DNA of 46,424 nucleotides from Octopus bimaculoides (Eukaryota). Below are positions 1-46,424 of this stretch, piece after piece. The translations under genes and the position numbers were made by a program. The stretch is from the NCBI RefSeq assembly GCF_001194135.2, contig NC_068996.1, positions 12,591,381-12,637,804 of the forward strand, read 5' to 3'. Positions within the stretch are counted from its first letter, which is position 1, and each line of letters opens with the position of its first letter. The notes under the pieces were generated by a model. The model made no database searches. It was not told the DNA's origin and saw only the letters and a list, made by a program, of their open reading frames with translations.

Positions 1-31
<31 letters not shown>

Positions 32-239
32 TACATACTTACACACACATTGGTAAGTTGTCATTCAAAGATTTGGTTGTTGGGTTGTTGTTTCTTGTAT
101 GCTGAGCGACCACATAGCTTCTCAGTACTTCATTGGTTTGATACTGAGAGGATGAATAAATAAAGATGGAGCTGTAAGTTCTGGGCTCTGTATGTGTGTG
201 TATATTAATGATTAAAAAAATAAACTGAATATTGTCAAT

Positions 240-375
240 GCAGTCATGGCTACATGGTACGATGTTTGCTTCCCAACCACATGGTTTTTTACTTCAGTCA
301 AACTGTGTGACACTTTGGGCAAGCATCTTCTACTGTAGCCCTGGGCTGACAAAAGTCACATGAGTGGATATGGTG
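240..375 (+). mobile_element. SINE A head fragment
   Basis: TTTGCTTCCCAACCACATGG...TTGGGCAAGCATCTTCTACTGTAGCC. Confidence 0.7.
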
Positions 376-533
376 TATGTGCTTATAACTTATAAGGATT
401 CAGCAGAACCTAGGCAGTAAGGTAAATAAGAATGAAGCTATCTTGTGTTTGTAGGATACTGTAAATATGTAAGTATAAAATCCAATTTAAACTGTAGATC
501 TGAATCCGGAGTTGGTTCCTGGTGTGGGTGTGT

Positions 534-587
<54 letters not shown>

Positions 588-595
588 GCGCACAC

Positions 596-1060
596 GTACA
601 TATAAATGCTGTGTATGTGTGTGTGTTTTGTCTGAATAATAATTTGGTGTGAATTGTAAACATTCAACATACAAATGAGATGATGACGGTAATGATGACA
701 GTGGTGGTAGTGGTGATGACTGTTCATTCTATTTGAGATACACTTATATAAAGCTACATACTTATATATATATATCTATATATGTATATAAAGTATACAT
801 ATATATTTACATACATATGTACACACACACACACACACACACACACACGTACATATAAATGCTGTGTATGTGTGTGTGTTTTGTCTGAATAATAATTTGG
901 TGTGAATTGTAAACATTCAAAATACAAATGAGATGATGACGGTAATGATGACAGTGGTGGTAGTGGTGATGACTGTTCATTCTATTTGAGATACACTTAT
1001 ATAAAGCTACATACTTATATATATATATCTATATATATATATAAAGTATACATACATATG
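596..1060. repeat. Near-identical tandem duplication, period about 253 bp, bounded by (CA)n/(TA)n
   Basis: GTACATATAAATGCTG...AAAGTATACAT starts at both 596 and 849, with only 1-2 visible differences. Confidence 0.9.
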
Positions 1061-1117
1061 TACATACATATATACATACACACACACACCCAAACACACA
1101 CACACATATATATATAT

Positions 1118-1338
1118 CCTTTTAGCATTTAAATTGGCCATATCTAGTTCAAATATTCTGTGTTAGATTAAGACTGGCTAGATCTGGCCTCTTACACCTG
1201 CCCTACAATGTCATTCTAAAAATAAACAATCACACCATTGAAATGTCAAAGCTACAAGATAATGAATGATTCATTCAAATCAATATCAATGAAAAAGTAT
1301 TTATTACATTTGACAAAGTAATCTGAATGCTAAATGGT
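1118..1338. mobile_element. piggyBac-type MITE family P1, degenerate
   Basis: CCTTTTAGCATTT...AATGCTAAATGGTTA; the internal sequence is shared with the other P1 copies. Confidence 0.7.
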
Positions 1339-1363
1339 TATGCATAAACACACATATACCTGT

Positions 1364-1572
1364 CCCTTTAGCGTTTGACCTGACCATACCTGGCTCAAAT
1401 ATACATGTATAATGTCGAAACTGGCCAGAGCTGGTCTTTTACACTGCCCTTATAATGTCATTCTAAAAGATAAACAGTCATATTCTTGAAATCTTGAAGT
1501 GATGAGATAATGCATGATTAAATTCAAGACTATGTGAATAAACATTGACAGAATAAGTTGAATGATAAAGGG
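1364..1572. mobile_element. piggyBac-type MITE family P1
   Basis: CCCTTTAGCGTTT...AATGATAAAGGG followed by TTAA. Confidence 0.75.
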
Positions 1573-1917
1573 TTAAGATATCTGGAAACTGGTTCATTCA
1601 ATTAAGCTAAAACAAGATGTGTTGAAAGACTGTCTTTTGAATATACGAAATACTATTATTGTGCATGCTTTCATCCTGCCTGCTTATTCCTTTGACAATT
1701 TCATCTATTTTATTCTGTTTGCCAACAAAGATGATAGGGACATGATAGTGTATTTAAAAATAGCTTCCACAATAATTTTTAGAAGCACCACATTTCACAG
1801 TACTATTTTTGTCTGTGTCTACATATGCTGTCATAAGGAAACAGATACAACACACTATTATACTCTCATACACATTCACTCTCATACACATACACTCTCA
1901 TACACATACACTTACTG

Positions 1918-2640
1918 TTGACAAGCGGTCAACAAATATACAGACAATATCACATTAACCAGAATTTCCATTGCACATCATCTAACCATATATATTGCGT
2001 CATATGCAAAACTTTGCGGCACCCATTACATTGGAGAAATAGCCTGATGTACTGCCCATTGCTTTTGAGAGTGTATTTGAAATATACAACATATGCTAAG
2101 ACAACCTGTCACCACCACCCACTTCAGCTCTACATGCCAACTGATCACTTATCAGTGTGCAGCATTACTGCACACCATGGATCCACATTCTCAAGAAAAC
2201 AGAGGGAACAACATTTTATATTCAAACTTGGCACGGTGTCACTGGCAGGTTTAAATAAACATTTTTGTTTACTTCCTTCTACTCCTACACATCCTCCTAC
2301 TTCGTTAAATCGTTTCTTATTCTTTGACTCTCCTCCATTACTCTTGCTTTGTCTGCTTCTCCTCTTCATTCCATTTCTCTTTCCTTTCTCCTTTCTACAC
2401 TGGTTCTCCTACCATTTCTTGTATCTGTATGAAGCTCATATGGCCCTGCGTTCCTCATCAGCTGCAGCCAGTTTTTTTTTTTAAACTTAGAGGAAGTAAA
2501 ACTCTGCTGCTTCCCATTTATTTCTCTTCTTCCAACTTCTTCCTGAAGAAAGACACTCCGAAACACTGGATTTTCCCCTCCTCATGGCAAGTTCACTGTC
2601 AATTTTTTTATCACTTTATTTGGAGTCTGATAAAATATGT
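1918..2640 (+). mobile_element. Penelope-like element 3' relic: GIY-YIG endonuclease, pyrimidine tract and hammerhead-like core
   Basis: Frameshifted NFHCTSSNHIYCVICK..LCGTHYIGE and SRKQREQHFIFKLGTVSLAGLNKHF resemble the PLE GIY-YIG domain and C-terminus. CTGAAGA...CGAAAC lies at 2543-2564. Confidence 0.8.
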
Positions 2641-2819
2641 CAACAGCTGTAAGAACCTGATAAACTCATATATACAATCAGGAAAACAAACACATGCACA
2701 CCTATACACACCACAGGCACACTTGCAACACACACACACACACATACACACACCACAGGGCACACTCATATACACACATACATGTACACACATACACACA
2801 TGCATATAGATATATAAGT

Positions 2820-2940
2820 TCAGGTTTGGCTGTGTGATAAGAAGTTTGCTTTCCAACCACATGGTAGTGGGCTCAATCTCCCTGTGTGGCACCTTGGACA
2901 AATGTCCTCTACTATAGCCCCTGGATGACCAAAAGTCTTA
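2820..2940 (+). mobile_element. SINE A head fragment
   Basis: GGCTGTGTGATAAGAAGTTTGCTTTCCAACCACATGG. Confidence 0.75.
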
Positions 2941-3060
2941 AATGTATGTCTGTATATATCATCATCATATAAATATATATATATATATCTGCTAAGTTTA
3001 TGGGAAGCATCTTGAATATGCAGTATATACATATATATATGTATATGTGTATGTATATTT

Positions 3061-4078
3061 CATCGTTTAATGTCCATTTTCCATGCTGGCATAGGTTGGG
3101 CAATTCAACTGGAGCTGGTAAAGCCAGGGGCTACACTAGACTCCATTGTCTGTTCTGGCATAGCTTCTTCAGCTGGATGTCCTTCTTAATGCCAAGTACT
3201 TTACAGTGTGTACTGGATGCTTTTTATGTGGCACCAATACCAGTGCTTTTAACATGATACCAACATGGGTGCTTTTCATGTGGCACCAGCATTGGTATCA
3301 ATTCTGTTGTGGTGGACAGGTCTTCTTGAGTACAGTTTGACACTAGATATCTTGGTCCTTTGTTGTCTTTGTAAGGCTCAGTGTCTTGAGATCAGCCTTC
3401 AATACTTCATCCCATGTCCTCCTGGGTCTCCCACTTCCATATCCAACTGTCTGCAGTTATATGCATCACATGACCAAACCGGCACAATCTTCTCTCATGC
3501 ACAATGCATCTAATTCCTCTTATGTCCAGCTTTTCTCTCAACACACTAGCACTCTTTCTCGCACATGTACACTAACGCTGCACATTCAGCAGAACATACA
3601 AGCTTCCTTCCTCTCTAGCCTTCCCATGTCTTCTGCATTTGGGCCCACATCTCACTACCATGTAGCGTTGTTGTTTGTATGCATGCATCATACAATCTTC
3701 CTTTCACCCAGGAAGCGAGCAACCTTAGGTTGCCCACAGAAATAAAAGCTCTCAGTATTTTTTCCATCCTACTCTTATTTTAGTGATTACACTATCCATG
3801 CATCCTCCTCCACAACTAACTATGTCCTCCAGGTAGTAGAAATTATCCACTACCTCTAAAGAGCCTCTGGGTATCGGTAGTTTTTATGACTCCTGCACAT
3901 CTTCCACATATGAACACTTGCTTCTCTGACAACCTTCTTATTATTCTATTGCACCTTTTGTGTGTCCATAGTTTGCACCGGGTACACAATATGGAATTCC
4001 TGTCTGTCCCTTCTCTTGCTTACTAGAATCTTAGCCTTTGCTAAGTTAACCTGAAGGTTTTTTGATTTCAGGTTTTGC
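3061..4078 (-). mobile_element. 5'-truncated RTE-clade LINE (ORF2 C-terminus and 3' UTR)
   Basis: Minus-strand motifs QVNLAKAKILV, ERRLCRFGHVM and GRPRRTWDEVLKADL; 3' tail CCAACCTATGCCAGCATGG...ATTAAACGATG. Confidence 0.88.
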
Positions 4079-4197
4079 ATTTATGGCCATATCACGTTGA
4101 AAGCACCGGTTCTCGTCCGATCACCGAAGTTAAGCAACATCGAGCCTAGTTAGTACTTGGATGGGTGACCGCTTGGGAACCCTAGGTGCTGTAAGCA
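4079..4197 (+). rRNA. 5S rRNA: Dispersed, nearly full-length 5S rRNA copy (retrocopy or pseudogene), followed by TTTT and a retroposon tail
   Basis: TTATGGCCATATCACGTTGAAAGCACCGGTTCTCGTCCGATCACCGAAGTTAAGC...TAGTACTTGGATGGGTGACCGCTTGGGAACCCTAGGTGCTGTAAGCA. Helix I pairs (TTATGGC/GCTGTAA) and GCCTAG pairs with CTAGGT. Box A- and box C-like elements are present. The first two nt deviate. Single copy, no tandem array. Confidence 0.93.
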
Positions 4198-4202
4198 TTT
4201 TA

Positions 4203-4265
4203 ACACGGTGGTGCATCAGCATGGCCGCAGCTCTGAGCTGAAACTTTGAAATGAAATGAAATGAA

Positions 4266-4266
<1 letters not shown>
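4203..4266 (+). mobile_element. 43-bp retroposon 3' tail plus (TGAAA)n fused to the 5S copy
   Basis: ACACGGTGGTGCATCAGCATGGCCGCAGCTCTGAGCTGAAACT matches the reverse complement of 7896-7938 at 42/43 positions and resembles the SINE A tail. Confidence 0.85.
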
Positions 4267-4315
<49 letters not shown>

Positions 4316-4589
4316 ATATTATTTAAAAGAGTTCCAACTCTGTCTGTTTTTTATGTTTTATTCATATTCTCATAAAATTAATGTGGGATATGAAATATAT
4401 AATATAAATAGTAAAATGAAATGAAGTATTGAATGTCTTATTGAATATATGAAATATTGAGTATTAAATATAGAGTATTAAATATATAAGGACTAGTATA
4501 CTTTCCTGCCTCATGGCAGTCATCAAGGTCCTGTCTGACAGATCTGTATATATGTTTGAATACATATGTATATATGTATATATAAATGT

Positions 4590-4632
<43 letters not shown>

Positions 4633-4639
4633 ATATGAC

Positions 4640-4865
4640 TGTGTTTGTGTGTGTCTTTTTATTTTTGTTCTTTATCACCCCTTGACAATCAATCAGCCTT
4701 GGTTTGTTTTCATGCTCCTTTAACTTAGCAGTTCAACAAAACAAGACCGATAGAGAAAATTCCAAGTTTAAAATACGTACTGGGACAGATTTATTCTAAT
4801 GAACCTTTCAATGCACTGCCCCAGCATGGCCACAGTTGAATGACTGAAACAGATAAAAGATTAAA
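4640..4865 (+). mobile_element. SINE A 3' half
   Basis: TAACTTAGCAGTTC..AAGACCGATAG..CCCCAGCATGGCCACAGTTGAATGACTGAAAC. Confidence 0.75.
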
Positions 4866-5054
4866 AACACACATGCACATTATGCTATTCTTATTGTGAC
4901 TAAACCTGTAGCATGAGCATGATTCTAAAGAATCATTGACGTTAAATCTAATTCTTATAGATTTGTTAATAGCTGATACCAATCAGCTTGTTAATAATCA
5001 ATACATTCTTAATTATATATGCTGTAAATACATTTTCTGCTAATGAAAAACAAA

Positions 5055-5262
5055 CTAAAAGTGAGAAAGAAGCAAAAATTGTTGATAGCCTTTATCCTTC
5101 ATTTTCTCGTTTTAGTCAGTGGCCTGTGGCCATGCTAGAGCATCGCCTTGAAGGATTTTTGTCAAACAAATTGATTTCAGTACTTATTTTTAAAGCTTGG
5201 TACTTATTCTATCAGTGTCTCATGCTGAGCCGCTAAGTTATAAGGACATAAACAAACCAGGA
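5055..5262 (-). mobile_element. SINE A 3' half
   Basis: GTGGCCATGCTAGAGCATCGCC...GCCGCTAAGTTA. Confidence 0.7.
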
Positions 5263-5269
5263 TTGTTTT

Positions 5270-5930
5270 TAGGTCTGCAGTGACCACAGTTGGGAACAGT
5301 TAACCAGGCAACTGAAAACGAATGTTCGCCATTGAAGTAGTATCATATCCTTTTTCTTTCTGAAGGATCTATGCAGTAGTGTCCAGTTTGGTGGTTGGTA
5401 TAGCTTTCAATCTGAAACCTGAGAGCTAGACCTTTGTGAATCTTCCATATACAGATGACTGCATAGCTTTCACATCTTCTGTCTAGGGAGTAGAGGCACA
5501 GTTCTATTTAGCCTCTCCCAGTTGCTCATCTGTTGAACTGAGGCTCTCTTCTTTGTGTAGTGGTGTTACATTGCCTTGAGTCCTGCTGTTAGCGTGACAC
5601 CTGTGGCTTCAAAATAACAACAGTTGAGAGCATAGTTTAGGCTACTGAGAGCAAATCTTCTCCATAAGAGTAGCATGATATCTTTTTTCCTTCTCTTGGT
5701 ACTTTGCTATGGTGTCCAGTTCGGTGGTTGGTATAGCTTTCAGTTCCAAAGTTGGGAGGTGGACAAACGTTCTCCATTGGAGTAGCATCGTATCCAATTC
5801 CCTTGTTCAGAATGCTCTCAGAATCCAACCAGCCACTCACCTGCACAGCGTTACAATCTTGATAATATGCACATGGAATGATGCACCATTGCTCCTGTAG
5901 TTTCCCAGGTCACGCACCGATGTTTACAAT
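5270..5930 (-). mobile_element. CR1-type LINE ORF2 C-terminal relic, internally reiterated
   Basis: GWILRAF..DTMLLQWRTFV, KKDIMLLLWRRF and KKDMILLQWRTFVFSCLVNCSQLWS occur three times. Direct repeat GTGTCCAGTT(T/C)GGTGGTTGGTATAGCTTTCA near 5379 and 5712. Confidence 0.7.
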
Positions 5931-6217
5931 TTTTTTTATTAATTTGTTGTTTCTAATGTTTTGGTCTTTTTTAATAAAAATCTCTTTTGTATTTTATATA
6001 TTTATTTTTGACAAAAACACTCTCATCAGATATATCTCATTAACTGATTAAATTCAGATCGATATAAACAAACCAATTCTCATCTGCTGACTTAAACACA
6101 AGTCTTTATTATAAAATTACCAAATTAAATTCATATTTAAAAAAACAAAAAATTTAAGGAGCCTTTGTTGTTTTTATTTTGTTTGTTTTCTTGACAAATC
6201 TACCTTAGAACAGTTTG

Positions 6218-6254
<37 letters not shown>

Positions 6255-6819
6255 TATTATTAATGAGTGAGAGAATGGCACATACCATCAAAATGACACT
6301 GGGGTACAAATACACGAAACCCAATTTACCAGGCACATGCATCAAAACTATATTTGCATGACATACTGACCTCATATCAAGATAAACAGCGCATGACCTT
6401 GCAGGTGGGGGTCAGCTGGAATTTTCTTCAGGTCAAGTAGCCCATCCCACTCAACAGGTCCCCAAATAAAAGCTGTTCAAAGATGATGAATGAAACACCT
6501 GTATTTCTAGAAGCAGATGATTCAAACTTCAAAGAATTCCTCTCAACACATGGCTATGATGCTCCCCCACTACTTCTGCTCGTGATCAGAGATGCACATA
6601 TCGTCAGCCACCAAGGGACATGATCAATTGGTTAAGGTCAAATAACTGAGAAGCAAATCTGTGGTATTAAGCAGAATATTTGCTGTAGCCTATCTTTTGC
6701 ACCAACACAAAACATGTACATAAGACCACTTCCAATCAGTTATGATCAGAAGCCATGTGAGCCACTACCTGGTACTACACTACGGCATTATTATTATTAT
6801 CATTATTATCATCATCATC

Positions 6820-7860
6820 TAAGGTGATGAGCTAGCAGAATTGTTAGCACTATGACCGAAATGCTTAGTGGCATTTCATGTCTTCATGTTCTGAATTCAA
6901 ATTCTGCTGAGGTCAACTTTGCCTTTCATCTTTTTAGGGGTCAATAAATTAAGTACCAGTTGAGCACTGGGGTCAATGTAATCGACTTACCTTTCCCATG
7001 GAATTGCTGGCCTTGTGCCAAAATTTGAAGCCATTATTAGTATTAGTAGTAATATGGCAGTGAGCTGGCAGAATTGTCAGCATGCTGGGCAAAATGCTTA
7101 GCGGCATTTTGTCTATTTTCACATTCTAAGTTGAGATTCTACTGAGGATGATGACTTTGTCTTCCATTCTTTCAGGGTTGATAAAATAAGTATCAGTTGA
7201 CCACTGGGGTTGATGTAATTGACTATGGCCCTTGCCTGAAATGTGCCAAAATTTGAAATCATTATTACTAGTAGTAAGGCAGTGAGGTAGCAGAACCATT
7301 AGCGGCGAGCTGGCAGAAACGTTAGCATGTAGGGCGAAATGCTTAGCAGTATTTCGTCTGCCGTTACGTTCTGAGTTCAAATTCCGCCGAGGTCCACTTT
7401 GCCTTTCATCCTTTCGGGGTCGATAAATTAAGTACCAGTTACTCACTGGGGTCGATGTAATCGACTTAATCCCTTTGTCTGCCCTTGTTTGTCCCCTCTA
7501 TATTTAGCCCCTTGTGGGCAATAAAGAAATAAGAACCATTAGCATAATCCGTCTTTTTATAGGCACATGGCCTGAAAAATTCAGGAGAGGAAGTGGGGCT
7601 AATTGATTACATTGATCTCAGCTCTTGTCTGTCTTTCATCCTTTCTGAGTCAATAAAATAAGAACCAAAATCAACCTTGGTGGGATTTGAACTCAGAAAG
7701 CAAAGACAGGTAAGTCTAGCATGCTAACAATTCTGCTAGCTTGCTGCCTTATTATTATAATAATGGTTTCCAATTTTGGCACAAGGCCAACAATTTTAAG
7801 GCAAGTGGTACGTCGATTACATTGACCCCAGTTTATAACTGCTAACATTTCTGCTAGCTC
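6820..7860. mobile_element. Cluster of SINE B1 copies (+ at about 6820-7030 and 7055-7260; - at about 7545-7750 and 7765-7860)
   Basis: Head AAGG(C/T)(A/G)GTGAGCTGGCAGAA, core GCCTTTCATCCTTT..GGGTC.ATAAA.TAAGTACCAGT; separated by (ATT)n/(AAT)n. Confidence 0.85.
7304..7531 (+). mobile_element. Young SINE B2, full length
   Basis: GGCGAGCTGGCAGAAACGTTAGC...GGGCAATAAAGAAATA; TSD AGAACCATTAGC at 7292-7303 and 7532-7543. Confidence 0.92.
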
Positions 7861-7869
7861 ATCTCAATA

Positions 7870-7938
7870 ATTTTATTTTAATTTTTTATTTTTATAGTTT
7901 CAGCTTAGAGCTGCGGCCATGCTGATGCACCACCGTGT
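7870..7938 (-). mobile_element. Solo copy of the 43-bp retroposon tail with (ATAAAA)-like tail
   Basis: Reverse complement of AGTTTCAGCTTAGAGCTGCGGCCATGCTGATGCACCACCGTGT; one mismatch to 4203-4245. Confidence 0.85.
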
Positions 7939-8436
7939 ATAATAATAATAATAATAATTCACTGAAGAAAACATTACGTTTTTTATCAATTATTTATTAT
8001 TTTCAAATTTTCTTAAATTACAGAACATCTGAATAGTGATTGTGATATTAGAGAATACTTGATACAATAATTGCAAACTTGAGAGAGAGAGAGAGAGAGA
8101 GATAGAGTGAGAGTGAGAGAAAGTGGGGGAGAGAGCGAACACCCTTGCAGCTATTTAATAAGGGGATCTGAAGAAAGAAATGTTGTTTGATTGAGAGAAC
8201 AATTTCCCAGAGCAGCACTACAGAAAAAAAAGGAAGGGCCACAAAAGGAAGGGAACTTTGTGTATTTAGAATATGATCTTGTTTATTATATATTGACTTG
8301 CTTATTTTATACAAGCTGGCCAAAATAAACTAGTAAACTAAATAACACCAAGAAAATTCAAACTAAATATCTGTTATATTTCTTTCAGATAAAAAAATAA
8401 AACAGAACAAAACAAAAAGCAATATAAATAAGTAAA

Positions 8437-8793
8437 GGGGTGGCTGTGTGGTAAGAAATTGGCTTCCTAACCACATGGTTTCATGTTCAGTCCCACTGTG
8501 TGGTACCTTAGGCAAGTGTCTTCTACTATATCCCTGGGCTGACTAAAGCCTTGTGAGTAGATCTGGTTGAGAGAAACTGAAAGAAGCCTGTTGTTTGTGT
8601 TTGTTTCCCACCACCACTTGACATCCGGTGTTGGTGTGTTTACATCCATGAAACTTAGTAGTTAGGCAAAAGCTACCACTAGACTTTAAAAAAAGGGAAC
8701 ATATTGGGGTTGATTTGTGTAACTAAACCTTTCAAAGCACAGTGCCTCAGTATGGCTGCTGTCCAATGACTGAAACTTGTAAAAGATAAAAGA
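8437..8793 (+). mobile_element. SINE A, full length
   Basis: tRNA-like head GGCTGTGTGGTAAG/GTTCAGTCCC, body, and tail ATGACTGAAAC. Confidence 0.85.
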
Positions 8794-9344
8794 TGGAGTA
8801 AATAAATATGTGTATGTTGATGATGGATCCTCTGTTAATATCAAGCACTCGTATTCTGTTTTATAGTCATTTGACTTAATTATTCGTTAAATCAATGAGT
8901 AATTAACTGAGTAATTCCACATGTGCTTCCTCAGGTGTGTGCATGCTTTAGTCAACTGACTATTCCTCATTGATTTATCCATAAGTTTCTGATGGAATCA
9001 GTATAAAGCAATTCATGTGACTGAATGCTTATCTCAATGACATCAATAGAAAGCCCCTCACTCCTCTACACATACACATGGTGGAAATCAATTCTTGACT
9101 TGAGTAAAACCATTTCCTTCTAAGAAACACTTCACTCTAAGAAACATCTAACATTTGGTCTCCCCATCGATGATGATGTCTCATGTGGTTCTCAAGGCCT
9201 GCAAAGAGACTACTGGTCATTCCACACCAACAACAAATTAGCCTTCCAGCAACTGGCTGACTATCTTAGTGTTGTTGAGACCTACAATGCTGAGTGAGTC
9301 CACTGGAGGACCCCCCCCCCCACACACACACACACTCTGCTGCT

Positions 9345-9620
9345 CAAGGTGTATGAGAGATCATGCCAAATGTCATATGGGTTGATGGAGATTCCTCCTT
9401 GACCGTGCATATGGTTGAGTAGGCTACTTTTGAGAAGCAGTTATGTCCACACTGGTCACATGAAAGAGCCTCTTCTGTGCCCCTCTCAGGAAGAGGATTC
9501 ATATCCTGCATATATCTACGAGCAACTTTCAACTCAGTGTGTGCAACCATATTCTTTTTGAATTCTTTTACATCAGTAGCAACCAAATTCCTATTTGATA
9601 AGGAGCTCTAGAGGAATTTA
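9345..9620 (-). mobile_element. RTE ORF2 extreme C-terminus relic with terminal zinc finger
   Basis: LVATDVKEFKKNMVAHT...CDQCGHNCFSKVAY; homologous by eye to 37600-37680. Confidence 0.6.
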
Positions 9621-9699
9621 CATCAGATCTTGCATATATATATTCACAATGAATATACACAATTTACAAAAGAGCTAATAGTTTTATGCTTTAGAGGTA

Positions 9700-10340
9700 C
9701 AATAAATTGGCAGATTTATATAACATGACATGTATCACCAAGTAATCTTTCAGGCTAAGTCCTATCATTAAATGTATTTATAACCAAGATACTGGTCTTT
9801 GAGAAACAAGAAGAAGCAGAAACACGAAGAAGGTTGATACAAAAAGTGGAACAAGAAAGAAAGAAAGAAAACCAAAATATTTGTCTGACGAAATCATAAA
9901 ATCTAGCTGGTATAGAATAATATAGCAGGAATGAGGTTGAAGTCTGTGACATAGCTACTCAATCCAGAGCAAGCTGTATCCTCCTGTTCAACAAAAGAAG
10001 CTTGTCCATGTGCTTGCATTTGCTAAATATTTCAAATCTAGAATTAAGAAGTGTGTTGGAATTCATGGACCTAAAAAGAATGTGTGATCTTTAGCTATGC
10101 ATGTCTTGCAACTCTTTGATCCATTTATGTATGACATAAATTTCTCCATAATTCTCCACATGATTGTGTGTGGTCTTCAGATCCCATATATTACTGGCCA
10201 ACTTAGTGGCTTTATTTTTATTAAATGTGTCAGAAAAATAACAGTTTTAAAATTGCTGTCTGGATTGTCTCATTTCATTTGCTTACTATACCATTTTGTT
10301 TCTCATGTTTGCTCTGGCAATATTAAGTTTTCATAAAGAC
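9700..10340 (-). mobile_element. Penelope-like element relic (second type), GIY-YIG C-terminus
   Basis: Minus strand KNKATKLASNIWDLK and LLNSRFEIFSKCKHMDKLLL resemble the PLE motifs 'STELSKHIW.LK' and 'LLNKRSELISKCRH.NKFLL'. Confidence 0.7.
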
Positions 10341-10829
10341 CTATCCTCCTCAATGAAACTAAGTTCTGGAAGTGCTATGTATATTGTATATTGTGCTCAC
10401 CCCCACCCCTGAGCCAAATATCCTCCCATCATGCACTATACCAGTCTTCCCCCACTCCCCAGCTTTTGCAGACTACTCAAGTATGTTATTTTTCTCTTGT
10501 CCTCTTCTAGTCAACTGTTTCTTCATTACTATCCTGTCACTTGTTTCCCCATCCTGCCTTCTTCTGCATGTATCCCTCTATCTTCCCCAAGTCATAACCC
10601 ACTCTTCAGCCCTACCCAAATTTTTCAGTCTGTCTCCCCATTTCTTCATCTGTTCCCTGAACAATTTTGCAAACCAGCCACCCACTTCTATTCACCTTAT
10701 GTATCATGGGGCCGTCTGGTCATATCACCTCCATTATCTATCTCTTGTAGCTTCTGCTGATTATTCTCTTTTATCTCTCCTCTTCTTCTACTCAATGTGA
10801 GCAACTCCAAGAACTTGTTCAGGCCTCAA

Positions 10830-11470
10830 CTTATCTCTTACTTTAACCCTTCATCCTTTAGCATGAAGCTAACCATCTCCACTCTCAGTTGAGGGGTTTT
10901 GTCCTGCAAGTCTTTGGTGATGTCACAGCTGATAGTGCTATGTAAAAAGCACCCAGTACTTTCGGTAAATTGGTTGGCATTAATAAGAACATCCTGCTGT
11001 ATAAACCATGCATGTCAAAGCAGACAGTAGGGCTTGATGCAGTCAGTTCTCTTACTCATCAGCTGCTGTCAAACCATCTAACCCATGCCAGCATGGAAGA
11101 TGGACCTTAAATGATGATGATGATGATGATAATCCAATTATCTAATATAATTGTATCTGGAGTAGCCATGTATCTGCTCTACTACAAGACGCCTATTTCT
11201 ATTTCTTTATTATACTTTGACCTCTCAACTAGCACAAAGCCACCTCCCTCATTACTGCTCACCCTCCCAGCTGAGGGGTCTTTGTCTTGCAAGTCCCTTG
11301 GTGACCTCATTGCAGCTGGTACCATGTAAAATGCATCCAGTACACTCTGTAAAGTGGTTGGCATTAGGAAAGGCTTCCAGCTTGATGCAGTCTTCTGACT
11401 TGCTGGCTCCTATCAAACCATCTACCCGTGCCATCATGGAAAAACAGATATAAATAAAATAATGATGATG
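10830..11470 (+). mobile_element. Two RTE 3'-UTR/tail fragments (10830-11130 and 11240-11470)
   Basis: TGGTTGGCATTAGGAA.GGC.TCCAGC...ACCC.TGCCA.CATGGAA plus (GAT)n; same tail as the LINEs at 3.1 and 23.4 kb. Confidence 0.8.
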
Positions 11471-11589
11471 AAGATGAAACTATTCTGTAAAACTTCTCTA
11501 GTCCTTGTATTGTCTTCTCAATCACTGCCCTTCTGGCAAATAAATGAAATTATTACCATCATCATCATCATCTTGATTATTATTATTAT

Positions 11590-12015
11590 TAGGATACTGG
11601 ACTGGCAGGGTCATTAGAATATCAGAAAAATTGCTTAACCCTTTTGATAGCAACCTGGCTGAAACCGGCTCTGGCTCTGTATTATAAATGTCTTGTTTTC
11701 AAAAGTTCTTAGTCACAATTTATGTTCCTAACACTAGCTTAATGATAACTAAGTTATTTTACTAAATTCTTTGTTATATTTAAAATTAATTGAAAGAAAC
11801 ACAGAGCATCTCAAAAGAAATATGGGAACAAAAGGGTTAATGGTATTGTTTTGAGTTTTTATGTTCTAAGTTCAAATCCCACAGAGGTCAATTTTGCCGT
11901 TCATTCTTCAGCTGATGAAGTATCCGTGAAGTATTGGGCTGTTGGCATTGATTTATCTTCTCCCTACAAAAACTGCTGGCTTTGGATCTAAATTGGAAAC
12001 CATTTCTATATTATT

Positions 12016-12046
<31 letters not shown>

Positions 12047-12770
12047 TTATTAAGAAGCTGGTGAGCTAGCAGAATTGTTAGCACACTGGGAAAATTGCTT
12101 AGTGGCATTTTGTCCATCTGTATGCTCTGAGTTCAAATTCCACCAAGGTCGACTTTGCTTTCCATTCTTATGGGGTGGATAAAATAAGTACCAGTTGATC
12201 ATGGGGCCAATGTAATCGACTTAACCACTCCCTCAAAATTGATGACTTGTGTCAAAACTTGAAACCATTATTATTAATTTCAGGATTGTACCTATAATAA
12301 GAAGGATTCTTCTTCTTATTATTAAGGCAACAGCCAATCAGAATTGTCACCACATCATGCAAAACTCTAAGCAGCATTTTGTCTGTCTTCGTGTTCTGAG
12401 TTCAAATTTTGGTGATGTTGATTTTACCTTTCATTTCTTTCGAGTCAATGAAATAAATACCAATCAAGCACAGGGGTCAGTGTAGTTGTCTAGCCCCTCC
12501 CCTCCAAATTTTGAGCTTTGTGTATATAGTAGAAATGGTTATTATTATTATTGCTGAGGCAGTGAGCTAGCAAGGTCATTGGCACAAAGAACAAAATGCT
12601 TAGCAGCGTTCCATCCATCTTTATGTTCTGAGTTCAAACTCAGCCATGTTTGACTTTGTTTTTCATCCTTTCAAGCTTGATGAAATAAAGTACCAGTCAA
12701 GTACAAGGTTTCATGTCATTGTCTAGCCTCCTTCCCCAGCATTTCAGGCCTTTTGCCTGAAATTTGCAAG
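11590..12770 (+). mobile_element. Head-to-tail array of four SINE B1 copies separated by (ATT)n
   Basis: Copies start near 11590 (MITE-interrupted), 12053, 12320 and 12555. Confidence 0.85.
11639..11836. mobile_element. piggyBac-type MITE family P2 inserted in a SINE B1 head
   Basis: TTAA|CCCTTTTG...CAAAAGGG|TTAA. Removing it restores GCTTAATGGTATT, matching the B head GCTTAGYGGTATT. Confidence 0.85.
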
Positions 12771-13217
12771 GCAGGGGCCAGTAAAAAGGATTACTATTGT
12801 TGTTGTGGATGTTTTACCTGTTTTATCTGATTTTATATAAACACCCACACTTGGGGCAAGTAACGGGGACAGGGGGACAGTCCAGCCGGGTATTTTTGTT
12901 GTTGAACTTGTAGATGATGATGATAATGATATTAGTACAAAAGTAACAGCTGGAACATATTATTCTGAAGAAAATACAAATAAAAATCCAACCATAATAT
13001 TGATAATCTTTTCTACTATAGACACATTTTGTTGTTGTTGGTGGTAGTGGTGGTGGGGGGTGACAAGCCGATTGCATTGATCCCATCCACCAGTGCTCAA
13101 CTGGTTTTATTGACCCTGAAAGGATGAAAGGCAAAGATGACTTTGGTAGAATTTGAACTCAGAACGTAAGCACAGACGGAATACTGCTAAGCATTTTGCT
13201 GGCATGTTAATGATTCT

Positions 13218-13340
13218 TATTTCTTTATTGCCCACAAGAGGCTAAACATAGAGGGGACAAACAAGGATAGACAAAGGGATTCAGTCGATTACATTGATCC
13301 CCAGTGCGTAACTGGTACTTAATTTATTGACCCCGAAAGG
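13218..13340 (-). mobile_element. Young SINE B2, 5'-truncated, nested in a B1 head
   Basis: TSD C(A/G)TG(T/C)TAATGATTCT at 13203-13217 and 13341-13355. Confidence 0.88.
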
Positions 13341-13795
13341 CGTGCTAATGATTCTGGCAGCTTGCCGCCTTAATAATAATAATAATAATCCTTTCTACTA
13401 CAGACACAAGGCCTGAAATTTTGGGGGAGGTTGGATAGTCAATTACATCAACCCCAGTGCAAAACTGATACGTTTTTCATCAGCCCCGTAAAGATGAAAG
13501 GCAAAGTCGACCTTGGTGGAATTTGAACTCAGAACATAAATATTGAAGAAATGCCACTAAGCATTTTGCCCAGCATGCTAATGATTTGGCTAATTTGCCA
13601 CCTTAATGATAATAATAATAATAATAATAATGATTTCAAATTTTGGCACAAGGCCAGCAATTTTAGGGGAGAGGTGTATCAATTACACCAATCCCAGTGC
13701 TCAACTGGTACTTACTTTATCAACCCCAAAAAGATGAAAGGAAAAGTTGACCCCCCAGAGGAGTTTGAACTTGGAATGTAATAATAATAATAATG

Positions 13796-13916
13796 CCAAA
13801 TTAGATTGGAGCCTGGTGTAGCCATCCGGTTGCACCAGTCCTCAGTCAAATCGTCCAACCCATGCTAGCATGGAAAGCGGACGTTAAACGATGATGATGA
13901 TGATGATGATGATGAT
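13796..13916 (+). mobile_element. Short young RTE-type tail plus (GAT)n
   Basis: Nearly identical to 38085-38200; contains the palindrome CCATGCTAGCATGG. Confidence 0.85.
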
Positions 13917-14324
13917 AAGTACAAGGCCTGAAATTTTAGGGGAACTAAGAGCAAGTATATTACATTGACTTCAGTATACAACTGATACTTATTTTCTTGT
14001 CCTTGAAAGAATGAAAGGCAAGGTGGACCTCAGTGGAATTTGAACTCGGAACGTAATCATTTTGTCTGGCACGGTGACAATTCTTCCAGTTTATTACCTT
14101 TTAATTATAATAGTGATAATCCTTTTTACTATAGGCACAAGACCTAAAATTTAACGATAATAATACAAACATAACAGCAAGAACATATTTTTCTGAAGAA
14201 AATACAAATAAAATGCAAATTATAATTTCTTTTTAAATAAGTTTCTCTCTCTTTTTTTTTTCATTTACATTTTTTCAGGTTTAAACTTAATTCACTGACA
14301 TCAGTTGCTTTTCTGATTTGTTAA

Positions 14325-14687
<363 letters not shown>

Positions 14688-14689
14688 TG

Positions 14690-14691
<2 letters not shown>

Positions 14692-14735
<44 letters not shown>
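14692..14735 (+). repeat. T34 run plus short (TG)n, 18 nt downstream of the ERR donor
   Basis: Read directly from the sequence. Confidence 0.9.
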
Positions 14736-14763
14736 TTGTCTCTTAGAAAATGATGATAATAAC

Positions 14764-15075
14764 TTTTCTAGTTTAGGCCCAGGACCTGAAATTTTGGAGG
14801 AGACAGTTAGTCACACCGATCCCATTTTCAACTGGTATTTATTTGAAAAGATGAGAAGTAAAGTCTACCTCAGTGAGATTTGAACTCAGAACATAAATAT
14901 GCCTAGATGCATTTTGCCCATGGTATTTCATGTTTGCATTCTTAGTTCAAATTCCACCAAGATTGATTTTGCCTTTCATCCTTTCAGGTTTGATGGATTA
15001 AGTACCAGTTGACTGGAGTCGATGTAATCAACCAGCACTCCTGTTCCCAACATTTCAGTCCTTGTGCCTATAGTA
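14764..15075. mobile_element. Head-to-head pair of partial SINE B1 copies forming an imperfect inverted repeat
   Basis: Minus copy about 14764-14910 and plus copy about 14911-15075, ending TAGTAGAAAA. Confidence 0.8.
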
Positions 15076-15249
15076 GAAAATAATAATTTAGAAAAATGTA
15101 GATTTAACTGTAGTTTAATATTTTTTGTTCCCTCATATTTTTATTATTGAAAAGACGAAGTTGTTTTGTAGTGAATTTTGTAAAATTTTATTTCTATTTT
15201 AAACTGATGCAAAAATTTGCCTTTTGAGTTTTCTTCTATTTCTTTGTAC

Positions 15250-15660
15250 CCTTTCCATTACCCTCCTGTGTGGTTAATTTCTTCTGGTTGCTGGGTTGAT
15301 TTCATATCACCACTCTTGCGTGTACTCTTTTCCTTGTTGGCTCATTTAGTGCCTGAAGAGTTCGACATCACTGCCTTCATCTGTACTTGAACTCTGGATG
15401 TTGGTTTATGTGGTGGATGTGAAGTTCCTGTTTGAAGATATCCAAATTATGTAGGTTTCTTAAGTCTTTTGGCAGAGCGCTGAAGAGCTGTGAGTATTTG
15501 AACACTAAATTAATGCAGTACCTGGCCCTCACACATCCATATTGTGTAGGTTCCTTAATTCTTGTGGCAGAGCATTGACGACCTGTGGGCTTTTGAAATC
15601 CTAAGCTGTTGTACTATCTGAACTACAGCTTACATGGAGTGGGCAGAACCTTTGGGATAG
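15250..15660 (-). mobile_element. CR1-type LINE 3' end with a tandemly duplicated segment (period about 95 bp)
   Basis: Minus strand SPQVVNALPQELRNLHNMD followed by QLFSALPKDLRNLHNLDIFKQEL. Confidence 0.7.
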
Positions 15661-16395
15661 GAAATGATATCTGGTATGGGCATTTGTTTCAAATGATTTC
15701 ACTTTTAAAGAGATAACTAATTATAAATGCAAGTTCAGATTGTCATTTATAAGTCAATAGCACAAAACATGCTTAGAGTGAATTACCAACTAATATGCTA
15801 GAGTTATTTTTAAAATATGGATATGTAGATTCAAGACTATTTTAGGTCCAGCCAGAGTTTTAATTTAGGTCTTTGTTATTGTGACCAAGAAGTAAATTTT
15901 TGCATCAGTTTGGAATGACTGGTTGTTGTGGTAAGCAACTAATAATATGAAATTTGCAACAGATTTTATTTTTATTTTTCATGTTTCAAAAGTGTTCATT
16001 AAAAAACATATTTTCAAATGTTACGTATATACATACACACATACATACTTGCATACACATATGTGAATGTGTGTATATGTATACACTTAAACATACACAC
16101 ACACACACACACATATATATGTATATATATCTAATATATATGTATTTAAACACGCACATACATTTACATATATCTAATATATATGTACCTAAACACATAA
16201 ATAAATAACAGCAGATGGAAATTGGTTTTTTCTTTATATGGTATTTATACCATATAAATATAGTTTTTTTTATTGATGAACAGAATTATTACAGCATGCA
16301 AAAAAAAACCCGTATAAAAACGTTTTCTTCAAGTGAATATACATGAATTCAACATCTTAAAAAATACATCTAATACATATATATATATATATATA

Positions 16396-17393
16396 NNNNN
16401 NNNNNNNNNNNNNNNNNNNNNNNNNNNNNNNNNNNNNNNNNNNNNNNNNNNNNNNNNNNNNNNNNNNNNNNNNNNNNNNNNNNNNNNNNNNNNNNNNNNN
16501 NNNNNNNNNNNNNNNNNNNNNNNNNNNNNNNNNNNNNNNNNNNNNNNNNNNNNNNNNNNNNNNNNNNNNNNNNNNNNNNNNNNNNNNNNNNNNNNNNNNN
16601 NNNNNNNNNNNNNNNNNNNNNNNNNNNNNNNNNNNNNNNNNNNNNNNNNNNNNNNNNNNNNNNNNNNNNNNNNNNNNNNNNNNNNNNNNNNNNNNNNNNN
16701 NNNNNNNNNNNNNNNNNNNNNNNNNNNNNNNNNNNNNNNNNNNNNNNNNNNNNNNNNNNNNNNNNNNNNNNNNNNNNNNNNNNNNNNNNNNNNNNNNNNN
16801 NNNNNNNNNNNNNNNNNNNNNNNNNNNNNNNNNNNNNNNNNNNNNNNNNNNNNNNNNNNNNNNNNNNNNNNNNNNNNNNNNNNNNNNNNNNNNNNNNNNN
16901 NNNNNNNNNNNNNNNNNNNNNNNNNNNNNNNNNNNNNNNNNNNNNNNNNNNNNNNNNNNNNNNNNNNNNNNNNNNNNNNNNNNNNNNNNNNNNNNNNNNN
17001 NNNNNNNNNNNNNNNNNNNNNNNNNNNNNNNNNNNNNNNNNNNNNNNNNNNNNNNNNNNNNNNNNNNNNNNNNNNNNNNNNNNNNNNNNNNNNNNNNNNN
17101 NNNNNNNNNNNNNNNNNNNNNNNNNNNNNNNNNNNNNNNNNNNNNNNNNNNNNNNNNNNNNNNNNNNNNNNNNNNNNNNNNNNNNNNNNNNNNNNNNNNN
17201 NNNNNNNNNNNNNNNNNNNNNNNNNNNNNNNNNNNNNNNNNNNNNNNNNNNNNNNNNNNNNNNNNNNNNNNNNNNNNNNNNNNNNNNNNNNNNNNNNNNN
17301 NNNNNNNNNNNNNNNNNNNNNNNNNNNNNNNNNNNNNNNNNNNNNNNNNNNNNNNNNNNNNNNNNNNNNNNNNNNNNNNNNNNNNNNNNNNNN
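16396..17393. other. Assembly gap; further gaps at 19658-19739, 20855-21440, 27318-27647 and 28918-29350
   Basis: N runs, all bordered by (TA)n or (CA)n. ORFs that cross them are artefacts. Confidence 0.98.
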
Positions 17394-17432
<39 letters not shown>

Positions 17433-17992
17433 GTGTATGTGTGTGTGTATGTATATGTGAAGGTGTCCTCTCTCACACACACACACACACACTCAGTTGT
17501 ATTTAATTGCATCACCCTGGTGAGTAAAACTGATGCAGTTAACCAAATTTGCATTTTGCACGTCACTTTTAAACTATGTAGTTTATGTTTCGCCTGTATT
17601 GGTTTTATTGTGATTAAATAATTCAAGAAGAAATAAAATGATTTTGGTAGTCATTACATTATGTTTTGTTTTCTTAAAATTTGCATAAATGCCACTCATA
17701 TGGAATTTCATATCTATATATTTATGTTTATACATGTGTGTGTGTGTATATATATATATGTGTATGTATGTATGTCTAGGTAGTAGACATACAAACATCA
17801 CAAATTGAACTATTTCTTCATAGATTGAAGAACAGCCTTATTCGATTTTCGAATCTTATTGGACTCTCATCAGAGGTGTCTACATCATTTCACCAGTTCC
17901 AGAGAAATAAGCAACCAATTTGTTCATATACTCAACAAATCCAGCAGCTTCAAAAGACTAGAACAACTAATTTGTACATCAGAAGTGTTTAA

Positions 17993-18205
17993 CCCTTTAG
18001 CATTTAAACCAGCCAAATCTGACCAAAATATTCTACCTCTTCAAACTGGCCATATCCAGCATCTCTTATCTACCCTACCATGTCATTCTAAAAATAAGTA
18101 CTCACATCAGTGAAATCTCAAAGCCACAAGATAATGCTTGATTAGTTAAAAATAGCGTGGATAAATAAGCATTAAATTTGACAGAACAATATGAATGCTA
18201 AAGGG
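17993..18205. mobile_element. piggyBac-type MITE family P1
   Basis: TTAA|CCCTTTAGCATT...AATGCTAAAGGG|TTAG; 12-bp TIR. Confidence 0.85.
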
Positions 18206-18289
18206 TTAGCACATTTAATATTGGTGGCCTGTCAACAGGGAATATATGTCTACACATTATCATGGTATGACATAATATATATAAGCAAA

Positions 18290-18880
18290 GTGGTGTGTTT
18301 TTATAAAACCTTATGGAAATGCATATGAGGGAAAAATAGAATAAAATATGACATTTCCAAAGAATGATATGGATGTGGAAATGTCTAAATTTCCATTTTA
18401 TATATTCCTGTATTTCAGGATGAAAAAACTCCTTCAGGTAGCACGAAAATAGTTTTTTTGAGTCAGTTCATAATCAGCTCAGTCTGTCTTCTGGTAGGAA
18501 ATAATTGTTTAGAAGTCAATTTGACAGCTAAGTTTGGCATGTTTCTCTGTCAAGTTGAACAATCCTTTCATGGTTACAAACTGGGCCTGGTTGAGATGTA
18601 GTGATATAAGTGTTTGAAAATTTATTTAAAGCATTGTGATGTGTGAGCAAAATGGTGAATTTTAAAACAGCCTTATGGAAATGTGAGGAGTAAAACTGAA
18701 TAAAACACAGCATTTCCAAGAAATAACAGGCAAAGATGAAGAAATGTCTAAATTTCCATTTGTGTATTCCAATATTTTTGGATAAAAAGTCCTTCAAATA
18801 GTGTTAGAGGAATTCTCCAAATCTGCTCAATCTGTCTTCCAATAGAAAATTGTTTCCTGTATCATTTTATAGCTTAGCAG
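18290..18880. repeat. Old diverged direct duplication, period about 360 bp
   Basis: CCTTATGGAAATG, CATTTCCAA, GAAATGTCTAAATTTCCATTT and CTCA(G/A)TCTGTCTTC each occur twice in the same order. Confidence 0.7.
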
Positions 18881-19131
18881 TTTTCTGTTAAGGAAGGAGC
18901 ATACCATGTGTTGGCCAAGTTGCCAGTAAAATACTGCCTAGTAGGATATCAAGGTTTAAGACTCACTATTTTGCTCACACACTACAATGCTTCAAACGAA
19001 TTTCCATATCCTTTTATAATATATATGATGAAGGAAAATAGGGATTAAATTTCTTTAAGCACTCTGTAGAAATCAAGCATCAAATAAATTTGGTATATTA
19101 ATCATGGAGTATATTTGAAAAACCATAAAGT

Positions 19132-19367
19132 ATGAAGATGTTTTATCAACTATTTATTTAGCTTACATGTGTTTCAAATAACCTGGCATAACCCAAGCAC
19201 TGCATGTTGCAATATGCATATTTAATTGGTCCTTCACTTGATTGACTAAATTGCTATAGAAGTTGATCAAATGAAGGATTGATTCAATATGTATTGTGCA
19301 GTGCTTATGTTGTGCAAAACTATTCAATACATGTAAGCTGAATAAATTGTTGTTAATGCATCTTCAT
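19132..19367. mobile_element. Fold-back (long inverted-repeat) element with arms of about 110 bp
   Basis: ATGAAGATG..TTAGCTTACATGT..AAGCACTGCA..TCCTTCACTTGAT is mirrored by ATCAAATGAAGGA..TGCAGTGCTT..ACATGTAAGCTGA..CATCTTCAT around a ~13-nt loop. Confidence 0.8.
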
Positions 19368-19611
19368 TCTTTGTTTTTTTCTCTTCTAATGCACCCTGTG
19401 ATTAATACACTGAATTTAATTAGTGTTTAACCTCTGATTTACAAATTGTACCTGTTGCAGGAAATGAATAACATTGTGTATGGCTGGAATACTGTGGTAA
19501 TAACTGGACAGTTAGCTACTTTCAATTTCTACAGTGCTTAAAGAGATATTCACCTGGTTTTATTTAATCCCTATTTTCCTTCATGCATGCTCTCTCTCTC
19601 TCTCTCTTACA

Positions 19612-19657
<46 letters not shown>

Positions 19658-19739
19658 NNNNNNNNNNNNNNNNNNNNNNNNNNNNNNNNNNNNNNNNNNN
19701 NNNNNNNNNNNNNNNNNNNNNNNNNNNNNNNNNNNNNNN

Positions 19740-19792
<53 letters not shown>

Positions 19793-20687
19793 CACAAACA
19801 GCTCATACCTTAATTATGATGAGCAACTGTTTCATTAAGATAAACATCAATAAAAGTGTATAATTACATAATGGTGGTACCTAATTAATAATTTCAAATT
19901 AGATTGATTTATGCTACTTCACAATTCTATAATTATACATATAATGATGTTTAACTTAATGAAACAGCTGTTGAGCACAATTAAAGCATGAGTTGTTTGA
20001 GAAAAATTGTGCTTTTATTCTAAATATGTTACTTTGAAATATTGTTTCGGCCAATCACATAAATACATGCATGGCAGTTCCATCCAGATTTACTGTAGTC
20101 AATTAATGACCTGATATCAATTGAGATCATATTTGTGTAGATTTCTTTGGTGCTTATACCTCAATTCTCCTCACCGCTCTCCATTTCACTCTCTTTCTCT
20201 GTGTGTATGTATATACATATGTGTGTGTGTATGTGTGTGTGTGTGTGTGTGTGTATCCAGTATCAATATAAATTTCCCTCGAATACCTCTGTGTGTTTGA
20301 ATCCATACATATGGTATACTGTATTTTTTATTTATGTTATATAATTTTATGTAATTTAAATTCATATAGCAGTCAATAAAAAACAATTTTTAATAGATAC
20401 TTTTCTTTTATAGTTCTAGTAAATTCACTCTGTCTTCTATTTACTGAGTTGTACTTAATGGCATTGTAGATCAAATTACAATTCCTGAGAAGCTACATAC
20501 AACTACTAGATATTGTTAATGTAGAAAGATCTGATAAGCTTGCCTCCTCTTGACTGTAACATGGACACTGGTCAATAAAACAGGAGCCAGTGGTCTTGAA
20601 TTTACTGCTATAAATCCTCCCACATTATTCCAATGTAAACTAAATTTAGCAGAAGCATTCTGGCTTTGGAAAGAATAGCTTGGCTTT

Positions 20688-20818
20688 TTCTATGGCAATT
20701 TAGTTGATGAAATGAAGGATCAATTAAACATGCACATTGCACTGTGCACTACTTGGGTTGTGTCAAGCTATCTGAAATGCATGTTAGCTAAATAATTCAT
20801 TGATAACGCATCTTCATT
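20688..20818. mobile_element. Half copy of the 19.1-kb fold-back element
   Basis: TTGATGAAATGAAGGAT...GCATGTTAGCTAAATA...GCATCTTCATTCTTT matches one arm; the loop sequence is in the opposite orientation. Confidence 0.7.
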
Positions 20819-20821
20819 CTT

Positions 20822-20852
<31 letters not shown>

Positions 20853-21440
20853 ATNNNNNNNNNNNNNNNNNNNNNNNNNNNNNNNNNNNNNNNNNNNNNN
20901 NNNNNNNNNNNNNNNNNNNNNNNNNNNNNNNNNNNNNNNNNNNNNNNNNNNNNNNNNNNNNNNNNNNNNNNNNNNNNNNNNNNNNNNNNNNNNNNNNNNN
21001 NNNNNNNNNNNNNNNNNNNNNNNNNNNNNNNNNNNNNNNNNNNNNNNNNNNNNNNNNNNNNNNNNNNNNNNNNNNNNNNNNNNNNNNNNNNNNNNNNNNN
21101 NNNNNNNNNNNNNNNNNNNNNNNNNNNNNNNNNNNNNNNNNNNNNNNNNNNNNNNNNNNNNNNNNNNNNNNNNNNNNNNNNNNNNNNNNNNNNNNNNNNN
21201 NNNNNNNNNNNNNNNNNNNNNNNNNNNNNNNNNNNNNNNNNNNNNNNNNNNNNNNNNNNNNNNNNNNNNNNNNNNNNNNNNNNNNNNNNNNNNNNNNNNN
21301 NNNNNNNNNNNNNNNNNNNNNNNNNNNNNNNNNNNNNNNNNNNNNNNNNNNNNNNNNNNNNNNNNNNNNNNNNNNNNNNNNNNNNNNNNNNNNNNNNNNN
21401 NNNNNNNNNNNNNNNNNNNNNNNNNNNNNNNNNNNNNNNN

Positions 21441-21774
21441 TCTATATATATATATCTATATATATATATCTATATATATATATCTATATATATATATCTA
21501 TATATATATATCTATATATATATATCTATATATATATATCTATATATATCTATATATATATATCTATATATATCTATATATCTATATATAAGTTATAATT
21601 TAGAACAAACAGTAAAAGGTCCCCATTATAGTACTTGGAGTCTCGAATCTCGGAGCAAAGGGCTACGATACATTCTTGTCAGCTATTAATGACAACCTTT
21701 TACTATTTGTTCTAAATTATAACATATATAAATAATCCTCTGCTTCTAATATCGAGGTCTCATTCTGTTGTTAC

Positions 21775-21854
<80 letters not shown>

Positions 21855-21855
21855 G
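21441..21855. repeat. (TATATATATC)n-like tract followed by long (ATT)n
   Basis: Read directly: 21441-21590 and 21775-21850. Confidence 0.9.
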
Positions 21856-22009
21856 TATGTATGTATATGTAAACATCTTCTGCAAAAATTACACTCTGTT
21901 GAGTAAAAGTTTTTAGATAGTTGATAATTTAAAAAAAAAAGATCAACAAAAATATTTCTTAAATTATTGTGACTGTATCAAGTAACTGTTACAAAGTTTA
22001 TATATATAA

Positions 22010-22770
22010 GCATAGGAGTGGCTGTGTGGTAAGTAGCTTGCTTACCAACCACATGGTTCCGGGTTCAGTCCCACTGCGTGGCACCTTGGGCAAGTGTCTT
22101 CTACTATAGCCTCGGGCCGACCAAAGCCTTGTGAGTGGAGCCCGTTGTATATATATATATATGTATGTGTGTGTGTATATGCTTGTGTGTATATGCTTGT
22201 GTGTATGTGTTTGTCTCCGCAAAATCGCTTGACAACCAATGCTGGTGTGTTTACGTCTCCATAACTTAGCGGTTCGGCAAGAGAGACCGATAGAATAAGT
22301 ACTAGGCTTACAAAGAATAAGTCCTGGGGTTGATTTGCTCAACTAAAGGCGGTGCTCAAGCATGGCCACAGTCAAATGACTGAAACAAGTAAAAGAGTAA
22401 AGAGTATATATATATAGATGCAAATGTGGTTGTGTGGTAAGAAGCTTGCTTCCCAACGTTATCGTTCCCAGTTCGGTCCTACTGTATGCCACCTTGGGTA
22501 AATGTGTTCTACTATAGCTCTGGGCCAACCAAGGCTTTGTGAAGATGGAAAGTGAAAGAAGCCCATTGTGTGTGTGTCTTTTTGCATATGTTTGTTCCCT
22601 ATCATCGCTTAACAACTGGCACTCAGTTCTTTGCAACCCTGTAACTTAGCGTTTCAGCAAAAGGGAATATGTACTGGGGTTGATTTGTTTGAATATAACC
22701 CTCGAAGGTAGTGCCTAACATAGTCACAGTCAAATAGCTGAAATATGTAAAAGATAAAAGAGAAAAGAAT
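22010..22770 (+). mobile_element. Two tandem SINE A copies (22010-22404 young; about 22420-22770 older)
   Basis: Head, (TG)n middle, tail GGCGGTGCTC.AGCATGGCC.CAGTCAAATGACTGAAAC. Confidence 0.88.
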
Positions 22771-22834
22771 AAAAGAATGTCTGTCAAATTGTTTGTGTTT
22801 TATTTCTGTTATGCTCTTCTTTCATGATAATATA

Positions 22835-22971
22835 TATACATACACACACATACATAATACATACATACATACACACATACATACGCACATACATACATAC
22901 ATACATACATACATACATACTTACACACATACATACACACATACACATACATTCATACACACACACATACA

Positions 22972-23003
<32 letters not shown>

Positions 23004-23029
23004 CATACATGCACACATACATACATACA

Positions 23030-23073
<44 letters not shown>

Positions 23074-23085
23074 TACACATACATA
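22835..23085. repeat. Compound (ATAC)n/(AC)n microsatellite
   Basis: Read directly from the sequence. Confidence 0.9.
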
Positions 23086-23409
23086 GTGTATAGAAGGGTT
23101 ATAATGCAAACTATGTTACCATGAAGCACATCAGCATGTTCCAGCAATCGAATGTATGTATAGTGTTTTATTTTAAATGAGACATATATACTAGTTGAAA
23201 ATTCTGGTGAGTTATATTTGCAAAGTAAGTATATATTAAAACAAAGACTGGAAAATTTGGTATTTTTTCAAATCTGTGTTACATATGTTTCATGACAGGA
23301 TAGGAGTTACAAGGTATATACATGTAACATGTAGAAAACATGTATGGGATTTCCTGTCTGTAATTCTTCAAAGATTCAAAAGTAGTACATACATACACTT
23401 ATATATCAT

Positions 23410-24320
23410 TATCTTCATCATCATCATCATAGAATGTCTGTTTTCCATGCTGGCATGGATTGGATGTTTTGACTGGAGCTGACCAGCCATTGAGCTGTCC
23501 AGGTTCCAGTTGTCTGTTTTGGTTTGGTTTCTATGGCTGAATGCCCTTCCTAATGCTAATCACTTTTACGACTGGACAGGTGCATTTTATGTGGCATTCG
23601 CATGGGTGCATTGTGTGTGGCACCGGTATGAGTGTATTTTACGTGGCACTGGCATCTGCAAGTCAAGTCAAAGACCTCTCCATTTGTAGAGGGAGTGGGT
23701 GGCATGGCCATAAAGGACATGCCTGTATGTATGGATGGGCATGACTTTACTTGACGTCTCTTCTTAAGTACAGCAAATTCCCACAAGTCTCAGTCCCTTG
23801 TTATCTTCTCAGTGAGGCCAAGCATCGGAAGATCCTTTCTCACCACTTCGTCCCATGTCTTCCTGGGTCTACCCCTTCCACAGGTTCCTTCCACAATTAG
23901 AAATCAGTACATTTTTCAGCAGCTGTCCTCATCCATACGCATCAAATGACTATACCACTGCAGTCTACTTTCTTGCACACAACCTCTGATGCCTTCTTAT
24001 ATCCAGTTTTCATCTTGAATCATTTACACTCTGCCGTATGTGCACACAAACATTACCCATCCTTTCAGTGCATGCTGGCTTCATTTCCTTCAAACCTTCA
24101 TGAGTTTTCTGTAGTGATATCCTATGTTTCACTGCCATGTAGCGTAGCTGTCTGTATACAGGCATCAAACAATCTACCCTTCACTCTGAGGGAAAGGCCG
24201 TTAGTTACCAACATAGGTAGTAACACTCTGACCTTTGACCAGCCTGTTCTTATTCTAGCAACTATCCATTCAGAACTTCCTCTTCCACTGCTATCTTGAT
24301 CACCTAGGTAACAGAAAGTG
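23410..24320 (-). mobile_element. 5'-truncated RTE-clade LINE
   Basis: YLGD..RIRTGWSKVRVLLPML..LSLRVKGRLFDACIQTATLHGSET, RLQWYSHLMRMD and GRGRPRKTWDEVVRKD; (GAT)n tail. Confidence 0.9.
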
Positions 24321-24729
24321 TGTGTGTGAGTGTGTTTTGTAATTTGCTCCAAAAGAAAAGGTAAAAAAAAAGAAAGAAAAGACGTTTTCCATCTCATCTT
24401 TTGCTCATTTCTCTTAGAATTTTAAACATTACTAAATTTTTTTCATTCTATATTCTATGTTAACTTTCAGTTCTTCAATTTTTAGGCATTTTCTTTTTCA
24501 GATTCATTTATTTTCCTTTGTTCATCAACAATGCATAAATAAAATTGATTGGTTCTATAGAATAGCATCCATTCTGTGCTACAATTCATTGAACAAGCTA
24601 TCAAAACAGTGCTGGGGATTGTAAACTTAAATTATTTTGTGAAATACATATTGAAAAATTAAAAAAAAGAAAGAATAAAACCTTTGTTTTCTGCTTCCTT
24701 CATGACCTTATGTATATGTTTATATATAT

Positions 24730-25455
<726 letters not shown>

Positions 25456-25519
25456 AAAACATGTGTATATGTGTGTGTATGTTTATGTGTTTATATATGT
25501 GTGTGTGTGTGTGTATATA

Positions 25520-26250
25520 CATAAAAAATACAAAAATGAGACAAGAACGCGAAACATTCAGACAGTTAGGTGATACAAAAAAGGGACAACAAAACATCCA
25601 GATAGACAATACAAAGAAAACAAGAATGGGTCAGTCGGAGTTTTCTTTCTTCAGTCGAGTTCCAGATCATCTTTGCAATTTCGGCTGCTTATACTCAAGA
25701 TTGCTCCGATCTGGCCAGCCCCAGGGAAAAACTAAGCTAAGAGCATTAGATTCCTTGGAAGAAAGCAGTGAATGTATACGAAAACAAGGATGGAAACAAA
25801 ATGGAGAATGTTACACAAATGCAAACAACAGGTGTCTTTCGACTAAGGACAAATTAAATTAAGCTGGCGTGTGTGGAAGTAAAGCCTTATGGCAGGGATT
25901 CACAGGTACAGGGAGGAATATAGGATGGTGCACAGACGGTAGCTGAACCAAGAAAGAAAGGTCAGGCTTGGCCAAACACCGGTCACGTAGGGAGAGAAGA
26001 GAGAGGTAGAGGCAGAGGGACAGAAGAAATGAGAGATGAGGGAAAATGACAGGGACACAGTGAAGTGAAAAGAGAAGGGAAAATGAGCATGAAGAGAAGG
26101 CAAGGAAATGTGAGAGAGGGGGAACAAATAAACGAAGTAAGCCTGAAAGGGCTGATAGAAAGAAGGAAAGAATAAAAGAATAGAGTCGTACAAGATTTAG
26201 ATAAATATATACTTCCATATAAGAGACCAAAGTGTATGTATGCCGACATA
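25520..26250 (-). mobile_element. Putative Penelope-like pLTR/3' region: pyrimidine tract followed by hammerhead-like core
   Basis: The 25520-25830 part is homologous to 38630-38935. Minus strand CTGAAGAAAGAAAACTCCGA at 25654-25635. Same layout as 2290-2600. Confidence 0.5.
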
Positions 26251-26264
26251 CATTTAAAAAAATT

Positions 26265-26447
26265 TTATACTTGTTTCAATCATTAGACTACGGCCATATA
26301 GGTATCACCTCGAAGGGATTAGTCAAATGAATAAACCCTAGTAGTCTTTTTATTTTGTTTAATCCTGGTATTCTATCAATAAGTTATGGGGGACGTAAGC
26401 AAACTGGCACCAGTTGTCAAGCAGTGGTGGAAGACAACAAACACTAA

Positions 26448-26497
<50 letters not shown>

Positions 26498-26675
26498 TAT
26501 CTATCTATATACATGCATATATATATATGCATGTATATAGATAAACATGCATGGTATATATGCTTGTGTATGTATGGCCTGGCTATAGTAGAAGGTACAT
26601 GACATCTGGTATTGAACTTGGAATACTATGTGGTTGGGAAACAAACTTCTTACCACACAGCCACATCTGCACCTT
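26265..26675 (-). mobile_element. SINE A
   Basis: Tail at 26270-26310 and head CTTCTTACCACACAGCCAC at 26645-26665. Confidence 0.75.
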
Positions 26676-27066
26676 TATATATATATATTATGTATTTACA
26701 TATATATATGTGTGTGTATATTTATACACACACCCTATGGAATGGTTTACCCAATGAATTTTGTGCTTTTCTTCCATCACTCAAAGTCACTCACGTGCGG
26801 CGGTGTATATGTTGTTGACCTCATAATACAATTAAGAAATAAACAAGGTGTCAGCTGTAAGCACCTGATCATATTTATTTTCATTGATGAAGTAATATGA
26901 TAGCCAGGTAAATGAAAGGAAACAGTGTTTTACAGGTAAATTTAAAACTTTCAAACACTGTCATTTTACCCAGGTGCATAATAATATATCAGTAAGAGGT
27001 TCTTGACTTTTGACCTTTCTGCTAGAATTTAATACTGTGTGTGCGCGTGCACACACGCACATAATA

Positions 27067-27104
<38 letters not shown>

Positions 27105-27142
27105 TATAGATAAATAGATAGATAGATATGGTGTGTGTATGT

Positions 27143-28045
27143 TGGCACAGGTATGGCTGTGTGGTAAGAAGTTTGCTTTCCAACCACATGGTTCTGGGTT
27201 CAGTCCCACTGCATTGCACTTTTTACTGTTGCCTCTGGTTAACCAAAGCCTTGTCAGTGGGTTTGGTAGACAAAAACTGAAAGATGCCTATTGTATATAT
27301 ATATATATATATATATANNNNNNNNNNNNNNNNNNNNNNNNNNNNNNNNNNNNNNNNNNNNNNNNNNNNNNNNNNNNNNNNNNNNNNNNNNNNNNNNNNN
27401 NNNNNNNNNNNNNNNNNNNNNNNNNNNNNNNNNNNNNNNNNNNNNNNNNNNNNNNNNNNNNNNNNNNNNNNNNNNNNNNNNNNNNNNNNNNNNNNNNNNN
27501 NNNNNNNNNNNNNNNNNNNNNNNNNNNNNNNNNNNNNNNNNNNNNNNNNNNNNNNNNNNNNNNNNNNNNNNNNNNNNNNNNNNNNNNNNNNNNNNNNNNN
27601 NNNNNNNNNNNNNNNNNNNNNNNNNNNNNNNNNNNNNNNNNNNNNNNGTGCTGGTGTGTTTACGTTCCCGTAACTTAGCGGTTCGGCAAAAGAGACCGAT
27701 AGAATAAGTACTAGGCTTCCAAAGAAGAAGTCCTGGGGTTGATTTGCTCGACTAAAAGCGGTGCTCCAGCATGGCCGCAGTCAAATGACTGAAACAAATA
27801 AAAGAGTAAAAGAGTAAAAGAGTATATGTGTGTGTGTGTGTTTGTCTGTCTGTCTGTCTTTGCATTTGCCTCATCACCACGTGACTACTGGTGTTGGTTT
27901 GTTTATGTTCCATAACTTAGCAGTTCAGCAAAACTGAATAAGAACCAGGCTTTAAAAAAGTAAATACTGAGATTGATTCATTCAACTAAGAATTCCTCAA
28001 AGCAGTGCCCCAATTTCCCTTGTCTGAAACAAGGGATAAAAGATA
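27143..28045 (+). mobile_element. SINE A spanning an N-gap (27143-27825) plus a second 3' half (27840-28045)
   Basis: Head at 27143; young tail GCGGTGCTCCAGCATGGCCGCAGTCAAATGACTGAAAC. Confidence 0.8.
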
Positions 28046-28295
28046 TGGGGTCTTTGTGTTGCAAATTACTTAATATCCCCACTGGTACTGGTACCACATA
28101 ATAAGCATCAGTACTTGTACCATGTAAAAAGCACCCTGTGTGCACGTTCTGAACTGGTTGGCATTGGGAAGGGTATCCAGCTGTAGCAACCATGCCAAAG
28201 CTGAGAATGAAGCCTTGTGCAGTTCTTTGGCTTGCCAGTTTTTGTCAAACTGTCCAACCCATGCCAGTACAGAAAGAGGATGTTAAATGATGATC
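28045..28295 (+). mobile_element. RTE 3'-UTR/tail fragment
   Basis: GGTTGGCATTGGGAAGGGTATCCAGC...CCAACCCATGCCAG. Confidence 0.75.
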
Positions 28296-28307
28296 AGATT
28301 ATATATA

Positions 28308-28845
28308 TAGGCATAGACTTGACTATGTGGTAAGAAGTTTGCTTCCTAACCACATGGGTCTGGGTTCAGTCCAACTGCTTGGCATCTTGTATCCTAGGTT
28401 GTGGATATAAGATTTTAACGAAGAGGTGGATAAAGCAATGTATTCACAAACGTAATTTCTGACTACAAACATGTGACTCCAACGTCTTCCTCTTGTCTTA
28501 ATGAGTCATGTTACTCTTTACAAGAGTTCAACGAGTCCACCTTTTAATCACACTGGGGTGATAATGTCTATTACCACAACAGTCTTCTACTATGAACTCA
28601 AGCCAACCAAACCCTTGTGAGTGGATTTGGTAGAGGGGAAACTGAAAGAAGCCCATTGTATATTTATATGTGTGTATGTGTGTCTTTGTCCCTCCCACCA
28701 ACACTTGACAACTGATGTTGGTGTGTTTACATCCCCATAACTTAGTCGTTCAGTAAATGTGATTGATAGAATAAGTACCAGACTTAAAACACTACAAGGC
28801 GGTGCTCCAGCATAGCTGCAGTGCAAAGACTAAAGCAAGTAAAAG
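28308..28845 (+). mobile_element. SINE A interrupted by an unassigned insert of about 190 bp (28392-28580)
   Basis: Head stops at GGCATCTTG and resumes at GTCTTCTACTATG. Confidence 0.75.
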
Positions 28846-28882
28846 ATATATATTTATACACACACACAAACACACATATATC

Positions 28883-28917
<35 letters not shown>

Positions 28918-29350
28918 NNNNNNNNNNNNNNNNNNNNNNNNNNNNNNNNNNNNNNNNNNNNNNNNNNNNNNNNNNNNNNNNNNNNNNNNNNNNNNNNNNN
29001 NNNNNNNNNNNNNNNNNNNNNNNNNNNNNNNNNNNNNNNNNNNNNNNNNNNNNNNNNNNNNNNNNNNNNNNNNNNNNNNNNNNNNNNNNNNNNNNNNNNN
29101 NNNNNNNNNNNNNNNNNNNNNNNNNNNNNNNNNNNNNNNNNNNNNNNNNNNNNNNNNNNNNNNNNNNNNNNNNNNNNNNNNNNNNNNNNNNNNNNNNNNN
29201 NNNNNNNNNNNNNNNNNNNNNNNNNNNNNNNNNNNNNNNNNNNNNNNNNNNNNNNNNNNNNNNNNNNNNNNNNNNNNNNNNNNNNNNNNNNNNNNNNNNN
29301 NNNNNNNNNNNNNNNNNNNNNNNNNNNNNNNNNNNNNNNNNNNNNNNNNN

Positions 29351-29403
<53 letters not shown>

Positions 29404-29434
29404 TTATTTCTGTTCCTTGATTCATAAACTAACC

Positions 29435-29718
29435 TTTCCTCATGTGGCACAAAACCACCTCTCTCAGTACTTCTCACTCAGTTGAGGGTTCTTGTCTTTT
29501 AGGTTACTTGATGACCTCATTAATGCTGGTGCCATGTAGAAAGCATTCAGTACTCTTTAAAATGGTTATTGTTCGGAAGGGCATCCACCTGTAGAAACAG
29601 TGCCAAAGCAGACAGTATTACTTGGCACAGTCTTCTGACTTGCCAGTTCCTGTCAAATCATCCAACCCATGCCAGCATGGAAAGAGGATGTCGAATAATG
29701 ATGATGATGATGATGATG
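29435..29718 (+). mobile_element. RTE 3'-UTR/tail fragment
   Basis: CCAACCCATGCCAGCATGGAAAGAGGATG plus (GAT)n. Confidence 0.78.
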
Positions 29719-30148
29719 TGTTTTGTGCGGAGTCGGAGCTGCAGTACATAACTTTAAAAAAAAGATTCTTTATTACTAATAGAAGCTTTTCGCACTTGGT
29801 TAATCACGATGCCTAAATATAAATCCAGTGTTGAGTTAAAAGAGGCAACAGGGAAGCATATTTAGAAGGATGCTGTAGTTTGGCTTTCATTTTTGCTTTT
29901 GCTATTACAACTGTTTTTTTCTTTCTTTCTTATCTTTTCTTTTTTAAAACATTGTATTTTCTTTACCTTTGTTTTTTATTTTTTGTTTTCTTTCTTTGTT
30001 CTGAAATAAAGTTTCTCAGAAATTCTAGATTGTTGTTCTTAGTTAATGAGAACATTGATTCTTAGTTTGGGTTTTGGTGAGGATGGGGTTTTGTTTAACA
30101 TTTTGTTTAACATTACTACAACACTAACAACAGCAACAACAACAACGA

Positions 30149-30194
<46 letters not shown>

Positions 30195-30199
30195 GTGTT

Positions 30200-30401
30200 T
30201 TCTAATATAAGCACAAGGCTTGACATCTTAGCAGAGGGGCTAGTTGATTACACTGATGCTCAACTGGTACTAATTTTATTGTCCCCAAGGGATAGAAGGC
30301 AAAGTCAGTCTTGGCAGAATTTGAACATAGAAGATAAAGATGGATGATATGTCACAAAGCATTTTGTCTGTTGTGCTGACGGGTCTGCCAGCTTGCTGCC
30401 C

Positions 30402-30402
<1 letters not shown>
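30200..30402 (-). mobile_element. SINE B1 inside a long (AAT)n tract
   Basis: GCACAAGGC...CTCAACTGGTACT...CTGCCAGCTTGCTGCC flanked by (AAT)n on both sides. Confidence 0.8.
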
Positions 30403-30464
<62 letters not shown>

Positions 30465-30604
30465 TACAACTACATCTAATAATAATAATGTTAGTATTTT
30501 TAGTTGGTTGTATATGCATAAGAAAACTAGTCTTTTTTTTTACACACAGGAATATATGTTGTGTGTGCGGTGTGTATTTGTATGCATGCACACACACACA
30601 CACA

Positions 30605-30975
30605 CAAGCCTGACTGTATGGTAAGAAATTTGTTTCTCGACCACATGGTTTTGGGTTCAATCTTACTACAGGGTACCTTGGGCAAGTGTCTTCTGAAGCC
30701 ACAGGTTTACGAAAGCCTTGTAAATGGATTTGGTTGATGGAAACTGAAAAGAAGCCCATCAAAGGTATATATATGTGTGTATGTGTGTTTATCTCTCACC
30801 ATCACTTGATAGATGGTGTTAGTCTGTTTACATCCCTGTAACTTAGCAGTTCAGCAAAAGAGACCAACAGGATAAGTATCAGACTCTAAGAAAAAATGTA
30901 CTGGGGCCAGTTCATTCGACTAAAATGCTTCAAGGCAGTGCTCCAGTATGGCTGCAGTCAATGACTGGTATAAGT
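30605..30975 (+). mobile_element. SINE A, full length
   Basis: Head, body and tail match the family. Confidence 0.85.
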
Positions 30976-31231
30976 AAATGATTTATATATATGTATGTGT
31001 GTATACATGCACACACACATGCCTATATATATATATATATATATCTATATATATATACACACACAGATACATGCACATACACACACACACGTGTGTGTGT
31101 ATACATGCACGCTCACACACACACATATATATATATATACACACACGCACACGTGTATGTGCATGTATCTGTGTATATGTTTGTACAGATTAAGCATGTA
31201 TATATTTGCAACTTATTGGATTGTCACCATC

Positions 31232-31430
31232 ACGATTTAATGTTTGATTTTTATGCTGGTATGGGTTGGAAGGTTTGACAGGAGCTGGCAAGTCAGAAGA
31301 CTGTGCCAAGCTCCTGTGTCTGCCCTGGCAATGTTTATATGACTGCTGCCTACCCTTCCCGATGCCACTTTACAGAATGTATAAAAGGGACAGAAATAGG
31401 TGTATTGCAGTGGGTCACTTACATGGTAAT
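31232..31430 (-). mobile_element. RTE 3'-UTR/tail fragment
   Basis: ATGCTGGTATGGGTTGGAAGGTTTGACAGGAGCTGGCAAG. Confidence 0.7.
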
Positions 31431-31819
31431 ACTTCTTTCTTCACGGCTATATCTCCTTCATGTTTTTTTATATGATCATAAATTGAATAAATATTTGTTT
31501 ACTTGAAAGTTTGTCAGAAATTCATAAGTAAATAAAATCAAATAAGAAGTCCCTATTGGAAATTAAATGTAGATCACCAAATAATTTGAGAGATTTCGAC
31601 AGCATTTATTGAAATTATAAAACCCTCTCAAGTTTGCCCTCCGCCCACCCTCCCACCAACACACACATATACACAAGCACACACTTACACATTTCTTCCC
31701 AGTATTACAACATCAATAATTCTGTTATTGTATGCTTTTAAAATGTCACTGTGTCATATTACGATGTAATTGAAAACTTGATACGAATGCTTTTAAAATC
31801 TTAGGTTGTTTCAATTAAA

Positions 31820-32226
31820 CCCAAGCATGGCTGTGTGGTAAGAAGCTTGCTTTCCAGCCCATGGTTCTGGGTTCAGTCTCACCGTATGGCACTTCATCTA
31901 GTGTCTTCTACTGTAGCATTGAGCTGACCAAAGCCTTGTGAATGGATTTGGTAGATGGAAACTGAAAGAAGCCTGTTGTATATGTGTGTGTGTGTTTGTT
32001 TATCTCCTACCTTTGCTTGACAACTGTGTTGGTGTGTTTATGTCCCTGTAGCTTAGCAGTTCAGCAAAAAAAACTGATACAATATAAAAGAAACTGATAG
32101 AATAAGTACTAGGCTTAAAATAATAAAAAAAAAGTACTGGGGTTGATTTGTAAGACTAAAACCCTTCATGGTGGAGCTCCAGCTAGGCCATAATCCAATG
32201 ACTAAAATAAATAAAAGATAAAAGAT
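31820..32226 (+). mobile_element. SINE A, full length
   Basis: Head, body and tail match the family. Confidence 0.85.
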
Positions 32227-32432
32227 AGCACAGTATATCTTTTCTGGTAGGGAAGTGTTTGCATTTGCAAGAAGTAAAGAAACTATGGGAATAAAGTAAC
32301 TTCTTCATATAGAACTGCCGGGGAATTTAATCTTAAAATCTCGGTGATGACAAAATTTCTGAAACTGTCTTTGTTTCATCTGATTAGTTTAATAGTGCCA
32401 AACTGTACAAAACAGTTTTATGATTCATTTAA

Positions 32433-32656
32433 CCATGTAGTATTCAAATCAATCATATCTAGCTGAAAATATTCTATTTGTTTTACATTCGAACTAACCT
32501 GATCCAGCCTTTCACACCTTTTAATTACAATGTCATTTCTAAAATTAAACTATCACATCATAGAAATCCCAAAGCTATGAGACAATGCATGAGTTATTCA
32601 AAATAATGTGAAGATATAAAGATTACATTTCACGGAGTAATCTAAATGCTAAAGGG
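32433..32656. mobile_element. piggyBac-type MITE family P1
   Basis: TTAA|CCATGTAGTATT...AATGCTAAAGGG|TTAA. Confidence 0.75.
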
Positions 32657-32661
32657 TTAAA

Positions 32662-33078
32662 CTCTTACTCTTTTACACTTTTACTTGTTTCAGTCATTTG
32701 ACTGTGGCCATGCTGGAGCACCGCCCCCAGTCGAAAACAAATCGACCCCAGGACTTATTCTTTATAAGCCTAGTTCTTATTCTATCGGTCTCTTTTGCCG
32801 AACCGCTAAGTTACGGGGACGTAAATACACCAGCATCAGTTGTCATGCGATGTTGGGAGAACAAACACAGACACACAAACATATACACACACATATATAT
32901 ATATATATACATATATACGACAGGCTTCTTTCAGTTTCTGTCTACCAAATCCACTCACAAGGCTTTGGTCGGCCCGAGGCTATAGTAGAAGACACTTGCC
33001 CAAGGTGCCACACAGTGGGACTGAAGCCGGAACCATGTAGTTGGTAAGGAAGCTACTTACCACACAGCCACTCCAGCG
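32662..33078 (-). mobile_element. SINE A, young, near consensus (CpGs retained)
   Basis: CAGTCATTTGACTGTGGCCATGCTGGAGCACCGCC...CTACTTACCACACAGCCACTCC. Confidence 0.9.
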
Positions 33079-33117
33079 CCTATTGTGAAATTTAACTTTA
33101 TCAAAGAGAAAAAAAAA

Positions 33118-33329
33118 TAAACAAGTGGAAAAGTTTAAGTATCTTGGGGCCATATTAATGAGTGATGGAGGGCAGGAAGCAAAATTGGATCTGGAATTGT
33201 AATTACTGGTACAGTAGTGTGCCATTCCAGTATTTGATCCTCAGAAGAGAAGAGGTTGGTAAAAAAGCCAAACTTGTTATCTTCAACTCTGTTTTTGTGC
33301 CTCTCCTCACCTATGGTCATGAATGATGT
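33118..33329 (+). mobile_element. RTE (Rex3/Expander-like) RT C-terminal relic
   Basis: VEKFKYLGAILMSDG...KKAKLVIFNSVFVPLLTYGHE. Confidence 0.7.
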
Positions 33330-33333
33330 TTAA

Positions 33334-33549
33334 TCCTTTTGCATTTAATCTGGCCATATCAGGCCCAAATATTCTACCTGTTTTATGTTCAAACTGATCA
33401 GATCCAGCCTCTCACACCTACCCTACAATGTCATTCTAAAAATAAGCACACCATTGCAATCTCAAATTTATGAGATAATGCATAATTAATTCAAAACAAT
33501 GTGAATAAATAAGGATTACATTTGACAGAATAATCTGGACACTAAGGGG
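33334..33549. mobile_element. piggyBac-type MITE family P1
   Basis: TTAA|TCCTTTTGCATTT...ACTAAGGGG|TTAA. Confidence 0.75.
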
Positions 33550-34124
33550 TTAATGACTAAAAGAGTATGATTGAGAATACAAGGGACTGAAAGATCTGTG
33601 GATTAACATTACTTGATATGGTGTGTAGGTTGGAGATCAGGGAGTTCCTCAATATTGAGTCTCTTTCTCCACATCGAGAGGTCACAAACCTTCTAATCAA
33701 AAGTCAGTAATGGTATTATGGACTTTTGATTAGAATATCAGAGAAAGAATCACAAGACAAATTCTTCAAATTGAGCCAACCAGCAGGAGACTAGGAGGTA
33801 GACCAAAAACGAAATTGTTGTATAATATCTTTAGTCTTAAGTTGGTCACACTTGGGGATCCAGCCAGAAAGTCTAATGATGATTGCTTTTGATAGGACCC
33901 TATGGATGAGGTACCTGAGGACTCTTCTCCCATGAGCCTCCCAGGAATAGTGGGGAGAGAAGTGGGATGAATGGATGGTTTCTTGATATATGGAATGGAT
34001 TTTAAGGCTTTCATAGAACTAAAAATAGTTGAGAAATGCTAAGCTACTCTTCGAGCTTGTTCACCCATTTCTTCTATAAGCTACAGATATATCAGTTTAC
34101 TTTTATGATGTTCTACTGACATCA

Positions 34125-35060
34125 TCATCATTTAATGTCTATTTTCCATGCTGGTATGGGTTTGAGAGTTTAATTGGAACTGGTAAGCCAGAGAACTGTG
34201 CCAAGGTCTGTTGTCTGTTTTGGCATGGTTTTCTGCAGCTGGATGCCCTTCCTAACGTTGACCACTTTATAGAGTGGACTGGGTGCTTTTATATATTATA
34301 TGTGGCGCCAACAGCAGTGAGGTCACCAAACAACTTATGTAAGACACAATCCCTTGATTGAATGAATGGAAGTGGTTTTGTGTCAGGTGATCACGGGTTC
34401 GATTATGAATAGAGGGACAGGAATAGGTGTCTTGAAGTAGATGAGATACACGATTACTCCAGTGAGGGTGGAGGCGCAATGGCCCAGTGGTTAGGGCAGC
34501 AGACTCGCGGTCATAGGATCGCGGTTTTGATTCCCAGACCGGGCGTTGTGAGTGTTTATTGAGCAAAATACCTAAAGCTCCACTGGCAGGGGATGGTGGC
34601 GAACCCTGCTGTACTCTTTCACCACGACTGTCTCTCACTCTTACTTCCTGTTTCTGTTGTGCCTGTAATTCAAAGGGTCAGCCTTGTCACACTCTGTGCC
34701 ACACTGAATATCCCCAAGAACTACGTTAAGGGTACATGTGTCTGTGGAGTGCTCAACCACTTGCACGTTAATTTCACGAGCAGGCTGTTCCGTTATTTGG
34801 ATCAACTGGAACCCTCGACGTCGTAAGCGATGGAGTGCCAACAACAACAACCAGTTGGGAAGATTGTTTTAGATGCATAACACCTGAGAGTATTGGGTAC
34901 TTTTTTACTTGGCACCAGCAAGGTTACCAAGTATCTTGCAAGACTAGACCCCCTCAACTGAGTGCAGTTAGTAGTTTTGAGTGAGGTGACCTTGTGCCAG
35001 TTGATGACAGGGTTAGTGTATGAGAGGACTAAAATAGGTGTCCTGAAGTAAAGGAAATAC
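34125..35060 (-). mobile_element. RTE 3'-UTR fragments flanking and interrupted by SINE C
   Basis: (ATC)n then TTTTCCATGCTGGTATGGG...GCTGGATGCCCTTCCTAAC; a further fragment at 34860-35060. Confidence 0.7.
34468..34850 (+). mobile_element. tRNA-derived SINE family C, full length, (CAA)n tail
   Basis: A-box TGGCCCAGTGG and B-box-like GTTTTGATTCCC; second copy at 40758-41159; inserted in an RTE 3' UTR fragment. Confidence 0.9.
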
Positions 35061-35237
35061 ATGGTTACCTCAGGTGGAAATATTATATGAGATATATTTG
35101 TATACTGACAGGGAAGTATTATTGAAGGTGGTTGCTTTGTACCTGGTGATGAGATGCTGGAGTATGAACAGAGAAGGACAGAAATAGACTTCTTGCAGGA
35201 AAAGGAGTCACACGGCTACCCCCTGTTGAAAAGAGAG

Positions 35238-35590
35238 ATGTGACAGTGCTGCACTCAAGTTAGAAGAAGGAGGTTTATATAAGTGAAGTGGAACCAAGGA
35301 TTTTGATAGGGTGTGTGTGTGGGTAAGTTCTTTTGAGATTGTGAAAGGAGATTGGGAGGTGGAGGGGAAAACGGAAATGGTGAGTGGACACAAATGGAGG
35401 GAATGCAGCGTTTTATATTTAAAATGAAAGAGAAAAGATGTGATAGGAGTGCACTCAAGTTAGGTTTATATACGTGAAGTGGAACCAGGGATTTGATAGG
35501 GTGAAAGGGTAAGTTTTTGAGGTGGAGGGGAGGAGAAATGTAGTGATTGGATACAAATAGAAGGGGTGCAGTGTTACATATGTAAAATTT
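35238..35590. repeat. Diverged purine-rich tandem duplication, period about 200 bp
   Basis: GCACTCAAGTTAG..GGTTTATATA.GTGAAGTGGAACCA.GGATTT.GATAGGGTG occurs twice. Confidence 0.75.
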
Positions 35591-35697
35591 CTCACCAATA
35601 ACAAAAGAGATAGTTTCTAACCTAGAAGCAAGACCCTTTTATTGGAATTTAGACAACATCAACTAAGTCATAATACAGCTATGTATATATATGCCAT

Positions 35698-35816
35698 GGG
35701 TGAATGGCCTAGTGGTTAGAGTGTTGCGCTCATGATCACTAAAATTGTGGTTTCAATTCCTGGACCAGGTAGTGCATTGTGTTCTTGAGCAAGACACTTC
35801 ATCTCACATTGTTCTA
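35698..35816 (+). mobile_element. tRNA-derived SINE family E head, interrupted by a MITE
   Basis: TGGCCTAGTGGTTAG A-box and GTTTCAATTCC B-box, then GTGTTCTTGAGCAAGACACTT. Confidence 0.65.
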
Positions 35817-36025
35817 CAGGGTGTCCACAAAGTCTGGGTACATGGAGTAACTAAAATCATAATATAAACAATTAAATATAAGAAATAATTTCTTAAAGTA
35901 TGTGTTAATCCCCATGTGGGTACATGGAGTAAATAAAATCATAACATAAACAGTTAAATATAAAAAATAATAATTTCTTAAAGTTTGTGTTAATCCCCGT
36001 GTACCCAGACTTTGTGGACACCCTG
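35817..36025. mobile_element. Tc1/mariner-type MITE, 209 bp, with internal tandem duplication
   Basis: TA|CAGGGTGTCCACAAAGTCTGGGTACATGG...CCGTGTACCCAGACTTTGTGGACACCCTG|TA; TIR matches at 28/29 positions. Confidence 0.92.
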
Positions 36026-36264
36026 TACAACCACCTCAATACCTAACATGTTGTATACTATGCAGCTGTTCAGACAACATCGACTTGATGGAGGGAGTGA
36101 ACTAATATACGGTACAAACATTCAATCACTGTTAAACAAACCATTTATGCTAAATGTTCAGCCAGAAATTGCAGAGCCATCTTCCTCAAACCACAAGAGA
36201 CTATCATTGTGTATCCATATTTGCTTGCGTGTGCATTGTTTTCTTTGTGCGTGGGAACATAGAC

Positions 36265-36650
36265 ATAGGTGCAAGTGTGATTTTGTGTTAAGATGTTTGC
36301 TTTCCAACCCTATGGTTCTGGGTTCAGTCCTACTACATGGCATCTTGGGCAAGTGTCTTCTATAGCCCCAGGCCAACTGAAGCAATGTAAGAAAATTTGG
36401 TTGGTGAAAACTGAAAGAAACCTGTTATATATATGTGTGTGTGTGTGTGTGGGGGGGTCTTTGTCCATCACTACTGCTTGGTTTGTTTACAGCCCCTGTA
36501 ACTTACCTGTTTGGCAAAAGAGACTGACTGAATGATTACCAGTCTTTTTAAAAAATTATTACTGGGATTATTTGTTTGACTAAATCCCTTCAGAAAAGTA
36601 CTCCAGCATGTCTTCAGTCCAATGACTGAAACAATTGAAAGATAAAAGAC
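36265..36650 (+). mobile_element. SINE A, full length
   Basis: Head, body and tail match the family. Confidence 0.82.
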
Positions 36651-36799
36651 ACATTTTAATGTATGTACATGGACTTATACATATGCTTATAAATCTTCAC
36701 AGGTATATCTGTATACTAAAGGTGATACTTCACATATTTTTACAGTTTCATTAAGAGTTTGTAACTGTAATTTGTTGATGCTTGGAAACAGCTTGCATG

Positions 36800-37060
36800 T
36801 GTGAGTCCAGTCAGTTGGAAACTCAGCATACCTGATGCCAATAGGTTTCAAGGGTCATCAGGAAAGAATATGCACTGTTTTGAGGCCTTCTTCTTGATAG
36901 CCCTCATCACTGATGTGAGACCTCCACCTACACGATTGAGTAGGGATCATCACCTCTCCAGCCAGATTTCATCATCCATTTTCAGTCATATCCAATGACT
37001 GACTCTCAACTTTTCTGGTTATGTAAAGCCTACCTTGTGGAGCTTGGTGCTGACATAATT
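36800..37060 (-). mobile_element. Possible very degraded RTE ORF2 C-terminal relic
   Basis: Weak W..LKMDD-like motif on the minus strand; many stops. Confidence 0.3.
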
Positions 37061-37589
37061 ACATAACCAAGTGCTGTAATTACCACAGGTATGAATCAAC
37101 TCTAATATAGTCTGGAAATCATCTGCAAATTTTTTTTTTATTTATTGTCAGTTAGTGTAATTTTTTTCTTTTACATTTAAACGTTATGTTAATATCATCA
37201 GACAATGATTTCCATTACTGTGCAAAATTTCCCTCTGCTTCTATACCTATATATAATCAAGTTTTTTTGCATCTATTTATATATGTCTTCACTAATTGAC
37301 TCTAATTTTATTCCCTAAGAAATAAGCACCTATTACAAAGTAATCTATTTTAAGAGGCTTAAATTACTGATGCACTAATTCCGGGGCTTACCAAAATAAA
37401 GTCAGTTTACAGGTAATTAGTAATGTAGGTTAGGTTTTTACCTGGAATAAAGAGATTAAGAAAAGCTTGCCATATGACCTAGTTTATTAGCACATTGTTG
37501 GTGCGTTATTGCATCTTTTTTTTTATTTCTCTCTTTTATTTTTGTTCTGACATATTTTTGATCTTTTCTGTCATGTGTGTTATTATTAT

Positions 37590-37760
37590 TATTACTTAAG
37601 GTGTATGCAACCCTGTTGTTCTCAAATTTTTTAACACTAGTGGCAATCAAATTCCTCCACAGCTACTTGTTTGATGAAGAACTTTCTAGGTGTTACTATC
37701 AAAGTTGATCTTAAGATTGTCTTTGAAATGCTTGTATGGATTGCACTGGGGACATCTTAT
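37590..37760 (-). mobile_element. RTE ORF2 C-terminal relic
   Basis: PYKHFKDNLK and WRNLIATSVKKFENNR resemble RTE 'PKKRFKD.LK' and 'WR..I..G...FE..R'. Confidence 0.6.
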
Positions 37761-37821
37761 TAGTATAGATACATATACCCAGGATATAACATGTATGTTA
37801 AATGATAATGATGATATATAA

Positions 37822-37955
37822 ATGTTTGCTTCCAAATTACATGGTTCTGTGTTCAGTCCCACTATAAGGAATCTTGGGCTAGTGTCCTCCCCTATAGCCC
37901 AAAGCTGGCTAAAACTTTGTGAGTGAATCTGGTAGATGGGAACTGAAAGAAGTCC
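37822..37955 (+). mobile_element. SINE A 5' part
   Basis: TTTGCTTCCAAATTACATGG...AACTGAAAGAAGTCC. Confidence 0.7.
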
Positions 37956-38046
37956 ATCAAAAAGAGGCCAGCAGAGCCTTGGCCTTGGACTGAAAGGCTG
38001 GAACTAGTAAAAGAATAAGGGAAGACATGTGTGTGTTCAGAATCAT

Positions 38047-38215
38047 TAGCATTAGGAAGGGCATCCAGCTGTAGAAACTCTGCCAAATCAGATTGGAGCC
38101 TGGTGTAGCCATCTGGTTCACCAGTCCTCAGTCAAATCTTCCAACCCATGCTAGCATGGAAAGCGGACGTTAAACGACGACGATGATGATGATGATGATG
38201 ATGATAATGATGATA
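38047..38215 (+). mobile_element. Young RTE-type tail plus (GAC/GAT)n
   Basis: CATTAGGAAGGGCATCCAGCTGTAGAAAC...CCCATGCTAGCATGGAAAGCGGACGTTAAACG. Confidence 0.85.
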
Positions 38216-38629
38216 TATATATACTTTCTGTAACAGAATGCAATAGAGTGTTCCTCTGAAGATACATTGTAGTTAGGCATCCAAGTGCTTTTGAAAACTC
38301 CAATGCTGAGTTCCAAAGAACAGCCATGCTGAAACAAACATAAGGGACTAATAATTTGTTTATCTTAATTTTTCCCATATATATATATGTGTGTGTATAA
38401 ATATATAAATCAATTCATTTTGCAAAATTCCTGATGTGAAATCGTGTGTTGCATCTGTGACCTCTTCAGTGACACAAGTTTTGCTGAAGAGGTCACAAAT
38501 GTGTGATGAAAGATTTCCAGACAATGGACATGAATTAAATAATAGATTAAGAACAGTAATAAACGAGTGAAGAAAAATTATATAGTGTGTGTGTTTATTT
38601 GGCAAAAAAAAAAAAATTACCATCCCGAA

Positions 38630-38935
38630 ATACAACAATATATATATATATAAATATTGTATTTGTGTACCATTTCTCCAGTTTTTTTTTCTGTCCTTGC
38701 TTACATATACATTTGCTGCTTTCTTCCAAGGTATCTAATGCTCTCAGCTTAGTTTTTTCTTGGGGCTGGCCAGATTGGAGCAATCTCGAGTATAACCAGC
38801 TGAAATTGCAAAGATAATCTGGAACTCGACTGAGGAAAGAAAACTTCGAATGATCTATCCATGTTTTTTCTTGTCCCGCTTTTGTATCATCTGTCTGGAT
38901 GTTTTATGTTCTTGTCCCATTTTTTGTATTCCTTT
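38630..38935 (+). mobile_element. Second copy of the 25.5-25.8 kb repeat
   Basis: GCTGCTTTCTTCCAAGG...GGGGCTGGCCAGATTGGAGCAATCTCGAGTATAACCAGC...GGAACTCGACTGAGGAAAGAAAACTTCGAA. Confidence 0.8.
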
Positions 38936-38954
38936 ATATATATATATATATATT

Positions 38955-39105
38955 ATCACAGATTTTTTCAGTTTCTGCCTATCAGATCTGGCATAAGGTT
39001 TTTGTTGACCTGAAGTCACAAGACATTTGTTCAAGGTGCCAAGTTGTGGAACTGAACCCAGAACTATGTGGTTGGAAAAAAAAATTCTTACCACACAGCG
39101 AGGCT
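38955..39105 (-). mobile_element. SINE A 5' part
   Basis: TTCAGTTTCTG...CTTACCACACAGC. Confidence 0.7.
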
Positions 39106-39529
39106 TTTATATATATATATGATTACATCATGTTACCGAATTGCAATTTATGAAAGAAATGAGGTTAAACTGTTTAAAGTGTTTTTGTTTTTTTTTGAAC
39201 GGCTATTAACTTAAGTGTACTTCCATCATAAAAATATGGGTTCCAACCTTTGTTCAAGGTTAATAAAAATGTTCAAAGTTGATGTTGTTGTTATTGTTAT
39301 TATTTTGGAAATATATGTTAACCTACTTTTGTTGCCAAAATATTTGGCTTATTAATAAGTGTGCATGTATATGTTTGTTTGAGTGTATTTGCTTCTGAGT
39401 CTCTGTTTATGTGTGTATGTGTCCGTGCATCCTTTTTAGTTATCTATATTAGTGTATCGGCTCTTGTCTGCATGTATGCATATGCACTTATGTGTGTATG
39501 TATGTATGTGTGTGTATGTATATATATAT

Positions 39530-39542
39530 ATGTATCTATATC

Positions 39543-39573
<31 letters not shown>

Positions 39574-39576
39574 CTA

Positions 39577-39649
<73 letters not shown>

Positions 39650-39680
39650 GTATATATATATATATGTGTATATATATTCA
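39530..39680. repeat. (TATC)n/(TA)n microsatellite
   Basis: Read directly from the sequence. Confidence 0.9.
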
Positions 39681-39759
39681 ATGTCCTAGTTCATCTGAAT
39701 CCTTATAAAACAACTCCTATTACAATTTGTTATCTGAACCTCTATATCAGTTCTTCTCT

Positions 39760-40380
39760 TTCCTCCATTTCTCTTGCTGCCATCGCACCCCTTCCCGACC
39801 ACACCAGAAAGATTTCGAGTTTTCTTTACATAGCACAGAATGTACTTAAGTTCCATCTAAGCAATTGTTTTCTCTCTACAAAGCTCAAATTCCTTTCATG
39901 ATGGAATTTTTGACTATATTCATAAAACTTGGCGTTAAGCCTTCTTCCAAGGAATGGATTCTATTTTTCTGTCAGCCTTCACTATTTAGTAACACCTCTC
40001 CTTTCTGCCCTTATAATTGGTACTAAAAGAGTCATTGCTCTTTCAAAAGTGCCAGCTTCATTCCAATCTCATACTTAATTTCTTGCACTATTCGCTTTAC
40101 CACTTATTTTCTTAAATTCTACCCATTTCACTCCGTCTCTTTTTCTCTCTGCCTTAACCTCCAAAACAAATTTCTGTTCCTTAGCCAATGGGAGAGCCAC
40201 AATTTGATTAGAAATAACCACCAAGTCACCCCAAAAAATTCCTGCCCTTCCATCTTAAAAAAAAAAGCAAAGAACACATTATGTAATATCATCAGAGGTA
40301 ATCCAAAGTAGACAAGAAGGTCATATTTGGCACTACTTATATCATCAATCTGTTCACCAGCAATTATACTGCAGAGGAGT
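39760..40380 (-). mobile_element. Possible L1/Tx1-like ORF2 C-terminal relic
   Basis: Trp-rich LWLSHWLRNRNLFW resembles the 'IW..RN..IF' motif; otherwise degenerate. Confidence 0.35.
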
Positions 40381-40387
40381 TGTAGGT

Positions 40388-40695
40388 TCAAGCATGGCTG
40401 TGCGATTAAAAGCTTACCTCCAAAACATGTGGTTCCAGGTTCAGTTCCACTTAAGGCAAGTGTCTTCTACTAAAGTCCTGGGCCAACCAAAGCATTGTGA
40501 CAAGATTGGTAGAGAGAAACACATTTGTGCACGCCTGTGTGTGTCTGTTTTTGTGTCTTTGCTTGACCCCCATCACTGCTTGACAACCAGTATTGGTTTA
40601 CTTACATCCTTGTAACTTAGAAGCTTGAAGAAAACCTTTCAAACAATACTCCAGCATGACCACAGTCCAGTGACTGAAATAAGCAAGAGATAAAA
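40388..40695 (+). mobile_element. SINE A with internal deletions
   Basis: Head and tail CAGCATGACCACAGTCCAGTGACTGAAA. Confidence 0.75.
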
Positions 40696-40757
40696 GAATA
40701 CTTGGATTGTTTTAATTTTCATACCTGCTAATGATGGAGCAAAGGTCACCTGGAATT

Positions 40758-41159
40758 GTGTGTGTGTGTGTGTGTGTTGGCACTCCATCGCTTACGACAT
40801 TGAGGGTTCCAGTTGATCCGATCAACAGAACAGCCTGCTCGTGAAATTAACGTGCAAGTGGCTGAGCACTCCACAGACACGTCTACCCTTAACGTAGTTC
40901 TCGGGGATATTCAGCGTGACACAGTGTGACAAGGCTGGCCCTTTGAAAATACAGGTACAACAGAAACAGGAAGAAAGAGTGAGAGAAAGTTGTGGTGAAA
41001 GAGTACTGCAGGGTTCGTCACCATCCCCTGCTGGAGCCTCGTGGAGCTTTAGGTGTTTTCGCTCAATAAACACTCACAATGCCCGGTCTGGGAATCGAAA
41101 CTGCAATCCTATGACTTCGAGTCCGCTGCCCTAACCACTGGGCCATTGCACCTCCACCT
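40758..41159 (-). mobile_element. tRNA-derived SINE family C, full length, (CA)n tail
   Basis: Reverse complement of 34468-34850 with scattered differences; TSD CCTGGAATT at 40749-40757 and 41160-41168. Confidence 0.92.
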
Positions 41160-41379
41160 CCTGGAATTATACAGCAACAAATAACACCTTAGATAATGGA
41201 GTTCTAGATACACTATGTCTGAATATAAGATGGGATATTCACTGCAGGAATATCTTTTATCATGGATGTGCTGGATTAGTGCTCTGGCCTGTTGGATCCT
41301 GTTGAACTCTCCAATCTAGAGCAGCATAGAAAATAGACATTAAAAGATGATGATGATTATATATATATACATGTATGTT

Positions 41380-41382
41380 TGT

Positions 41383-41463
<81 letters not shown>

Positions 41464-41482
41464 CATCCATCCATCCATCTAT

Positions 41483-41517
<35 letters not shown>

Positions 41518-41527
41518 CCCATCCATC
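41380..41527. repeat. (TATC)n grading into (CATC)n
   Basis: Read directly from the sequence. Confidence 0.9.
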
Positions 41528-41534
41528 TTTCTTT

Positions 41535-42025
41535 TTATCTTTTACTTATTTCAGTTATTAGACTGTGGCCATGCTGGGGCACTGCCTTGAAGAGTTTTTA
41601 GTCAAACAAGTGAATTCCATACTTTTTAAAAGCCTGTTACTTATTCTATTGGTGTCTTTTGCTAAACTGCTTGGTTATGGGAATGTAAACAAACCAACAG
41701 TGGTTTATGAAGCAGTGTGGGGGACACGCAGAGTCTTCTTTCAGTTTATGTTTACCAAATCCACTTGCAAGGCTTCAGTTGAATTGAGACTATAGTCGAA
41801 GACACTTGTCCAAGGTGCCACATGACACCATGTGGTTAGGAAGCAAGCTGTGCCTGTGCTTATAAGTTTATATAGTTATATGCATACATATTTACAGACA
41901 CAGGCATTCCACTGTGGAATGCATACCAATAGAATATCTATCAGACTTAAAAATAATAAGTGCCAAGGTTGATTAGTTTGACTAAAACTTACAAGGTGGT
42001 GCTCCAGCATGACTGTAGTTTAATG
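41535..42025. mobile_element. SINE A minus copy (41535-41860) and plus-strand tail (41900-42025)
   Basis: GACTGTGGCCATGCTGGGGCAC...; GGTGGTGCTCCAGCATGACTG. Confidence 0.75.
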
Positions 42026-42029
42026 AGTG

Positions 42030-42225
42030 GTGGTGGCATGTAAAAAGCACTCAGCACACTCTGTTAATTGGTTGGCATTAGGAAGGGCATCCAGCCTTAG
42101 AAACCATGCCACAACAGACATCTGAAGTCTGGACAGCACCCTGCTAGCCAGCTGCATGTCAGACCATCCAACCCATACCAGCATGGAAAGAGGACATTAA
42201 ACAATGATAATGATGTTGATGATAT
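42030..42225 (+). mobile_element. RTE 3'-UTR/tail fragment
   Basis: GGTTGGCATTAGGAAGGGCATCCAGC...CCAACCCATACCAGCATGGAAAG. Confidence 0.78.
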
Positions 42226-42272
42226 ATGCACTTATATAGTTATATGTAAACACACATACTGATCTATGTGTA

Positions 42273-42336
<64 letters not shown>

Positions 42337-42399
42337 ACAGAAATAATATGTTAGAAAACAAAATAGAAACTACCCGTGGAAATGTAAGGGGAAAGTAAG

Positions 42400-42860
42400 T
42401 AGAAAAATAAGCAAAAATGCACATTGGAAATCAAAAAAAAGTTAAGGCTTTTTATGAAAAGTAACGATAGATATGTACAATTAGATGAATTGAGGGAGGA
42501 ATAAAGGTAATAAAAGTCATTATTGCGAGTTGTTAAAGAGATTTAAAAGCATACCGGTTTCGTGATATTACTAGTCATTGCTTTGAGTGCACACCGAATT
42601 CTGAACGGTGTCAAGTCTATTAGTCCCTGAGTAAAAGGATTATGTGTAAGGGCGGTAAGTAGTTCTGGATTTGGTGCAATTAGGGTAGATCTAGATCTGT
42701 AATGTGAATGGTGTATGGGATGTATGGGGGTTAGTGGTATTAAATGAAAGGTTAGTAGTGTTCTATATTATGTTATGTGTTCATATTTAGTTGAGGAAGA
42801 TATTTATTAATGAATATATGTATAAATATCTTTTGATTTATTCTGAAATAAATGTGAGGA
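42400..42860 (-). mobile_element. Penelope-like element 3' end (third type) with hammerhead relic
   Basis: Minus strand IFINKYLPQLNMNT* resembles the PLE C-terminus 'FI.K.KP.LN'; downstream AAAGCA-ATGA...GAAACCGGTA-TGCTTT. Confidence 0.65.
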
Positions 42861-42869
42861 TTGAAAAAG

Positions 42870-43755
42870 CCAGCTAAACATTTGAAAGGCTTGAAAATAA
42901 TCAATCAATAAAAGGCTTGAAAGAAGTATCAAATCCAAGCCCTGCTTCTATGAATCATGCATCTTAACTGTTATTCTATATTCTTCTGAGACTTGGACTA
43001 CATATTGTAATCACACCAAGGCTTTGGAAAGATTCAATCAGACTTGCCTTAGCAGGATTTTAAATGTCAGATGGTCATCTGTAACAACAGACAGTTGTTT
43101 TTCAGCAAGACAACGCATACAGTACTGAAATGCTTCTCATACACTCTCAGATCCATTGGGTGTCCTTACAAGGATGCATGATGACAGGTTATCTAAGCAG
43201 TTGTTTTACGGGGAGTTGCAACATGGTAAATATCTGAGGCATAAACTTAAGAAATGTTTTAGGGATTCCATCAAAAGCAGCTATAAGGTTCTTAGTGTGG
43301 CTGTTTGAAAACTGGGAACAGATGATGGAAAATTGATCAGTTTGGAGAGAATGGTTGTAAAGTATTTGAGTCTTGAAGAATCAAGGAAACCATCTTGAAA
43401 ATATCAGTTCATGAACAGACCTTAGCTTCAATTCCAAACACACTTCTGCCTGAGAATGTTTTTAACATCTGCTGTACAGTCTGTTTGTCCCAAACCTAGA
43501 CTTGCTAGGTATGTGAGATTTCATGATGATATTTACTGATTGAAAAGAAGATTTTCTTCTCTAATTAAGTGGTAATCACTGCTTAAATATATTTGGAAGA
43601 CTCAAAAAAGTCATATGTGATCTGACAGAGATATTACTATCATAACCATGCTCAACATCTACGAATCTTTGGATTTTAGCTGCTCTTTTATATTCTTCTG
43701 AGATTTGGACTACATTTCCTTGGCACATCAAAGCTTTGGAAAGATTCAATCAAAC
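42870..43755 (+). mobile_element. RTE (BovB-like) ORF2 C-terminal relic with a partial duplicate at 43600-43755
   Basis: LYSSETWTTY..HTKALERFNQ (twice) and DDRLSKQLFYGELQHGK..KKCFRDSIK. Confidence 0.8.
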
Positions 43756-43794
43756 TTGTTTATATATATATGTATGTGTATATGTGTACACACA

Positions 43795-43836
<42 letters not shown>

Positions 43837-44172
43837 CACATCTAGTTTTGACTGGAGAACAATGAATAAACCCTTATTGTTCTTTCAGCACAAACTTGGA
43901 ATTATAATTTATGGTACAGTATTGTTTTTCCAGGTCAGAATAACTGTTGACATTTCTAATTAGCTTAGTTTGAGCTGTCAACTTTGCTCCACAACGGCTT
44001 ATACTCAAGTTACAATTCACATCTAAGCATGACTTGATGATATAACAATAGATCATAGCTGTACCATTGAAACTAACCTAAAATAGGAGGTAGCAAGGCC
44101 TGTCACAAAGGAATACTTGTCTGATCTAACTGAGATTGTAGGATATGCTATAATGATTCTTTAAATCATTAC

Positions 44173-44225
<53 letters not shown>

Positions 44226-44279
44226 CCACCATCATCATCATCGGCATTGTCATCATTATTATTAAAGCAACAGTTAGAA

Positions 44280-44465
44280 TTATTTGCATACTTTGTGGCA
44301 TTTCTTCTGGCTTTAAGTTAGTCTGAGTTCAAATTCTGAGAATTTTGACTTTGCCTTGCATCCTGTTGAGTTCAGTGAAATAAGTACCATTTGCGTACTG
44401 GGGGTTGATGTAATCAACTGCACCTCTGCTCTCAAATTTCGGGCTTTCTGCCCTTAGCAGAAACT
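44280..44465 (+). mobile_element. SINE B1, degenerate
   Basis: CTGAGTTCAAATTCTG...AATAAGTACCA...CTGGGGGTTGATGTAATCAAC followed by (ATT)n. Confidence 0.75.
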
Positions 44466-44521
44466 ATTATTATTATTGTTATTATTATTATTATTAATAT
44501 TATTATTATTATTATTATTAT

Positions 44522-45760
44522 ATGAAAACTTACAGCTTATTCTGCTGGGTATGATGGAAAGTGTCAGCTGTCCACAGACAGCAGACTAAGGTGACACTTG
44601 TTTATCGGTCATGCTTCAAGAATCCTGTGATGAATTCTTGCAGTTCCAAGCAATTCTGATTTTTGTGGGTGTTCTACCTTCACACTTGCACCAATCTTTT
44701 TGAGCCATGTTGGTAGTTGAGTGCTAATACTTCCAAATGCACCAATTACTATTGGTATCACGTCTACTCTCTTCATTGACCAAAACCTTCATATTTCCCT
44801 CTTTAAATCGTCGTAGTTGCTTATTTTTTCTTCTTTTACATTGATCCTGTTGTTACCGGAGCATGCTATGTCGATTATCATACATGTTCTTTCTTTTTTT
44901 ATTCACCACAACAATATCCAGTTTTCAATGTCTGGTCTGGTGATCACACTGGATCATTACATCCTACAGGATTTTGCAATTATCATATTTGATGACTCCT
45001 TCTCACGTTTGCTCATGTGACATCTTTGCTCTTTGTAGGCCATGATTTCCATAGAGTCCCCAATGGATCCTTCTTGCTACATTGACATAGCATCTTTTGT
45101 ATTCCTGTTGTGTGCCACACATTCTGCATTTGTTGCACTTGGTAGTGTTGTCTATTCTGCACTTCATATAATTAGTCCTTAATGCTTGTTCCTGAGCTGT
45201 GTATATGAGTGCCTCTGTCTCTAACTTCTGGTCACTCCTCCTCATCCATAGCCACTGGTCCTCTGTATCTGTCTGGGTGTTCATATCTCTGACTATCATA
45301 CATTTTCTTTTCCTTCCATGCTTTTCTTTTTTTGTTCATTTCTTGTTTAAAATTTTCTGTCATTACACAATTTTCAGTTTTGATGACTCCAGCCTTCTTT
45401 GTGTGTTTCAACAATAGCTCCATGTCATTTTGTATATACCACCCTAGGCTGGTTTCCTCAGTTTTGATACAGTCTTGGCAACTGATTAAACCTCACCCAC
45501 CCTTTCTTCTGAATAAGTCCAACCTATCAGCATCACCCTTGGGGTGGAAGGCTCTGTGTGCTGTCAAAATTTCTCTTCTCTCTTTTGCTATTTTATAAAT
45601 TCCCGCTTCATACCAAAGTGATGCTATCACCCACATATTAACCACTTGGATTTTATTCCATCCGCTCAATTTTGAGCGCAACACCAACCTCAATCTTCAG
45701 AAATACTCCATCCTCAGTTGCTCTTTCATTTCCTTATCCATTATCTTATTGAACTATTAT
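44522..45760 (-). mobile_element. 5'-truncated R4/Dong-clade non-LTR retrotransposon (CCHC and restriction-like endonuclease region)
   Basis: HRAFHPKGDADRL, KLETEALIYTAQEQALRTNY..CRMCG, VARRIHWGL, PIVIGAFGSI and ELLGTARI; both ends lie in (TAA)n on the element strand. Confidence 0.85.
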
Positions 45761-45779
45761 TATCATTATTATTACTATT

Positions 45780-46145
45780 AACTGAGTTCAAATTCCACCA
45801 AGGTCGACTTTGCCTTTCTTCCTTTCAGGGTCAATAAATTAAGTACCAGTTGAACACTGGGGTTAATGCAATTGGCACATCTCATCCCACAAAATGGCTG
45901 CCCTTGTAAAATTCAAAACATTATTATTATTAAGGCAGTGAGCCAGGAGAGTTGTTAGCATGCTGGATGAAATGCTTAGTGGTATTTTGCCAATCGCTAT
46001 GTTCTGAGTTCAAATTCTGCCATGGTCGACTTTGCTTTTCATCCTTTCGGAGTCAATAAATTAAGTACCAGCCGAATACTGGGGTTGATGTAATTGACTA
46101 AACCCTTCCCCAAAAATTTCAGGCCTTGTGCCTATAGTAGAAAGG
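45780..46145 (+). mobile_element. Two SINE B1 copies (partial, then full) in (ATT)n
   Basis: Full copy about 45930-46145 ends TAGTAGAAAGG(ATT)n. Confidence 0.85.
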
Positions 46146-46187
<42 letters not shown>

Positions 46188-46424
46188 TTATGTTTGACTT
46201 TTGTTTTGCATTTGTACAAGTTGGATCCAAGTCTCACCCAGAGACCTCAAGAGACAACAATTTAGAAGTTCATGTAGGTGTTATGCCTAGGGTACCATAT
46301 ATTTGGATTTGTACAGTTTTGTTCAAGTGAATGTTTAAGAAACCATAAGAAAATTATGTGTTTGCTTTAAAATTTGAGATCACATAGACAGTATTTTACG
46401 TAGGATATGGGCAGTTCCCATGAG

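What the first reader, a model, noticed from the sequence alone, without database searches (positions are those of the whole stretch)
4079..4266. 5S rRNA fused through its oligo-T terminator to a retroposon 3' tail: a candidate 5S/LINE chimera or nascent 5S-SINE
Seen: a structurally intact 5S, then TTTT, then a 43-bp tail and (TGAAA)n. The tail also occurs without 5S at 7896-7938. There is no 5S array spacer. Known: mammalian U6/L1 chimeras have the same layout (complete Pol III RNA, its U-tail, then a LINE 3' end), and 5S-headed SINE3 families exist in fish and other groups. Inference: an octopus LINE machinery joins Pol III RNAs to its own tail by template switching or RNA ligation. Because boxes A and C look intact, read-through past TTTT could make this a mobilisable 5S-SINE. 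I know of no such description for cephalopods but could not search.
Basis: partly seen in the sequence, partly recalled or inferred. Interest (0 to 1): 0.75.

Follow-up and report, generated by a model that had tools for sequence, protein, structure and literature searches.

The report
5S rRNA retrocopy with retroposon tail
In this Octopus bimaculoides DNA a complete 5S ribosomal RNA copy runs through its own T-run straight into the 43-base 3' end module used by the genome's SINE-type jumping elements; it is most likely an RNA-level fusion pasted in as one unit, a kind of event known from mammals, and nothing here shows that it founded a new mobile family.

Summary
Rfam finds one full-length 5S rRNA at 4079-4197 (108 bits). 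It is followed by TTTT, a 43-nt block, (TGAAA)4 and (TA)n. The block recurs once, on the minus strand (7897-7939), without 5S.

New findings:
- The block is a variant of the 3' module of a SINE-like repeat present nine more times in the window. It has the same two hairpins, one with two compensatory pairs, then A-rich short repeats. It is therefore a retroposon tail, not 5S spacer and not a transposon end.
- A decayed RTE-like LINE on the minus strand ends 2 nt before 5S position +1, so the 5S has transcript-exact ends and no spacer.
- CpG observed/expected is 0.85 for 5S+tail, 0.22 for that LINE and 0.26 for the window median. The block is young.

Best reading (about 0.55): a 5S transcript with its U-tail was joined to the tail module by template switching and inserted as one unit.

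The "nascent 5S-SINE" idea is weakened by the intact T4 terminator between head and tail. Interest is moderate.

The parts
4079..4197 (+). Full-length 5S rRNA copy (119 nt): the head of the unit.
   Evidence: Rfam RF00001, 108.1 bits, model 1-120. Only two non-canonical pairs. CpG o/e 0.96 against a window median of 0.26.
4198..4201 (+). TTTT: the 5S terminator, or the U-tail of the nascent transcript. This is the junction to the tail.
   Evidence: Read from the sequence.
4202..4244 (+). 43-nt retroposon 3' module with two hairpins, CGGU-GUGC/GCAU-GCCG and CAGCU/AGCUG, ending in GAAAC.
   Evidence: Two copies in the window against 0 expected. MFE -17.9 kcal/mol, z -1.95. 35 of 45 aligned columns identical to the tail of the window's SINE-like repeat, with the same two hairpins and two compensatory pairs in hairpin 2.
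4245..4268 (+). TT(TGAAA)4AA: the short tandem repeat end of the retroposed unit.
   Evidence: Sequence. The SINE-like relatives end in (AAGTAAAAGAG)n at the same place.
4269..4321 (+). (TA)n microsatellite grown at or from the A-rich end. It hides the 3' boundary and any TSD.
   Evidence: TRF: period 2, 26 copies.
3319..4077 (-). Older, decayed RTE-like LINE fragment (RT C-terminus, PHD-like finger, GSEMW region). This is the insertion context. It stops 2 nt before 5S +1.
   Evidence: tblastn of P0129/P0130 matches 4077..3319 on the minus strand, starting 23 residues after the YADD box of P0130. Weak Pfam PHD hit. CpG o/e 0.22. Several stops and frameshifts.
7897..7939 (-). Second, solo copy of the 43-nt module with the same 5' boundary. 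It sits inside the (AAT)n tail of another SINE.
   Evidence: 2 mismatches. No 5S upstream; (ATT)n upstream in its own orientation.
7868..7896 (-). A-rich (TAAAA)-like 3' run of the solo copy.
   Evidence: blastn extension 4203-4267 against 7938-7876, 88%. Sequence.

Best explanation
This is a bipartite retrocopy. In the germ line of an Octopus ancestor, a LINE reverse transcriptase began target-primed reverse transcription on the 3' end of a tail-bearing RNA. That end carries (UGAAA)n repeats and a two-hairpin 43-nt recognition module of the type carried by the abundant SINE-like repeats of this genome. The enzyme copied the module to its 5' edge and then continued on the 3' end of a 5S rRNA transcript that still had its U-run, either by template switch or, less likely, on a pre-ligated RNA. 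It ran to 5S position +1, and the cDNA was joined to the chromosome beside an older RTE-like LINE fragment.

The result is one discrete, fairly young insert: 5S, TTTT, 43-mer, (TGAAA)n.

Shown:
- the parts and their order
- that the 43-mer is a retroposon 3' module
- the transcript-exact limits of the 5S
- the young and equal CpG state of 5S and tail

Inferred:
- that both parts arrived in one event
- the template switch

As it stands the locus is probably a dead end rather than a SINE master, because the T4 run should stop Pol III before the tail.
For: (1) The 5S is full length in sense orientation and is followed at once by TTTT and the module.

(2) The module is a genuine retroposon 3' end:
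- Nine SINE-like repeats in the window end in a homologous sequence, each followed by A-rich short repeats.
- Both hairpins are kept. Hairpin 2 differs by two fully compensatory pairs, U-A/C-G against C-G/U-A.
- Both hairpins persist in the fold of a hypothetical 5S-tail RNA.

(3) A solitary 5S with RNA-exact limits:
- There is only one 5S in 46 kb.
- Homology to a minus-strand LINE runs to 4077, 2 nt before 5S +1. No gene spacer exists on the 5' side, and the tail starts right after the U-run on the 3' side.
- A 5S RNA has no A-rich 3' end of its own for priming. The tail supplies one.

(4) Age:
- CpG o/e is 0.96 for the 5S and 0.85 for 5S+tail, against 0.22 for the abutting LINE and 0.26 for the window median.
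- P(>=9 CpG) = 0.002 at background decay.
- Both CpGs of the tail are kept in both copies.
- Head and tail are thus similarly young and much younger than the flank.

(5) The layout matches U6/L1 chimeras as described in the literature. Pairs of tRNA-headed and 5S-headed SINEs that share one LINE tail are known elsewhere: HaSE1/HaSE3 and CoeSINE4/CoeSINE5.
Against: - No TSD flanks 5S+tail. The best direct repeat is a 7-mer 22 and 27 bp away from the borders, and the 3' border is buried in (TA)n.
- The old LINE does not resume on the far side of the insert. The insert therefore sits exactly at the LINE's 5' end, or a target deletion has to be assumed.
- A solo module with the very same 5' boundary exists (7897-7939). 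Modules can therefore insert alone, which keeps the 'tail landed next to a 5S' reading alive.
- A 5-bp repeat TTTAA brackets tail+(TA)n (4199-4203 / 4322-4326).
- The native O. bimaculoides 5S sequence, the parent LINE, other copies, the orthologous empty site and transcripts could not be examined.
Confidence: 0.55

Rival explanations
1. It is one member of an established 5S-headed SINE family (SINE3-like) of octopus. Its master is transcribed by Pol III from the 5S internal promoter through the tail and is mobilised by the LINE that owns the tail. The solo copy at 7897-7939 would be a 5'-truncated member.
For: - The head + LINE-type tail architecture equals that of SINE3, HaSE3 and CoeSINE5.
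- Two copies of this exact tail subtype lie within 3.7 kb, which suggests the subtype is abundant.
- The identical 5' boundary of both tail copies would be explained if both derive from one master.
- The block is young.
Against: - TTTT lies between head and tail. From general knowledge T4 terminates Pol III, and described 5S-SINE heads lack the terminator.
- There is only one 5S in 46 kb, although other SINEs occur 9+ times.
- Octopus SINE surveys name tRNA-Core and tRNA-Deu families only. A 2024 review table of 5S-derived SINEs lists fish, insects and mammals but no mollusc.
- Truncation of copy 2 exactly at the head/tail joint would be a coincidence.
Confidence: 0.15
2. Two independent events. 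A 5S gene or orphon was already here, and a solo tail unit (43-mer + (TGAAA)n), like the one at 7897-7939, later inserted by chance at the TTTT/AAAA site formed by the 5S terminator.
For: - Solo units with the same 5' boundary exist.
- Removing 4204-4321 restores ...GCATTTTAAAAGAG..., a T-run/A-run site of the kind many LINE endonucleases nick (general knowledge).
- TTTAA is repeated at both borders.
Against: - The 5-mer lies in AT-rich low-complexity DNA with a fuzzy 3' border. By rough estimate a chance match is about 0.1-0.2.
- The 5S has no upstream spacer, since LINE homology reaches -2. A pre-existing DNA-level 5S gene would need a second exact-boundary coincidence.
- A 5S retrocopy without a tail has no obvious priming end.
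- 5S and tail show the same young CpG state, while the surrounding DNA is decayed.
Confidence: 0.15
3. A single composite, twin-priming-like event. One nick primed the RTE-like LINE (minus strand). The opposite nick primed the tail RNA, which switched to 5S. The two cDNAs met head-to-head at 4078/4079.
For: - Geometry: the 3' ends are outward and the 5' ends abut within 2 nt.
- Human 5S/L1 chimeras are reported to be mostly antisense, with the START of the 5S at the LINE junction, and are ascribed to twin priming.
- Both outer borders lie in TA-rich microsatellite.
Against: - CpG o/e is 0.22 (0.08 in its 3' part) for the LINE against 0.85 for 5S+tail. The LINE also has many stops and frameshifts. 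The two are very unlikely to be the same age.
- Two different tail types would have had to be used at one break.
Confidence: 0.06
4. The two 43-mers, inverted and 3.6 kb apart, are the terminal inverted repeats of a DNA transposon that begins CACGGTG, and the 5S merely lies outside its left end.
For: - Inverted pair 4203-4256 / 7885-7938, 91% complementary.
- The 5-bp flanks TTTAA / TATAA match at 4 of 5 positions.
Against: - The same module ends nine SINE-like repeats in both orientations, each followed by A-rich short repeats and not arranged in pairs.
- Its hairpins covary like an RNA element.
- No transposase remnant is evident in the six-frame read of 4245-7896, which is filled with SINEs (read by eye; this interval was not scanned against Pfam).
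- The flanks are low-complexity.
Confidence: 0.02
5. Assembly artefact: the short-read draft assembly joined a 5S repeat to a tail repeat.
For: The window is a gapped draft with five N runs, and both parts are repeats.
Against: - 5S and tail share no sequence except TTTT through which a graph assembler could cross.
- The flanks on both sides are continuous and contain no N.
Confidence: 0.03

Closest known systems
U6 snRNA/LINE-1 chimeric retrocopies of mammals (Buzdin et al. 2002, 2003; Moldovan et al. 2019; bioRxiv 10.1101/2025.02.02.635956)
   Same: A full-length Pol III RNA in sense orientation, with its own 3' end, is fused directly to the 3' end of a retroposon. Each is thought to be a one-off that does not propagate.
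   Different: - The partner here is not L1 with poly(A). It is a structured 43-nt module with (TGAAA)n, i.e. a 'stringent' tail type.
- The breakpoint in the tail is the same in both window copies, whereas L1 breakpoints vary.
- No TSD was readable.
- The RtcB ligation route proposed for U6 relies on U6's cyclic-phosphate end (abstract plus general knowledge). 5S is not known to have such an end.
Human 5S rRNA/LINE-1 chimeras
   Same: 5S rRNA captured by LINE machinery. The 5S start lies at a LINE junction, as it does here with the minus-strand RTE-like fragment.
   Different: The human cases are mostly antisense and truncated at 5S position 46 or 90. Here the 5S is complete and in sense to its tail, and the antisense LINE next to it is much older by CpG decay.
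5S-headed SINEs (SINE3 of zebrafish, HaSE3 of Lepidoptera, CoeSINE5 of coelacanth, MEG-RS/RL of fruit bats)
   Same: A 5S-derived head plus a LINE-derived tail. These occur as sister to tRNA-headed SINEs with the same tail, HaSE1/HaSE3 and CoeSINE4/CoeSINE5. Here the tRNA-type SINE-like repeat of the window carries the sister tail.
   Different: - Those are multi-copy families, usually with a body between head and tail.
- To my knowledge they have no Pol III terminator inside.
- Here there is one copy, no body and an intact TTTT.
- Family status is untested.
Stringent LINE/SINE 3' tails (eel UnaL2/UnaSINE1: conserved stem-loop plus (TGTAA)n; Kajikawa and Okada 2002, cited)
   Same: A short stem-loop module directly upstream of short tandem 3' repeats, shared between different retroposons.
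   Different: The autonomous LINE that owns this octopus module was not identified, and recognition by its RT is inferred, not shown.
Chimeric retropseudogenes of Magnaporthe (MINE LINE + WEIRD RNA; BMC Genomics 2007, PMC2104539)
   Same: Non-mammalian evidence that LINE RTs jump templates and make bi- or tripartite retrocopies (abstract).
   Different: Fungal system, different RNAs, many copies documented.

Membership tests
LINE-mediated bipartite chimeric retrocopy (U6/L1 type) | Full-length small Pol III RNA at the 5' side, in sense to the retroposon part. | tested here: met
   Rfam 5S model 1-120 at 4079-4197 (+); the tail is on the same strand.
LINE-mediated bipartite chimeric retrocopy (U6/L1 type) | The small RNA ends with its natural oligo-U and is fused without spacer to the retroposon 3' end. 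| tested here: met
   ...GTAAGCA TTTT AACACGG....
LINE-mediated bipartite chimeric retrocopy (U6/L1 type) | The 3' part is the 3' end of an autonomous LINE. | tested here: inconclusive
   The module is homologous to the tails of nine SINE-like repeats. No LINE with this tail lies in the window. The two LINE types present end differently.
LINE-mediated bipartite chimeric retrocopy (U6/L1 type) | Target-site duplications enclosing the whole chimera. | tested here: inconclusive
   No repeat of 6 bp or more at the borders. The 3' border is masked by (TA)n.
LINE-mediated bipartite chimeric retrocopy (U6/L1 type) | Junction unique to the locus; empty site in relatives. | not testable with these tools
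There were no octopus hits in the metagenome, genome or viral collections or in the protein index.
5S-headed SINE (SINE3) | 5S-derived head carrying the internal promoter (box A, IE, box C). | tested here: inconclusive
   The whole 5S is present. Promoter function and the native octopus 5S sequence are unknown. CCTAGT stands at the intermediate element where Xenopus has CCTGGT (from memory). This is probably a native covarying variant, since the partner strand changed too.
5S-headed SINE (SINE3) | LINE-type 3' tail. | tested here: met
5S-headed SINE (SINE3) | Transcribable as one unit, with no Pol III terminator between head and tail. | tested here: not met
   TTTT at 4198-4201 lies between 5S and tail. 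That T4 terminates Pol III is general knowledge. Leakiness in octopus is untested.
5S-headed SINE (SINE3) | Many dispersed copies with the same head-tail junction and their own TSDs. | not testable with these tools
   One junction in 46 kb. The genome-wide search was impossible.
Functional 5S rRNA gene of a tandem array | Tandem repeats with a conserved spacer. | tested here: not met
   A single 5S in the window. Decayed LINE reaches to -2 and a retroposon tail begins at +124.
Stringent-type LINE/SINE 3' tail | Conserved stem-loop(s) next to the 3' end, kept by compensatory change. | tested here: met
   Two hairpins are predicted in 8 of 11 tails. Hairpin 2 is CAGUC/GACUG in SINE copies and CAGCU/AGCUG in the 43-mer, two double-sided changes. 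The sample is small and the alignment of the loop was set by hand.
Stringent-type LINE/SINE 3' tail | Short tandem repeats at the very 3' end. | tested here: met
   (TGAAA)4 here; (AAGTAAAAGAG)n or (TAAAAGAG)n in the SINE copies.
DNA transposon with terminal inverted repeats | The ends occur as inverted pairs with TSDs around a transposase or its remnant. | tested here: not met
   The same module occurs 9 more times singly as the 3' end of SINE-like repeats. No transposase-like stretch is evident in the six-frame read of 4245-7896 (by eye, no Pfam scan of this interval).

The most novel reading that the evidence does not exclude
The 43-nt module is a free-standing 'tail cassette' with a fixed 5' end, either a short RNA of its own or an obligatory jump point of the octopus LINE reverse transcriptase. 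It would be joined again and again to the 3' ends of Pol III transcripts (5S here; tRNA-type heads in the abundant SINEs). The octopus genome would then hold a series of fresh head+cassette fusions: SINE birth caught in the act, possibly including a young, still active 5S-headed SINE, the first in a mollusc.
Probability: 0.15. Interest if true: 0.7.

Novelty: new member of a known kind. Interest (0 to 1): 0.4.

Why it matters
SINEs are thought to arise when a LINE reverse transcriptase, having copied its own 3' recognition end, switches to a Pol III transcript. Direct intermediates consisting only of a complete small RNA, its U-tail and a minimal tail are rarely seen outside mammalian L1 chimeras.

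Octopus genomes are unusually rich in SINEs: about 40% of the repeat complement. A clean 5S+minimal-tail fusion made by a structured (non-poly-A) tail would therefore be a useful specimen for how those families were born. The recurrent 43-nt boundary hints at where this enzyme lets go of its template.

If genome-wide searches show only this one locus, it is a curiosity that extends chimeric retrocopies to cephalopods. If they show many heads on the same cassette, it becomes a model for SINE genesis.

Tried and rejected
No copy-number, polymorphism or RNA data were obtained.
- Exact-pattern scans for the tail core, tail 3' part and this 5S variant gave 0 hits in every case: metagenome contigs, genome contigs, viral contigs. 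These collections hold no octopus DNA.
- Protein-index trick: I searched the minus-frame ORF that reads through tail and 5S. It found only a 5S-derived ORF on a Tara Oceans contig of some other eukaryote, with no tail. The window's own ORF is not indexed either, so this says nothing about copy number.
- The look-up of encoding contigs for a nearby 119-aa ORF: not on record.
- Exon search to reach orthologous loci: it identified the species (O. bimaculoides) but no other Octopus species in the index. No empty-site test was possible.
- LINE search with the flank: only three relatives, none from octopus contigs. Sampling the genome through TE proteins therefore failed.
- Paralogous empty site inside the window: the LINE paralogue at 23754-24325 ends before the relevant part.
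- Literature search for the tail sequence itself: none found. Several paper look-ups were wasted on 'sine' matching 'sinensis'.
- TIR/Transib-like idea (CACGGTG start, 5-bp flanks): rejected, see rivals.
- The idea that the tail is the coding C-terminus of a LINE ORF (open frame ending at the first TGA): no support. The related SINE tail differs by a 1-nt indel, and an open frame over 14 codons is not unusual.
- Dating the 5S by comparison with a 'generic mollusc 5S' recalled from memory: abandoned as unreliable. Three of the apparent differences are compensatory and are probably native to octopus.

Full report
**What is there.** The window is Octopus bimaculoides. The exon-like ORF at 14328-14690 is identical to a cluster holding UniRef A0A0L8FH24 and XP_014789867. 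Rfam at gathering threshold finds exactly one RNA gene in 46 kb: a full-length 5S rRNA at 4079-4197 on the plus strand (108.1 bits, E 6e-23, model 1-120). A permissive scan finds no second 5S or fragment, and ARAGORN finds no tRNA gene. Only two pairs are non-canonical, A1.C118 and C17.A61.

The 5S is followed by:
- TTTT (4198-4201)
- a 43-mer (4202-4244)
- TT(TGAAA)4 (to 4266) and an A-run
- (TA)n to about 4321

The 43-mer recurs once with two mismatches at 7897-7939 on the minus strand, against 0 expected by chance. It has no 5S there. It is followed in its own orientation by a (TAAAA)-like run and preceded by (ATT)n. Both copies begin at the same base (ACACGG).

**What the 43-mer is.** A search for its core found nine further relatives in the window. 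All are the 3' end of a SINE-like repeat (...GGCGGTGCTCCAGCATGGCCGCAGTCAAATGACTGAAAC), and each is followed by (AAGTAAAAGAG)n-type short repeats. The 43-mer shares 35 of 45 aligned columns with that tail. Folding each copy gives the same two hairpins in most of them (the 43-mer alone folds at -17.9 kcal/mol, z -1.95). In hairpin 2 the SINE copies have CAGUC/GACUG and the 43-mer has CAGCU/AGCUG, so two adjacent pairs changed on both sides (the loop gap was placed by hand because MAFFT put it in the stem).

A structured module directly before short tandem 3' repeats is the architecture of 'stringent' LINE/SINE tails such as UnaL2/UnaSINE1 (general knowledge; the papers are cited within). The 43-mer is therefore a retroposon 3' module of a sister lineage to the window's main SINE tail. 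It is not 5S spacer.

I considered that the two inverted 43-mers might be transposon TIRs, given the CACGGTG start and the flanks TTTAA/TATAA. I rejected this because the module otherwise occurs singly as an RNA-like 3' end.

The autonomous LINE that owns the module is not in the window. The two LINE types present end in ...CCAGCATGGAAAATGGACATTAAACGATGA and in (TAA)n. Petrosino et al. report RTE and Dong as the full-length LINEs of this species.

**Surroundings.** On the minus strand, 3319-4077 is a decayed RTE-like LINE. Its translation needs three frames and contains stops, but it shows the RT C-terminus (QNLKSKNLQVNLAKAKILVS), a PHD-like CxxC...WxHxxC finger and ...GRLYDACIQTTTLHGSEMW (weak Pfam PHD hit). 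The last protein search returned three relatives. tblastn places P0130 residues 195-353 and P0129 residues 19-309 on 4077..3319, starting 23 residues after the YADD box. The LINE thus stops 2 nt before 5S +1 and does not resume beyond the (TA)n. The 5S has no upstream spacer: its limits are those of the transcript, from +1 to the U-run.

**Relative age.** The window is strongly CpG-depleted, with o/e 0.27 overall and a median of 0.26 in GC-rich 166-bp windows. Values for the parts:
- abutting LINE: 0.22 (its 3' part 0.08)
- 5S: 0.96
- 5S+tail: 0.85

P(>=9 CpG) = 0.002 if the block were at background. Both CpGs of the tail are kept in both copies. Young SINE copies elsewhere in the window show the same o/e of about 1, and old ones about 0.25. 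Head and tail are therefore both young and clearly younger than the LINE next to them.

**Mechanism.** The most economical reading is one retroposition event. The enzyme primed on the (UGAAA)n end of a tail-bearing RNA, copied the 43-nt module and continued onto a 5S transcript that still carried its U-run. It ran to the 5S 5' end and the cDNA was joined beside the older LINE.

This is the layout reported for U6/L1 chimeras: a full-length RNA, in sense orientation, 5' of the LINE end. Human 5S/L1 chimeras differ, being mostly antisense and truncated, with the 5S start at the LINE junction, and are ascribed to twin priming. That prompted a test of a composite event involving the minus-strand LINE, whose 5' end does meet 5S +1. 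The large CpG-age difference argues against it.

Shown are the parts, the nature of the tail, the RNA-exact limits and the age pattern. Inferred are co-insertion and template switching. Ligation before reverse transcription, as shown for U6, cannot be excluded, but it relies on a 3' end chemistry not known for 5S (general knowledge).

**What speaks against it, and the rivals.**
- No TSD encloses 5S+tail, and the 3' border is lost in (TA)n.
- A solo module with the same 5' boundary shows that modules can land alone.
- Deleting 4204-4321 restores GCATTTTAAAAGAG with TTTAA at both borders, so 'the tail inserted at the terminator of a resident 5S' stays possible at about 0.15. It would need a spacer-less DNA-level 5S exactly abutting a LINE end, plus a second exact hit at the terminator.
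- Membership of a real 5S-SINE family (about 0.15) could not be tested.
- The intact T4 run between head and tail fails a defining requirement of a Pol III-transcribed SINE, so as it stands the locus is more likely a dead end than a master.
- Surveys of octopus repeats name tRNA-Core and tRNA-Deu SINEs only. A 2024 review table of 5S-derived SINEs lists no mollusc. My full-text searches found no cephalopod 5S-SINE or 5S chimera.

**Limits.** No octopus DNA is in the searchable DNA collections. The protein index holds almost no octopus non-coding ORFs or TE proteins. Copy number, parent LINE, native 5S sequence, empty site and expression therefore remain untested. The exact computations that would decide them are listed under next steps.

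**Verdict.** This is a real, well-delimited and fairly young 5S + retroposon-tail fusion. It is best explained as a bipartite retrocopy made by template switching of an octopus LINE enzyme. That makes it a new (cephalopod, structured-tail) member of a known kind. The claim of an incipient SINE is not supported by what can be seen. Interest is moderate (0.4). It would rise if the fixed 43-nt cassette turns out to be fused to many Pol III RNAs.

Noticed in passing
window 4203 and 7938 (5' ends of the two 43-mers): Both copies of the tail module start at exactly the same nucleotide although their upstream neighbours are unrelated (5S-TTTT against (ATT)n). This suggests a fixed 5' end of the template or a preferred jump or stop point of the reverse transcriptase at the foot of hairpin 1.
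   Followed up: partly
window 3059-4077 (-) and 23754-24325 (-): Two decayed copies of an RTE-like LINE whose ORF carries a PHD-like finger after the RT domain. Its 3' end is ...CCAGCATGGAAAATGGACATTAAACGATGA, and its last about 200 bp (3060-3262) recur about ten times in the window as a separate short repeat.
   Followed up: partly
window 4618-4866 (+) and 5099-5268 (-): Two copies of the SINE-like repeat lie tail-to-tail about 230 bp apart, forming a long inverted repeat. This is a potential dsRNA or A-to-I editing substrate if transcribed.
   Followed up: no
window 7221-7341, 27652-27811, 32661-32900: Some SINE copies have CpG o/e of about 1.0-1.3 in a window whose median is 0.26. These are very young insertions, so retroposition has been recent in this region.
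   Followed up: partly
window 14328-14690 (+): This is exon 1 of a nuclear receptor (zinc-finger DNA-binding domain, PF00105). The species' record names it RXR-alpha-A-like, but the named relatives found are estrogen-related receptors. The 5S-tail lies about 10 kb upstream.
   Followed up: partly
window 44560-45300 (-): C-terminal fragment of another LINE (...TEALIYTAQEQALRTNYMKCRIDNT...CNKCRMCG...). It ends in a long (TAA)n run, the tail type shared by the (AAT)n-tailed SINEs at 7640-7864. It may be Dong/R4-like.
   Followed up: no
window-wide: 793-1115, 16012-16132, 22831-23026, 26479-26577, 30970-31210, 39464-39680, 42222-42347, 43753-43834: All Rfam 'evalue' hits to mir-297, mir-3149, mir-466, mir-1277 and others fall on (TA)n/(TG)n microsatellites and lie far below gathering scores. 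They are artefacts.
   Followed up: yes
protein P0130 (NCBI: MAG, Herbaspirillum sp.): A protein filed under a bacterial metagenome-assembled genome is an animal-type LINE reverse transcriptase with a PHD finger, 50% identical to the octopus fragment. This is likely eukaryotic contamination of that MAG.
   Followed up: no
window 16396-17393, 19658-19739, 20855-21440, 27318-27647, 28918-29350: Five assembly gaps (N runs), each flanked by (TA)n or (TG/CA)n microsatellites. The draft assembly breaks at simple repeats, not at the 5S-tail.
   Followed up: yes
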